NCBI GenBank assembly: GCA_963767925.1
Contig: CAVYGB010000002.1
Coordinates: 1 to 64,000, forward strand
DNA from: an uncultured delta proteobacterium
GTDB lineage: Bacteria; Myxococcota_A; Polyangia; Fen-1088
Direction: 5' to 3'
DNA: 64,000 nucleotides
Translations under genes and position numbers: made by a program
In this document: one piece after another, positions 1 to 64,000 of the stretch
Layout of the letters: each line of letters opens with the position of its first letter
How positions within the stretch are numbered: the first letter of the stretch is position 1
Notes under the pieces: generated by a model
The model's database searches: none
What the model was told of the DNA's origin: nothing
The model's input: the letters and a program-made list of their open reading frames with translations, nothing else

Positions 1-1991
1 TTGGAGAGGGCGGTCGGCGCACCAACCTTCTTCGCGTGACGCGTGACCTGGTAGGGCGTCACGCTTTCCCATGTTCGCGATGTCGCGAAAAGAGGGTCGG
101 TTTCGAGGTCCGCAGGCGTGCTGGTCAGATTGAGCACACCGGCTGGGCCGGCCCGGAGCTCTCGAAACCCTTCCAATGCCTCATCCAGCTTGACTAGCTG
201 ATCGCGCTCGTGCCCAGTCGGTTCGCGGTGGAGGAGGTGGTGAGGGGCTACCACCAGCAGCCGTAGGCGCGGTGGATCGAACCAGAACGCGAGATGTCGA
301 TGGTCGGCAGCTGACGGTTGTCCGTCGGGTTGATGGCCGGTGAAGAAGGTTGCCAGGGCTGTTCGCTCTCCGAGGACGCGCTGGACGCGGGCCAGCACCG
401 CGCGTCGCAGGGCACGGCTCAGGATAGAAAATGGCGCGCCCCGGACGAGGCCCGCCGCGATGCCGAACACGTGAAGGCCCACGGCTATTCGTGCCGGCAC
501 CATCAATCCCAGTCCCCGGTCGCGCGCCCCGCCGAGCAGGAGTGGGCCGAGGACCGGCACGCCGAAGGAGACTTCGGCGTGCCACAGCCGCTCCTTCGTC
601 ACACCGCTATCCGGTGCGAAGGCGGCGGCCATTTCGCCGCGCCTTTGATACGGTTCGCGTTGAGCCCGGATGCTGGTCGGTGTCGCCAGAACGCCGGCTT
701 CGCGCAAGCTCCGGCTGATCGCATCCGCCGCGCGAGCGTGCTCATCTGCTGCCTCGGCTCCACCCTTGGCTTCGGCCTTCATGCGAGTGGGCTCGATCCG
801 GCGTCGAGCGGCCGACGCCGGGACCGCGATCGGCGTGACGGTTCGCCAGATCCGACTACGCGCACCACGCTCCGCACCTATGTGGAAAAGGATGCGGTTG
901 TCGCTTGTGGGTGTCAGCACGGCGTCGAAGACTTCCCCGGACGCCGGATCGATGGGTTGAAGGCCGGAGAAAGCCCACCGGACGTCCTCGCTCCGTAGCG
1001 GGCAGGCCGGCGGGATCTCGACCAGAACGCGGCGGATCTGATGGTCCGCGTGCTCATGACCGACCGAAGGCAGCGGTAGGACGCGTACGCGCGGTCCCGG
1101 ATGATCCGGGTGACCAAGGGTTTCGAGTGCGAGGGTTCGGTCGACCGATGACTCGCCTCCCGGGAGGCCGGCGCGAAGGCGAAGCGCCGCAGCGTAGCGG
1201 AGTGAAGCGGTCAGGCCTGCGGCCCCGGCGAGCGGCCACACGGCTGGTTGCTCCGGATCCGTCTCCCGGCGCAGGTCGTAGAGCGCCCGGAGAGACGGGC
1301 TGCCGTAGACCACCTGGGTGAACAAGGGTTTGGGTGGCTGCGAAAACACCTCGACAACCGCACTGCCAACCATCTCGGCACGAAATCGCTGCGTGCCGGC
1401 GCGGAAGCGAATCTCCAGGCTCTCCAGGGAGCCCGGTCCCGGGCAGGCAAGTGACGCCCCGCCATTTCCTCCCCCAGGAAGAAGCACCCGTCCCGCGTGG
1501 GCCTGGAGACGCGTCTCGAGTTCGTCGGGACCGAGGAGTCCACTTTCAGCCCACGCCATGTCCACCCCCCGTCCCAGCTGGTAGAGGCGCTCGGCCAGCT
1601 GACAGATTGTCGCCGGGTGATCGCCGGCGTCACCGTCGCCGTCGAAGGACCAAGCAAAGAGGAATGGAACTTCGGCATCGAAGAGCCACGGCTCGATCGC
1701 CTTCGCCCCGCGAATCTGCGAGATCCCATCGGGATCGGAGGCCACCGCGTCGCGGTCATTGTGGGGGACGAACAGGTTGTACCGCTGTCCCGGGACCATG
1801 TGCGGAAGGGCGAGCACCGGTGGCGCGAGGCCTTCGAGCCAGCGCAGCGCTTGCCGAGTCGCCTCGCCAAGCTTTGGCCCAGCGGCGGCAACGAGGGCCT
1901 GGAACAACCGGGCCGGCGAAGGACATGCCTCGTCGGCGCCGTGGAACCGGCCGTCGTGCAAGCGAACGGAGATCAGGAGCGTTCGGAGCAT
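1..1991 (-). CDS. csb2: Type I-G Csb2 (Cas5-Cas6 fusion), extended with a second Cas6-like domain; 3' end lies outside the window
   Basis: Not in the ORF track (no stop in window). Manual translation from ATG 1991: MLRTLLISVRLHDGRFHG..PSPARLFQALVAA..LYQLGRGVDMAWA..LPLPSVGHEHADHQIRRVLV..WRTVTP..GPLLLGGARDRGLGL..FFTGHQPDG..HRHL..WESVTPY. Open for >660 codons; directly downstream of csb1. Confidence 0.9.
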   Translation of the reverse strand, partial: MLRTLLISVRLHDGRFHGADEACPSPARLFQALVAAAGPKLGEATRQALRWLEGLAPPVLALPHMVPGQRYNLFVPHNDRDAVASDPDGISQIRGAKAIEPWLFDAEVPFLFAWSFDGDGDAGDHPATICQLAERLYQLGRGVDMAWAESGLLGPDELETRLQAHAGRVLLPGGGNGGASLACPGPGSLESLEIRFRAGTQRFRAEMVGSAVVEVFSQPPKPLFTQVVYGSPSLRALYDLRRETDPEQPAVWPLAGAAGLTASLRYAAALRLRAGLPGGESSVDRTLALETLGHPDHPGPRVRVLPLPSVGHEHADHQIRRVLVEIPPACPLRSEDVRWAFSGLQPIDPASGEVFDAVLTPTSDNRILFHIGAERGARSRIWRTVTPIAVPASAARRRIEPTRMKAEAKGGAEAADEHARAADAISRSLREAGVLATPTSIRAQREPYQRRGEMAAAFAPDSGVTKERLWHAEVSFGVPVLGPLLLGGARDRGLGLMVPARIAVGLHVFGIAAGLVRGAPFSILSRALRRAVLARVQRVLGERTALATFFTGHQPDGQPSAADHRHLAFWFDPPRLRLLVVAPHHLLHREPTGHERDQLVKLDEALEGFRELRAGPAGVLNLTSTPADLETDPLFATSRTWESVTPYQVTRHAKKVGAPTALS

Positions 1992-2019
1992 GCTCGGGGA
2001 GCTTTCGCCAGGCTGCCTG

Positions 2020-4048
<2,029 letters not shown>

Positions 4049-4052
<4 letters not shown>

Positions 4053-6770
4053 CGACGACCCTCCTCGCGGCCCCGTCGCTCATTCTCTCGAGAGGCCTGC
4101 TGATCGGCAGCCCGTAGCAGGGCCTCCCACCAGGCGAGTCCCCAGGGGCCCCACTGCTCCTGCAGCCGCGCGAATCGCAGCGCAACCTCCCGAACGCGCT
4201 CCTCGACCACGGAAGGCGGCTCGTCGCAGCCTTCGGCACGAATGATCGGACGCGCGAAGCCATGGTGGGCAGCGACGATGTGCAGGACCAGGTCCTGCTG
4301 CTCCGGAGACAGCGAGGCGACGAAGTGATCCCTTTTCACCCACGGGAGGGAGCCCAACTCGTGTCGGTACCCGTCCAGAAGCGCGACGTTGATCGGGGCA
4401 CTTGTCTTGGCGTAGACGCCATCGGCCGGCGCCCTGAACGCGCGTTGCCAGCGGGGCGCGCGCTTGCCCTCGTCGTGCAGCCGGCACGCCGCCGCCAGGA
4501 TTTCGTCGTAGGGAGTTGGCAGGGCAATCCGCGCGGCCAGCTCTCGGCCTTGGCGCTCCGTCCAGGCCTGGTGCTCGTCGAGCTTCTGAGGGGGCCCCGC
4601 TGAACGGTCTTCCTCGGTCGCGCCATCGTGACGCCACTTGTAGACGACGAGCCAGCGATTTGGCTCTCCATCTGAATCCTCGTCGATGGGTATGCGACAG
4701 CGCTCGTGCCATGAAGATCCAGGGTGACCGCCTTCTGCATCGGTGACCGGGACAACCTTGAACGGCACGGTGGGCCGGACGTCCGGAGAGGCGCCATCCG
4801 GGTCGATCCACGGCCCAGGCCCGTCGGCAGTTGGCGGCGCCGAATCCGTCTCTGCTTCCAGCATCCCTTGTGAGCTGAGGCCGCCGATTCGGGCATCGAC
4901 CACGAGGATGGCGCCGGAGAGTGGACGCTCGAGATCCTCCTCCACCCGTCTGGCAGATTCCTTCTCGGTCAATTGAGCCAGTCGCCAGACTCCTTTGAGA
5001 TCTCCCGCGGGACCGAGCGCGACCGCGACCACCGTCTGGGCGGCCACCACGTCGACGGGCTCAATCCCCTCGCTGCCCCCGTCCGGGCCTGGCCTGGCGA
5101 GTCGCGCCCCCCAGGCCCGGGCGCGCGCGAGCAGCCACTCCGAAGCGCGGTAGGTCTCGGTTTCGAGGACCTCGCTCAGGTGAGGCGGAGCAGCCTCGAA
5201 GAAGCGACTGATGTCCCGCGCGGAGATATCCTGTTTCCGCCCGAATGGCAGATGGGTCCGCCAGACCATGGAGGTCTGCGGTTCGTCGTCGGCCACCCAT
5301 CCGCGGAGCCATGGGTCGATCTTCGGCCTTCCAGGATCCTGATCGAGCGAAGTCAGCGACCAGGCGTCCACGACGGCTCGCGTGAGCGCCGGGTGAAGGG
5401 GAGCTGGCGTCGTGGCCAGCTCGAGAGTTTCGCGTAATTTGTCGTCGTGAGCCGCTCGTCCCCGCAGGGTGCGGAGGGTCCCGGGACTGACATCGATTCC
5501 GGTGGGACCTTGTGGCAGTTCCGCCATCGGCAACTGTTCGAAGGGCCGGCGCAGTGTAGCCTGCTGCTCGACGTTCGCCGGGTCGCTCAGCACGACGACC
5601 TGGGCCGCCCCGTCGCCCCGTCGGTTCACACGACCGAGTCGCTGGACCATACGCTCCCAGGCAACCAGGTCCGAAACCATGTGGTCCGCGTCGAGATCGA
5701 TCCCAACCTCTCCGGCCGCGGTGGCGAACAGGAACGTCGCCGTTTGACGGGCTGCTCCGGTCCCTGCCATGAACCCGAGGCTTGCCAATCGCTCGGCCGC
5801 CTGCTGCCGCTCGCGGACGCGGCGCCCGCCCACCAGCAACTCGACCTGGACCGGTGAGGACGCGATCTTTTCGAGGTGACGAAGGGCGTTCTCGGCGACG
5901 TCCCGACTGTGGGAAAAGACGATGCACCGGACAGAGCGAGTTCCCTCGCCCGACAGCGACCAGGCTTCGGAAGCGAGAATCGCTCGCCAACTCTGACCCG
6001 GCCACATCCCGGAACCTCAGGACCTTCTTGGCCGCAAGTCGCTTTCGCACAATCCGGTGGTCGAGGTCCGCGGGGCCGAGCCCCAGCACACCGCTGCCAC
6101 GAGTCCGTCCCGTCGCGGACAAAGAAAGAAGGCTAAAATTCGGGATGAGCTCCGCGTCAGCTGCGCGCGCGCCGAAGATGGAGTTTCCGTCCGCAATCGA
6201 TTCCAGGAGCGCTTCGAAGGGAGGCACGAGATGCGCCTCATCGAGGACCGCCAGCGTGTCGGCGCCCAGCAGCCCGCTCTGGTAGGGTCGCAGCTTCCGA
6301 CTGGTTCCATACCCTTGAAAGAGGAGACGTGAGCCGATCATGTCGACGGTGCCGACGATGATCGCGGGCGAGGCCGGGTCCTCGAGCCACTCCCGATTGT
6401 CGATGTGCTGTCCCCTGAGCGTGGAGATCGGGAGACCGGCCTCGAGGCCAAGTGCAGATTGGACAGACGAGTCCGCGCCAACCCATTCGCGGAGGCCCAG
6501 CGCAACGTTCGTGGCCTGGTCTACAACAGCCCGCCGGTCGACAACATAGACGAGCCGCCGCGGAACCGGCGCCCCGCACGCTCGGGCGACAAGCCAGATC
6601 GCCATCACAGCCGTCTTGCCGAGGCCAGTCGGGATATCGAGAGCCCGATCAATGACTCCGGTTCTGAATCGTCGGAGCAGCTCTTGCTGCCATGGAAAGG
6701 GCTCATCGTCGGCACCGAGGCTCAGCGCCCGCCGCAGCCAGGCGTCCGCCTGATTAGAACTTGCTCCCAT
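4049..6770 (-). pseudogene. cas3: Type I-G Cas3 (SF2 helicase with C-terminal HD nuclease), split by one frameshift near 5984 (real lesion or sequencing error)
   Basis: ORF 5061-6770 holds PFPWQ, PTGLGKT, DEAH and SAT. ORF 4049-6007 holds EVGIDLD, QRLGRVNR, HDEGK, RHE, HHG and AAD. The frames join at GAG TTG GCG [A] GCG ATT CTC. Confidence 0.9.
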
Positions 6771-6871
6771 GGGTCACGCCCCGCCCGGAACCAATCGGCG
6801 GGCGACGATGAGTTCCACAGCGATACGGCGCAAATTTTTCGCGCTTGTCACACAGCCCGCACAAGGCGACG

Positions 6872-6968
6872 GCGGTATGGGGAGGCCCTGGGTGCGGGGG
6901 GCGGATACAAAACTCGACGAGAAACAGCACCCGACCTGATCAGGCTTCAATGGGGCCGCCGCCCGCAC
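6872..6968 (-). CRISPR. Degenerate single-spacer mini-array (crRNA-like regulatory RNA candidate)
   Basis: Minus strand reads GTGCGGGCGGCGGCCCCATTGAAGC (6968-6944; I-G-type repeat 3' end), a 35-nt spacer CTGATCAGGTCGGGTGCTGTTTCTCGTCGAGTTTT (6943-6909), then GTATCCGCCCCCCGCACCCAGGGCCTCCCCATACCGC (6908-6872; degenerate repeat). Confidence 0.8.
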
Positions 6969-7100
6969 TCAGCGCCTTCCCACTCGGGTAGCGCAAGGGC
7001 GAAACCCTATCGGCCTTCTCCTTCCTCCGACCACCCTTTTCGGACGTCGAGCCTTCCTCCAAGCTGACTCAACCGTCTTTAAAAGACGGAAACTGAATCG

Positions 7101-7142
7101 AGTCAACTTACTGATAATGTCAGGTCTAAAAATCACAGTCAG
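7101..7142 (-). promoter_or_regulatory. Putative sigma70-like promoter of the mini-array/cas operon, overlapping the partial protospacer
   Basis: AT-rich stretch. Minus strand CTGACT(7142-7137)-17 nt-CATTAT(7119-7114); alternative -35 TTGACT at 7106-7101. Confidence 0.45.
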
Positions 7143-8144
7143 AAGGGTAGGTGTTCCTCGGAGTTTAGGCAAGTAGTCAGAGCAAACAACACTGTGCGTC
7201 TTGTCCTTCCAGGCCCAGGAGAAGCCCCACCACGCCCAAGCCGCGAACTGCGCCCGGGGACGGGCGGCCGGGCGGGTTTCACCTCACCAACCTCCATGCT
7301 GCGCCTGCCGGTCGCGGTCCTCGTGTGGGCGCTGGTCCGGGGGGGAGGCGGCCGGAGCGGCGGGCGGGCGGGTGGTATGGGCGGCGCTGGCGGCCGCGTT
7401 GCGCTAGCACCGCGGCTGACCTACCGATTCCTCGAAACCATCGGAGCATCGTGTTCATGCCCTTCCCTGAACATCCGGGCGCCGTGAGGTCTACATGTTC
7501 GTCTCCGAATCAGCGCGTCGAGGCGGGCGTCTCGTACGTGCCGCTGGGGCTTCCGAAAGCGGCTGGACGGCTTCAGCTCCTGGGGGTCGAAGGGCGTGTC
7601 CTTATCGAGCTAAGGATCGAGCCGCTTGATGTCTGGCGGGGCTTCGGTAAAGCGCGGCAGCGGCTGCGTCCGAGCCGGGGCGGCCTTCGGCGCGACCGCC
7701 GGGTACTGGACGACGGGCTCCTGGTCGGGCTCCGCGGGGCTGGGAGCTCTCTCCGGTCTCCCAGCAAACAGCCAGAGGCGCCGACGACCGCCGCTGCCAG
7801 CGTCAGGCCAACGCCGACCTTGACGACTGAAAGCGGCTGCCGGAGCGGCTGTCCATCACTTGCTGTTTGTCGACGATCTGGTTCCCAGCTCCAGGCCGCG
7901 ATTGTCTTCAAGACCGGGACCGAACCGGTGGCAGGGAGGGCGATGTCTCACGAAGAGACCGGGCAATCTCCCAGCCCGGGGCTGCGAGCGAGAACGATGT
8001 CCTCCGCAACGGCCGGCGCGCTCGCGGTCCACCGGATCGACGCGCACGGCTGCCCGTTGCCTCGCCAGAGGCCCCTCACCCGGCGCGCAGACGCGCCGAC
8101 CTCTCCCCCCGGCCGACCCGCGGGGAAAGGGAGGGCGCGGGCGG

Positions 8145-9079
8145 TTAGATCGGCAGGAAGATGAGGGTGCCTTTGCCGGTGTCGGGGATGACGAGGCGCT
8201 TGTTGGGGAGGTCGAGGTACTGGTCGGCGGTGGAGCCGAAGCCGCGGCCGTCGAGGATCACCTTCTCGTTCTTGCCGGCGCGGTCGAGCTTCCAGACCTT
8301 GCCCTGCGAGAAGCTGGTCACGTAGATGTTGCCCTGGTCGTCCTGATCGATGCCGTCGGCGCCGCGGTAGCCGGTGGCCAGCGTCTTCAGGGTGGTGCCG
8401 GTCTGCTCGATGATGTTGCCGTAGAAGAACTCGGCGATCAGCAGGCGGCCGGCGGCGGGGGCGGCGACGCCGTTGATGAGGAGCAGGTCGGGCGACTTGT
8501 CGACGGCGATGGAGATCTGGCCGGCGGGCACGGTGATGCGGTAGACGCGCGCCTCGGGGAGATCTGGGAGGCCTCGCTGCTGGTGGTGGGCCACAGCGAG
8601 TTGGTGCTGGGGTTGAAGGCCTTGCCGATCTGGCCCATCTCGGTCACGAACACGGCCTGGTTTCCCGGCTCGGGGGCGGCGTCGTTGAGGAAGCCGACCG
8701 GGCTGGGGAAGGTCTCGGCCAGGACCGACTTGTTGCCGGAGCTGTCGACCTTCCAGACCTTCGTCACGTCGGTCACGATCAGGTGGTCGGCCACGAAGGC
8801 GATCCCCTTGGGCTCCTTCATGCCGCCGACGAAGGTGGACACCTTGGTGCCGTCGACGACCTTCACCTCGCCGTCGTCCGCCATGCCCTCGCCGTTCTGC
8901 ACCGACACGTAGAGCAGGCCGCCGAAGCCCTTGGTGACGCTCTCGGGGCGCGGACCGACGGTGAGCTCGCTCATCTGTCCAGCCGGTGGGCCGGCCGGCT
9001 CCTTCGATTCCGAGCAGCCGAATGGCCCCGCGAGCAGGACCGCGAGGCTGGATGAAACGAGGATACGCGGTGTCTTCAT
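8145..9079 (-). pseudogene. SMP-30/gluconolactonase-like beta-propeller lipoprotein, frameshifted near 8560
   Basis: RBS GGAGG + ATG 9079, lipoprotein-like signal (GPFGC), RPES and FLNDAA in one frame; ARVYRI, GADGID and TADQYLD in another. Confidence 0.75.
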
Positions 9080-9340
9080 GGCTTCCCTCCGCTGAAAAAA
9101 CGACGGGCCAACGAACCTCGAACGGCAGGGGCCCGCCAGACACCTTCCGCTGGGCGAACCGAAGATGCCGGTTTCGCACCGCGGACTTAACCGCTTCCCG
9201 CCGACCGCCGCAAGCGCGACCGACCGCGGCTCGAGGCGGCGTGGTTTCACCGATCTTTTACAGCCCCGCCCTCGCGACGCGTTTGCCCCTGCCGTTACAG
9301 GGGCAAACCCGAGCCTGGGATAACGACGGCCGCGTTCTCG

Positions 9341-9520
9341 GTGTCCCCCGACACGAGAATCGTCGGGTTCAATGGATCGCGATGCCAGCGGAGAGGGAGC
9401 GTGGGCGACCAGGTGCCGGGCGCCGTGCGGTGTCCCCCGACACGAGAATCGTCGGGTTCAATAGATCGCGATGCCGGCCGAGAGCGAGCGGGTGGGCGAC
9501 CAGGTGCCGGGCGCCGTGCG
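9341..9520. repeat. Diverged ~90-bp tandem duplication of a gene 3' end plus downstream hairpin
   Basis: 9341-9429 and 9430-9520 both read gtgtcccccgacacgagaatcgtcgggttcaat..caggtgccgggcgccgtgcg. Confidence 0.9.
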
Positions 9521-10777
9521 GGAGGCGCTCCAGTCGGCGCGGGCGTGCAGGGCGAGGCGGGTGGTCAGGGCGATCTCGAAGATGGCCCCGGCCCCGAAGG
9601 TGGGGGCGCCGTCGACGTCGCCGCTCTGGTGGCGAAGGAGGCTCGAGCCGGCGTGGCCGGCGACGCCGAGGTGCGCTCGGCGCCAGGAGAGCGGGAAGAG
9701 CTGGGTCTCGAAGTTCAGGGCGTGGCGGGCGAAGCGACGGGCGGGCTGGCCCTGCCCGACGGCGAGGGAGACGCCGCCCAGCAGGCCGAGGCGGTGGTGG
9801 GGGAAGTAGCCGAGCTGGATGTGGGAGGCCAGGCCGGAGAGGAGATCGCGGTTCAGGCTGGACTGGGCGCCGCCCACGTCGACCTTGAAGGCAAAGCCCT
9901 GGCGATCGAGGGGCGCGCGCCCCAGGCGGAGCAGGCCGTACCCCTCGTCGTCGCGCAGGACCGCGCGCTCGACGCCGGCGAGGTCGGCGCTGGTGAGCTG
10001 GGCGAGCGGGACGGCGCGCTCGGCGCCGCTCGCGTCCCGCAAGTAGACGAGCTGGCCGGGAGCGGCGGCGATGTCGCCGTCGAAGCGCATCCCCTCGGTG
10101 GCGGCGAGCCCCACCGCGGCCAGCGAGGCGACCGCGATGCCGACGACCGCGTAGACGATCAGATCGTCCTTGCCGCCGCCGCCGCTCGGCAACGACAGCC
10201 CGCCCCCACCGCTGCCGCCAGTGCCACCGGACGACGGGGCGGGCGCGGGGCGACCGGGCCCCCGCCAGGTGCCGATCGGGCGGGCAGGCGTCCCCCCGCC
10301 CGTCCCGACGACGCTGGCCCGGTTGCCCACCGGGGGCGCCTTGACCGGCCCCGATCCACCCGGGTAGCTGCCGCCGCCGCGGCCGTAGCGGCGGCCGTGG
10401 CCGCCACCGCCCACCGGGATGATGACGTGCCCGCAGCCGCTGACGTGGACGTGACCATGTGGGTAGACGTCGGGGTGGTACCAGGGATCTTCGTTCCAGG
10501 GCTCGCTGCCGCTCGCCATGACCGGCGGCGGCGCGGTCGGGTCGAGCGCGGGCGCCCGGCGCAGGCCGAGGTTCTGCACGACGCGGAGCCGGTCGCCGCG
10601 CGCCTCGGGCGGCGTGGCGGCCAGCCGCGTCAGCTCCGCATCGGGCAGCCGGTACTCGTGCGAGAGGCAGCCCGAGGTGTAGAGCGCGGCGGCCGTGACG
10701 AGCGCGATCGCGCCCTGGCCGCGGCGGGAGGGGGGAGGCGAGGAGGGAGGAGCCGAGGTGATTCGCAGTGTGCCCAC
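9458..10777 (-). CDS. Hypothetical lipoprotein, Gly/Pro-rich middle, beta-barrel-like C-terminus
   Basis: Frame of ORF 9458-10876; lipobox-like TSGC; ends AGIAIY; start uncertain. Confidence 0.65.
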   Translation of the reverse strand: MGTLRITSAPPSSPPPSRRGQGAIALVTAAALYTSGCLSHEYRLPDAELTRLAATPPEARGDRLRVVQNLGLRRAPALDPTAPPPVMASGSEPWNEDPWYHPDVYPHGHVHVSGCGHVIIPVGGGGHGRRYGRGGGSYPGGSGPVKAPPVGNRASVVGTGGGTPARPIGTWRGPGRPAPAPSSGGTGGSGGGGLSLPSGGGGKDDLIVYAVVGIAVASLAAVGLAATEGMRFDGDIAAAPGQLVYLRDASGAERAVPLAQLTSADLAGVERAVLRDDEGYGLLRLGRAPLDRQGFAFKVDVGGAQSSLNRDLLSGLASHIQLGYFPHHRLGLLGGVSLAVGQGQPARRFARHALNFETQLFPLSWRRAHLGVAGHAGSSLLRHQSGDVDGAPTFGAGAIFEIALTTRLALHARADWSASRTAPGTWSPTRSLSAGIAIY

Positions 10778-10789
10778 ACCCCGCCGTAA

Positions 10790-10805
10790 AGCAGGGCCCG
10801 TGCCG
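10790..10805 (-). promoter_or_regulatory. Putative sigma54 promoter
   Basis: Minus strand CGGCACG-GGCC-CTGCT fits the -24/-12 spacing just upstream of the 10777 start. Confidence 0.5.
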
Positions 10806-10912
10806 CGGCCGACCCCCAGGCCAGTCCCCATTTTTCGCGGTCGACGCCGCTCCCCTCCCCTCGCGGCGTGAAACAAAGTGTCGCCCCTGCGCCACAGGCG
10901 GCCCGGCCGGCC

Positions 10913-11107
10913 TCAGCGGCGGAGGGCCGCGACCGCCTCGAACAGGGCGGCCAGGGTCAAGGCGAGACCCGCCGCGGCCAGGCCCATGCCCAGCAGGTCG
11001 CGCGGGCGCGGCCGGGCCGCGGCGGCGCGGACGCCGAGCGCCGTGAGCGCGAGGCCCAGGCACACGACGACAAGGGCGGCGACAAGGCTCGGGACGGAGA
11101 CCCGCAT
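10913..11107 (-). CDS. Small two-TM membrane protein
   Basis: 64 aa, two hydrophobic helices, host-like codon usage, divergent from manC. Confidence 0.55.
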   Translation of the reverse strand: MRVSVPSLVAALVVVCLGLALTALGVRAAAARPRPRDLLGMGLAAAGLALTLAALFEAVAALRR

Positions 11108-11140
11108 GCGCGATGGTCGGATAATATAGTCCCTTCATCC

Positions 11141-12208
11141 ATGCCCGCTGACGACGCGTACGCCCTCATCCTGGCCGGCGGGGGGGGAACCCGGCTCTGG
11201 CCCGCCAGCCGCCGCAGCCGACCCAAGCAGCTCCTGGCGCTGGGGGGCAACGAATCCCTGCTGCGGGCCTCCTTCCGGCGGGCGGTGGCGGCCTTCGGGC
11301 TGCCCCGGACCCTGGTGGTCACGGCCGCCGATCAGGCCGACGGCGTGCGGGCAGAGCTGCCCGAGCTGCCGGCCGCCAACCTGATCGCCGAGCCGGCCCC
11401 GCGCAACACGGCCGCGGCGGTGGGCCTGGGCGCGGCGGCGGTCGAGCGGCGAGCGGGGGCGCAGGCCGTGCTGGCGGTGCTCCCCTCGGACGCCTTCATC
11501 GGCAACGAGGTGGCCTTCTCCGGCGTGCTGGGGACGGCGGTGGCGGAGGCGAAGAGCGCCATCGTCACCATCGGCCTCCGCCCCACCCACCCCGAGACCG
11601 GCTTCGGCTACCTGCGCCTGGGGGCGCCGCTGCGGCCGCCGGTGTTCGAGGCGGGCGCCTTCGTTGAGAAGCCAGATCTGGCCACCGCCCGCCGCTACCT
11701 CGAGGCCGGCAGCTACCTCTGGAACTCGGGGATGTTCTTCCTGACCGCCGGACGCATGCGCGAGGAGGCCGGCCGCCACATGCCGGCCCTGGGCCAGGCC
11801 CTCGATCGCTTCGTGGCCGCGCCCGACTTCGCGGCGGCGGTCCAGGCGGAATATGCCGGCGTGCCCGCCACTTCGATCGACTACGGCATCATGGAGAAGG
11901 CGCAGGGGATCCGGGTGGTGGCCGGGGACTTCGGCTGGAACGACGTCGGGAGCTGGGCCGCCCTCGGCAGCATCCGCAGCGCGGACGCCGACGGCAACGT
12001 GGTCAGCGGCGAGGCCATCGTCACCGACTGCTCGGGCAGCATCGTCATGAGCGAGCCGGGGGCGCCGCTGATCGGCGTCGTCGGGGTGGAGGACCTGGTT
12101 GTCGTCGCCACCCGGGACGCGGTGCTGGTCGTGCGCAAGGGCGAAGCCCAGGAGGTCCGCAAGATCGTCGAGGCGCTCAAGGCCCGAGGGCGCACCGACC
12201 TGCTCTGA
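11141..12208 (+). CDS. manC: Mannose-1-phosphate guanylyltransferase
   Basis: ILAGGGGTRLWPASR..PKQ, EPAPRNTA, FVEKPD, WNSGMF, SIDYGIMEK, GWNDVGSW. Confidence 0.95.
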   Translation: MPADDAYALILAGGGGTRLWPASRRSRPKQLLALGGNESLLRASFRRAVAAFGLPRTLVVTAADQADGVRAELPELPAANLIAEPAPRNTAAAVGLGAAAVERRAGAQAVLAVLPSDAFIGNEVAFSGVLGTAVAEAKSAIVTIGLRPTHPETGFGYLRLGAPLRPPVFEAGAFVEKPDLATARRYLEAGSYLWNSGMFFLTAGRMREEAGRHMPALGQALDRFVAAPDFAAAVQAEYAGVPATSIDYGIMEKAQGIRVVAGDFGWNDVGSWAALGSIRSADADGNVVSGEAIVTDCSGSIVMSEPGAPLIGVVGVEDLVVVATRDAVLVVRKGEAQEVRKIVEALKARGRTDLL

Positions 12209-12287
12209 CGGCGACGCGGACGCCCGCCCCCATCGATCCCCGGTCCGCGCAGACGCGCGCCCGACGACACCTGGGGCGACCGCTCGC

Positions 12288-13304
12288 TCAGTCCAGCGGG
12301 AGGGTCTCGCCGACCAGCCAGCTCATGAGCGCGGCCTGGATCTCGGGGCCCGCCACCAGGTAGACGTACGCGCTCAGCGACAGGAAGGGGCCGAAGGGGA
12401 CCTCGGTGCGTCGGATCGGCACGGGGATATCGGCCTCTCCGTGCGAGACGGTCTGGGAGGCGCCGGCCTCGATCACCGTGATCGGGGACGGGCCCGCGGC
12501 GGTGACGGGAGGCGCGGCCGGCGGGGTCCCGGGGCTGGCGCCGGCGGCGGTGGGGGGTGCGGCGGCGGCGTTGCGCTCCTCGCGGCGGCGCTGGACGAGG
12601 AGCACCGGGATGCTGACCAGCACGCCCACGAAAGAGGCGGCGAAGATGACCGCGGGGAGCGCCCGCCAGCCCAGCAGGGCGCCGATGACCGCCAGCAGCT
12701 TGCCGTCGCCCAGGCCCAGCCCCTCGCGCCCGGTGAGGTAGTAGTAGCCGTCGGCGATGATGCGGACCGCGAGGTAGCCGGCGGCGGCGCCGATCAGGCG
12801 CTCGAGCCAGGGCACGTCGCCGGTGGCGAACCCGGCCAGGAAGAACACCGCGACCGAGGGCAACGTGATCACGTCGGGCAGGCGTTTCGTGTCGAGATCG
12901 ATGAACGACAGCACCAGGAGGACGCCGGTGAAGGCGAACCCGACCGCGTAGCGGGCCAGGCGGACGCCGGGCGGATCTTCGGGGGCCATCACCACCAGCT
13001 TCCAGAACAGCAGCAGGCTGGTGGCGGCGCCCAGCACCTCGATGAGGGCGTAGCGGGCGGAGAAGTGGGCCCCGCAGTCGCGGCAGCGGCCGCGCAGGAT
13101 CAGGTACGACAGGATGGGGATGTTGTCCCGGGGGCGGACCGGCCGGTTGCACGCACCGCAATGCGAGCCCGGGCGCACCACCGACTCGCCGCGCGGGACG
13201 CGGGCGATGCAGACATTATAGAAGCTGCCCCACAATGCCCCCAGCACGGCCGCGGCGATGGGCCCCAGAGGGGTGTCGAGGATCGGGGCGGCAAGCGCAT
13301 CCAC
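12288..13304 (-). CDS. pilD: Prepilin peptidase/N-methyltransferase (A24), with Pro/Ala insert
   Basis: GSFYNVCI, two CxxC pairs, IDLD, GLGDGKL, PFGPFL. Confidence 0.93.
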   Translation of the reverse strand: MDALAAPILDTPLGPIAAAVLGALWGSFYNVCIARVPRGESVVRPGSHCGACNRPVRPRDNIPILSYLILRGRCRDCGAHFSARYALIEVLGAATSLLLFWKLVVMAPEDPPGVRLARYAVGFAFTGVLLVLSFIDLDTKRLPDVITLPSVAVFFLAGFATGDVPWLERLIGAAAGYLAVRIIADGYYYLTGREGLGLGDGKLLAVIGALLGWRALPAVIFAASFVGVLVSIPVLLVQRRREERNAAAAPPTAAGASPGTPPAAPPVTAAGPSPITVIEAGASQTVSHGEADIPVPIRRTEVPFGPFLSLSAYVYLVAGPEIQAALMSWLVGETLPLD

Positions 13305-13360
13305 CTTTCAACGGTAACACGCCGCCCCGCCGAACAAGGTAGAGGCTGTGCTAACGTTGG

Positions 13361-14284
13361 GTGGCCTTGCGCCACGTTATATCTGACCAGGCTCCCGAGC
13401 GTCTCCTTCCCCCGCCGGCCCTGCTCCCGCTGCTGGGACTGGCCGCCTGCGCGCTGGCCTGCGGCCGCTCGCCCGACAGCGAGGCCAGCGGACCGGAGGA
13501 AGAGATCGAGAACGCCCTCAACCCGAGCCTGCTGGCCCGGGCGCTCGCCCGCGGGGGCGGCGGCCAGTACCGGGCGGTCACGACCGAGGAGGTCACAGGG
13601 CCGCCGGATCCCGAGCGGCCGCCCGGCGAGAACACCAACGGCGCGTTGACGACGAACACGAACCTCTGGATGGATCGCATCGGCCACTACCGCATGGTCG
13701 AGAGCAACGACGGCGACGGCGGGCGCGAGGTGATCCTGCACAACCGCCAGCTCGCGGTGGCCCTCCGCTACGGCAAGCTCATCCGCCGCCCGGCCCACGA
13801 GCCGGAGCCGACCCGCTTCCTCGAGGAGGCGCTGGGGGGCCCCTGGACGGCCTGGGAGATCGCCCGCCGCTTCGCCGACGTGAAGCGGACCGAGGACCCG
13901 GCCACCGCCCAGATCGTGTACACGCTGAGCAAGGCGGCCGTCCCCCGGGCCGTGCGCGGAGGCTTCGAGAGCGCCTCGCCCCTGCGCAAGTGGCGCGAGA
14001 CCATCGCCCTGCAGAGCCTGCGCGGGGAGGTGCGTCTGGAAAAAGCGACCGGTTTCCTGGTGAGCGCCCGCCTGGAGGCGCGGTTCACCGCCCGCCGGGA
14101 CGGGGTGCCCCTTTCGGGATTGGTCCGGGCTGACGCCAATGTCCGTGATCGGGGCCGCGTGGCGCCCATCTCTCCACCCCCGGCGGAGGAGCTAAACGTC
14201 CGCCAGCGGACCATACTTGATGAGCGCGCGCTGATCGGACGGGCAGCCGGTGAGGGCGCAGGACGGGGCCGGGGAGGCCCCTAA
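13361..14284 (+). CDS. Hypothetical lipoprotein
   Basis: Hydrophobic signal with LAC lipobox; coding-like codon bias; start uncertain. Confidence 0.7.
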   Translation: MALRHVISDQAPERLLPPPALLPLLGLAACALACGRSPDSEASGPEEEIENALNPSLLARALARGGGGQYRAVTTEEVTGPPDPERPPGENTNGALTTNTNLWMDRIGHYRMVESNDGDGGREVILHNRQLAVALRYGKLIRRPAHEPEPTRFLEEALGGPWTAWEIARRFADVKRTEDPATAQIVYTLSKAAVPRAVRGGFESASPLRKWRETIALQSLRGEVRLEKATGFLVSARLEARFTARRDGVPLSGLVRADANVRDRGRVAPISPPPAEELNVRQRTILDERALIGRAAGEGAGRGRGGP

Positions 14285-14296
14285 CAGGGGGAGCTC

Positions 14297-15220
14297 ATGA
14301 GCGACGGTCCGAACCAGAAGCCAGACGCCGACGGAAAACCCGATCCCAAAAATGGCGCGACCGGTGCTACCGGCCCGACCATCGAGGCCGAGCGGGTCGA
14401 GGTCCGCGATGCCAGCCGGCTGCAGTACCTGACCGCGAACCGCGGACTGGTCGTCAAGCGGTCCCTGCTGGCGACGGCGGTGGGCGGGGTCATCCCCATC
14501 CCGGTCGTCGACGACTACATCGCCAGCCGGGTGCGGGCCGGGCTGCTGATGAAGCTGGCCGAGCAGCGCCAGGTCGATCTGCCCCAGTCGGCGGCGGAGC
14601 TGATGGGCGACCCTCGCGAGGGCTCGACCCTGCGCAACGCCACCATCACCGCCATCACGCTGGTGGCGCTCAAGCTGGCCTGGCGCAAGGTCTTCGCCCT
14701 GCTGGCCGTCGGGCGCGGGGCCGAGGAGATGGCCAGCACGTTCCAGTTCGCCACCCTGTTCGATCACTACTGCGCCAAGCTCCACGTGGGGGCGGCCATC
14801 GACCGGCAGCGGGCCTCCGAGCTGCGGGCGCTGATCCACCAGACCGTCGACCGCACCGAGAAGGAGGCGCTCACCGCCATCTTCCGCGACGGCAGCAAGA
14901 TCCTGGGGCGCTCGCTGCTCGAGGCGCCGCGCTGGCTCACGACCCGGCTGGGCACCCTCGCACAGCGTTGGACCTCCACGCGCGGCGACGTGGCGGCGAC
15001 GTTCGATCCGACGGCGGATGTGGCCGGCCCCGGCCAGTCGCAGTGGCTGGACCGCGCGTCAGCGGCCATCGAAGGGCGCCTGGGGCTGCTGGGCTCGGAC
15101 TACCTGACGTTGCTGATCGAGGACTTCGAGCGGCGCTGGGCCGAACGCCCGCCGAGCGACGCGGCAGCCACCCCGACCGAGGGCAAGCCCGGCCCGACCC
15201 CGCCCACCGCGGCCTCCTGA
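14297..15220 (+). CDS. Hypothetical protein (DUF697-like helical motif)
   Basis: RBS GGGGAG + ATG; GGVIPIPVVDD motif. Confidence 0.75.
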   Translation: MSDGPNQKPDADGKPDPKNGATGATGPTIEAERVEVRDASRLQYLTANRGLVVKRSLLATAVGGVIPIPVVDDYIASRVRAGLLMKLAEQRQVDLPQSAAELMGDPREGSTLRNATITAITLVALKLAWRKVFALLAVGRGAEEMASTFQFATLFDHYCAKLHVGAAIDRQRASELRALIHQTVDRTEKEALTAIFRDGSKILGRSLLEAPRWLTTRLGTLAQRWTSTRGDVAATFDPTADVAGPGQSQWLDRASAAIEGRLGLLGSDYLTLLIEDFERRWAERPPSDAAATPTEGKPGPTPPTAAS

Positions 15221-15331
15221 ACCGGGGCGTTTTTCGGCGGTTTTTCGGGGTCCGGTCTCGACCGGGCCCGGGCTGCGGCGATTTGCAGCGGGATTGAGAC
15301 GCGGGGCACGGTCTGCTAGGCTTGACTCATA

Positions 15332-16126
15332 TTGCAGAGGAAAAAGGCCGGCAAGAAGAAGACCGCCCCGCTCAAGGCCCGCCCGCGCGATGATCGCCGC
15401 CCGCGCCCTCCCTCGGCGTCGGCCGCGCCGGCTGCGGACAAGCGCCCAGGTAGCAAGAGTGACGGCAAGAGTGACGGCAAGAGTGGCGGCAAGTTTGGCG
15501 GCAAGTTTGGCGGCAAGAGTAGTAAGGGCGGCAAGAGTGGCAAGGCCGCCAAGGGGTTGGCCAGCGCGGCCCGGGACAAGCGCCCAGGTGGCAAGAGTGA
15601 CGGCAAAAGCGGTGGCAAGGGTGGCGGCAAGATTGGCAAGGGCGCCCGGAGTGGCAGGCCAGCCGTAGCCGCCAGCACCGAGTCGGCCCTGCCCGAGCAG
15701 GTGCGCTCGGTGGCCCGGACCCGCCAGGTCCAGGAGGCCAAGCAGGCCGCCGAGGCGGCGATCGAGGCGGCCCTCGACAAGAAGGCGCTGCTACCGGTGC
15801 TGCTCGACGTGAGCGCCCGCGCCAGCTACACGGACTTCATCGGCGTGGTCAGCGGGCGCTCCGACCGTCAGGTGGAGGCCATCGCCGAGCACGTCATCCG
15901 GACGCTGACCGCGCGCGGCTGGCGCCTGCTGGGCCGGGAGGGCAACGGCAACGGCCGCTGGACGCTGCTCGACTTCGGCGACATCATCCTGCACGTCTTC
16001 TTCCATCCGGTCCGCGAGTTCTACGACATCGAGAGCCTCTGGATCGACGCCCCCCGGATCAAGCTGAAGGTGCCGCCCGAGGCCAGCCAGCTCCGCGAAG
16101 AGACGCTGTTTTACGAGCAGCCGTGA
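15332..16126 (+). CDS. rsfS: Ribosome silencing factor with long Lys/Gly-rich N-terminal extension
   Basis: DKKA, YTDF..SGRSDRQVEAIA, WTLLDFGDIILHVF, REFYDIESLW; overlaps rlmH. Confidence 0.9.
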   Translation: MQRKKAGKKKTAPLKARPRDDRRPRPPSASAAPAADKRPGSKSDGKSDGKSGGKFGGKFGGKSSKGGKSGKAAKGLASAARDKRPGGKSDGKSGGKGGGKIGKGARSGRPAVAASTESALPEQVRSVARTRQVQEAKQAAEAAIEAALDKKALLPVLLDVSARASYTDFIGVVSGRSDRQVEAIAEHVIRTLTARGWRLLGREGNGNGRWTLLDFGDIILHVFFHPVREFYDIESLWIDAPRIKLKVPPEASQLREETLFYEQP

Positions 16127-16545
16127 AGATCCAGGTCCGGGCGGTCGGTCGGATGCGCGACCGCCGGATGGAGGATCTCTGCGCCGAATACCTCAAGCGG
16201 GCCAGCCGCCACCTGCCGGTCGAGGTGCTGGAGGTGGCCGAAGGCGGCGAGCTGCTGCGCAACCTGCCCGCCGGGGCCGAGGTCATCGCCCTCGATCCGG
16301 GCGGTGAGAGCTGGGCGAGCCGGGCCTTCGCGGATCACCTCGAGCGGGGCATGACGGGCGGGCGCAAGGCGGTGGTGTACCTCATCGGCGCCGCCGACGG
16401 CCTCCCGGCCGAGGTGCTGGCGCAGACGCACCGGCGCCTGTCGCTGTCGGCGCTGACCTTGCCCCACCGGCTGGCCCGGGTGGTGCTGTGCGAGCAGATC
16501 TACCGCGCCCTGTCCCGGATTCGCGGCGAGCCCTACGACCGCTGA
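16123..16545 (+). CDS. rlmH: 23S rRNA m3-pseudouridine1915 methyltransferase
   Basis: IGAADG, LSLSALTLPHRLARVVLCEQIYRA..GEPY; rsfS-rlmH synteny. Confidence 0.93.
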   Translation: MKIQVRAVGRMRDRRMEDLCAEYLKRASRHLPVEVLEVAEGGELLRNLPAGAEVIALDPGGESWASRAFADHLERGMTGGRKAVVYLIGAADGLPAEVLAQTHRRLSLSALTLPHRLARVVLCEQIYRALSRIRGEPYDR

Positions 16546-16654
16546 GGGTCCGGGGGGCGACGGGCGGCGCGACGGCGGCCGGCGGTGCGAAGGCGGCGGC
16601 GGGCGGCGCGAAGGCGGCCTCGGGCCGGTTGGCGGATCGTCGCCGGGCGGGCAG

Positions 16655-17830
16655 TCAGGACGCGGCGGTGGCGAGGTGGGTGGTGAGGGCGACGAGTTCG
16701 GCGAGGCGGCGGCCGGCACGGCCCGGGTGCTCGGGGGCGGGCGGCTCGGCGCCGAGGCTGGCGCGGGCATCGTGGACGCTGCCGGGGCGCTCCTGCAGCA
16801 CCTGGGTGACGGCCGGGCGCAGGTCGAGGTGGTCCGGGGGCAGCGGCAGGCCCTCGGCGGCGGCCAGCCCGAGATGGAAGGCGCCCCAGACCACGAGGAG
16901 GTCGTCGGGCCGGGTGAATGCCTGCCAGGATTCGCGCCAGCCGGCGAGGCTGTCGCCGGCGAGGAGAGTGGCGGCCGTGAGATCGACGTGGCTGGGGGTG
17001 TGGGGGGCGAGCGGACGGCGGGGGGCCACCAGCGCCTGGTAGGTCTCGCCGGTGGCGGGGCGCCGGGCCAGCCAGTGCACGACCTCGGGGTCCTGCCGGT
17101 CGGGGTCGTACCGGGACCAGCCGTTGGCCTCCCCCTGCACGCACAGGAGGCGGGGCCAGGCGGCGGCGAGGCGGGCGGCGAGACGGGCGCGGGGACCGCG
17201 GGGGCCGGCGCCGACGCGGCGGTGGCGGCGGGTGTGGACCTCCGTCTCGAACCAGCGCTGGCGCTCGACCATGGCGGCGAAGGGGTCGAGCAGGCGCTGG
17301 AAGCGGGCGCCGTCCGGCTCGAGCGCCTCGAGCACCTCGGCCAGGGCTTCGATGGTGGACAGGCAGAAGTCGGCGGGCTGGCGGCGGATGAGATAGCCGC
17401 TCGGGTGGCGCGGGCGGAAGGCCACCCGGGGCAAGGCAGCGACGGCGGGGTTGAGGCGCAGCAGCTTGCGGGCCTGGGCCCAGGTCCCGTCGAGCACGAC
17501 CAGCGTGATGGGGCGGTCGCGGGGGAGCCTGTCGATCGGCAAGGCCTCCGGGCCCGGGAAGAGCACGTGGGGCGGCGCCGCGGGCGCCGGGTCCTGCAGC
17601 AGGGCGCGCACCACGGGATCGGCGGAGAAGTCGACGCCCACCCGCAACACCGAGCCGGCCAGGGCCAGGTGGGCCATGCGGGCCGTGCCGATCCCGACCC
17701 GGCTCTCGCGCGCGTGCTGCAGCAGCAGCACCTGCGTGCGGGTCGGCAGCACCGTGATCCGCGCGCAGACGCAGACCCCGAGCGGACGCCGGCAGCGAGG
17801 ACAATAGGGACGCGGAGCGGCCAGGCTCAT
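16655..17830 (-). CDS. DTW-domain tRNA aminocarboxypropyltransferase-like protein with C-terminal extension
   Basis: CPRC..CVC, LLQH..E, LDGTWAQARKL, LSTIEA. Confidence 0.88.
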   Translation of the reverse strand: MSLAAPRPYCPRCRRPLGVCVCARITVLPTRTQVLLLQHARESRVGIGTARMAHLALAGSVLRVGVDFSADPVVRALLQDPAPAAPPHVLFPGPEALPIDRLPRDRPITLVVLDGTWAQARKLLRLNPAVAALPRVAFRPRHPSGYLIRRQPADFCLSTIEALAEVLEALEPDGARFQRLLDPFAAMVERQRWFETEVHTRRHRRVGAGPRGPRARLAARLAAAWPRLLCVQGEANGWSRYDPDRQDPEVVHWLARRPATGETYQALVAPRRPLAPHTPSHVDLTAATLLAGDSLAGWRESWQAFTRPDDLLVVWGAFHLGLAAAEGLPLPPDHLDLRPAVTQVLQERPGSVHDARASLGAEPPAPEHPGRAGRRLAELVALTTHLATAAS

Positions 17831-18507
17831 CCAGGCTCGGGGGTGGGGAGCGCCGGGGCGCGGTCGCGGGTGAGGTCGACGGTGAGGGCGCGGGCGCGGC
17901 GGCACATGCGGGGCGACAGGTCGACGCCGACGGCGTCGAGGCCGAGGGCGTTGGCCACCGCGAGCACGGTGCCCCAGCCGCAGAAGGGGTCCACCACCCG
18001 CCGGGTGGGGGTCTCGTCGCGGATGAAGCGGCAGGCCTGGTAACAGGCCTCCACGCCCATCGCCTTGCGCCCGGGCACCCGGCCGCCGTCGGGCAAGACG
18101 TCGGTGCCGGGGCGGGTCGCGGGCGGCAGCACCTGGCGGGAGAAGCCGAGCAGGTGGGCGTAGCTGGCCCGCCCGAAGGTCGCTGTGCCGGGGGGCTTGC
18201 GGCAGACGATGCGGTGGAACAGCAGGCCCATGCCGGCGCGCTCGGCGGCGCGCGCACAGAGGTGACCCTTGTCCACCCAGCGGCCGCCGTGGCGGACGTC
18301 GCTCTGGAAGAAGATCGCCACCCCCTCGTCGGGCACCGCGCGCAAGGTGAGCTCGGCGGCCTCCTCGAACCAGCGGCGCCAGCCGTCGAAGCCCAGGGTG
18401 GGCAGCTCGGACACGTCGGGCAGGGAGGTCACCACGCTGGCCCCCACGAGCGGCGTGTTCTCGCGCAGCCAGCCGAGGGCGTCGCCCTGGTGAACCGTCC
18501 TCGACAT
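17827..18507 (-). CDS. SAM-dependent methyltransferase, N4/N6 DNA-methylase-like fold
   Basis: VHQGDAL, VTSLPD, VVDPFCGWGT; ATGA overlap with the DTW gene. Confidence 0.8.
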   Translation of the reverse strand: MSRTVHQGDALGWLRENTPLVGASVVTSLPDVSELPTLGFDGWRRWFEEAAELTLRAVPDEGVAIFFQSDVRHGGRWVDKGHLCARAAERAGMGLLFHRIVCRKPPGTATFGRASYAHLLGFSRQVLPPATRPGTDVLPDGGRVPGRKAMGVEACYQACRFIRDETPTRRVVDPFCGWGTVLAVANALGLDAVGVDLSPRMCRRARALTVDLTRDRAPALPTPEPG

Positions 18508-18602
18508 CGGGAACCCGACACCTTACCGTACCGCCGCGGCCCCGGGCGGTACGCCGCACGCCGGGCTTGCCTCCCTGCCCCGCCCTCCTAGAATGCGCGG
18601 CC

Positions 18603-19496
18603 ATGAACCTGTCGCGGCGTGGCTTTCTCTACACCATGGCCGGGACGGCGCTGGCCCCCCGGCCCCTCCTCGCAGCGGCGCCCCGGGCGACCCGGGGCAA
18701 GTCGCTGTTCGACGGCAAGAGCCTGGCGGCCTGGGACACCTGGCTGGGCACGCCCCACAAGACCGTCACCGACCTCGACCACCCCCGCAACGAGCAGGGC
18801 GAATACGTCGGCGTTGTCGGGCTGAACAAGGACCCCAAGAAGGTCTATTCGGTGGCCACGGTCGACGGCGAGCCGGCCATCCGGATCTCGGGCGAGCTGT
18901 TCGGGGCGCTCACCAGCAAGGAGGAGTTCGGCGACTTCCACCTCAGCCTCGAATACAAGTGGGGCGAGAAGAAGTGGGCCCCCAAGGACAAGGCCGCCCG
19001 CGACAGCGGCATCCTCTACTACTGCGTGGGTGAACACGGGGCCGACGGCCGGGGCAAGTTCTGGATGCGCTCGCTCGAGTGCCAGATCCAGGAGCACGAC
19101 ACCGGCGACTTCTGGAGCCTGGTGGGTGTCACGGTGGACGTGGAGGGCGACCGGGAGACGCCGACCGCGGCGGTCAAGTACCGCAAGGGCGGCACGCGCT
19201 ACGCCCTGCCGGGGCCCGACCTGCCCCGCCGGGTGTTCAAGTCCGAGGAGAACGAGAAGGAGAACGCCTGGAACCAGGTGGAGATCCTGTGCCTGCGCGG
19301 GACCTGCCTGCACGTGGTCAACGGCAAGGTGAACCTGGTGCTGGAGAACCCTCGGGTGCCCTCGGAGAGCCCGGACGGCAAGCCGACGCCCCTGCGCCGC
19401 GGCCGCCTGCAGATCCAGTCGGAGGGGGCGGAGGTGTTCTACCGCCGCCTGACGGTCCGCCCGCTCAAGGCCTTCCCCGCCGCCTACCGCCCCTGA
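18603..19496 (+). CDS. DUF1080 (3-keto-disaccharide hydrolase family) protein with Tat signal
   Basis: SRRGFL, LFDGKSL..W, LEYKWG, RDSGI, ECQIQE, QSEGAEV. Confidence 0.9.
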   Translation: MNLSRRGFLYTMAGTALAPRPLLAAAPRATRGKSLFDGKSLAAWDTWLGTPHKTVTDLDHPRNEQGEYVGVVGLNKDPKKVYSVATVDGEPAIRISGELFGALTSKEEFGDFHLSLEYKWGEKKWAPKDKAARDSGILYYCVGEHGADGRGKFWMRSLECQIQEHDTGDFWSLVGVTVDVEGDRETPTAAVKYRKGGTRYALPGPDLPRRVFKSEENEKENAWNQVEILCLRGTCLHVVNGKVNLVLENPRVPSESPDGKPTPLRRGRLQIQSEGAEVFYRRLTVRPLKAFPAAYRP

Positions 19497-19530
19497 CAGC
19501 GCGGGCGAGGCGGGTTGCGCCGGCGCGCGC

Positions 19531-20124
19531 TCAGAAGGTGAGGCGGCAGGTCGCGGAGGCGAGGCCCGCGCCACAGGCCAGGCCGGGGGCCCGGGCGGCG
19601 CGGCGCGGAGCGGGGGGCGGCGCCGGCGGCTCGGACGAGGCGTCCGGCGTGGTGAGCTTGACGATCAGGGCGGTCACGGCCAGCGCGCCGGCGGCGGCGA
19701 AGCCGATGGTGGCCCAGCGGTGCGCGCGGGCGCCGTCGGCCAGCAGCTCGGCGCAGCCGGATGGGCCGGAGCTGGGGGTGCCCTTCACGCAGCGATCGCC
19801 GGCGTCGTCGCTGCTCTCCGGGGCGATGAAGGCGTTGAACTCGCGGTACTTCTGGCTCTCGAGCACCTTGAGGCTGAGGCCACCGATGAGGGCGAGGCCG
19901 GCGCCCCCGGCGGCCACGCCGAAGACCACCCGGCGCCAGCGCGGGCCGGGCTCGACGAGGGGCGGCGAGGAGTGGGGAGACGGCGGCAGTGGGCCGAACA
20001 GCGCCCCTTCGCCGGGGTCGGGCGCACCTTCGTCGACGGCGGGCGGCTGGGCGCGGGCTTGCACAGAGAGGCTCACAAGCAGGGCCGTCACGGACACGGC
20101 TGCCAGGCTGGGACGGCTGCGCAT
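19531..20124 (-). CDS. Hypothetical exported/membrane protein
   Basis: Signal peptide, two TM segments, ends CRLTF. Confidence 0.65.
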   Translation of the reverse strand: MRSRPSLAAVSVTALLVSLSVQARAQPPAVDEGAPDPGEGALFGPLPPSPHSSPPLVEPGPRWRRVVFGVAAGGAGLALIGGLSLKVLESQKYREFNAFIAPESSDDAGDRCVKGTPSSGPSGCAELLADGARAHRWATIGFAAAGALAVTALIVKLTTPDASSEPPAPPPAPRRAARAPGLACGAGLASATCRLTF

Positions 20125-20205
20125 GGAGACCTTTTTCGGCCGGAGTGGGGGGAAAGTTGTGCCGCCTGGCCTTTGGCCGGCGCCCCCCTGTAAACTGGAA
20201 CGGTT

Positions 20206-20751
20206 GTGTCAATCGGCAAGCGCCTCATAGACCTGGCCCGCAGCGAGCTGAACTCGCTGCTCGACCGGGCCTCCCAGATCGACGACGAGGAGCAGGAGAG
20301 CCCGGAGGGTTCCCCGCCGCCGCCTCGCGACACAGGGCGCGGCGGCCGCCGCGTGCGTCTCGAGGACCTGAGCGACTCCGAGCTGGAAGCAGAGATCGAG
20401 CGCCGCCGCCTGGACCGGGAGATGGACGCGCGCGCGGGCCAGGCGCCTCGCCCGGGCGCCCAGGCGACCGGCGGGACGGCGGGGGCCCGCCCGAGCTGGC
20501 GGGAGAGCGCGCGGGCCAGCGCGGGGCCAGCGCGGCCCCGCCCTGTCGATCCGATCGCCCGGGCCTACGCCTCGCTGGAGGTCAAGCCGGGATCGGACTT
20601 CGATACCGTGCGGCGTGCGTACCGGGGGATGATGCGCAAGTACCACCCCGACCGCCACGCCTCCAGCCCCGAGAAGCAGAAGGCGGCCAACGAGCTGGCC
20701 CAGAAGCTGACCGACGCCTACAAGACCCTCGACCGCCACCTCCGGCGTTGA
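20206..20751 (+). CDS. C-terminal J-domain protein
   Basis: AYASLEV..VRRAYR..KYHPD..LTDAY. Confidence 0.88.
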   Translation: MSIGKRLIDLARSELNSLLDRASQIDDEEQESPEGSPPPPRDTGRGGRRVRLEDLSDSELEAEIERRRLDREMDARAGQAPRPGAQATGGTAGARPSWRESARASAGPARPRPVDPIARAYASLEVKPGSDFDTVRRAYRGMMRKYHPDRHASSPEKQKAANELAQKLTDAYKTLDRHLRR

Positions 20752-20820
20752 GGGCGCTGCTCTGGCGGCGGGTGCCGGCGGCGCACCCGATCAGCGGGCC
20801 AACCGGCGACCGGTCTCCCG

Positions 20821-21570
20821 CTACTTGGCCTTGCCCTGGTGGGCGACGCCCTTGATGGCCGCTTCCACGGCGGCGGGGTCGCCCAGGTAGCGGTGGCGGA
20901 TGGGGCGCAGGTTGTCGTCGAGCTCGTAGTGGAGCGGGATCCCGGTGGGGATGTTCAGCTCGACGATGTCCTGATCCGAGACGTTGTCCAGGTACTTGAC
21001 CAGGGCCCGCAGGCTGTTGCCGTGGGCGGCGATGATGACCCGCTTGCCCGACTTGATGGTGGGGGCGATCCGCTCGTGCCAGTAGGGCAAGAAGCGGTCG
21101 ACCGTGTCCTCGAGGCACTCGGTGAGCGGCAGCTCCGAGGACGACAGGCCCTGGTAGCGGGGGTCGTGGCCCGGGTAGCGCGGGTCGGAGGTATCGAGGG
21201 GAGGCGGCGGGATGTCGTAGCTGCGCCGCCAGATCTTGACCTGATCCTCGCCGAACTTGGCGGCGGTCTCGGCCTTGTTGAGGCCCTGCAGGGCCCCGTA
21301 GTGGCGCTCGTTGAGGCGCCAGGAGCGCTCGACCGGCAGCCAGAGCAGGTCCATCTCGTCGAGGGCCAGGTACAGCGTGCGGATGGCCCGCTTGAGCACC
21401 GAGGTGAAGGAGGTGTCGAAGGTGAACCCCTCGCGCTTGAGCAGCTGGCCGGCGGCGGCGGCCTCCTGGCGACCCTTGTCCGAGAGGTCGACGTCGGTCC
21501 AGCCGGTGAACCGGTTCTCCCGGTTCCACTCGCTCTCACCGTGTCTCAGCAGCATCAGTCCGTAGGGCAT
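20821..21570 (-). CDS. gpmA: 2,3-BPG-dependent phosphoglycerate mutase
   Basis: [34 protein letters not shown]. Confidence 0.97.
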
Positions 21571-21603
21571 TTTCGCTCCGGGGGTTCGGTCGGGGAGAGG
21601 GTC

Positions 21604-22053
21604 CTAGCTGGTGGGGGCGGGGAAGATCTCGACCATGTCCTTGTGCACGGACTCGCCGGCGAGGGCCAGGGTCTGGGTGGGCCACTTCTCGATCTGCAAG
21701 AAGACGTCGCCGCCGGCGCGGTAGCGCCACAGCTCGCAGGGGCCGGCGGCGCGGCCGGGGGCCGTCCCCTCGAGCTCGACGGTGGCGGAGCCCGACATCC
21801 GGGGGACGTAGCTCCCGCCCTTGTAGGAGATGGTCGCCGGAGGTGGGGTGGACAGCGCGAGATCGCGGATCTCCTTGAAGAAGAGGTAGCGGTCGTCGCT
21901 GGCGTCGAGCAGCGGCTCGACCCAGCGGACCTCTTCGCCGTCGGCCGCGCGCACGAGCGGGTAGCTCTTGCCCCCCAGACGGTAGGTCAAGAGCGCCTCG
22001 ACCACGAAGTCCCGCCCCTGGTAGCTGATCACGTCGCGCAGTCGCAGCTTCAT
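21604..22053 (-). CDS. DUF4178-like protein
   Basis: LRLRDVISYQGRDFVV..ISYKG..LQIEKW pattern. Confidence 0.65.
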   Translation of the reverse strand: MKLRLRDVISYQGRDFVVEALLTYRLGGKSYPLVRAADGEEVRWVEPLLDASDDRYLFFKEIRDLALSTPPPATISYKGGSYVPRMSGSATVELEGTAPGRAAGPCELWRYRAGGDVFLQIEKWPTQTLALAGESVHKDMVEIFPAPTS

Positions 22054-22144
22054 GCCTGTCCTCGCTGTCGTTGGCCCAATCCCGTTCTAGTCGCGAGAGG
22101 CTAGCGTGGCAACCGGCAGTGTGGGAAATTAAACCGCAGAATCC

Positions 22145-23233
22145 GTGCAGCTACCGCTCTACCGTATCCTCGACGACGACGGGCGCGTCATCCACCCGGA
22201 GCGCGAGCCCCAGATCCCGAGCGCGGATCTGCGCCGCATGCTGGAGACCATGCTGCAGGTGCGGTTCCTCGACGACCGCCTCCTGAAGCTGCAGCGCCAG
22301 GGACGCATCGGCTTCTACCTGACCGCCACCGGGGAAGAGGCCACCCACGTGGGGCCCACCTGGGCGCTGCGGCCGGGCGACTGGATCTACTCGTCCTACC
22401 GGGAGATCGGGGCGGCCTTCTACCGGGGCTACCCGCTGCGGACGTTCCTCTGCCAGCTCTTCGGCAACGCCGAGGACCCCCTCAAGGGGCGGCAGATGCC
22501 GGTCCACCACAGCGCGCGCGACATCAACTTCGTCACCATCAGCTCGCCGGTGGGCACCCAGATCCCGCAGGCGGTGGGCACCGCCATGGGGGCGCGCATC
22601 GCCGGGCGCGACGACGTCGCCCTGACCTACTTCGGTGACGGGGCCACCTCGACGGGGGCCTTCCACGTGGCGTGCAACTTCGCCGCCGTTCGCAAGGCCC
22701 CCTGCCTGTTTCTCTGCCGCAACAACGGCTGGGCCATCTCGGCCCCCAAGTCGATCCAGACCACCACGCCGACCTTCGCCCAGCGGGCCCGGGGCTACGG
22801 CATGCCGGGGGTCCTGGTCGACGGCAACGACGTGCTGGCTCTGGCGGCGGTGACCGCCGAGGCGGCGGCGCGCGCGCGGCGGGGGGAAGGGCCCACGCTT
22901 ATCGAGGCCCGCACCTACCGGCGGGGGCCGCATAGCTCGTCGGACGACCCCTCGGTCTACCGCGACCCCAGCGAGCCAAGGGAGTGGGAGGCCCACGACC
23001 CCATCGCCCGCTTCCGCCGTTACCTGGTCCACAAGCAGCTCTGGAGCGAGGCGGACGAGAGCATCTTCCTCCAGGACCTGGAGAAGACCTTCGTCGAGCT
23101 GCTGGCCGAGGTGGAAAAGATCGGCCCCCCCGCCCACCCCACCATCTTCGGCGACGTGTTCGCCGACCAGCCCTGGCACCTGCGCGAGCAAGCGGCCGAG
23201 CTGGACCGCGAGCGGCAGCAGCGCCCCCGCTGA
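22145..23233 (+). CDS. 2-oxoacid dehydrogenase E1 alpha subunit (TPP-dependent)
   Basis: QRQGRIGFY, GRQMPVH, FGDGATS, NNGWAIS, HSSSDDP. Confidence 0.93.
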   Translation: MQLPLYRILDDDGRVIHPEREPQIPSADLRRMLETMLQVRFLDDRLLKLQRQGRIGFYLTATGEEATHVGPTWALRPGDWIYSSYREIGAAFYRGYPLRTFLCQLFGNAEDPLKGRQMPVHHSARDINFVTISSPVGTQIPQAVGTAMGARIAGRDDVALTYFGDGATSTGAFHVACNFAAVRKAPCLFLCRNNGWAISAPKSIQTTTPTFAQRARGYGMPGVLVDGNDVLALAAVTAEAAARARRGEGPTLIEARTYRRGPHSSSDDPSVYRDPSEPREWEAHDPIARFRRYLVHKQLWSEADESIFLQDLEKTFVELLAEVEKIGPPAHPTIFGDVFADQPWHLREQAAELDRERQQRPR

Positions 23234-23374
23234 GCGGCGGGCGCTCCCCGTTGTCCGGCCAGGCGCGCGGTGGCCGCTCCGATGCCGCGTCACGCGGCTG
23301 GTGAGCCGAGGGCGAGAGGGGCGAGGTGAAAGGGGGCGGCGCGGTCGGCGGGGCGATGTTATATCGCTGCCGAT

Positions 23375-23713
23375 ATGGCAGACCCCGCCCCCGAGCGAGC
23401 CGATGGTTTCTCCGCGAGCGTGATCCGGCAGGTGCGCGTGGTGGGGATGGTCGAGGGGCTGTCGTTCGTGCTGCTGCTGGGGATCGCGATGCCGCTCAAG
23501 TACCTGGCGGGGCTGCCCCAGGCCGTGCGCGTGGTGGGCATGATCCACGGGCTGCTGTTCGTCGTGTACGTGGCGGCGGCGATGCACGCCGGCCTGACCC
23601 TGCGCTGGCCGGTCTCCCGCACCCTGCTGGTGCTGGCCGCCGCGATCTTCCCGGGCGGCCCGTTCCTGATCGACCGCAAGCTGCGGCGGCTCGAGCAGGC
23701 GCCTCGATCCTGA
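23375..23713 (+). CDS. DUF3817 membrane protein
   Basis: EGLSFVLLLGIAMPLKY..GMIHGLLF..PGGPF. Confidence 0.88.
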   Translation: MADPAPERADGFSASVIRQVRVVGMVEGLSFVLLLGIAMPLKYLAGLPQAVRVVGMIHGLLFVVYVAAAMHAGLTLRWPVSRTLLVLAAAIFPGGPFLIDRKLRRLEQAPRS

Positions 23714-23859
23714 GAGGCGGCCCCGGATCAGTTGGAGAGGGCTGACAGCGAGCCGCGGGGGCCGAGCCAGGCGAAGCCGTCGTTGCCGAGGATGGTGTCG
23801 ATCTCTTCCTGGGTGAAGGAGTACTGGGCGAGGATCTCGAGGGGGGCGGCCGGACTAAC

Positions 23860-23877
23860 CTGACAAGAGGCTGTCAG
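23860..23877. promoter_or_regulatory. Palindromic operator CTGACA-N6-TGTCAG upstream of the VOC gene
   Basis: Perfect 6-bp inverted repeat ~65 nt before ATG 23941. Confidence 0.6.
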
Positions 23878-23940
23878 AGCGGGGCAGTAGGTTCCTCTCG
23901 TCGCCGAGCAGAGAGCCCGGCGGCAGAAGGAGACGACACG

Positions 23941-24306
23941 ATGAAAGACGCTCTGAGCTGGTTCGAGATCCCCGTGAACGACCTCGACCGGGCGGCCCGG
24001 TTTTATCAGGCCATGCTGGCGGTCGACTTGCGCCGCGAGCTGTTCTTCGGGACACCGCACGCCATCTTCCCCTACGACAAACCGGGGGTGGGCGGCGCGC
24101 TCGTACGCGACGACAGGCGACCGGTCGGGACCGGCGGGGCGGTGGTTTACCTCGACGTCACCGGTCAGCTCGATGCCTGCCTGGCGCGGGTGGCGATCGC
24201 GGGCGGCGACGTGGTCCACCCCCGCACCGCCATCGCCGACGCCGGCGTCTTCGCCCTCGTGCGCGACACCGAGGGCAACACGGTGGGCCTGCACAGCCGG
24301 ACCTGA
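23941..24306 (+). CDS. VOC/glyoxalase family protein
   Basis: WFEIPVNDLDRAARFY, DTEGNTVGLH; RBS AAGGAG. Confidence 0.93.
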   Translation: MKDALSWFEIPVNDLDRAARFYQAMLAVDLRRELFFGTPHAIFPYDKPGVGGALVRDDRRPVGTGGAVVYLDVTGQLDACLARVAIAGGDVVHPRTAIADAGVFALVRDTEGNTVGLHSRT

Positions 24307-24327
24307 GCCGGGTCCTCGCGGGCGACC

Positions 24328-26052
24328 TCACCGCGCGGGGGTGGGGCAGCGGAGGGGGCGGCGGCCGGGGTAGTCCTGGCGGCGGGCGGCGGGGTCGAAG
24401 AGGGTGCGGTCGTTGCCGTCGAGGGTGCCGCCGCGGGTGGCGAGGGTCTCGGCGAACAGGTCGCGCATGGGGGTGGCCTCCGCGGTCTGGGGTGGGGCGA
24501 TGCCGTCGAGGAGGCCGTCGCCGCCGCTGGCGAGGTAGCCGTTGGTGACGGTGAGGAGGGGGCGGTCGGCGGGGATGGGCTGGCCCTGGTTGTCGAGCAG
24601 GGTGACCTCCAGGCCGCCGGGGCCGCAGCGGGCGCGGGCGCGCACGCCGGACAGCGAGAGAATGCCGGCCTCGCGGGTGAGGTTGCGGGCGACGAGCGCG
24701 CGGAGCTGGTCGCCGGTGAGGCGGAGGACGGCCACGCCGTCGTCGAAGGGGAAGGCCTGGTAGAGGTCGCCGTAGCGGAGCGGGCCGGCGGGCAGGTCGG
24801 CCCGCAGGCTGCCCCCGTTGATGAAGCCGACCTGGGCGCTGGGGCGGACTGCGCGCAGCAGATCGGCGGCGAGGTTGCCGAGCGCCGACTCCTCGCGCAC
24901 CAGCCGGCGCACCGGGGACCGGAGGCGGATGCCCACCTCGCGGCTACGCAGCTCGGCGGCGCGGGCCACGTCGGGGGCGATGACGTCGGCGAGGCGGGCG
25001 TCGAACCGGACCGGGCTGCCCTCGTAGTCGCCGGGGCGGCAGGCGTCCGGGGCGAACGAGGGGACGGCGGGGCGATCGCCGCAGAGGGGACGCGGGGGGA
25101 AAGTGCGGATGGCCTCGACGCGGCCGCGCGCGCGATCGACGGTGAGGTCCAGGCGGGCGAAGGCCCGGCCGCCGGAGTAGGCCTGCACGATCGGCAAGCC
25201 CGCCACCCGGTGGGCGACGGCCTGGTGGGTGTGGCCGGCGGCGATGGCGTCGACAAGCCCGGGGGGCAGCTCGCGGGCGACGCGGAAGATCTCCTCGCTC
25301 GCGTCGCAGCTCCCGAGATCGTCGGAGGCCTCGAAGCGCTCGCAGCGGCCGCCGGCGTGGGCCAGCACGATCACGGCCGCGGCCCCGGCCTTGCGGGCGG
25401 CGCGGGCGGCGTCGGCGATGGCCCGGGCCAGCGGGACCACGCTGAGGCCGGCGAAGTTGTGGGGGTGGGTGGCCCGGGGCGTGCCGATGGTTGTGACGCC
25501 CACGAAGGCGACCTGCAGGCCGACGGCCGGCACCAGCACCCAGGGGCGCACGTTGGTCCAGCGCACGGGCGCCGGGCGGAGGCCGGCCTCGCGCAGGTTG
25601 GCGGCGAGGAAGGGAAAGCGCGCCTCGCGCGCCCGGGCCTTTATCGCGCCCCGGGGATCGTCGCTGGACCTGGCGGGGACGTGGGCCGGGCCGGCGGGGC
25701 CGAAGTCGAACTCGTGGTTGCCGATGGCGGCCGCGCTGTACCCGAGGGCGTTGTAGCCGCGCACGACGGCGGCGCCCTCGCCCAGGTTCGATTCGAGCGT
25801 GCCCTGGAACATGTCGCCCGAGTCGACGAGGAGGACCGCCCCACCCTGCGCGGCCCGCGCGGCCCGCAGGTTGGCCAGGTGTCCGCCGAGCCAGGGCAGG
25901 CTCTCGATTCGCCCGTGAAGATCGGTGGTGGCGACCACCGAAATGGTCACCCGCGCTGCCGGCGGCGCTGCGTCCGGACGTGCCGCCGCTTGCTGCGGAA
26001 CGGCGGCGATCAGAAACAAGGTGGTTACGGTTGGAACGTTCGCAAGCCGCAT
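24328..26052 (-). CDS. Bifunctional metallophosphatase/5'-nucleotidase
   Basis: TDLHG, DSGDMFQG, GNHEFD, GHTH, NGGSLR, GGDG; start uncertain. Confidence 0.92.
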   Translation of the reverse strand: MRLANVPTVTTLFLIAAVPQQAAARPDAAPPAARVTISVVATTDLHGRIESLPWLGGHLANLRAARAAQGGAVLLVDSGDMFQGTLESNLGEGAAVVRGYNALGYSAAAIGNHEFDFGPAGPAHVPARSSDDPRGAIKARAREARFPFLAANLREAGLRPAPVRWTNVRPWVLVPAVGLQVAFVGVTTIGTPRATHPHNFAGLSVVPLARAIADAARAARKAGAAAVIVLAHAGGRCERFEASDDLGSCDASEEIFRVARELPPGLVDAIAAGHTHQAVAHRVAGLPIVQAYSGGRAFARLDLTVDRARGRVEAIRTFPPRPLCGDRPAVPSFAPDACRPGDYEGSPVRFDARLADVIAPDVARAAELRSREVGIRLRSPVRRLVREESALGNLAADLLRAVRPSAQVGFINGGSLRADLPAGPLRYGDLYQAFPFDDGVAVLRLTGDQLRALVARNLTREAGILSLSGVRARARCGPGGLEVTLLDNQGQPIPADRPLLTVTNGYLASGGDGLLDGIAPPQTAEATPMRDLFAETLATRGGTLDGNDRTLFDPAARRQDYPGRRPLRCPTPAR

Positions 26053-26207
26053 GACGACCCGGGTCGACGCCATGCTACCGCGTCGGGCGAAGCGGGAAAG
26101 CCTTTCTGCGCGAGGGGCGACGTCGCCCACACCGGAGGCGGCGCGTTCGGCAAATCGGGGCCGGAATGGGCGCGAATCGGGGCGGGTTCCGCGTTAGAGT
26201 AAAGACA

Positions 26208-26441
26208 ATGGACAAAGGGGCGGCGAGCGCCGTTCCGCTGTCGGAAGACGCGGACGGGCTCGAGCGGAGACACGAAGAGCTGGAACGAAGGCTGGCCACG
26301 CTGGATCGGCACCTGTCGTTGACGACAGATGAGCAGGTCGAGCGGGTCCGCCTCAAGAAGGAGAAGCTCTGGGTGAAAGATCGCCTGGTGCGGCTCTCGG
26401 GGGGCCCGCTCCCTCCGGGCCCCATCGCCCGCCGGACTTGA
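26208..26441 (+). CDS. DUF465/YdcH family protein
   Basis: [15 protein letters not shown]. Confidence 0.8.
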
Positions 26442-26475
26442 CGGTGGCCCCGCCGATCGCGCCGAGGCGCTGACC

Positions 26476-27003
26476 ATGGCGGAGGTCGACGACAAGGACG
26501 GGGCCGAAGAGGGCGCGACCGATGACGGCGCGGACGAGGTGGATCGCGCCGCCTGGCTCGAGCGCTTCCGGCAGTCCGGTCTGAGCATCGATCGCGAGGG
26601 GCGCTTCTGGCACGAAGGCGCGCAGGTGGCGCACGACGGTCTCCGGCGGGCGCTGTTCCGCTGGCTGGATCGGCTGCCGCCGCCCGGTGGGCGGCACATC
26701 TTGCGCCTCGATGAGAACCGCTACGTGTACATCGAGGTGGCCGACACGCCCATCGTGGCGACGTCGTTGCGCTGGTCGGGCGAGACCGCGTGGCTCGGCC
26801 TCACCGACGGCAGCGAGGAGGCGCTGGATCCGCACACGCTGACGCTCGACGAGGCGGGCGTGCTCCGCTGTCGCGTGCGGGGAGGCCGGCTGCTGGCCCG
26901 CCTCGCCACCTCCGCCGCGGTCGGCCTGAGCGAGCGAATCGAGACCACTCCCGACGGTACTTTCCTCCGCGCTTCCGGCGGCGCCTTCCCGATTCTCCGA
27001 TGA
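26476..27003 (+). CDS. DUF1285-like protein
   Basis: [18 protein letters not shown]. Confidence 0.75.
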
Positions 27004-27015
27004 TATGCTGCCCGA

Positions 27016-27402
<387 letters not shown>

Positions 27403-27589
27403 AGACGGCTTTCGAAGCAGTCGGGTCCCCTCGCTTCGCTCGGGCCCGACTGGGCCCCTCCCGCCCCGCGCGAGGCCTCGACCCCCCCGGTTCCGGGGAT
27501 GGGCTCGAGGGCGCCGGGGCGGTACGCCTGGGGCATGAAATTCAGAGCTGCTCGACGGAGCTGGAAGCGGACCGGGCGCTCCAGAAGGC

Positions 27590-27810
27590 GCCCCGCCTGA
27601 CCGGGCGGCAGTGGCCGGTGCTGAGCGGGGTGGCGGCGGGGGCCAGCGAGAAGGAGCTGGCCGCCCAGCTCGGCCTCTCGACGCACACGCTGCACGATCA
27701 CGTGAAGGCGGTTCACCGGGCTTACCGCGTGCGCAGCGGGGGCGAGCTGCTGGCCCGGTGGGGGGCGGATATGCGGCAGCCGCGGGTGCGGCTGGTGATC
27801 GAAGCCAGAG
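27590..27810 (+). pseudogene. LuxR-type HTH fragment
   Basis: PRLTGRQWPVLSGVAAGASEKELAAQLGLSTHTLHDHVKAVHRAYRVRSGGELLA; no convincing start. Confidence 0.7.
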
Positions 27811-27945
27811 GGGGCTCAGGCGGCTCCGGCGCGGAGCGCGGATCAGGCGGCGAGAAAGCCGCCGTCGACGGGACGGGGGCGCCGGTGAGGTAGGCGGCGG
27901 CGTCCGAGCAGACGCGCGGGGCCCTCGCCTCGAACAGGGACGGCC

Positions 27946-28803
27946 TCAGGTGGCGGCGTCGAGGTGGGTGCGGAGGAGGCGGTTGATCTGGGGGGCGTCG
28001 TGGATGGGGACGCCGTGGGCGGCGCGGGGGAGCTCGAGGTAGCGGGAGCCGGGGATGGCGGCGGCGAGGGCACGGCCGTAGGCGGGGCGGGCGATGCGGT
28101 CCTCGCTGGCGCTGACGACCAGGGTGGGGATGCGGGCGAGGGTGGCCAGGCGGGCGGAGGCGTCGTAGCGGCTCATCGCGCGGAGCTGCTTCATGGCCAT
28201 CGGGTGGGCGTCGGCGAGGTCGCGGCCGAACAGGGGGCGGAGCTGCTCGGCGAGCTGGGCCCGGTCGGCGCCGGCGAGCAGGTGGGCGGGCATGACCAGC
28301 TCGAGGAAGGCGTCGCGGCGCATGCGCCGGGTGCCGATCCGCGTGCGCAGGCCGGTGACGAGCATGCCGGGGGTCAAGGCGGTGGCCTGGCGCCCCTGGG
28401 CGAAGGTGCAGAGGAAGGCCAGGCTCTGGACCCGGGCCGGGGCGGCGAGGGCCAGGGCCTGCGCGATGACGCCGCCCATGGAGTGACCGACGAGGTGGAA
28501 CTTGTCGATCCGCTCGCGCGCGCGGAGCTCGTCCATGATCGCGAGGGCGTCGGCGGCCATGTCCTCGATGGTGAGGGGGCCGGGGAGGACGGCGCCGTCG
28601 ATGCCGCGGTTGTCGACGGCGACCAGCCGGTAGCCGTCGCACAGCCCCTCGACCTGCGGGCCCCAGCCGGCTCCGGCGAGGCCCACGCCCTGGATCAGCA
28701 GCACCGCCGGTCCGGCGCCGCAAACGGTGTAGCCCAGCGCGACGCCGCCGCGCTCGTGGGTGAAGGTCTCCGGGCGGGGCCCGGTCGGAGCAGGGGCGCT
28801 CAT
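27946..28803 (-). CDS. Alpha/beta hydrolase
   Basis: DNRG, GHSMGG, terminal AHG. Confidence 0.9.
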   Translation of the reverse strand: MSAPAPTGPRPETFTHERGGVALGYTVCGAGPAVLLIQGVGLAGAGWGPQVEGLCDGYRLVAVDNRGIDGAVLPGPLTIEDMAADALAIMDELRARERIDKFHLVGHSMGGVIAQALALAAPARVQSLAFLCTFAQGRQATALTPGMLVTGLRTRIGTRRMRRDAFLELVMPAHLLAGADRAQLAEQLRPLFGRDLADAHPMAMKQLRAMSRYDASARLATLARIPTLVVSASEDRIARPAYGRALAAAIPGSRYLELPRAAHGVPIHDAPQINRLLRTHLDAAT

Positions 28804-29783
28804 GGGTTGGGCCGGTCGGCGTCGCGCGCCGGGAAGCTCTCCCCGAGCAGGGCGAGGCCCATCGAGGCGCGTCCGCATGGGCTCTGGAAGTCGATGGTGC
28901 CGGCGCGCAGCGCCTCGTAAAAGGCGCTCAGCGAGGGGGACTCGGCGCGCGTGGCGGCGGGGACCACGGTGAGGTCGTCGACGAGGCTGAAGAAGGTCAG
29001 CCCGCAGAGCAGCCCGACGAGCTGGCGCAGGGCCCGGAAGCTGGCGCGCGCGCGTTCGTCGGGAGGCGCGCCGTCGTGGCGGGCGACCATGTCGAACGTG
29101 ACCTCGTCGGGAAGGCGCAGGAAGAGGGCGACGGTGGCGAGGTCGTAGTAGGGGTGGCCGAGGCCGGTGACCTCCCAGTCGACGAGCCAGGCGCGGGTGC
29201 CGTCCCACAGGACGTTGCCGGGGTTGACGTCGTTGTGGCTCACGACCCGGCGAGGATCGCCGGCGAGGGTGGCGGCGATGGCCTCCAGGGTAGGGCCGAG
29301 CGACCGGGCCCAGGGCGGGTAACCGGGACGATCGCGGGCGGCTTCCCAGGCCGTGTGGGTGTACGGCAACGGGTCGCGCGGGGCGACGTCCGTCGGATCG
29401 AGGCCGTGCAGGGTGCGCAGGCGGTCGATCACCGAAGCGAACAACGGCCCACGCTGGTTGGGGTCGGCCAGCGCCGCGGGCATCGGCACGCCCGCCACGC
29501 GCGCCGACACGACGGCCCGCTCGGCCTCGTCGACGTGCAGGAGGGGCGGCGCGATCCCGGCGTCAGCCGCGCGCCGGAGCACGCGGAGCTGCTGGGCGAA
29601 GTAGCCCGGATCGACCTGGCGGTCCTGCACGCGCAGGACGCAGGGCCCACGCGAGGTCGTCACCGCGAAGACGCCGGCGCCCGACAGCCCCATGGTGATG
29701 GGCTCGATCCGCTCGACGACCCCGACCTGGTCCTCGGGCAGGTAGCGCAGGAGGGCGGCACGATCCAGCGCGGTCGCGGACAT
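28800..29783 (-). CDS. APH/choline-kinase-like phosphotransferase
   Basis: GLSGA, HNDVNPGN, VDWE, DLA. Confidence 0.9.
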   Translation of the reverse strand: MSATALDRAALLRYLPEDQVGVVERIEPITMGLSGAGVFAVTTSRGPCVLRVQDRQVDPGYFAQQLRVLRRAADAGIAPPLLHVDEAERAVVSARVAGVPMPAALADPNQRGPLFASVIDRLRTLHGLDPTDVAPRDPLPYTHTAWEAARDRPGYPPWARSLGPTLEAIAATLAGDPRRVVSHNDVNPGNVLWDGTRAWLVDWEVTGLGHPYYDLATVALFLRLPDEVTFDMVARHDGAPPDERARASFRALRQLVGLLCGLTFFSLVDDLTVVPAATRAESPSLSAFYEALRAGTIDFQSPCGRASMGLALLGESFPARDADRPNP

Positions 29784-29821
29784 GGTTCGGTTGTAACACG
29801 ACGGCCCCTCCCCGGCGGATC

Positions 29822-30163
29822 GGCTTCCCCGGACCTGATCAACAACTCAGATCCGAATCGGGCCTCGATGTCTTTCCGCTGAACGATCAACAGCTGGCGC
29901 TCGCGATCGAGTTCGGCTTCTCCACGTCGCTGGATCCGTTCGATCAATGTGTCCTTGCGGCGGTGTTGGGACGAGCGGACGACCTTCGCCGCTCAGACTC
30001 CAGCACGGAGTTCTTCTTCTGTGAGCTCGACGCCGATCTCCAGCCCTGGGACAAGCGAGGGCGACCGCGAAATGAGCTACGCCAGCTCTACGATAGCCGT
30101 GGGATCTGGGTGTACGGCAGCTTTGACATGGACTGGCCGCCTCCCTCCCAGGAGAACTCGTAA
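29822..30163 (+). pseudogene. 5'-truncated remnant, possibly PIN-like
   Basis: Lower-GC frame LDVFPLNDQQL..LDPFDQCVLAAVL..FFCELDADLQPWDK..LYDSRGIWVYGSF*, with no upstream start. Confidence 0.5.
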
Positions 30164-30166
30164 CTG

Positions 30167-31636
30167 CTATCGGTGTCGGCGACGGAGGAGGATGGCGGAG
30201 GCGGCCAGGGCAAGAAGGAGGAGGGAGTTGGTTACGGGGGGGGGTGGCGTCGGGGCGAAGGTGCAGGAGCAGCCGCCGTTGGAGGGAGGCGGAGGCGGGG
30301 AGGTGGTGCCGGCGTCCGGGGTGGGAGAAGGGCGGGTGTCGGGGGTGGGGGCGTCGGGGGGGGCGGCGGCGTCGAGGGAGGTGGTGGAGGGGCCGGCGCC
30401 GGGGGGGGCGGGGGTGCGGGGGCAGCCGCGGAGGCCGGTGGGGGGGAGGCCGCCGTCGGGGACGAGGCGGCTGCGGAGCTCGGCCCAGCTCGGGTCGCAG
30501 AGGTCGCGGCCGGGCGAGCCGGCGGGGCAGCTCTCGGGGCCGACGAGGTCGGCCCAGGTGAGGACGGGGTTGAACGAGGTGCCGCCGTTGCTGGAGCAGG
30601 CCAGGGCGGTGCCGTTCGTGTCCTCGGGGGAGGTGCACATGTACAGGACGCCGTCGTGGTGGCGCAGGCAGAGGACGACGTGGCCGCCGCTCATCGGCTG
30701 CCAGGTGAGGCCCGAGTCGGTGGACTGGTAGATGCCATCGTCGGGGAGGTCGCCGGGGCTGCCGACCCAGAGGGTCTTGCCGTCGCCGGAGATGGCGAAG
30801 CCGGTCATGCGGTTGTGGCTGCGCTTGAGCTCGCGGAAGGTGGCGCCGCCGTCGTCGCTGCGCTGGAGGGCGGTGCCCTCGGGGAGGTCGACGCGCACGT
30901 AGACGATGTCGGGGTTGGCGGGATCAACGGCGGAGATGAACACGAAGGCGCTGCGGCCGAAGGCGCGGGTGGCTTCGGTGAAGGTGGCGCCGCCGTCGTC
31001 GGAGCGGAAGATCGCGCCGGTGTTGCTGTTGATGAGGCCGCTGGCGTAGAGGCGCGCGGGGCGGCTGGGGGCGACCTCGACGGTCAGCAGGAGGAAGTCG
31101 GCGAGGGACCAGCCGCGGCGCCAGGTGGTGCCGCCGTCGTCGGTCAGCATGACGCCGTTGGGGGCGCCGAGCGGGCCGAGGGCGGCGACGATCTTCTGGC
31201 CGCTGGGGTCGGCGGCGAGGTCCATGATCGGCTCGTCGGGGACGGTGGCGGCGCGGTCGAAGCCGCAGAAGTTGTCGCCGGCGACCGACAGGCCGATGGG
31301 CAGGCCGGCGACGGCGCCCTTGTCGGTGAGGACGAGGGGCGGGTCCCAGGTCTCGGTGGAGTCGAAGCCGATGGCCTCCTCGCAGCGGAGCTGCCAGGTC
31401 TGACCGCCGTCGCGGCTGAAGACGTAGCCGAAGGTCGTCTGCAGGCCCATCCCGGTGGAGGTGGCGCCGGGGGAGAAGGTCATGAAGCGCGCGGTGGGGT
31501 AGCGGCCGTTGGCCCGGGCGGGCGACGCGGCGGCGAGGGTGGCCAGGAGTGTGAGAGCGAGGGTGAGGGTGGGGCGGGGGTTCTGGCGACGCGAGGATCG
31601 AGGAGAGGCGGGGGTGGCGGCTTGGGCTTGGGACAC
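30167..31636 (-). CDS. BNR/Asp-box beta-propeller surface protein with MYXO-CTERM-like tail
   Basis: Repeated S/TxDGGxTW/F; Pro-rich linker; GGCSC + hydrophobic stretch + RRRHR. Confidence 0.85.
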   Translation of the reverse strand: MSQAQAATPASPRSSRRQNPRPTLTLALTLLATLAAASPARANGRYPTARFMTFSPGATSTGMGLQTTFGYVFSRDGGQTWQLRCEEAIGFDSTETWDPPLVLTDKGAVAGLPIGLSVAGDNFCGFDRAATVPDEPIMDLAADPSGQKIVAALGPLGAPNGVMLTDDGGTTWRRGWSLADFLLLTVEVAPSRPARLYASGLINSNTGAIFRSDDGGATFTEATRAFGRSAFVFISAVDPANPDIVYVRVDLPEGTALQRSDDGGATFRELKRSHNRMTGFAISGDGKTLWVGSPGDLPDDGIYQSTDSGLTWQPMSGGHVVLCLRHHDGVLYMCTSPEDTNGTALACSSNGGTSFNPVLTWADLVGPESCPAGSPGRDLCDPSWAELRSRLVPDGGLPPTGLRGCPRTPAPPGAGPSTTSLDAAAPPDAPTPDTRPSPTPDAGTTSPPPPPSNGGCSCTFAPTPPPPVTNSLLLLALAASAILLRRRHR

Positions 31637-31639
31637 CGG

Positions 31640-32419
31640 TTACTCCAGCTTGGGGGCCAGATAGGTGATGATGTCGGCGATGTCGGGGTCGCTGAGGGCT
31701 TCGCGGGAGAAGGGGGGCATCACGCCGGAGAAGCCGAGGTAGCCGCCGCTGCGGATCTTCTGCACGAAGACCTGGCGGAAGGTGTCCTCGTTGTAGCCGT
31801 CGGCACGGGGGTGGCCACGTTCGGTGGTGTCCGGCAGTAGGCTGCTGTCGCCGAGTCGGCCGGCGCCCGAGCGGGGCTGGCCGTGGCAGGGGGCGCAGGT
31901 GCGGTCGTAAGCGGCGCGGCCGCGGGTGGGGTCGCCGGCGGCGGGCGGGGCGGTCGTGCGCACGAGGGTGAAGGGGACGGCGGCGGTGGCGGCGGCGGGA
32001 TCGGCCTCGAGAGTGGCCAGGTAGGCGTAGAGGGCGCGGGCGTCGTCGCTGTCGCGATCGAGGCGGCCGCCGCGCATGAACTGGCGGTAGCAGGCGGTCA
32101 CCGCCTCGAAGAGGTCGAGGATGGAGCCGCCCCAGTAGCTCGGCCGGGCGGTGACGCCGGCGAGCGGGCTGCCCGGGAAGGTGCGGGCGCCCTCCCCGGC
32201 CCGGGTCGGGTGGCACGTGGCGCAGGAGAAGGCGTTGTAGACGGAGGGGGAGAACGCCGGATCGCTGGCCACCTCGGCGCCCCGCTCGGCGGCGGTGACG
32301 GTGCGCGAGCATCCCCCCAGCAGCGGCAGCACCGACGCTGCGGCGACGAACATCGAGGCCCACGCCTGGGAAGGGGCGCGGGGTGCTACGCCGGGGCGCG
32401 CGCGGGGGGCGGGGGTCAT
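31640..32419 (-). CDS. Diheme c-type cytochrome lipoprotein, TsdA-like
   Basis: CATCH and CAPCH; ACYRQFMRG; MPPF; lipobox LGGC. Confidence 0.85.
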   Translation of the reverse strand: MTPAPRARPGVAPRAPSQAWASMFVAAASVLPLLGGCSRTVTAAERGAEVASDPAFSPSVYNAFSCATCHPTRAGEGARTFPGSPLAGVTARPSYWGGSILDLFEAVTACYRQFMRGGRLDRDSDDARALYAYLATLEADPAAATAAVPFTLVRTTAPPAAGDPTRGRAAYDRTCAPCHGQPRSGAGRLGDSSLLPDTTERGHPRADGYNEDTFRQVFVQKIRSGGYLGFSGVMPPFSREALSDPDIADIITYLAPKLE

Positions 32420-33606
32420 GGGGCGGTGAAGGCGATGGCGTCGGGGTAGACGCCGAGGTCGGTGCGGGCGGCGATGTCGAGGGTGGTGGGGTCGATCTCG
32501 ACGAGCGTGCCGGGGGACTGGCGGTCGCCTTCGCAGACGACGAGGTAGCGGCCGTCGGGGGTGCGGGCGGCCTCGTGGGGGCGCTGGCAGTCGGCGCGGG
32601 TGAAGCTGCGGGCCTTGCGCATCGTCAGGGTCGGGGTGTCGAGGACGACCAGGCCGTCGGGGCTCTGGACGGGGACGATCAACGTGGCGGCGTCGGGGCC
32701 GAGGGCGGGGAAGAAGGCGGCCCCGCGGACCGGGGCGGTGCGCTCGGCGGGGAAGGTACGGGTGGCGACGTCGAAGGCGCGCACGTCACGGCTCTCGGTG
32801 TTGCTGACGTAGACGGTGGCGCCGTCGGGCGAGAGGAGGGCGGCGTAGGGGCCGTACTGGATCGAGCTGCCGCTGCCGGGGCTGGGGCCGACCGGGACGC
32901 GGGTCACCGGGAAGCTGGGGTCGTCGAGGGCGACGACGGCGAGCTCGTCGGAGCCGTAACAGGCGACGTAGGCGGTGCGGCTGTCGGGGCTGATGGCGAG
33001 GCCGTGGGCGGCCATGCCGACGCGCACGGCGCCCACCCGGTCCAGGGTGACGGCGTCGTAGATGAGGAGGGTCGAGCGGCGCGCGTCCTCGCCGCCGGGG
33101 CCAGTAGCGCGCATGGCGAGGGTGAGATCGAAGTGGGTGACGAGGACGCGCTTGCCGTCGGGGGTCAGCTTGACGTCGCCCGGGTTGACGTCGGTGCTGG
33201 CGCGCGCCTCGATGCGCAGGTCATCGAGGCCGAGGCGCACGAGCTGGCCCAGGAGCTGGCCGGTGCCGTGGCTGGCGTGGGGGCCGGTCGAGGTGGTCGG
33301 CGGCGGATAGGCGAAGGCGGTGAAGACGACGCCGGCGGCCGGATCGATGGCGAGGTGGTGGGGGCCGTCGTTCTCGATGGGGTCGAGGCCGATGGGGACG
33401 CGGGCCAGGGTGCGGAGGCCCGCCAGGTCGACCAGCGAGAGGGTGTCCGAGCCGTTGTCCGTGACCAGGGCCAGGGGGCCCCCGCTCGTCGGGCGCGGCA
33501 GGGGCGTGCTTCGATCGGGCCAGGCTTCGCCGGAAAACCGTTCGACGGACTCCTGCACACAAGCGAGGGGGGCCGCCAGCAGAGCGCAAAGCGGCAAGCA
33601 GCGCAT
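32416..33606 (-). CDS. YncE/YVTN-type beta-propeller lipoprotein
   Basis: LAC lipobox; VTDNGSDTLSLVD, LTPDGKRVLV, ISPDSRTAYV, LSPDGATVYV repeats. Confidence 0.88.
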   Translation of the reverse strand: MRCLPLCALLAAPLACVQESVERFSGEAWPDRSTPLPRPTSGGPLALVTDNGSDTLSLVDLAGLRTLARVPIGLDPIENDGPHHLAIDPAAGVVFTAFAYPPPTTSTGPHASHGTGQLLGQLVRLGLDDLRIEARASTDVNPGDVKLTPDGKRVLVTHFDLTLAMRATGPGGEDARRSTLLIYDAVTLDRVGAVRVGMAAHGLAISPDSRTAYVACYGSDELAVVALDDPSFPVTRVPVGPSPGSGSSIQYGPYAALLSPDGATVYVSNTESRDVRAFDVATRTFPAERTAPVRGAAFFPALGPDAATLIVPVQSPDGLVVLDTPTLTMRKARSFTRADCQRPHEAARTPDGRYLVVCEGDRQSPGTLVEIDPTTLDIAARTDLGVYPDAIAFTAP

Positions 33607-33621
33607 TCGCGTCAGCCTACC

Positions 33622-34281
33622 TCACGGACCGCGGCGGCGACCGAGGAAATAGAAGGCGCCGGCGACGGCCAGAACGACGGCGAAGGTCAGCGCACCGCTG
33701 CCGAAGCTGCGGCTGTGGGCCCCCGTCAACGCATAGAGCAGACACGAGGGAAAGGTGCCCGCCGTGCTGGCGGCGAGGAACCGGGGCCAGCGCAGGGGCG
33801 AGCCGCCGGCGAGGATGGCGGTGGTCTCGGCGAGCAGCGGGATCGGCCGCGTCACGACGACGGCCAGGGCGCCCCAGCGGGCCAGCAGCGCGTCGGCGTG
33901 GGCCTTCTCGGCGGGGGACACCAGGCGCTCGATCAGCCGCTCGCTGCGGCGGCCGATGAGAAACCCGAGGGCCGAGGCGCCGACGCTGCCGACCAGCGAC
34001 AGCAGGGTGCCGGACAGCACGCCGAACAGGGCGCCGTTGCCGATCATGAGGACGCTCGAGGGGACCGGCAGGAACACGTCGGCGACCAGCAGCAGGACCG
34101 AGAGCACGGCCGCCCATGGGCCGCCGGCGGCGAGCAGGTGCGAGGGGTCCTGCAGAAGCCGCACGTCCCGCCACTCGACGACGGCGAAGAGGGCGAGCAG
34201 GAGGATCAGGAGCGCCAGGGTGACGAGCCAGTAGCGGCGCAAAGGGGCGCCGGCGGGGGGCGGCGGCGAGGCGGGCAGCAT
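33622..34281 (-). CDS. VTT/DedA (TVP38/TMEM64) membrane protein
   Basis: DVFLPVPSS, GALFG, TRPIPLLAE. Confidence 0.88.
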   Translation of the reverse strand: MLPASPPPPAGAPLRRYWLVTLALLILLLALFAVVEWRDVRLLQDPSHLLAAGGPWAAVLSVLLLVADVFLPVPSSVLMIGNGALFGVLSGTLLSLVGSVGASALGFLIGRRSERLIERLVSPAEKAHADALLARWGALAVVVTRPIPLLAETTAILAGGSPLRWPRFLAASTAGTFPSCLLYALTGAHSRSFGSGALTFAVVLAVAGAFYFLGRRRGP

Positions 34282-34319
34282 GGAGGTGAGCGGGGCGCTC
34301 GAGCGGGGCGAGCCCCGGA

Positions 34320-34357
34320 CCCTCACCCTTACCCTCTCCCGCTGCCGCGGGCGAGGG
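34320..34357 (+). repeat. BoxC-like GC-rich palindromic element
   Basis: ccctcacccttaccctctcccgctgccgcgggcgaggg: pyrimidine tail plus imperfect hairpin. Confidence 0.55.
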
Positions 34358-34430
34358 CAAACAGGTGGCGGTGAGAAGGAGGGCTGAGCCGTTGGGGCGG
34401 CGTGCGCGCTGCCCCTGTCACCGATGTCCC

Positions 34431-34493
34431 GTCCACTCTCCTGTCACCCAGTCCTGTCCACTCTCCAGTCACCCAGTCCTGTCCACTCTCCAG
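34431..34493. repeat. 25-bp tandem repeat x2.5
   Basis: gtccactctcc(t/a)gtcacccagtcct at 34431 and 34456, partial at 34481. Confidence 0.9.
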
Positions 34494-35254
34494 AACCTTC
34501 ACCCTTCACCCTTCTCCCTTCTCCCTTCACCCTTCACCCTTCACCCTTCACCCTTCCCTTCACCCTTCTCCCTTCACCCTTCTCCCTTCTCCCTTCTCCC
34601 TTCTCCCTTCTCCCTTCTCCCTTCTCCCTTCTCCCTTCTCCCCTTCTCCCTTCTCCCCTTCTCCCTTCTCCCTTCTCCCTTCTCCCTTCTCCCTTCTCCC
34701 TTCTCCCCTTCTCCCCTTCTCCCCTTCTCCCCTTCTCCCTTCCCTTCTCCCCTTCTCCCCTTCTCCCTTCTCCCTTCTCCCTTCTCCCTTCTCCCTTCTC
34801 CCTTCTCCCTTCTCCCTTCTCCCTTCTCCCTTCTCCCTTCTCCCTTCTCCCTTCTCCCTTCTCCCTTCTCCCTTCTCCCTTCTCCCTTCTCCCCTTCCCC
34901 CTTCCCCCTTCTCCCTTCTCCCTTCTCCCTTCTCCCTTCTCCCTTCTCCCTCATCTCCCCTTCTCCCCTTCTCCCCTTCTCCCCTTCACCCTTCTCCCTT
35001 TCACCCTTTCACCCTTTCACCCTTCACCCTTCTCCCCTTCACCCTTCTCCCTTCACCCTTCACCCTTCACCCTTCACCCTTCACCCTTCACCCTTCACCC
35101 TTCACCCTTCACCCCTTCACCCTTCACCCCTTCACCCCTTCACCCCTTCACCCCTTCACCCCTTCACCCCTTCACCCTTCACCCCTTCACCCCTCACCCC
35201 TTCACCCTTCACCCCTTCACCCTTCACCCTTCACCCTTCACCCTTCTCTTCCCT
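34494..35254. repeat. Long heptamer/octamer array (CCCTTCT / CCCTTCA / CCCCTTCW)
   Basis: 761 nt with no G on the plus strand; 34577-34952 is purely C/T. Confidence 0.97.
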
Positions 35255-35278
35255 GCGACGCGGGCGAGGCGCGCGGGG

Positions 35279-36451
35279 TCAGTAGGTGGTCTTGAGGGTT
35301 CGGCGGGCGGCGCGGCGTTCGATGGCGAGTTCGATCAGGCGGGTGACGAGGGCCTGGGGGGGGAGGCCGCTGGCTTCCCAGAGTTTGGGGTACATCGAGA
35401 TGGCGGTGAAGCCGGGGATGGTGTTGACCTCGTTGACGGCGAGGGCGCCTGTCTTGCGGTCGAGGAAGAAGTCGACGCGGGCCATGCCGGCGAGGTCGAG
35501 GGCGCGGAAGGTGGCGATGCTGAGCTCGCGCACGCGCTGGGCGGTCTCGGGCGGGATGTCGGCGGGGATGCGGGTCTCGGCGCCCTTCTCGTCGACGTAT
35601 TTGGCCTCGTAGGAGTAAAAGCCGTCGCGGTGGTGAACGACGATCTCGCCGGGGATCGAGGCCTGCGGGTCGTCGTTGCCGAGGACGGCGCACTCGATCT
35701 CGCGGGCGTCGACGGCCGTCTCGGCCAGGGCCTTGAGGTCGTAGCCGAGGGCGGTCTGCAGGGCGGGCAGCAGGGCGGCGGGGTCCTTCACCTTGCTCAC
35801 GCCGACCGAGGAGCCGGCGTTGGCCGGCTTGACGAACAGGGGGAAGCCGACCTCGGAGGCGCGGCGAAGGGCGGCCTCGGGATCGTGGCGGAGCTGGCCG
35901 GCGGTGACCAGGCGGTAGGGGACGACCGGGATACCGGCCTCGAGCAGCAGCCGCTTGGCGACGTCCTTGTCCATGCCGATGCCGGAGCCGAGGTGCCCCG
36001 AGCCAACGTAGGCGACGTCGGCCAGCTCGAGCAGGCCCTGCACGGTGCCGTCCTCGCCGTAGGTGCCGTGGAGCACCGGGAAGACGACGTCGTCCCGGCC
36101 GAGGATGGCGAGGGCGGAGCCGGGCTGCTCCTCGGGGGCGCGGGGCCGGTCGATCGCGCCGGCGGCAGCCTCGGGGGGCGGGGAGGCCGCGCTGGCGGCG
36201 AGCTCGGGGTGGACGGGGACGGCCACCTCCCTGGCGGCGGCGGCGAGGCGGACGGTGCGGGGATCACCGGTGGCGCCCAGCAGCGACTCGGTCGGCTCGG
36301 CCCGCCAGCGCCCCTGCTTGTCGATGCCGATGAGCAGCGGCTCGAAGCGCTCCCGGTCGAGGGCCAGGTACACGTTGCGGGCCGACAGCAGCGACACCTC
36401 GTGCTCGGCGGAGCGCCCCCCGAACAGGATGATCACCCGACGTTTCGTCAT
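35279..36451 (-). CDS. ddl: D-alanine--D-alanine ligase
   Basis: GGRSAEHEVS, LHGTYGEDG, VKPANAGSSVG, ARVDFF, NEVNTIPGFT. Confidence 0.97.
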   Translation of the reverse strand: MTKRRVIILFGGRSAEHEVSLLSARNVYLALDRERFEPLLIGIDKQGRWRAEPTESLLGATGDPRTVRLAAAAREVAVPVHPELAASAASPPPEAAAGAIDRPRAPEEQPGSALAILGRDDVVFPVLHGTYGEDGTVQGLLELADVAYVGSGHLGSGIGMDKDVAKRLLLEAGIPVVPYRLVTAGQLRHDPEAALRRASEVGFPLFVKPANAGSSVGVSKVKDPAALLPALQTALGYDLKALAETAVDAREIECAVLGNDDPQASIPGEIVVHHRDGFYSYEAKYVDEKGAETRIPADIPPETAQRVRELSIATFRALDLAGMARVDFFLDRKTGALAVNEVNTIPGFTAISMYPKLWEASGLPPQALVTRLIELAIERRAARRTLKTTY

Positions 36452-36701
36452 GCCTGCATCTCCTACCGGGTCCACGCGCCAGCGGCCAGGTCGAGCGGGA
36501 CCAAAATGATCACCCGGCCTTTCGTCAGGCCTTCGTCTCCGACCGGCCTCACGGCAGAAGATCGGTCATGGTTTCGGCGTCGAGGCGCCCCGCCAGCAAG
36601 GCGCGACGACGAGTAATTCTGGACGTATTTCGAGGAGGAGCAACGCAGCTGGCGGGGATGTATCGGCGGCGAAACCATGGCCGAGATTCTGCCGTGAGGC
36701 A

Positions 36702-38864
36702 CTAGGCGCCGGGGGTCAGGTCGAGCTGGGCGAAGAGGAAGGAGAGCTCGTCGGTGTATTGCTCGATGAGCTTCTTCAGGGGCTTGCCGGCGCCGTGGCC
36801 GGCCTTGCTCTCGAGGCGCAGGACGATCGGGCGCTTGCCGCTGGTGGCGGCCTGCAGGCGGGCGGCCATCTTGCGGGCGTGCATGGCGTCGACCCGGCTG
36901 TCCGACTCGGCGGTGAAGAAGAGCACCGCCGGGTAGTCGACGCCCGGCTTGACCCGGTGGTAGGGCGAATACTGGTACAGCCACTTGAAGGCTTCGGGGT
37001 CGTCGGCCGAGCCGTACTCCGGGATCCAGAGCTGGGCGATGCGGAACTTCTGGTAGCGGAGCATGTCGGTGAGCGGCACGCCCGAGATCACCGCCCGGAA
37101 CAGCTCGGGCCGCTGGGTCAACACGGCCGAGGTCAGCAGGCCGCCGTTGGAGCGCCCGGAGATGGCCAGCTTGGCCGGGGAGGTGATCTTCTCGCGGATC
37201 AGGTATTCGGCCGCGCCGATGAAGTCGTCGAAGACGTTCTGCTTTCTGCCGAGCATGCCGGCCTGGTGCCAGCCCTCCCCGTATTCGGCCCCCCCGCGCA
37301 GGTTGGCCACCGCGTACACCCCGCCCTTCTCGATGAAGGGGCCCATCTGGGCGGCGAAGGCGGGCGTGAGGCTGATGTTGAAGCCGCCGTATCCGTAGAG
37401 CAGCGTCGGGTTGGCCCCGTTGCGGACCAGCCCTTTGCGGTGCACGAGGAACATCGGCACCATGGTCCCGTCCTTCGACGGATAGCGCACCTGGCTCACC
37501 TCGAACCCGGCGGGGTCGAGGGGCGAGGTGAGCTGCTGCCAGACGGTGGTGGCCGCGGGCGTGTCCTTCGCCTCGAGGTCGTGGCGGAAGATGATGGTGG
37601 GCGTGAGGTAAGAGGCGAAGCTGAAGAGCAGCTCGCGCCCGCGCGCCTGCCCCGACAGGTCGGCCGCCGTCCCCAGGCCGGGCAAGGTCACCTCGCGCAG
37701 CAGCTTGCCCTGCGGATCGAACAGCCGCACCCGTGAGGCGGCGTCCTTGAGGTAACGGGCGGCCAGGCGGCCGCCCACGTAGCTGACCGACTCGAGGGTG
37801 TCGGGCCCCTCGGCGATGATCTCCTTCCAGCCCTCGCGGGCCGGCTTGCGCGGGTCGACGGAGAACAGGCGGTAGCGCGGGGCCCCCTCGTTGGTGACCA
37901 GGTACAGGCGGTCGTCGAGCACGTCGGCGACGCGGTAGATGGCGCTCTGCCCGGTGACGACCGGGACCGGCGCCGGCGCCCCCGCCTTGCGGGTCTCGAG
38001 CAGGAAGACCTCGCTGCGGGCCCAGCCCTGGCTGACCTCGATGCCGAGCCAGCGGCCGTCGGGCGAGAGGTGGACGCTGGGCCAGTCCTTCAGGTCGCGC
38101 CCCTCGCCGAAGACCTTCGGGTCGAGGGCGGGGTCGGTCCCCAGGCGGTGGAAATAAACCGAGCGGTGGTACTTCTCCTCGCCGAGGGGCACGTTGCCGG
38201 GCAGCGGGTAGCGCGTGTAATAGAAGCCCTTGCCGTCGGGCAGCCAGGCCACCGAGCAGGCCCGGGTGCGGGTGATGACGTCGGGCAGATCGTCGCCGCT
38301 GGCCACCACGCGCACCTTCAGCACCGATTCCTCGTCGCCGTTGGCCGACACGCCGTAGGCCACGTAGCGGCCGTCCTCCGAGGGGAACCACCAGTCGAGG
38401 GCGCGGGTGCCGTCGGTCGAGAGCTGGTTGACGTCGACCAGCACGCGGTCGGCGCCGGGCTTGCCCGGCTTGCTCGCCTTGCTCGCTCCCTGGCGCAGGT
38501 AGAGCACGGGCTGGTTCTGCTTGCCGGTGCGGCGGGTGAAGAAGTAGCGGCGGGACTTGCCCTCCCCCTTCACCACCGGCACGCCGAGGGTGCCGATCTC
38601 GTGGAGCTGCCAGAGGCGGTCGGCGATGCGCTGCCGGTCGGCCACGCCGTCGAGCAGCTTGCGCATGTGGGCGTTTTGCTTGTCGGTCCAGGACCGCACC
38701 TCGTCGCTGTCGGACTTCTCCAGCCAGCGGTAGGGGTCGGCGACCTTCACCCCGTGCAGGGTATCGACGACGTCATCGGTGCGCGTCGGCACCGGCGGCG
38801 CTGGCGGCGCTGGCGGCGCCGCAGCGGTCAACAGGAGGGCTCCGACAACGACAGCTTCATACAT
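36702..38864 (-). CDS. Prolyl oligopeptidase (S9A)
   Basis: DPYRWLE, YGYGGF, GRSNGG, DSRV, GHG. Confidence 0.96.
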   Translation of the reverse strand: MYEAVVVGALLLTAAAPPAPPAPPVPTRTDDVVDTLHGVKVADPYRWLEKSDSDEVRSWTDKQNAHMRKLLDGVADRQRIADRLWQLHEIGTLGVPVVKGEGKSRRYFFTRRTGKQNQPVLYLRQGASKASKPGKPGADRVLVDVNQLSTDGTRALDWWFPSEDGRYVAYGVSANGDEESVLKVRVVASGDDLPDVITRTRACSVAWLPDGKGFYYTRYPLPGNVPLGEEKYHRSVYFHRLGTDPALDPKVFGEGRDLKDWPSVHLSPDGRWLGIEVSQGWARSEVFLLETRKAGAPAPVPVVTGQSAIYRVADVLDDRLYLVTNEGAPRYRLFSVDPRKPAREGWKEIIAEGPDTLESVSYVGGRLAARYLKDAASRVRLFDPQGKLLREVTLPGLGTAADLSGQARGRELLFSFASYLTPTIIFRHDLEAKDTPAATTVWQQLTSPLDPAGFEVSQVRYPSKDGTMVPMFLVHRKGLVRNGANPTLLYGYGGFNISLTPAFAAQMGPFIEKGGVYAVANLRGGAEYGEGWHQAGMLGRKQNVFDDFIGAAEYLIREKITSPAKLAISGRSNGGLLTSAVLTQRPELFRAVISGVPLTDMLRYQKFRIAQLWIPEYGSADDPEAFKWLYQYSPYHRVKPGVDYPAVLFFTAESDSRVDAMHARKMAARLQAATSGKRPIVLRLESKAGHGAGKPLKKLIEQYTDELSFLFAQLDLTPGA

Positions 38865-39003
38865 GGCAGCACCGGCGGACGATCAAACGATGTCGGCCCG
38901 GGTTTTACAACCAGGTTCTGCCAGGTTTTTTGCCGCGTGCGCCGGCGACGCGGCTGCGTCGGCGCTCACGTCCCCCGGCTTTCCGCGGTAAAATGACGGG
39001 GCG

Positions 39004-39633
39004 TTGACCCGCATGCGCCACCCACCTTCCCGCGCGTACCCTTCCCGCGCGTACCTGGGGGCGGCGCTGCTCCTGCTTCTGGCCAGCGCCGCGACCGCGC
39101 GCGCGGCGGCCCCGCCGACCGCCGCCGATCTCGAGGCGGCCCGGCTGCACTACGAGCGGGCCACCGCGGCTTACGGGCTGGGCAACTACGCCGAGGCGGC
39201 CCTCAGCTACGAGCGGGCCTTCGAGCTCAAGCCCGATCCCGCCCTGCTCTACAACGCCGCCCAGGCCCACCGCCGGGCCGGCAACCGGCCGCGCGCGGTG
39301 GCGCTGTACCGGAGCTTCCTGCAGGTGTTCCCGCGGGCGGACAACCGCGAGCTGGCCGGGCGCCACCTGGCCGAGCTGGAGCGGGCCGCCGAGCCGACCC
39401 CGCCGACCTCGACGCCCCCACCCCTGCCCGCGAGCGCCACCTCCCCGCCGCCGGTGGCGCCGGTCCCCTCGCCCGCGGCCGCCCTCGCCGACCAGGCGCG
39501 CCAGCCGGTCTGGCGCCGGCCCTGGGTCTGGGTCGCCATCGGGGCGGGCGCGGTCGTCGCCGGGACCATCACCGCCATCGCGCTGTCGGGCACCGACGAC
39601 CCCCGGCCATCCTGGGGCCGGGTGGGGCCGTGA
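39004..39633 (+). CDS. TPR-containing exported protein with C-terminal TM
   Basis: Signal peptide, YERAFELKPDPALLYNAAQA, PVWRRPWVW. Confidence 0.8.
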   Translation: MTRMRHPPSRAYPSRAYLGAALLLLLASAATARAAAPPTAADLEAARLHYERATAAYGLGNYAEAALSYERAFELKPDPALLYNAAQAHRRAGNRPRAVALYRSFLQVFPRADNRELAGRHLAELERAAEPTPPTSTPPPLPASATSPPPVAPVPSPAAALADQARQPVWRRPWVWVAIGAGAVVAGTITAIALSGTDDPRPSWGRVGP

Positions 39634-40718
39634 GCGCTGCGCTCCCGCCGGTCCGGCTGGCGCGCGCGACGACCCTGCTGCTGGCGCTGCTGACCGCCGG
39701 GGGCTGCCGCGACACGGCTCCCTGCGCCCCCGACACCCTGTTCCTCACCGTGGCGCTGGGCCCGGAGGCCCAGCAGGCCACCCGCCTGGCGGTGCGGGTG
39801 ATCGACGGCGGCGAGCGGGTGCTCGCGAGCGGCGAGGTGGACCGCCCGGGCGGGCAGAGCCGGGGCAGCATCGAGGTGCGCTTCGGCCGCTACCCCGCCG
39901 ACCAGGCGGTGCGGGTCGAGGTCGACGCGCGCCGGGCGGATGCCCTGGTCGCCCACCGTTCGCTGGCGGCGCGGCTGGCCGCCGGGTGCACCGCCCTCAC
40001 GATCGATCTGACCGCGTCCGACGGGGGCAGCGGCACGCCCGACGGCGCCCCGCCCGACCGGCCCGCCGATCAGAGCCCGCCGGACGCCCCCTCCGACGCC
40101 CGCCCCGACGCGTCGGCCGACGGCCCCGACGATGCGCCCGCCCCGGACGCCGGCAGCGACGGCCTCGCCGATCGCGCGCCCGACCTGCCGCCCGATGGCC
40201 CGCCCAGCGCGCTGAAGATCGTGTTCGTCACCAGCACCCGCTACACCGGCAACCTCGGCGGCCTGAGCGGGGCCCACGCGATCTGCCAGCAGGTGGCCGG
40301 CGGCGCCGGGCTGAGCGGCAGCTACCGGGCCTGGCTGAGCCAGAACATCCCCCAGCTCCCCGAGGGGCCCGCCAGCGCCATGGTCCACAGCAGCGTGCCC
40401 TACGTGCTGGTGGGCGGCCAGCAGGTGGCCGACAACTGGGACGACCTCACCGACGGCTCGCTCGACCGCCGCATCGATCAGGACGAGCGGGGCAACGCCC
40501 TGCTGCCCGCGCCACAGGACTGCCTGGGCGACGAGGTCTGGAGCAGCACCAGCGCCGCCGGCAGCCCCCGCCTGGGGGGCGACTGCTTCGGCTGGCGGTC
40601 GACGACCGGCAGCGCAAACGTGGGCAGCTCGTGGCACAGCGACGGCCGCTGGTCGGAGGGCTGTGGCAACCCGCGGACCTGCCAGACCGATCTTCCCCTG
40701 TTCTGCCTCGAGCAATGA
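39630..40718 (+). CDS. Lipoprotein with C-terminal DUF1554-like domain
   Basis: AGGC lipobox, Asp/Pro linker, VFVTS..GNLGGLSGA..C, YRAWLS, LFCLEQ. Confidence 0.78.
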   Translation: MSAALPPVRLARATTLLLALLTAGGCRDTAPCAPDTLFLTVALGPEAQQATRLAVRVIDGGERVLASGEVDRPGGQSRGSIEVRFGRYPADQAVRVEVDARRADALVAHRSLAARLAAGCTALTIDLTASDGGSGTPDGAPPDRPADQSPPDAPSDARPDASADGPDDAPAPDAGSDGLADRAPDLPPDGPPSALKIVFVTSTRYTGNLGGLSGAHAICQQVAGGAGLSGSYRAWLSQNIPQLPEGPASAMVHSSVPYVLVGGQQVADNWDDLTDGSLDRRIDQDERGNALLPAPQDCLGDEVWSSTSAAGSPRLGGDCFGWRSTTGSANVGSSWHSDGRWSEGCGNPRTCQTDLPLFCLEQ

Positions 40719-40856
40719 CGGGAGCCCGCCACCGCCCGCCGGTGGTGGGTGTGGGGAGCACCTTCTCCGTCCTCGCCTCCGTCCGCTCGCGCGCGCGGCT
40801 CCCGCGGAGGCATCGAACTAGCGAGGGGGCCCGCCGGTCGCTAAGCTCATCCGGGG

Positions 40857-42311
40857 ATGAGAGGATCCGGGCGGGTGGTGGTGGCCCTGGGGGTGTGGGC
40901 GGTGGCGGGCGAGGCCTTCGCCCAGGGCCTGGAGGCGCAGCGGTTCGTGCCGGCGGCGGGCGCCGCCGGCGGGCTGCAGGTGGAGCGACCGGTGGTGCCG
41001 GCCCACCTGGCCTTCGGTATGGGCGCGTTCCTCAACTACGCCCGCGACACCGTGTCGGCGCCCGGCGCGGCCGGCGGCGGCGATAGCGTGTTCGCCCACG
41101 CCCTGGGGCTCGACCTGGTCGGCTCGCTGGGCCTGTACAACTTCGCCGAGATCGCCCTGCACCTGCCGCTGCAGATGTACCTGGGGGGCGAGACCCCGGC
41201 CGGCGCGGGCGGCAACCAGGCCGACGTCTGGAACGGCTTTCGCCTGGTGCCGAAGGTGAGCCTGGGCTGGATCGGCGATCCCCGCTCCGGGCTGGCCTTC
41301 GGCCTGGCGGCGCCGGTGGTGGTGCCGGCCGGCGGCGACGGCCGGCCGGGGCCCTCGGTGGAGCCGCGGCTGCTGGCGATGTTCTACGGCACGCGCTGGG
41401 CGGTGAACGCCTCGGGCGGCTACCGCTGGCGCCGGCAGGGCCCCACCGCGGTCCCCGACGAGCTGACGGTCGGGCTGGCCGGCACCTGGAAGCCGCCGGT
41501 GGAGGGGGACGTGCTCGAGGTCATCCTCGAGGTCAGCGGGTCCCGCCTGCTGACACCGGGCCCGGCCGCGGCGGCCCCGCCCAACCCGGTCGAGGCGCTG
41601 GGCGCCCTGGTGTGCAGCCCCCCGGGGATGCGCTTCTCGTTTTACGCCGGCGCTGGCGCCGGGCTGACGAACGGCCCCGGTATGCCCGACTTCCGGGTGC
41701 TGGGCGGCGTCCGCTACACCGTGGGGGTGCCCGAGCGGGGGCGCAGCCACGACAGCGACAGCGACGGCGTGCCGGACTACGCCGACCGCTGCCTGCGCGA
41801 GCCCGAGGACCTCGACGCCTTCCAGGACGAAGACGGCTGCCCGGAGGCGGATAACGACAAGGATGGGGTGGCCGACGACGACGACGAGTGCCCCGACGAC
41901 GCCGAGGAGCGCGGCGGCGATCGCGACGGCTGCCCCGACCGCCCGCGGGTGGTGATTCGCCGGGGCAAGATGGTCATCTACGGCAAGGTGCTGTTCCCGC
42001 TGGAGTCGGCCAACCTGCTGCCGCGCAACGGGGCGCTGATCGACGAGATGGCCCGGGCCCTCGAGGAGCACCCCGGCCTCCGCCGCGTCGAGATCGAAGG
42101 GCACACCGACAACAGCGGCGAAGGGGACTACAACGTCAAGCTAAGCCAGGAGCGGGCCGAGGTGGTCAAGCGGGCGCTCGAGCGGCGGGCGGTCGACGGC
42201 AAGCGCCTGGTGCCCCGGGGCTACGGCGAGCAGCGCCCGGTGGCGCCCAACGTGACCCGGGCCGGACGGGCCAAGAACCGGCGGGTGGAGTTCACGATCC
42301 TGCAGGACTGA
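40857..42311 (+). CDS. OmpA family protein with TSP3-like Ca-binding repeats
   Basis: DSDGVPD..DxDGCP repeats, IEGHTD, LSQERA, NRRVEF. Confidence 0.92.
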   Translation: MRGSGRVVVALGVWAVAGEAFAQGLEAQRFVPAAGAAGGLQVERPVVPAHLAFGMGAFLNYARDTVSAPGAAGGGDSVFAHALGLDLVGSLGLYNFAEIALHLPLQMYLGGETPAGAGGNQADVWNGFRLVPKVSLGWIGDPRSGLAFGLAAPVVVPAGGDGRPGPSVEPRLLAMFYGTRWAVNASGGYRWRRQGPTAVPDELTVGLAGTWKPPVEGDVLEVILEVSGSRLLTPGPAAAAPPNPVEALGALVCSPPGMRFSFYAGAGAGLTNGPGMPDFRVLGGVRYTVGVPERGRSHDSDSDGVPDYADRCLREPEDLDAFQDEDGCPEADNDKDGVADDDDECPDDAEERGGDRDGCPDRPRVVIRRGKMVIYGKVLFPLESANLLPRNGALIDEMARALEEHPGLRRVEIEGHTDNSGEGDYNVKLSQERAEVVKRALERRAVDGKRLVPRGYGEQRPVAPNVTRAGRAKNRRVEFTILQD

Positions 42312-42365
42312 AGCCGCGTTCCACCGACGGCGGCTCCCTGCCGGCCGGACGCAGCTTGCCGGGCG

Positions 42366-43514
42366 ATGGAGGTCGTGCAGGCGGGGCTGCTGCGCCAGGT
42401 GGCCGAGCGGACGGGGCACAAGCTCCCCTTTTCCTCCACGCGCGGGCGCATCGCCCTGCTGATCGGGGCGACCTTCCTGGTGCCGGCCCTGCTGGCGCTG
42501 CTGGGGGGCAGGCTGGGCGGGCCAGGCTGGACCTTCGGCCACGACGTGGCGGTGACCGTCCGCTTCCTGTGGGTGTTGCCCCTGCTGATCGCCCTCGAGC
42601 CGGCGGTCAACCGGGAGGTGCACCTCGCGGTCGTGGACTGGGCCCACAACGGCCTGGTGCCTCCCGAGCGGCGGCCGGCCTTCTTGCGCACGACCGGGCA
42701 CCTGCAGCGGCTGGCCCGGTCGTCCCTCGTCGGAGTCGCCACCCTGGTCGCCGCGGGGGCCCTCTCCTACCTCGAGACGCGGACCAAGCTGGCCCACTCG
42801 GGCGCGCACAACTGGATGTTCCACCCCGACGGCGCCGGCCGCCTGAACGCGGCCGGCTGGTGGTACGCGCTGGTCAGCGTGCCGCTGCTGTACGCCCAGC
42901 TGCTGCGCTGGCTCTGGCGGTTCGGCCTGTGGGCCGCGCTGCTGGCCCGCCTGGCCCTGCTGCCGCCGCGCCTGCTCGGCCTGCACCCCGACCGCATCGG
43001 GGGGCTCGACCGGGTACAGCGGGTGCACAACCTGTTCGCCGGGCTGCTGCTGGGGCTGGCCTCGCTGGCGGCGGCCGGGCTGGCCAACCAGCTCTTGCAC
43101 GGCGGGCTGACCGTGGCGGGCGCGCGGATGCCGGCCATCACCTTCCTGGTCATCGCCCTGATCGTGTTCCTGGGGCCCCTGGCCTTCTTCTCCCCCGCCC
43201 TGCTGATGGCCCGCCGGCGGGCCTCGGCCCTCTACGGCGACGTGTCCGACCGGCACAGCGCCGACTTCGAGGCCCTCTCCTGCCGGATCGCGACCACCGA
43301 TCCGGTGAGCGGCGGGCGCATCCCCGACGCCATCCTCGAGAACCAGTCCAACCTCGCCACCAGCTTCGACGTGTTGCGGGCGATGCACATGTCCCTCGTC
43401 AACCTGGAGAACCTCAAGCTGTTCGGGCTGGCGGCGGCGACGCCCCTGGCCCTGGCCTTTCTTGCTCGGCTCCCGCTGGCCGACGTGGTGAAGATGTTGC
43501 AGGTCCTCCTGTGA
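42366..43514 (+). CDS. Hypothetical multi-pass membrane protein
   Basis: Multiple TM segments, HPDRIGGL motif. Confidence 0.75.
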   Translation: MEVVQAGLLRQVAERTGHKLPFSSTRGRIALLIGATFLVPALLALLGGRLGGPGWTFGHDVAVTVRFLWVLPLLIALEPAVNREVHLAVVDWAHNGLVPPERRPAFLRTTGHLQRLARSSLVGVATLVAAGALSYLETRTKLAHSGAHNWMFHPDGAGRLNAAGWWYALVSVPLLYAQLLRWLWRFGLWAALLARLALLPPRLLGLHPDRIGGLDRVQRVHNLFAGLLLGLASLAAAGLANQLLHGGLTVAGARMPAITFLVIALIVFLGPLAFFSPALLMARRRASALYGDVSDRHSADFEALSCRIATTDPVSGGRIPDAILENQSNLATSFDVLRAMHMSLVNLENLKLFGLAAATPLALAFLARLPLADVVKMLQVLL

Positions 43515-43536
43515 GGCGCGGCGGGCGCCCGGGCGC

Positions 43537-44847
43537 TCAGGATCGGGGACCGGCGCTGCGGCGGATGAACAGCCGGTCGTAGAGCGCCATCAGGATGGTC
43601 GAGCCGACGCCGATGGCCCCGACCACGTACCACATGCGCTGGGGCGCCGCCTGCCCGGGCCCGTGGATGTAGTGGGTGACGAGCTTGCCGCTGATGGCCC
43701 CGGCGATGAAGGTGCCGATGGCGATGGGCAGGAAGGCGAAGCCCATGTACGTGCCCACCTGCTCCTTGGGGGCCAGGTCGGCGACGTATTCGTAGTAGCG
43801 GGGCGCCTGCAGGGATTCGCCGAGGGCGAACACGACGATGGCGACGATGCACATGGTGAGAGTGGGGAAGGTCCCCATGATGAACCAGCAGGCGCTGGCC
43901 AGCACGAAGCCGAGGGTCATCGCCAGCAGGGGGGGCAGCTTCTTGGCCAGGGCGGCCATCGGCACGGTGATGAGGATGATGGTCCAGGCGTCGACCGTCT
44001 CGATGAGCTCGAAGCGGTCGAACTTCAGCACGTCGCGCACGTAAAACGGGAGCGAGTAGAAGATCTGCCAGAACATCACCCAGAAGCCGGAGAAGATGAC
44101 GAGGAACAGGACGAAGCGCAGGTTGCGGAAGACCAGCAACATGTCGCGCAGCACGCCGCCCATCGACTTGGGCGGGGGGGCGTCGGCGGGCCGGGGCGGC
44201 TCGCGGAAGAAGAGCAGCGTGCCCACCGCCAGCAGCAGGCTGGTCAGCGAGGACATCACCAGCACGTAGGAGATGCCGACGTTCTCCCGCACCTGCAGGG
44301 CCAGGATGGGGCCGATGGCGCCGCCCAGGTTCACCAGCGTGTAGTAGATGGAGTAGCCGAGCGACTTGGTCTCGGCGGTGGTGGTGCGGGCGACGGTCCC
44401 CACGATGGAGGGCTTGATCAGCGAGCCGCCGATGGCGGTGATCACGAGCGCCAGGATCATGTAGGTCCTGGCGCCCAGCGCGTCGACCAGGGGCTTTCCG
44501 GCGGGCAGCCCGCCCAGGCCGATCAGGAGGTAGCCCACGCAGAAGATCGAGAAGCAGGCCAGCAGGCTCTTCTTGAAGCCGTAGCGGTCGACGATGGTGC
44601 CGGCCAGCAGGGGCAGGAAATACAGCAGGGTATTGAAGAGGCTGCCCACCAGCACGCCGGCGCTCTCGGGGCCCAGGCCCACCTGCTCGGCCACGAAGAC
44701 GGCGAGGATGGCCTTCGAGCCGTAATAGGCGAAGCGCTCGAACAGCTCGAGGGTGTTGGCCACCCAGAAGCTGCGGGTGAAGCCCCGGCGGGCGGTGTGG
44801 AGAAAGTGGGCGAGCCCTCCGGGCGACCCGCTGGATGTCCCGTTCAT
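43537..44847 (-). CDS. MFS transporter, POT/PTR peptide-transporter-like
   Basis: ELFERFAYYG, YSIYYTLVNLG, ~12 TM. Confidence 0.9.
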   Translation of the reverse strand: MNGTSSGSPGGLAHFLHTARRGFTRSFWVANTLELFERFAYYGSKAILAVFVAEQVGLGPESAGVLVGSLFNTLLYFLPLLAGTIVDRYGFKKSLLACFSIFCVGYLLIGLGGLPAGKPLVDALGARTYMILALVITAIGGSLIKPSIVGTVARTTTAETKSLGYSIYYTLVNLGGAIGPILALQVRENVGISYVLVMSSLTSLLLAVGTLLFFREPPRPADAPPPKSMGGVLRDMLLVFRNLRFVLFLVIFSGFWVMFWQIFYSLPFYVRDVLKFDRFELIETVDAWTIILITVPMAALAKKLPPLLAMTLGFVLASACWFIMGTFPTLTMCIVAIVVFALGESLQAPRYYEYVADLAPKEQVGTYMGFAFLPIAIGTFIAGAISGKLVTHYIHGPGQAAPQRMWYVVGAIGVGSTILMALYDRLFIRRSAGPRS

Positions 44848-46922
44848 GTGCTGGTGCCTCCCGGTTGATCCGCGGCGCTGGGCGGCGCGGGCTGGGTCTT
44901 CTGCAGGGGCAAGACGATCAGCAGCCAGGCGATGGCCGCCAGGGCCAGCAGGGAGGTCCAGGCCCCCGCCGGCCCCGCCACCCAGGCGAACCGCTCGACG
45001 CCGAAGAGCAGGTCGGTGATCGATCGAAACCCGTCGAAGGCGAGCACCAGCCCGGCGAACAGCACGCCGGTCAGCGACTCACCGGCGATGAGGCCGGAGG
45101 CCACCAGCGAGCCGAAGTTGTCGAACGACTCGCCGGAGCGCCCCCGCCGCCGGGCCAGGTGGTCGGCGACGGCCTTGAGGCAGCCGCCCACGAAGATGGC
45201 CCCGGTGGTCTCGAAGGGCAGGTACATCCCCACCGCGATCAGGGTCGGCGAGGGGGCGCGCATGAGGATGAGCGCCAGCGAGAAGCACATGCCGAACAGG
45301 ATGAGGCCCCAGGGCATCTCCCCGCCCACGATCCCCTGGGCGAGCTGGGCCATCAGGCCGGCCTGGGGCGCCGAGAGGGCCCGGTCGCCGATGCCGATGC
45401 CCCCTTGCTTGATGTTGGCGTCGTGCAGCCACAACATCGGGAAGACGAGCACGAAGGCGGTGGCGACGGTGGCGATGATCTCCGCCCACTCCATCTTGCG
45501 GGGGGTGCCGCCCAGCATGACCCCCACCTTGAGGTCCTGGATCAGGCTGCCCGAGACGCAGATCGCGCAGCAAACGACGGCGGCCACGCCCAGCACGGCG
45601 CCCACCCCCGCCAGCCCGGTCACCCCGAAGGCCACCATCAGCAGGGCGGCCAGGATGAGGGCCGAGAGGGTGAGGCCCGAGACCGGCTGGTTCGACCCGC
45701 CCACCAGGCCCACCAGGTACCCGCCGACCGCCGAGAGCAGAAAGCCCAGCACCAGCATCACGAGGGCGGCGACGACGGCGCTGCCGACGTGCCCGGTGAA
45801 GCGCCAGTACAGCCAGGCCATCGGCAGGCTCAGCCCGGCGATGCCCATCAGCAGCCCCCGCGCGTCGATGTCCTGCTCGAGGCGCGAAGGGGCGCCCTCG
45901 CCCCGGCCGGGGCCCCCCTTGCTCCGGAAGGCCCGGCGGAAGGCGGTGGCGATCGACGCGCGCATGCCCCACATCGTGTTGGCGGCGCCCACCAGCATGG
46001 CCCCGACCGCGATGGGGCGGACGATGTTGTACCAGACCGAGAAGATCACCTCGACCGTGTCGGGGGGCGCCCCGCCGGCGCCGTGGAGCTGGGCCGACAG
46101 GCCGGGGTTGACGAAGACGGCCACCGGGATGAACACCAGCCAGGCGAGCACCCCGCCCGAGAAGTTTATCGCCGCCAGCCGGAACCCGATGATGTAGCCG
46201 ACGCCGATCAGGGCGGGCGAGATCGAGGGGGTGGAGAAGGCGACCGCGCCGCCGTGGCGGACCTCGCCGAGGGGGGCCCGGGACGAGTCGAAGTGGCGGA
46301 TGAGCGAGGCGGGCAGCTCGCGCACCACCTCGATCGACTCGCGGAACAGCTTGAGGCCGGCCCCGTCCTTGAAGACCTGGATCAACATGCCGAGGCCCAT
46401 GGCCCCGAACACGTAGCGGGCCCCGGTCTCGCCAGCCTGCCCGGCCTTGACCACCGCGGCGCAGGCCTTGCTCTCGGGGAAGGGCAGGTCGGCGTCGACG
46501 GTGAGGGTCCGCCGCAGCAGGGTGATGAACAGGACGCCGAGGACGCCACCGATCAGCAGGATCAGGCAGGTCTGCCAGTAATCGAAGGAGGTCCAGAGCC
46601 GCTGCCCGTCGACCTGCACCAGCAAGAAGGCGGGGATGGTGAAGATGGCCCCCGCGGCCAGGGCCTCGCCCACCGTGCCGGCCGTACGGGCGATGTTCTG
46701 CTCGAGGACGTTGCCCCGGAAGAACGGCAGGCGGAAGGCGGCCATCGCCAGGATGGCGGCCGGGAAGGTGGCCGAGACGGTCTGGCCGGCCTTGAGGGCC
46801 AGGTAGGCGTTGGCGGCGCCCATCATCGCGGCGAGGACCAGCCCCAGCCCCACCGCCTTGACGGTGAGCTCGGGCAGGACCGTCGTGGCGGGCACGTAAG
46901 GCTTGGGCTCGTCCTTCATCAA
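44844..46922 (-). CDS. OPT family oligopeptide transporter
   Basis: ELTVKA, NAYLALKAG, LEQNI, LPFPES, NQPVSG, QDLK, APQA. Confidence 0.93.
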   Translation of the reverse strand: MMKDEPKPYVPATTVLPELTVKAVGLGLVLAAMMGAANAYLALKAGQTVSATFPAAILAMAAFRLPFFRGNVLEQNIARTAGTVGEALAAGAIFTIPAFLLVQVDGQRLWTSFDYWQTCLILLIGGVLGVLFITLLRRTLTVDADLPFPESKACAAVVKAGQAGETGARYVFGAMGLGMLIQVFKDGAGLKLFRESIEVVRELPASLIRHFDSSRAPLGEVRHGGAVAFSTPSISPALIGVGYIIGFRLAAINFSGGVLAWLVFIPVAVFVNPGLSAQLHGAGGAPPDTVEVIFSVWYNIVRPIAVGAMLVGAANTMWGMRASIATAFRRAFRSKGGPGRGEGAPSRLEQDIDARGLLMGIAGLSLPMAWLYWRFTGHVGSAVVAALVMLVLGFLLSAVGGYLVGLVGGSNQPVSGLTLSALILAALLMVAFGVTGLAGVGAVLGVAAVVCCAICVSGSLIQDLKVGVMLGGTPRKMEWAEIIATVATAFVLVFPMLWLHDANIKQGGIGIGDRALSAPQAGLMAQLAQGIVGGEMPWGLILFGMCFSLALILMRAPSPTLIAVGMYLPFETTGAIFVGGCLKAVADHLARRRGRSGESFDNFGSLVASGLIAGESLTGVLFAGLVLAFDGFRSITDLLFGVERFAWVAGPAGAWTSLLALAAIAWLLIVLPLQKTQPAPPSAADQPGGTST

Positions 46923-46985
46923 AAGGGGGCCATCCTACCAGCGGCGGGGCCGCCGGCGCCAAGCCGGGTCGAACCGGGCGGCGTG

Positions 46986-48038
46986 CTACAGGGGGACGGT
47001 CCGGCAGCGGTTGGTGCAGCCGCCGGGGCCGCCGACGTTGCGGCCGGGGCCGAGGTCGCACTGCTCGTCGCCGACCTCCATGTAGCCGTCGCCGCAGTAG
47101 CGGTAGATCACGTTGCAACCCCGGTTGCAGCCGCCGGGGGTGATGGCCCAGACCTTGTCGTTGTTGGTGTTGCGCATCCCCTCGTCGCAGTGCTCGACCG
47201 CGTCGCGGAAGCCGTCGCCACAGAAGCCGACCTTGCGGCAGCTCCGGTTGCAGGCCGGACCGGTGCCGTACAGCATGTCGCTGCCCGTGTTCATCATGCC
47301 GGAGTCGCACTCCTCGTCCGGCAGGTCGGGGGTGCCGTCGCCGCAGCGGCGGACAATCTTCAGACAGGTGCTGGTGCAGCCGCCCCCCTGGAGGCTCCAG
47401 GTCTTGTCGCTGATGCTGTTCAGGGGGCCCTCGTCGCACTCCTCCTGCATGTGCGGGCGCCCGTCGCCGCAGAAGGGGGCGTCCGTGCAGGAGGCGGTGC
47501 AGGCGCCAGGGCCGTAGGCCTGGTCGCTGTTCTCGAGGCCGCGGTCGCAGATCTCGGGGGGCGAGACCATCTGGTCCCCGCAGAACAGGGTGATCCGGCG
47601 GCACAGCAGGTTGCACTGGCCGGCCTGGCCGTAGCGCCCTTCGGTCTCGGCGTTGCCCGGGCCGTCGTCGCACTCCTCGGCGGCGTTGATCGTGCCGTCT
47701 CCGCAGGTGGGGGCCCGCATGCAGTTGCTGAGGCACTGCCCGTTCCCGTAGGCGTCGGCCCGGTTGAGGGGCCCGAGGTCACACTGCTCGCCCGGATCGA
47801 GGGCGGCGTTGCCACAGCTCGGGGCCCGCGTCGGGGCCCGACCGGGCAAGCCGGACACGCCGGCGTCGGTCTCCGGCCCGCCGACCAGCGCACCGTCGGT
47901 GGTGAAGGCGCGGTCGACCGATTGGGGTCGCTCACACCCCGTCAGGGCCAGGTCGCAGATGACTGCGAACGCAAGCACTGGCGAGAAGACGGGAGCGAAC
48001 GAGGAGCGAGCAATAAAGTTCTCCGGGCACTTCGCCAT
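46986..48038 (-). CDS. Cys-rich repeat protein (DUF4215/myxobacterial type)
   Basis: About 7 CG(D/N)..E.CD.G..N repeats; start uncertain. Confidence 0.85.
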   Translation of the reverse strand: MAKCPENFIARSSFAPVFSPVLAFAVICDLALTGCERPQSVDRAFTTDGALVGGPETDAGVSGLPGRAPTRAPSCGNAALDPGEQCDLGPLNRADAYGNGQCLSNCMRAPTCGDGTINAAEECDDGPGNAETEGRYGQAGQCNLLCRRITLFCGDQMVSPPEICDRGLENSDQAYGPGACTASCTDAPFCGDGRPHMQEECDEGPLNSISDKTWSLQGGGCTSTCLKIVRRCGDGTPDLPDEECDSGMMNTGSDMLYGTGPACNRSCRKVGFCGDGFRDAVEHCDEGMRNTNNDKVWAITPGGCNRGCNVIYRYCGDGYMEVGDEQCDLGPGRNVGGPGGCTNRCRTVPL

Positions 48039-48252
48039 GGACCCTACCCCCTGGGGTGCCGAGCGCTGCCGCTCGAGGTGGAGCCGATCAGGAAGCCGGC
48101 ACGCTATCAGGGATCGGGGCCCCGAGGGTCGGATAAATCCCACATGCGCGTAACGGCACTCCAACCTGACGCACGCGGGGTAGGAACACGCAGATCTTGC
48201 TCGGGCGTGTTCCCGATCGCCGGGGGAGATCGTTACCGCTGCCGGCGGGCCG

Positions 48253-49317
48253 TCAGATGGCGAAGTCCTCGGCGAACACGCGGGCGTTGTCGAGGTCGAC
48301 CAGGACCGGGTCGCCGACCGCCAGGCGCATCTCCTCGAACTGCGGGCGGGGCATGTGCACCGCCACGATCTCGCCGCTGGGGATGGCGACGTCGAGCTTC
48401 ACGTACGAGCCGAGGCGGGCGATGCGCCGGACCCGACCGAGGGCCCGGTTGGCGCTGGGCTCGTCGTCGGCGCGCACGACGTGCACCTCGTGCGGGCGCA
48501 CGATGGCGCGCACGTTGGATCCGTCGGGGACGTCGGCCGGGACCGCCACCGAGGAGGCGCCCACCGCGGCCCGGCCGGCCTTGACCTCCGCCCGCAGCAC
48601 GTTGGCGGTGCCGACGAAGAAGGCCACGAAGGCGGTCCGGGGGTCGTCGTAGACCTCGCGGGGGCTGCCCACCTGGTGGACGTGCCCCTTGTCCATGACC
48701 ACGATCCGATCGGACAGCTCCAGGGCCTCCTCCTGATCGTGGGTGACGAGGATGGTGGTGACGTGGGTGGCCTGGTGCAGCTCGCGCAGCCAGGCGCGCA
48801 GCTCCGACCGGACGCGGGCGTCGAGGGCGCCGAAGGGCTCGTCGAGCAGCAGCACCTTGGGATAGGGGGCCAGGGCCCGGGCGAAGCCGACCCGCTGGCG
48901 CTGCCCGCCCGAGAGCTGGTGGGGGTAGCGGGCGCCGAGGCCGTCGAGCTGGACCATCTCCAGCAGCTCGGCCACCCGGTGGCGCACCTGATCGCCGCGC
49001 ACCCCCTGGGCCTCCAGCCCGAAGGCGATGTTCTCGCGCACGGTGAGCTGGTTGAAGAGGGCGAAGGTCTGGAACACGAACCCGAAGCGGCGCTTGCCGA
49101 TGGGGGTGCGGGTGATGTCCTGATCGGCCAGCAGGACGCGGCCCTCGTCGGCGCTCTCCAGGCCGGCGATGACCCGCAAGATGGTGGTCTTGCCCGAGCC
49201 GGAGGGGCCCAGCAAGGTGGTGACGCCGCCCGAGGGGGCCTCGAAGCTGGCCTCGAACACGGCGGGGGTGCCCTTGACGGTGAACCGCTTGGTGAGGCGG
49301 TCGATGACGACGTTCAT
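48253..49317 (-). CDS. cysA: Sulfate ABC transporter ATP-binding protein
   Basis: GPSGSGKT, LSGGQRQR, LLLDEPFGALD, TOBE-like tail. Confidence 0.93.
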   Translation of the reverse strand: MNVVIDRLTKRFTVKGTPAVFEASFEAPSGGVTTLLGPSGSGKTTILRVIAGLESADEGRVLLADQDITRTPIGKRRFGFVFQTFALFNQLTVRENIAFGLEAQGVRGDQVRHRVAELLEMVQLDGLGARYPHQLSGGQRQRVGFARALAPYPKVLLLDEPFGALDARVRSELRAWLRELHQATHVTTILVTHDQEEALELSDRIVVMDKGHVHQVGSPREVYDDPRTAFVAFFVGTANVLRAEVKAGRAAVGASSVAVPADVPDGSNVRAIVRPHEVHVVRADDEPSANRALGRVRRIARLGSYVKLDVAIPSGEIVAVHMPRPQFEEMRLAVGDPVLVDLDNARVFAEDFAI

Positions 49318-50201
49318 GAGGCGGCCTCCTGGCGGTGCTCCACCAGCTTCTTGGCGATGAGGGTGGCGATGGCCAGCAGGGTGAGCAGGGAGGCCACCGC
49401 GAAGGCGCCCACGAAGTCGTATTCGTTGTAGAGGATCTCGACCTGCAGGGGCATGGTGTTGGTGCTGCCGCGGATGTGGCCCGACACGACCGAGACCGCC
49501 CCGAACTCGCCCATCGCCCGGGCGTTGCACAGGATGACGCCGTAGAGCAGGCCCCACTTGATCTTGGGGAGGGTGACCCGGAAGAAGATGCGCCAGCCGC
49601 CCGCCCCCAGGGTGAGGGCCGCCTCCTCCTCGTCGCTGCCGAGCGACTGCATGACCGGCAGGACCTCCCGGGCCACGAAGGGGAAGGTGACGAAGGTGGT
49701 GGCCAGCACGATGCCAGGGACGGCGAAGATGATCTTGATGTCGTGTTCGGACAGCCAGCCGCCCAGCAGGCCACGGGCCCCGAACAGCAGCACGAAGATC
49801 AGGCCCGAGATCACCGGCGACACCGAGAAGGGGATGTCGATCAGGGAGATGAGCAGGCTCTTGCCGGGGAAGCGGTACTTGGCGATCAGCCAGGCGGCCG
49901 CCACCCCGAAGACGGTGTTGAGCGGCACGACGATGGCGGCGGTCAGCAGGGTCAGCTTGATGGCCGCCCAGGTCTCCTCCTGCCAGAGCTTGCTGAAATA
50001 CTGGACCACCCCCCGCTCGAAGGCCTGGGCGAAGACCGAGGCGAGCGGCAGCACCACCACCAGGGTGAGGAAGAGCAGGCCGGCCCCGATCAGTAGATAG
50101 CGGACGTAGGCCGGCTCGGTGATGGTGCGGACGCGGGCCCGCCGCCGGATCTCGGGCGGCACCTCGACGACGCCGGGGACGGCGGCGGCTGGCCTAGGCA
50201 T
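49314..50201 (-). CDS. cysW: Sulfate ABC permease
   Basis: DIPFSVSPVISG, EEEAALTLGA, NARAMGEFGAV. Confidence 0.95.
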   Translation of the reverse strand: MPRPAAAVPGVVEVPPEIRRRARVRTITEPAYVRYLLIGAGLLFLTLVVVLPLASVFAQAFERGVVQYFSKLWQEETWAAIKLTLLTAAIVVPLNTVFGVAAAWLIAKYRFPGKSLLISLIDIPFSVSPVISGLIFVLLFGARGLLGGWLSEHDIKIIFAVPGIVLATTFVTFPFVAREVLPVMQSLGSDEEEAALTLGAGGWRIFFRVTLPKIKWGLLYGVILCNARAMGEFGAVSVVSGHIRGSTNTMPLQVEILYNEYDFVGAFAVASLLTLLAIATLIAKKLVEHRQEAAS

Positions 50202-51069
50202 GGGTGCCTCGCCGGCGGCTCCAGCCCTGCAGCAGGTTGACGAGGAAGATGGTGGCGAACGAGCCGCTCAGCATCACCACCGCCAGGGCGGTGGCCTCGC
50301 TGTACTGGTACTGCTCGAGCTTGGTGACGATCAACAAGGGCACGATCTCGGTCTGCAGCGGCATGTTGCCGGAGATGAAGACGATGGAGCCGTATTCCCC
50401 GACCGCCCGGGCGAAGGCCAGGGCGAAGCCGGTCAACATCGGCGGCACCAGGGCCCGCAGGATCACCTTGCGGAAGGCGAACCAGCGCGAGGCGCCCAGC
50501 ACGGCGGCGGCCTCCTCGGCCTGGGGGTCGATCTCCATCAGCACCGGCTGCACCGTGCGCACGGCGAAGGGCAGGCCCACGAAGACCATCGCCACGATGA
50601 CGCCGAGGGGCGCGAAGGCGACCTTGATCCCGGAGGCCTCGAGCGAGCCGCCCAGCACGCCGTTGGGGGCGTAGATGGCGGTCAGGGCGATGCCGGCCAC
50701 CGCGGTGGGCAGGGCCAGCGGCAGATCGATGAGGGCGTCGACCAGGCTCTTGCCCACGAACTCGTAGCGGACGAGGATCCAGGCGAGCAGCAGGCCGGCC
50801 ACCGTGTTGATCCCGGCGGCCACCAGGGCCCCCCCGAAGCTGAGCTTGTAGGCGGCCAGCGCGCGGGGCGAGGAGACGGTGGCCCAGAACTCCGACCAGG
50901 TGAGCCCCGCCGCGGACACCACCATCGCCCCCAGCGGGATGAGCACGATCAGGGACAGGTAGAGCAGCGTGATGCCCAGGGTGGGGGTGAAGCCGGGCAA
51001 CACCCCCGGCCGCCACCCCCGGCGATAGAACGAAGCGCGGGCTTTCTGGGCGGCGGCGGGGGAGGACAT
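50194..51069 (-). CDS. cysT: Sulfate ABC permease
   Basis: DLPLALPTAVAG, VRTVQP, GEYGSIVFISGN. Confidence 0.95.
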   Translation of the reverse strand: MSSPAAAQKARASFYRRGWRPGVLPGFTPTLGITLLYLSLIVLIPLGAMVVSAAGLTWSEFWATVSSPRALAAYKLSFGGALVAAGINTVAGLLLAWILVRYEFVGKSLVDALIDLPLALPTAVAGIALTAIYAPNGVLGGSLEASGIKVAFAPLGVIVAMVFVGLPFAVRTVQPVLMEIDPQAEEAAAVLGASRWFAFRKVILRALVPPMLTGFALAFARAVGEYGSIVFISGNMPLQTEIVPLLIVTKLEQYQYSEATALAVVMLSGSFATIFLVNLLQGWSRRRGTHA

Positions 51070-51119
51070 GGTGGGGCGGGGGTCGAGGGGCGGGGCGGAG
51101 GCCCCGCCGGGAGGCCACG

Positions 51120-52145
51120 CTATTTACCGGCCAGGTAGATCTGGTCGTAGATGGCGTTGTCCTCGAAGTGGAGCTTCTGGGCCTTTTGCCAGCCGCCGAA
51201 TACCTCGTCAATCGTGAAGAGGGTGATCTTGGCGAACACCGCGGCGTGTTTCTGGGCCACGGCGGCATTGCGGGGGCGGTAGAAGTTCCTGGCGATGATC
51301 TCCTGGCCCTCGTCGGTGTAGAGGAAGCGCAGGTAGGCCTCCGCCACCTTCCGGGTGCCGTGTTTGGCGGCGTTCTTCTCGACCACGGTGACGGGCGGCT
51401 CGGCCAGGATGCTGACCGACGGCGCGACGATCTCGAACCTGTCCTTGCCGAACTGGTTCAGCACCAGGAAGGCCTCGTTCTCCCAGGAGAGGAAGACGTC
51501 GCCGATGCCCCGCTGGGCGAAGGTGGTGGTCGAGCCGCGGGCGCCCGAGTCGAGCACGGGGACGTTCTTGTAAAGGCGGCTGACGAAGTCGCGGACCTTG
51601 GTCTCGTCGTCGTTGAACTGCCTGAGGCCCCAGCCCCAGGCGGCCAGGTAGTTCCAGCGCGCGCCCCCCGAGGTCTTCGGGTTGGGGGTGATCACCTTGA
51701 CGCCCGGCCTGGCCAGGTCGCCCCAGTCCTTGATCCCCCTGGGGTTGCCCTTGCGCACCACGAACACGATGGTCGAGGTGTAAGGCGCGCTCTTGTCGGG
51801 CAGGCGGCTCTGCCAGTCCTTGGGGATGAGGCCGGCCTTCTCGTGGAGGGCGTCGATGTCGTAGGCCAGGGCCAGGGTGGCCACGTCGGCCTCGAGGCCG
51901 TCGAGGATCGAGCGGGCCTGCTTGCCCGAGCCGCCGTGCGACTGCTTGATGACGACGTTCTCCCCGCTCTTGGCCTTCCACCTGGCGGCGAAGGCGGCGT
52001 TGATCTGCTGGTACAGCTCGCGGGTGGGGTCGTACGAGACGTTGAGCAGGGTGACGTCGGCATCGGCGGTGTCGGCGGGCAGCGCGAGGGCGGCGAGCAG
52101 CGCGAGGGCCGCGACTCCGACCAGGAGCCATTTCTTGGGGGACAT
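51120..52145 (-). CDS. sbp: Sulfate-binding periplasmic protein
   Basis: [45 protein letters not shown]. Confidence 0.96.
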
Positions 52146-52395
52146 GCGGCGGTCTCCTTGCTGAGGCCCTGGGCCTCCCGGGCGGCCCGGTTCGGATCGG
52201 ATCGGCGTAGAGGGTGAAGGTGTCGTCATCGAGCGGAGGGCATTGTAGCGAAGCGCAGCTCGAACGGCCCCCCGGGTCCCCTTCCCGGAGAGCCAGCCAG
52301 GGGTCCCGCTGGACACCTGTCTCGTAAACCGTCGGCGGCCCGCCCGTCAAGAATTTTCCCGTATACGAGAGCTATGTCCATTCGACCGCCAGGGT

Positions 52396-52680
52396 TCAGG
52401 CGGCCAGGGCCCGAAGCTGGCTGGTCCCGAAGCGGCGCACAAGGCGGATGGGGCGGTTGCTCCGGCGGGCGATCTCCCGGGCGTGCAGCACCGCCCCGTG
52501 GCTGTTGATCTCGGTGACGATGACCACCACGTCCGAGCGCTCGATCATGGCCCGCAGGCGCTCGCTGGCGGTGCCCCGCATGTGGCCGTCGTGAAACTCG
52601 AGCTGGTGGCCGGCGGCCAGAGCGACTGCTGACAACCGGTCGGCGGTTCGTTCGGCCCCGCCCACGATCCCGATGCGCAT
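52396..52680 (-). CDS. DUF2325 domain protein
   Basis: IGIVGG, SDVVVIVTEINSH; RBS GGAGGAG. Confidence 0.82.
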   Translation of the reverse strand: MRIGIVGGAERTADRLSAVALAAGHQLEFHDGHMRGTASERLRAMIERSDVVVIVTEINSHGAVLHAREIARRSNRPIRLVRRFGTSQLRALAA

Positions 52681-52704
52681 GGATGCACTCTCCTCCAGAC
52701 AGTA

Positions 52705-52722
52705 TGTCTGGTTTAACAGACA
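52705..52722. promoter_or_regulatory. Palindromic operator TGTCTG-N6-CAGACA
   Basis: Inverted repeat just upstream of the DUF2325 RBS. Confidence 0.55.
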
Positions 52723-52800
52723 GTGCAACTCAAGAGGCCGACCCTCACCCGGCCTTCGATCAAGACCCGGTCGCGCAAGACCCGGTCGCGCCTGCAGCCC

Positions 52801-52935
52801 CTGGTGGAGGGCTGCCTCAGGTGGGCAGCCTACGACTGTTGCCACCGCAACCAGCTCCAGACGGCGCGCCTGCTGGGCATCAGCCGCAACATCGTGCGGG
52901 CGCGCCCGATCCAGCTCGGCAAGATCCCGGGCGAG
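52801..52935 (+). pseudogene. Fis-type HTH remnant of a sigma54 activator (SfnR-like C-terminus)
   Basis: AYDCCHRNQLQTARLLGISRNIVRAR. Confidence 0.65.
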
Positions 52936-52975
52936 CGGCGCGGGCAGCTCGCCACCAGAGTAGACCGGCCCTCGC

Positions 52976-53650
52976 TCAGCGGACGTAGACGACGATGTTG
53001 TGGTAGCGGGCCTCGCCCCCGCCCGGGTTCTCGTAGATGTGGGGGCGGTCGGCGGGAAAGGCCAGCGCGTCGCCGGGGCCGAGGTCGAACTTGTCGCTGC
53101 CGACGTGCATGCGCAGCAGGCCGGCCAGCACGGTGATCAGCTCCCTGGTGCCGGGGCCGTGGGCCTCGGCGGCGTGCTGGGAGCGGCCGGCCAGGCGCAG
53201 CTCGTAGACCTCGATGTCCCGGGAGAAGCCGGCGGGGGTCATCGGCCGGCTCTCGAGGCGGCCGTCGGCGGAGCGGAGCACCTGGGCGTCGGAGCGGCGC
53301 AGGAGGTTGGCGGTGGGGCCGGCCTCGCCCAGCAGCTCGGAGAAGGGGATGCCCAGGCCCACCGCGATCTTCCACAGCACGCTGAGCGAGGGGTTGCTCT
53401 TCTGGGTCTCGATCTGGGAGAGGGCCGCCCGGCTCACGCCCGAGGCGGAGGCCAGCTCGTCGAGGGACAGGCCCCGGGTCTTGCGCCGCTCGCGCAGGTT
53501 GGCCGCCACCCGCTGGGCCAGCTCGGCGGCGCCCAGATCGTCGCCGGGGGGCAGGGGCGCGCCCCGGCCGTGGCGGCGGGCGGCCCTTGTCCCGGCCCCG
53601 AGCGACGCGGCGGCCGGCGAGCGGGCGGCGATGGCGGAGCGCTTCTTCAT
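52976..53650 (-). CDS. XRE HTH + cupin regulator (SutR-like architecture)
   Basis: LSLDELASASGVSRAALSQIE..NPSL; cupin H..E..PHIYEN. Confidence 0.9.
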   Translation of the reverse strand: MKKRSAIAARSPAAASLGAGTRAARRHGRGAPLPPGDDLGAAELAQRVAANLRERRKTRGLSLDELASASGVSRAALSQIETQKSNPSLSVLWKIAVGLGIPFSELLGEAGPTANLLRRSDAQVLRSADGRLESRPMTPAGFSRDIEVYELRLAGRSQHAAEAHGPGTRELITVLAGLLRMHVGSDKFDLGPGDALAFPADRPHIYENPGGGEARYHNIVVYVR

Positions 53651-53893
53651 CTGGGGTGGGGCCACGATATCACGGGGCCCGGTCTGTCTCGCATGATGGA
53701 CAGAGAGGGGACCGCACAGCTCCGGGTCGCGTGGAAGGCCAACGGTCTGACCTGCGTGGTGACGTACGGGGTCTCCTTCGCCGTGCGCTCGCTCGCGCGC
53801 TGGCCTCTCCGTTCTCGTTGATCGCGTTCCTCCATGGCGCGCGCTCCGACCTCGCATCGATGGTCGACTCGGAGGGTAGGGGTGGCAGGGGGG

Positions 53894-54643
53894 TCAGGTC
53901 GGGCGGCGGAAGGCGCGGGTGGTGAAGGGCCAGATGACGACGCGGGTGGGCTGATTGCCCCAGGCGGCCGCCAGCTTGCGCGAGACGCGCTCGACGGGGT
54001 CGTGGCCTTCCTTCTCGCGGTACTTCTTCAGCGGGGACCAGGTGCTGACGTAGCCGAACAGGTGATCGAGGGTCCAGGTCACGCGCATGTCGAAGACGGG
54101 GGCGGCGTCGATCTCGGGCAGCGGGACGTCGACGGTGCGGTAGCCGTTCTCCACGAGGCGGCGCTCGGGCTCCCAGTATTTGCCGAGGAGGTCCTGGTAG
54201 AGCTCGACGATCACGCGGTCGACGGCGGGGCCGATCACCGGGAGCTGGTACGACGACAGGGCGAGCACGCCGCCCGGCCACAACACGCGGCTGACCTCGG
54301 GGAAGAAGGTGTCGGGCTGGAACCAGTGGAAGGACTGCGCCGCCAGCATGAGGTCGACGCTGTTCTCGCGCAGGCCGGTGTCCTCGGCGGCGGCCCGGCG
54401 GTATTCGACGCGCGGGTGGGGGCGGGCGTTGGCGAGCTGCTCGTCGCTGGCGTCGAGGCCGACCACGCGATCGAAGTGCTCGGCGAGGCCATGGGCGGCC
54501 TGACCGCTGCCGGTGCCGAGGTCGACGGCCATCAGGCGCGAGGGGCTCTGGTCGGCGAGCCAGGCGAACAGGGCGGGCGGATAGCTCGGCCGGAAACGGG
54601 CATAGTCCGCCGCGCTCTCGGAGAACAGATCCTTGACGGCCAT
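53894..54643 (-). CDS. Class I SAM-dependent methyltransferase
   Basis: YARFRPSYP, DLGTGSGQ, AQSFHWF. Confidence 0.92.
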   Translation of the reverse strand: MAVKDLFSESAADYARFRPSYPPALFAWLADQSPSRLMAVDLGTGSGQAAHGLAEHFDRVVGLDASDEQLANARPHPRVEYRRAAAEDTGLRENSVDLMLAAQSFHWFQPDTFFPEVSRVLWPGGVLALSSYQLPVIGPAVDRVIVELYQDLLGKYWEPERRLVENGYRTVDVPLPEIDAAPVFDMRVTWTLDHLFGYVSTWSPLKKYREKEGHDPVERVSRKLAAAWGNQPTRVVIWPFTTRAFRRPT

Positions 54644-54968
54644 GGGGGCTCCATCTTGGATCATGACGCGCCCGACGTGGCAGTCGCCATGACGTGACAG
54701 CCGGTAGGCGCTCGCTCATGGCCCCCGGAGCCGCGTCGGCCCGCTGCTCGGGCCGCACGACGCGCCGCAAGCGCTGGAATGGCAGATTGGGCGGCGGCGG
54801 CGACGGGGCGGACGATGCGGCGGCGGGCGGGTACGGAGCGAGGTGCCCGCGGGCGTAGCGGATGCGGCAGCAGCGCGGGCGGACCGGCGAAGTGAAGCAC
54901 CGGCGGCAGTGGCGGAGGCCGCAGGGGGGATCGACCACGCGCCAGCTATCTGCGCTATCACCTGGGGG

Positions 54969-55982
54969 GTGAGGCTGCTGCAAGAAGGTCCGGCGCCGGA
55001 GCCGGCGGCGCCCGCGCCGGGGCCGGGCGAGCGGATCGGGCGGGGGGCGGGGCGCGCGACGGCGAGGACGCTGCGGGGGTTGCGGTGGGCGCTGCTGCTG
55101 GGGGCGCTCGGGTATGGCGGGGTGCTGGGGTGGTTCCGGGTCTACGAGGACCGCTACGTGTTCCAGCCGGAGCGGGGGCCGCTGCGGCCGGCGCCGGCGC
55201 GGCTGGCGCTCGACGCCCGGGACGTGCGGTTCTCGGCGGGCGATGGGGTGGCGCTGGCGGCGCGGCTGATCCCGCCGCCGCCTGCGGTGCCGGCGGCGGC
55301 GGCGGGCTGGATCCTCTACTTTCACGGCAGCTCGGCCAACGTGGGCAGCATCGGCTACAACGAGGCCTGGGCGAAGTTCCGGCGCATGGGGATGGGGGTG
55401 CTGGCGGTCGACTACCGCGGGTACGGCGAGAGCGCGGGCACGCCCTCGGAGGCGGGGCTGTACCGGGACGCCGAGGCGGCCTACCGCCACCTCACCGGCG
55501 CGCTGGGGGTGCCGCCGGCGCGGGTGCTGATCTACGGGTTCTCGCTCGGCTCGGCGGTGGCGGTCGACCTGGCGACACGGGTGCCGGCGGCCGGGCTGAT
55601 GCTCGAGGGGGCGCTGCTGTCGGTGCCGATCCGGGGCGCAGAGCTGTACCCGTTCCTGCCGGCGAACCTGCTGGCGCGCAACCGCTTCGCGTCGATCGAC
55701 AAGATCGCCCGCGTGCCGCTGCCGAAGCTCTTCCTGCACGCGCGCGAGGACCGGGATATCCCCCTGCACCACGGGCGCGGGCTGTTCGAGCGGGCCCTGC
55801 CGCCGAAGACCTTCCAGGAGGTGGGCGGCGGCCACGCCACCGCCCACCAGGTCGACCCGGCGTTCTTCCTGGCGGTCGCGCGCTTCGTGAGCGCGCTCGG
55901 GATCCCGCTGGCGACCACGACGCCCGAGCTCCCTGCCCGGGCGGCACCGGCACCGGCACCGGCACCGGCATCAGCACGGTGA
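54969..55982 (+). CDS. Alpha/beta hydrolase (ABHD/YfhR-like)
   Basis: YFHG, DYRGYGES, GFSLG, GGH; start uncertain. Confidence 0.88.
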   Translation: MRLLQEGPAPEPAAPAPGPGERIGRGAGRATARTLRGLRWALLLGALGYGGVLGWFRVYEDRYVFQPERGPLRPAPARLALDARDVRFSAGDGVALAARLIPPPPAVPAAAAGWILYFHGSSANVGSIGYNEAWAKFRRMGMGVLAVDYRGYGESAGTPSEAGLYRDAEAAYRHLTGALGVPPARVLIYGFSLGSAVAVDLATRVPAAGLMLEGALLSVPIRGAELYPFLPANLLARNRFASIDKIARVPLPKLFLHAREDRDIPLHHGRGLFERALPPKTFQEVGGGHATAHQVDPAFFLAVARFVSALGIPLATTTPELPARAAPAPAPAPASAR

Positions 55983-56015
55983 TGGCGGCGGGACGGGTTC
56001 GCTAGTTCCAGGGGA

Positions 56016-56726
56016 CTAGGGACGTGAGCCGGAGGTGGCGGCGCGGAGGTGGCCGGCGGACATCACGGCGATGAAGAGCAGCCAGCCGAGGAAACAGATC
56101 AGGCCGAGCAGGCCCCAGGGCGATCCCAGCACCACCGCGCGGATGGGGAAGGCGGCTGCCAGGCCGAGCGGGCTGACGAACATGGCCATGAAGGCCGCCC
56201 AGCGGGGGCCCAGGCCTCCCAGCCGGCAGCCCACGCCGAAGGCGCCGAGGGCGGTGGAGAGGGCGACGAGGTTGACGGCAAACATCGCCGTCTTGAGCTT
56301 CCAGGTCCACAGGGTGAGGGCGCCGTTGCGCAGGAGGGTCTCGGCGCTGGCGATGAGGACCACGTCGAGCGCCACGGTGGCGCCGAAGGTCACCGTCATC
56401 AGCGAGGCGGCGATGGCGCCGACCCAGCCCCAGGACTCGGCTTCGGGGCTGGCGGCGTGCAGGCGGCGGACCATGCCGATGACGAACAGCAGGAGGCACG
56501 GAATCGACACGACGAACAGGCTGGCCGACAGCGACAGCAGCGCCGGCTTGCCCTGGTGATAGGCGACGAGCTGCTCGAGGGATGCGCCCGCCAGCGGCTG
56601 CGGCTGGCGGAGGACGTTCTCGCCGAACACGGCGCCGAGAAAACCGAAGCCTCCCAGGCCCGCGGCGCGCAGGAAGCCGTCGCGCGGGTACGGGGCGGCG
56701 GGGGTGAGGTCGGGGGTGGGGATCAT
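56016..56726 (-). CDS. Hypothetical multi-pass membrane protein
   Basis: RBS GAGG + ATG; ~6 TM segments. Confidence 0.75.
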   Translation of the reverse strand: MIPTPDLTPAAPYPRDGFLRAAGLGGFGFLGAVFGENVLRQPQPLAGASLEQLVAYHQGKPALLSLSASLFVVSIPCLLLFVIGMVRRLHAASPEAESWGWVGAIAASLMTVTFGATVALDVVLIASAETLLRNGALTLWTWKLKTAMFAVNLVALSTALGAFGVGCRLGGLGPRWAAFMAMFVSPLGLAAAFPIRAVVLGSPWGLLGLICFLGWLLFIAVMSAGHLRAATSGSRP

Positions 56727-56869
56727 CGGGGCCTCTTTGGGGGTTGCGCGGCGAGGGGCGGGCGGTGGCGCGGAACCGCCGGCAGGTGGCGACGAACCAC
56801 CGGGAGGTCTGAGCGGTGGCCAGAGCGTAGATCGTCCCGACCGCGGCGGCGAGGCCGGGCGCGGCGAGC

Positions 56870-57036
56870 GCGGTCGTGGGCGCGCGGTCGTGGGCGCGGC
56901 GGTCGTGGGCGCGGCGGTCGTGGGCGCGCGGTCGTGGGCGCGGCGGTCGTGGGCGCGCGGTCGTGGGCGCGCGGTCGTGGGCGCGCGGTCGTGGGCGCGC
57001 GCGGCGGTCGTGGGCGCGCGCGGCGGTCGTGGGCGC
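56870..57036. repeat. Tandem repeat GCGGTCGTGGGCGC x11
   Basis: 11 copies with small GC/GGC length variants. Confidence 0.92.
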
Positions 57037-57351
57037 ACGGGGAGTGGAGCGGAGGGCGGGCTACGTACTTTACGGCCGGGGGGGGCGAGGGGGATGTCCC
57101 TCCCGGGGCACGGCCGCTTACCCGCGGGCGGGGGGAGCCTCACGGGCGGGGGCTGCGGAGGGCGGTCGACGTTGGCCTGGTGGGGGCGCGCGGCCTCGAC
57201 TCGCGCCTTGGCGACCGTCGCAGACGGCGGTGCAGGCGCTCCACGCCCCCGGGACGGACATCCCCACCTTTCCCCCCCGCCCGGGGTGGCCTACATTTTC
57301 TCCGCCCTGGGCGTGTGGCGATCGCACGGGGCGGCGGGGGGCGGCGGCCGG

Positions 57352-57548
57352 CTATCGTTGGGGGCACGCGGCGCCGCCTACCGCTGGGGGGCGCGAGGCG
57401 AAGAAAAGCGACGGTGATGGCCCGCTATCGATGGGGGCGGAAGGAGGCGAAGAAGAGCGGGGCGGTGGCCCCGCTATTCGATGGGGGGCGCGCCGGCGGA
57501 TTGGGGGTTTTGAAGGGGAGGCGGCCGCCGCCTATCGATGGGGGGCGC
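57352..57548. repeat. Five dispersed copies of CTAYCGNTGGGGG
   Basis: Copies at 57352, 57378, 57425, 57474 (1-nt insertion) and 57532. Confidence 0.7.
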
Positions 57549-57771
57549 GAGTGGGCGGGGGCGGCTTGTGCGGAATTGGTGGGCCGGGGAGCGCGGAGGT
57601 TCGTACAGATGGGAGGCGCGGGGTGGGGGCGCGGACGCGGAGGGCGGCGCGGAGGGCAAAGGGGAAATGGGGAGATAGTCGTAGCTTCGGGGCGGGCAGA
57701 ATGGGGCGCGTGGGCCTGGTTTTTCGAGGATTGGGGGTCTCGCTGACGGGTCCGTGGGGTAGTATGACGCT

Positions 57772-59607
57772 GTGAGTTTACAGGAGTGGCTCGATCGAAA
57801 CGCCCAGCCCGGTCGGGTTGGTGGCGTGGACGTGGGGGCGCGGCGCCGCCGCGAGCCTTCGCGCGCGATCGTGTGGCTGTGCGCGGTCTTCAGCCTGGCG
57901 CTGCTCGCGGGCTGGGCCTACTTCGGCTGGCGCACCTTCCGGGCAGAGCGCGTGACGGTCGGGCTGGGGACGCTGGCGTATCTGCTGGCGGGCTACTTCG
58001 TTCATCCGGCGGCCCGCTCCGACAACCTGGGCTGGTTCGGCGGCCTCGTCGACAACCCCTTTCGCTTTTCCGACGGGGCAAACCGTTTTCTCGCGACGGT
58101 GGCGGTGTTGCTCTGGCCGGGCCGCTTCGTGGCCGAGTCGCTGGTGGCGCTGCTGCGGGGTCGCTCCCCGCCGGGGCCCGAGCCGGCTCTCCCTGGCCCG
58201 CCGCCGCCAGGGTCGCCCTGGGCAGCGGCGACTCCGACGGCGAACCCCTGGCCGCCAGCGGCCGCTCCCCTCGCCTCGCGCGGGCCGGCAGCGGCAGGAC
58301 CGGCCACCGCTCCCCTCTCCTCGCACGCGCCGGGCGCCGCGGCCCCCGGCTCCCGCGCGGCTGCGGCCGGGCCCCCGATGATCTCCCGCTCGCCGCCGCC
58401 CGGCGCGCAGCAGACGCCCGCCGGCGGACCCGCGCCCGGGGCGTCGCCCTGGACTCAGGGTTCGTCCTGGCCGGCGTTCGGGCCGGGGCCCCAGGGGGCG
58501 TCGCCCTGGCAGTCGGCGGGCGCGCCTTCGTGGCCCCAGGCCGGGCCGCCGAGCGCCTCGACTCAATGGCCGCTCGACGAGACCGCCACCTGGTCGCCCC
58601 CCATCGCGGGTGGCGCCACCTCGGAGTCGCCGAGCGGGACGCTGCCCGAGCCGTCGGCGGTGGCCCAGGTCGGCACGGAGCCAGGCGCGCCTCCGGTCTG
58701 GGAGGCCGAGGAGGTCGTGTCACCGGAGCACGCGGCCGAGCTGGTGCGGGCGCAGTTTCCCGCGCTCGTGCCGGTGCGGGTGGCGCCGCTGGGGGTCGGC
58801 TGGGACAACACCGCCTATCGGGTCAATGACGCTTACGTGTTCCGGTTTCCCCGGCGGGAGATCGCCGTGCCGCTGATGGAGACCGAGACGCGGGTGCTGC
58901 CCGAGATCGCCGCGCGCCTGCCGCTCGCCGTCCCCGTGCCCACGCTGATCGGCCGTCCCGGCGGCACCTTCCGCTGGCCCTTCGCCGGCTACCCGTTTCT
59001 CCCGGGTCGCACCGCCTGCCGGGGTGACCTCGACGTCCATCAACGCGCAGCCATCGCCGAGCCGCTGGGGCAGTTCCTGGCCGCCCTGCACGCCCTGCCC
59101 ATCGACGAGATGGTCGCCCTCGGCGTGGGCGGCGACAACATCGGTCGCCTCGACCTGAGCACCCGCATCCCCCGCGCGCTCGAGATCCTGGCCGGCCTGC
59201 CCGGCGACGCCCTGGGGGTCGATCGGGGCCAGCTCCGCACCATCATCGAATCGTCGGCCGCCCTGCGCGCCCCCGCCAACTTCGTGCTGGTCCACGGCGA
59301 CCTCTACGTGCGCCACCTGCTGATCGACGAGCAGGCCCGCCTGTGCGGCATCATCGACTGGGGCGACGTGCACATCGGCAACCCCGCCGTCGACCTCTCG
59401 GTCGCGCACGGCTTCCTCCCTCCCCCCGCCCGCCAGATCTTCCTGCGGGCCTACGCCCGCCGGGTCCCCGCCCCCACCTGGTGGCTGGCCCGCTTCCGGG
59501 CCATCTTCAGCGCGCTCAACATCCTCGACTACGGCCGCAAGACCGGCGACAGCGACCTCGAACGCGAAGGCCGCCAGTCCCTCATCAACTCCCTCACCAG
59601 CGCCTGA
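57772..59607 (+). CDS. Membrane domain + Pro-rich linker + APH phosphotransferase fusion
   Basis: N-terminal TMs; GWDN, RFPRR, HGDL..H, IIDWGD. Confidence 0.82.
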   Translation: MSLQEWLDRNAQPGRVGGVDVGARRRREPSRAIVWLCAVFSLALLAGWAYFGWRTFRAERVTVGLGTLAYLLAGYFVHPAARSDNLGWFGGLVDNPFRFSDGANRFLATVAVLLWPGRFVAESLVALLRGRSPPGPEPALPGPPPPGSPWAAATPTANPWPPAAAPLASRGPAAAGPATAPLSSHAPGAAAPGSRAAAAGPPMISRSPPPGAQQTPAGGPAPGASPWTQGSSWPAFGPGPQGASPWQSAGAPSWPQAGPPSASTQWPLDETATWSPPIAGGATSESPSGTLPEPSAVAQVGTEPGAPPVWEAEEVVSPEHAAELVRAQFPALVPVRVAPLGVGWDNTAYRVNDAYVFRFPRREIAVPLMETETRVLPEIAARLPLAVPVPTLIGRPGGTFRWPFAGYPFLPGRTACRGDLDVHQRAAIAEPLGQFLAALHALPIDEMVALGVGGDNIGRLDLSTRIPRALEILAGLPGDALGVDRGQLRTIIESSAALRAPANFVLVHGDLYVRHLLIDEQARLCGIIDWGDVHIGNPAVDLSVAHGFLPPPARQIFLRAYARRVPAPTWWLARFRAIFSALNILDYGRKTGDSDLEREGRQSLINSLTSA

Positions 59608-59631
59608 CTCCGGGTCCGGGCCCCCGCCTGT

Positions 59632-59718
59632 AATTACCCCCTATTCAAGTGAGGGCGCGCGAGGCGAGGGGCGATCTGAAATTGCGCCCTATTCAAGTTA
59701 GGACGCGCGGAGGGAGGG
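59632..59718. repeat. 39-bp imperfect direct repeat, 48-bp period
   Basis: 59632-59670 versus 59680-59718, 32/39 identical, core CCCTATTCAAGT. Confidence 0.8.
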
Positions 59719-59982
59719 ACGAGCGGGTCAGGTGGTCGTGATGGCGATTTGAAGAGCACCCGCAGCGCGCTCCGGCGCCTTCGCATCCTCTTCTGGTGAC
59801 CCACGCCGCCGTTATCGGTAGAAATTGGCCCGTTCTTGACCGAGGCGGCGTCTACCGCGCGCTCGGTTGAATCGAGGAGCGGGAGACGATCTGCCCCCTG
59901 CTCGACGGTCGCTCGCCACCGGGCGGATTCCGGCCCCAGGATGACTGAGACACGGGCGACGGCGGCAAAGGAAACGAGGCTC

Positions 59983-60969
59983 TCAGAGCTTGTGGCCGAG
60001 GAGGACGGGCATGCGGGGGGCGGTGGGGTGGCGGAGGGCCTGCCAGGGGGTGGTGCCGGGGGTGATGGTGCGAAAGTGGAAGAGGCGGCTGCCTTCCAGC
60101 TCGGCGCGGGTCAGGCCGCGGTAGCGGTGGGCCAGGTGGGGGGCGCCGGCTTCGGCGTAGTAGTGCTGGGTGCGCTGCCAGGCGCGGTGGCGGGCGACGG
60201 CGTCGGGGTAGACCGGCGAGTCGGCGAGGAGGAAGGCGCCGCCGGGGCGCAGGACGCGGGCGATCTCGGCGAGGGCGCGGGGCAGGCGGAGGGCGTAGTG
60301 GAGGGCGGCGGCGGCGATCACGACGTCGAAGGCGCCGTCCTGGATCGGCAGGGCGTCCAGCTCGCCGCACAGGCGGTGGACGCGCGGATCGTCGATCGCG
60401 CCGAGCCCCGTGTCGCTGGTGTCGAGATCGAGGGCGGTCACGTCGTGGGCGCCGGCGAGGCGCCGGGCCAGCCAGCCGTTGCCCGCGCCGAGGTCGAGCA
60501 CCCGGCGCGCGCGCGGGAGCAGGGCCAGGCAGCCGCGGATCAAGGCGTAGTGAAAGGCGCGGATGCGCCAGATGCCCGGGTTGCGGCCGGTGCTGTCGCG
60601 GAAGGGGAGCCCGCGCACGAAGCCGGGGTCGGTCGAGGCGTAGCCCTCGGTCAAGCGCAGGCGCCGGTAGTCGTCGATGAACCGACGGATCCCCGTGCCG
60701 CCAGGCGCGCCCGCTGCAGGTGGCGGCGGTCCGGTGGTGCTGGCATTTCTCGCGTGCGCGGCAAGCGGCGGCTCGATGGAGCCGAGGTTCCCGGCGGGCG
60801 CGCGCGGCGGCGGCTCGCCGTGGCCAGTGATTTCACTTCGTTCGGACCGGGGCAAGGGCACAAACGGTTCACCGGGGCTGGTGTTCCCGGCGGGAGCTGG
60901 CGACGGCTGGCCATCGGCGCTCTCGCCGGGGGCGGAGGGAGGGCCGCGGCCGGGGGGGGAGTCGGGCAT
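59983..60969 (-). CDS. Class I SAM methyltransferase with Pro-rich N-terminus
   Basis: [24 protein letters not shown]; start uncertain. Confidence 0.85.
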
Positions 60970-61177
60970 GGGCGGCGGCGGGTGGGGTGCGGCGCGCCGT
61001 GGGGCGGAGGGCAGGTCCGGCGTGGCCGCGGCGCTGGGCGGCTGTGTCTCAGGCTACCACGCCGGAGTGGGGGGGCGGTTCGGCTCCGAGCGATCCCTGA
61101 TTGTGGTTATGATGCTGGGCTGGCCGCGTCGGCCGGAAGAAGCCCCGAGCAAGGTTGCACGCACCGTGGCGCCCAGC

Positions 61178-62125
61178 ATGGCCCGAAAGAGAATTCTCGT
61201 GACCGGCGGCGCCGGGTTCCTGGGGTCGCACCTGTGTGACCGGTTGATCGCCGACGGGCAGGAGGTGATCTGCCTCGACAGCTTCTTCACCGGGGCGCGG
61301 GCCAACATCGAGCACCTGCTGGGGCACCCCCACTTCGAGCTGGTTCGCCACGATGTGCAGGAGCGGCTGACCATGGAGGTCGACCAGATCTACCACCTGG
61401 CCTGCCCGGCCTCGCCGGTGCACTACCGGCGCAACCCCGTGCGCACCATCCGCACGGCGGTCGAGGGGACGCTCAACGTGCTCGATGTCGCGCGCGAGGC
61501 CCGGGCCCGCATGTTGATCGCCTCCACCTCGGAGGTGTACGGCGACCCGCAGGAGCACCCCCAGCGCGAGAGCTACTGGGGCAACGTCGACCCGGTGGGG
61601 CCCCGCTCCTGCTACGACGAGGGCAAGCGCTGCGCCGAGGCGCTGGCCACCGCTTACGCCAGCCAGTTCGGCACCGACGTGTGCATCGCCCGCATCTTCA
61701 ACACCTACGGGCCGCGCGTGCACGAAGACGACGGGCGGGTTGTGTCGAGCTTCGTGGTGCAGGCCTTGAAGGGTCAGTCCATCACCATCTTCGGCGACGG
61801 CCAGCAGACCCGTTCGTTCTGCTACGTCTCCGACCTGATCGAGGCGCTGGTCCGCCTGATGGGCAGCGCCCGGGGGGCCGAGCCGCTCAACCTCGGCAAC
61901 CCGCGCGAGACCTCGATCCTCGAGCTGGCGAGCCTGGTCCTCCGCCTGACCGGGTCCAGCTCGACGCTGGTCCACCAGGCGCTGCCCCAGAGCGACCCGA
62001 CCCGGCGCCGCCCCGACATCACGCGCGCGCAGGAGGTCCTCGATGGCTGGAGTCCCCGCGTGAGGCTGGAAGAGGGACTACAAGCCACGGTGTCCGATTT
62101 TCGCGAGCGGCTCGGGCTCGCCTGA
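61178..62125 (+). CDS. UDP-glucuronate decarboxylase family (SDR)
   Basis: [42 protein letters not shown]. Confidence 0.94.
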
Positions 62126-62303
62126 CCGGGAGGCAGAGATGAGCTGGACACGCGCACGGGCCCGAGATGGCGAAGGTGACGGCGCGGGAAAGCGAGAGGG
62201 CGCGGGGCACGTGTCTGCGCGCCTGGCGCCGGCGGCGGGAGCTGGCCCGGTGCGATCGACGGGCCTCGCCTCCGCGCGGCTGCCCGCCGTGCGCGCTGGC
62301 TGG

Positions 62304-63782
62304 ATGCGAACCGTGGGCCTCGCGGCCGCGCTGCTGTCGGCCTGCGGGGGCGCGTCGTCGGGGGCTTCCGGGCCGCTCGAGCCGCCGGGCCCCGCTGGCG
62401 ACCCACCCCCCGCGACGCCCGGGTCGCCCGCCCCCCCCGGATCGGCAAGTCCACCTGGCTCATCCCTGCCGCCCGGCTCCCCCACACCGCCCGGCTCCCC
62501 CACACCGCCCGGCTCCCCCACACCGCCCGGCTCCACCGCGCCACCGGTGACCGGCGCTCCCGGCCCCACGGACGCGGGCGCCCGACCACCCGACGGGGGC
62601 GCAGCGGACGCGCCCTCGCGCCCGACCGCGCCGGGGACGCCCCTGCCGGGGCCGAGCGACGAGCTCTACGACCCGGAGCGGTTGCCCCGGTTCGACATCG
62701 AGCTGCCGGCGGCGTCGGTGGCGGCGCTGGGGCAGGACCCGCGGGCCTACGTGCGCGGCACCTTTCGTTACGGGGACGAGGTGGTGGCCGACGTGGGGGT
62801 GCGGCTCAAGGGGGAGGCGACGTTGCGGCCGCTGTCGCGCAAGGCGCCGTTCAAGATCAAGTTCGACGCCTTCGTGCCCGACCAGAGCTTCCGGGGGCTG
62901 CGCCGGCTGACCCTGAACAACGTGCTCGAGGACGCCTCCTTCCTCGCCGAGCGGCTCTCGTTCCACGTATTCCGGGCGGCGGGGTTGCCCGCGCCCCGGG
63001 CCAACAGCGCCCTGGTCTCGGTCAACGGGCAGCTCTACGGCGTCTACGCCAACGTCGAGACCGAGGACAAGACCTTCCTGCGGCGCTGGTTCGCCAGCGA
63101 CGCGGGCAACCTCTACGAGGAGGGGCAGGTCGACTTTCTCCCCGGCAACGAGGGCCGCTTCGAGCTCGAGACCAACGAGCAGCGCAACGACCGCACCGAC
63201 CTGCGCGGGATGATCACGGCGCTGCAGGGCGCCCGGGACGCCACCCTGCTGGCCGATCTCGGCGGGGCCCTCGACACCGCCCACTTCCTGCGCTTCACCG
63301 CCGCCGAGGCGGTGGTCAACCAGTGGGACATGTACGGGTACACCCGGTTTTACCCGAACAACTTTCGCATCTACCACGACCCCGCCGCGGGCAAGTTCGT
63401 GTTCCTGCCCTGGGGCATGGACATGTCGCTGAAGGACTTCCGCGGGCGCGGCGATCACATCGGCGTGTTCACGCCGGCCCGCCAGTTCAACAACCCGGCC
63501 GGCCCGGTCACCGGTGGGGTGATCTTCCTGCGCTGCCTGCGCAGCCCCACCTGCAAGGCGGCCTACACCGCCCAGCTCGAAGAGGTCCTGCGGCTGTTCG
63601 AGTCGCTCGGCCTGCCCGAGCTGGCGGCGCGCTGGTACGCGCAGGTCAGGCCCCACGTCTACGCCGACCCCCGCAAGGAGGTCACCAACGCCGGGTTCGA
63701 GCGGGGCTACGCCACCGTCCTGCGCATCCTCCGCGAGCGCCCCGCCGCCATCCGCGCCGACCTCGCCCGCCCCCTGCCCTGA
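62304..63782 (+). CDS. CotH kinase family lipoprotein with PPGSPT repeats
   Basis: LSAC lipobox, VGVRLKG, FKIKFD, YANVE, NNF..Y, PWGMD. Confidence 0.9.
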   Translation: MRTVGLAAALLSACGGASSGASGPLEPPGPAGDPPPATPGSPAPPGSASPPGSSLPPGSPTPPGSPTPPGSPTPPGSTAPPVTGAPGPTDAGARPPDGGAADAPSRPTAPGTPLPGPSDELYDPERLPRFDIELPAASVAALGQDPRAYVRGTFRYGDEVVADVGVRLKGEATLRPLSRKAPFKIKFDAFVPDQSFRGLRRLTLNNVLEDASFLAERLSFHVFRAAGLPAPRANSALVSVNGQLYGVYANVETEDKTFLRRWFASDAGNLYEEGQVDFLPGNEGRFELETNEQRNDRTDLRGMITALQGARDATLLADLGGALDTAHFLRFTAAEAVVNQWDMYGYTRFYPNNFRIYHDPAAGKFVFLPWGMDMSLKDFRGRGDHIGVFTPARQFNNPAGPVTGGVIFLRCLRSPTCKAAYTAQLEEVLRLFESLGLPELAARWYAQVRPHVYADPRKEVTNAGFERGYATVLRILRERPAAIRADLARPLP

Positions 63783-63922
63783 TCGGCCTGCGCCCGTCGC
63801 GAACGCGCCGACTCGGCAAACGTGTTGGGGCTGTTGCAAAGGGGGCGCAACCGTCACCCAGCCTTTGCCGGTGGGGAGAACGGGGCGGCGTTGAATGAGG
63901 AACGCTTCGGCGCGGAGGTTCC

Positions 63923-64000
63923 ATGGCCATCGTCTCCCGGGTGCTCGCCGTCGTTTTGCCGATCCTGTGCGTGGGGGCTGCCCCGGCCCGGGGGCACGGC
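63923..64000 (+). CDS. Start of an exported protein (truncated by the window)
   Basis: RBS GGAGG + ATG, signal-peptide-like MAIVSRVLAVVLPILCVGAA. Confidence 0.5.
   Translation, partial: MAIVSRVLAVVLPILCVGAAPARGHG

Follow-up and report, generated by a model that had tools for sequence, protein, structure and literature searches.

A putative CreR-type guide upstream of cas3 in a type I-G CRISPR-Cas locus

Type I-G, for which I-U is the old name, is the least studied of the type I CRISPR-Cas systems. A literature search found no experiment on its regulation. The closest described systems are regulatory guides encoded by degenerate mini-CRISPRs in other subtypes. CreR has been tested in I-B, I-E, and V-A (Liu et al., bioRxiv 10.1101/2023.03.10.532045), and the same preprint reports creA-like elements found by hand in I-D, I-C, I-E, I-F, and I-U loci (its Figure S7). 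In the survey of Shmakov et al. (PMC10120712), an I-F1 mini-array was validated with a reporter, and Cas3 proved dispensable for its effect. Table 1 of that paper assigns a mini-array to 4% of 235 I-G loci, with no analysis of I-G. The detailed analyses concern I-E, I-F1, I-D, I-B, and V-A. The 2026 version of the phage crlRNA preprint, searched by word, mentions neither I-G nor I-U.

The I-G effector itself is described in Thioalkalivibrio sulfidiphilus, where Csb2 cuts 4 nt 3' of the repeat stem and leaves an 8-nt 5' handle (PMC9638904). According to the same source, the PAM is TTN, and along the backbone every five paired bases are followed by a kinked one. Cas3 is reported to be a stable part of this effector and to be necessary for stable R-loops. 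The locus described below carries a degenerate repeat-spacer-repeat upstream of cas3 whose spacer partly matches the presumed promoter region, and it was compared with these systems and with other type I-G loci.

The type I-G locus and its mini-array

The window, meaning the whole stretch of 64,000 nucleotides that was analyzed, covers the initial 64 kb of contig C2 in a genome of 9.34 Mb (71% GC, 13 contigs). A type I-G cas operon occupies its minus strand in the order cas3g, cas8g2, cas7, csb2. The first gene of the operon, cas3g (4049..6770; TIGR02621), extends over two reading frames with a switch near 5978-5990. It is followed by cas8g2 (3126..4052; TIGR04106, E 4e-69) and cas7, or csb1 (2020..3129; PF09617), whose product is ~65% identical to many Csb1 proteins. 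The last gene, csb2 (3..1991; TIGR02165, profile positions 1-491 of 492), encodes a Cas5-Cas6 fusion, the crRNA endonuclease. Its reading frame is still open at the end of contig C2, and the remainder of the system, cas4-cas1 and the array, is found at the start of contig C3. A Cas1 domain (C3:2700-3548) lies there inside a 611-aa frame of Cas4-Cas1 size, and a cas2-sized frame is present on the same contig. The CRISPR array (C3:4239-9790) comprises 75 repeats, 74 of them identical (CTCTCCGCCGTCCCCGGACGGCGGCCCCATTGAAGC), and 74 spacers of 35-42 nt. The canonical repeat ends in ATTGAAGC and folds at -15.3 kcal/mol. Judged by the presence of Cas3g, Cas8g2, Csb1, Csb2, and Cas4-Cas1, together with this repeat ending, the system is of type I-G, and its cas set is complete and accompanied by a 75-repeat array.

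The reading-frame switch in cas3g was located against four intact homologues. The similarity follows frame -2 down to ~5985-6006 and frame -3 from ~6001-5977, and the query positions are continuous across the switch, which indicates a single frameshift (window positions 5960-6010, minus strand). This frameshift may be real decay or an assembly indel. The latter is plausible because the gene at 8145-9250 switches codon phase as well. That region is strongly coding, with third-position GC up to 1.0, and its codon phase changes near 8500-8600. It contains two overlapping minus-strand ORFs with weak ScyD/ScyE-family matches, a second apparent frameshift that hints at assembly indel errors.

The base composition of the cas operon (window positions 1-6770) is 66% GC against 72% for the window, with a weak third-position GC signal, and a cas3 match was absent from the same-genus genome searched. 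The cas locus was probably acquired horizontally. Some 104 tandem CCTTCTC heptamers occupy window positions 34496-35248 and are preceded by a 25-nt repeat (34414-34491). Contig C3 additionally holds two non-CRISPR tandem arrays, with ~100-nt units in 4 copies (C3:27666-27975) and ~64-nt units in 12 copies (C3:39439-40149), both with GGGGCGAGGGCGAAC-like sequence and its inverse at their borders.

Upstream of cas3, at a distance of 174 nt, the minus strand carries a pseudo-repeat, then a pseudo-spacer, and then a second pseudo-repeat that is weak. The first pseudo-repeat, psiR1 (6944..6979), matches the last 22 nt of the array repeat with its own 3' 22 nt (6965..6944) at 21 of 22 positions. Its local alignment score is 40, against a maximum of 29 among 300 shuffles. 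What remains of the repeat includes its 3' stem half (GGGCGGCGG), the linker CCCC, and the handle of 8 nt, ATTGAAGC (6951..6944); the 5' stem half is missing. The 12-mer CCCCATTGAAGC is found in 74 copies in the array and in one copy elsewhere in the 9.34 Mb, which is the mini-array site. Comparison of the leader of the true array with the DNA upstream of psiR1 gave a score of 21, below the 95th percentile of shuffles.

The pseudo-spacer, psiS (6909..6943, minus strand), starts with CTGATCAGGTCGGGT and is 35 nt long. This length lies within the range of the array spacers, two of which (2/74) are also 35 nt, and a search of phage records with psiS found no match. The second pseudo-repeat, psiR2 (6872..6908, minus strand), is degenerate. 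It keeps TCCGCC and CCCCAT, has lost its own hairpin, and scores 24, the 95th percentile of shuffles, a marginal likeness to the repeat. Its register is right, as it begins exactly 35 nt past the handle. The 3' stem half of psiR1 has its pairing partner in the 5' stem half of psiR2, CCGCCCCCC (6904..6896). A further repeat-like piece on the same strand (6849..6879) contains CCGCCGTC at 6875..6868, which equals the canonical 5' stem half, and forms a hairpin of -13.4 kcal/mol. Its alignment score of 18 is the shuffle median and is not significant alone. From its sequence, this piece may be what is left of a third repeat, or it may serve as an alternative hairpin on the 3' side. The whole unit is a degenerate repeat-spacer-repeat derived from the cognate repeat and located beside the cas locus, with psiR2 as its marginal part. 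It lacks two intact repeats carrying the family hairpin and does not qualify as an ordinary CRISPR array.

A PAM-flanked self-target in the presumed promoter region

The 5' end of psiS matches a site on the plus strand upstream of the mini-array. The self-target CTGATAATGTCAGGT (7111..7125) agrees with the 15-nt seed at 12 positions and differs at positions 6, 8, and 12. On the non-target strand, the protospacer is directly preceded by a PAM-like TTA (7108..7110). Beyond the seed, psiS positions 16-35 match the target at 0 of 20. Complementarity to this nearby, TTN-flanked site is confined to the PAM-proximal side of the pseudo-spacer, and such seed-side pairing would presumably prevent cleavage. 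The self-target is 168-182 nt upstream of the pseudo-spacer, and a full-length Cascade footprint would span 7108 to about 7145.

Chance was estimated in several ways. Sites with a TTN flank and at most three mismatches in 15 number 15 genome-wide on both strands, the self-target included. In the 554-nt intergenic region, ~0.0008 such matches would be expected by chance, and of 986 control 15-mers taken from the same 1 kb, three find a partner of this kind. The first-pass annotation had proposed a mini-CRISPR before a type I-G operon, with a spacer aligned to a TTA-flanked site ~170 nt upstream. The alignment and its coordinates hold, and the distance agrees with the measured one. The repeat origin is confirmed by the likeness of psiR1 to the repeat of the genome's own array, the operon type by the Cas3g, Cas8g2, Cas7/Csb1, and Csb2 found, and the match itself stands well above chance. 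A shared protein operator was also considered for the palindromes of the two sites (CTGATCAG in the seed, CTGA..TCAG in the target). It was rejected, as the spacing of the arms differs, and an operator also leaves the PAM and the 6/12 mismatch pattern described below unexplained.

The self-target falls in an AT-rich island of 126 nt (7075..7200), the presumed promoter region, whose GC content is 43% where the window has 72%. Two candidate promoters on the minus strand point toward the mini-array and cas3. Candidate P2 (7114..7142) combines CTGACT (7142..7137), a 17-nt spacing, and CATTAT (7119..7114) at 8/12 consensus positions, and it lies wholly within the predicted Cascade footprint (7108-7145). 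Candidate P1 (7078..7106) pairs TTGACT (7106..7101) with TTTAAA (7083..7078) over 17 nt, and the PAM is 1 nt from its -35 hexamer. The -10 hexamer TTTAAA of P1 is contained in the near-palindrome CCGTCTTTTAAAGACGG (7089..7073), which could be a protein operator. Both candidates are weak consensus matches, and a promoter scan at ≥9/12 returned none at this locus. In the related loci of the survey reported below, the targets adjoin or overlap -35-like TTGAC motifs, some with a promoter-like hexamer pair. TTGACA stands directly past the seed in L070 and TTGACG beside the PAM in L090. The target in L077 overlaps an 11/12 promoter, and in L080 a 9/12 promoter lies directly past the target. Because of the hexamer pairs, the motifs of the relatives, and the lack of a conserved gene rightward, we infer that the island is the promoter of a transcript carrying the mini-array and then cas3.

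Rightward of the self-target, positions 7130-8050 gave no family match and a weak codon-position GC signal, and they had no counterpart in 25 relatives. The only likeness in those genomes was a dispersed repeat. A dispersed repeat of ~75-85 nt is located at 8056-8140, with at least 16 more copies at 88-93% identity on six contigs and shorter matches in one same-genus and one same-family genome. The character of 7130-8050 bears on the idea that the guide controls a non-cas transcript, for example, a plus-strand RNA starting from GATAAT (7113-7118) and running rightward. GATAAT is a 5/6 -10 box overlapping the seed, and regulation of cargo has been described by Shmakov et al. (PMC10120712). Small genes are also found between the self-target and cas3 in two surveyed loci, at L074:1404-1799 (aspartyl-protease-like, 131 aa) and L029:4633-4902 (DUF3892), and these may be cargo under guide control. 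However, a -35 box is absent at 16-18 nt on the plus strand, and the DNA to the right is neither recognizably coding nor conserved. Control of a non-cas transcript is improbable at this locus.

On the other side of the island, psiR1 is separated from the candidate promoters by 90-125 nt of purine-rich DNA. This segment carries two Shine-Dalgarno-like GGAGGAAGG copies on the minus strand (7060..7052 and 7028..7020), 32 nt apart. The second copy is followed by the run AGG AGA AGG CCG ATA, whose codons are expected to be infrequent at 72% GC. CreT toxicity is exerted through a rare-codon mechanism. These features would suit a CreTA-type addiction module. The guide would then repress a creT toxin promoter, loss of Cascade would kill the cell, and cas autoregulation would be secondary or absent. 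Known CreT is a toxic RNA repressed by the antitoxin RNA CreA and Cascade (PMC9458426). Against such a module, ATG, GTG, or TTG is absent at a usable distance behind both Shine-Dalgarno-like copies, and the equivalent segments in L025 and L070 share no feature with this one. Moreover, cas3 comes directly after the mini-array, and terminators do not exceed chance in the promoter/terminator scan (one terminator-like site, inside the spacer, against 0.8 expected). An addiction module at this site is unlikely, and autorepression of the cas3-led operon is the reading pursued here.

Mini-array and self-target pairs in other type I-G loci

For the survey, 23 Cas7 proteins were aligned, and of the 432 I-G loci confirmed in species-representative genomes, the 80 best were taken. 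The repeats of the surveyed loci end in ..GGCCTCATTGAAGC. At least 150 nt upstream of cas3 were available in 65 of the 80 loci, which together with the locus described here (G000) make 66. The span from -1200 to +100 around cas3 was searched for a handle-like 8-mer with at most two mismatches. The 15 nt after this handle had to find a TTN-flanked match with at most three mismatches. Twelve loci passed. In one of these, L089, the pair is an artefact of a true array whose repeat is palindromic, and its removal leaves 11/66, or 10/65 besides G000. The 11 loci are G000, L025, L029, L031, L042, L070, L074, L077, L080, L090, and L091. In L025, which is Lamprocystis purpurea DSM 4197, the seed matches its target at 15/15, and the mismatch pattern of L029 is identical to that of G000 (6, 8, 12). 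Nine hand-picked candidates had been examined first, six of which (6/9) had partners against control rates of 0.1-0.8%.

The survey was repeated without the PAM filter, with L089 and L069 left out as loci that hold true arrays. Among handles with at most one mismatch, 10 of 12 partners carry TT, against a background of 4.2%. In the noisy class of 2-mismatch handles, one row of 49 has TT. This row is L077, with mismatches exactly at 6 and 12. The remaining two partners behind handles with at most one mismatch, in L024 and L076, have non-TT flanks and look like GC-rich chance matches.

The 11 pairs share a characteristic geometry. Positions 6 and 12 account for 16 of their 25 mismatches (binomial P ~6e-9), a pile-up that fits the every-sixth-base kink of the I-G structure. 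The recurrent mismatch at position 8 (G000, L029, L091) is, by estimate, not significant allowing for 13 positions. Target and seed are separated by 49-186 nt in all 11 loci. Pairing mostly stops at positions 15-17, and distal matches are kept in L031 (13/20) and L090 (10/20). The target lies on the same strand as the mini-array in five loci and on the opposite strand in six. As the orientation is mixed, an RNA hairpin between target and seed is not the common explanation. In the sampled clade, these natural self-targets lend sequence-level support to the TTN PAM and to unpaired positions 6 and 12. Array finders overlook such elements in ~1/6 of the loci of this clade.

Seed and target also vary together. 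The seed sequence is different in each of the 11 loci, so that 10 of the 65 other loci combine a distinct seed with a matching target. In the related loci L080 and L090, the seeds diverge at positions 2, 7, and 11, and at two of these, 2 and 11, the targets show the corresponding change. The spacer/target covariation that the first-pass annotation had named as a check on a functional guide is thus observed among these loci, at two positions in the case of L080 and L090.

The cas3 loci of 13 class-level relatives hold no mini-array pair and contain one chance-like row with a 2-mismatch handle. Those of 29 phylum-level relatives gave 33 handle-like sites and two TT-flanked partners, both rejected. 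In the rejected candidates L097 (mismatches 1, 6, 12) and L113 (mismatches 3, 4), the handle comes after the cas3 start and is 1-2 kb away from its partner. Both carry seed mismatches, and the handle of L113 lies in a stretch repeated at other cas3 loci. Since no pair occurs in the 13 and 29 relatives, the G000 copy lacks a close homologue with which it could covary. A metagenome scan for handle plus seed, with positions 6, 8, and 12 free, returned one match, on an unrelated AT-rich contig. The mini-array DNA of L031 is likewise absent from 40 relatives of its genome. Within the survey itself, L021, L061, and L062 carry a solitary or partial handle and no partner within -1200..+100 of cas3.

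The recurrence of these pairs is informative on whether the unit could be an inert fossil, that is, a decayed array end upstream of cas3 with a chance likeness to an AT-rich site. A barely recognizable psiR2 followed by a third repeat scrap would agree with decay, as would the frameshifted appearance of cas3. Nevertheless, the match has a chance expectation of ~0.001, and the PAM-flanked seed design and its 6/12 signature recur in 10/65 other loci. The 0 matches past position 15 are in addition the pattern of a non-cleaving guide. A fossil is very improbable.

Proposed autorepression, folding, and relation to known regulators

Considering its sequence, psiR1-psiS-psiR2 is likely to encode a CreR-type guide through which Cascade represses its own operon, the one led by cas3. 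Transcription would start from the AT-rich island (~7075-7145, minus strand) and proceed through 6979..6872 into cas3-cas8g2-cas7-csb2. Csb2 would cut 4 nt past the stem and leave the 8-nt handle AUUGAAGC, and a guide bearing this handle would load into the type I-G Cascade. The guide would pair via ~15 PAM-proximal bases, ~12 of them effective, with positions 6 and 12 flipped out. Its TTA-flanked site (7108-7125) would overlap or adjoin the promoter. The short match would permit binding without Cas3 cutting, and the bound Cascade would block RNA polymerase. Hence, cas expression would drop while the effector builds up. A guide for negative feedback had already been suggested in the first-pass annotation, and the crRNA-like geometry and the PAM-flanked, seed-only self-target speak for this suggestion.

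Several observations count against the CreR-type reading. Neither pseudo-repeat folds into the hairpin bound by Csb2, which makes normal Csb2 processing doubtful. The mismatch at position 8 lies inside the seed. The cas3 frame is interrupted near 5978-5990, and Cas3 is reported to be necessary for stable I-G R-loops. In addition, the promoter call depends on hexamers matching at 8/12, psiR2 is marginal, and a close homologue is lacking.

The predicted fold of the unit differs from that of an ordinary repeat. In the minimum-energy structure, the 3' stem half of psiR1 pairs with the 5' stem half of psiR2, and the duplex extends outward and encloses the handle and the spacer. The G000 fold has 24 psiR1:psiR2 pairs and 0 local pairs. 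One canonical T-A pair has become C-G across psiR1 and psiR2 through a double change, and ~14 more pairs lie beyond the repeat-derived stem. The flank duplex has an energy of -22.0 kcal/mol, against -15.0 ± 3.2 for shuffled sequences, with 2.95% of 2000 shuffles as good. The whole unit reaches -55.2 kcal/mol, against -45.1 ± 3.8, with 1.2% of 500 shuffles as good. A search of Rfam returned no family and only sub-threshold microRNA-like matches, which are due to the long hairpin.

The same arrangement is found independently in L031 (Kofleriaceae), where a perfect 21-bp inverted repeat flanks the mini-array (L031:5815-5915). Inside the duplex lie CCCA, ATTGAAGC, and a 36-nt spacer, and stem and handle are again 4 nt apart. 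The duplex is unrelated to the repeat stem of its genome (GTCTCCGTCGACGATCATCGACGGCCCCATTGAAGC). The other nine units retain a local hairpin in at least one pseudo-repeat. It is conceivable, though rather unlikely, that some I-G regulatory guides use a split hairpin, built from the 3' half of psiR1 and the 5' half of psiR2, in place of per-repeat hairpins. In the modeled structure, the split hairpin would restore a substrate for Csb2 that spans the guide and keeps the stem 4 nt from the handle. As the two cases, G000 and L031, are too few, a split-hairpin class is not claimed. If the split hairpin is real, the mature regulator would be a two-piece RNA, and its processing would depend on the fold of the whole unit. 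Such a regulator could also differ from ordinary crRNAs in how it competes for Csb2.

The CreR mechanism itself is already known, and the type I-G copy would be an addition to the known regulators. If the CreR-type reading is correct, RNA-guided autorepression reaches type I-G and controls a cas3-led operon. This scenario raises the question of how a Cas3-containing complex occupies its own promoter without cutting.

Compared with the CreR of Liu et al. (10.1101/2023.03.10.532045), the unit shares a degenerate mini-CRISPR in the cas locus, limited PAM-proximal complementarity to a site at the cas promoter, here a presumed one, and autorepression without cleavage as the proposed outcome. Differences lie in the subtype, I-G, and in the regulated operon, which begins with cas3. 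Furthermore, the guide here is placed in a presumed 5' leader, and its pseudo-repeats lack hairpins of their own.

The mini-arrays of Shmakov et al. (PMC10120712) are likewise standalone repeat-spacer-repeat units. They have a seed target in a promoter region, which is a presumed one in G000, next to the cognate PAM, and every sixth position is mismatched. The I-E and I-F1 representatives sit between the cas3 and cas8 genes and are directed at the Cascade operon rather than at cas3. Seed-target pairs were found in 11/66 I-G loci of the clade sampled here, against 4% of 235 in that survey.

The Haloarcula I-B CreTA system (PMC9458426) resembles the proposed workings of the present unit in its ectopic degenerate repeat pair, its crRNA-like RNA, and the repression of a neighboring promoter by Cascade. 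Unlike CreTA, no toxin candidate was identified here; the segment in question shows only Shine-Dalgarno-like purine runs and rare codons. As with the crRNA of T. sulfidiphilus (PMC9638904), 4 nt separate the stem from an 8-nt handle, here CCCC and then ATTGAAGC, the PAM is TTN, and the pairing suits a kink after every five paired bases. The Csb2 of that organism binds a hairpin formed within one repeat, whereas here the sole stable stem joins psiR1 and psiR2 around the guide.
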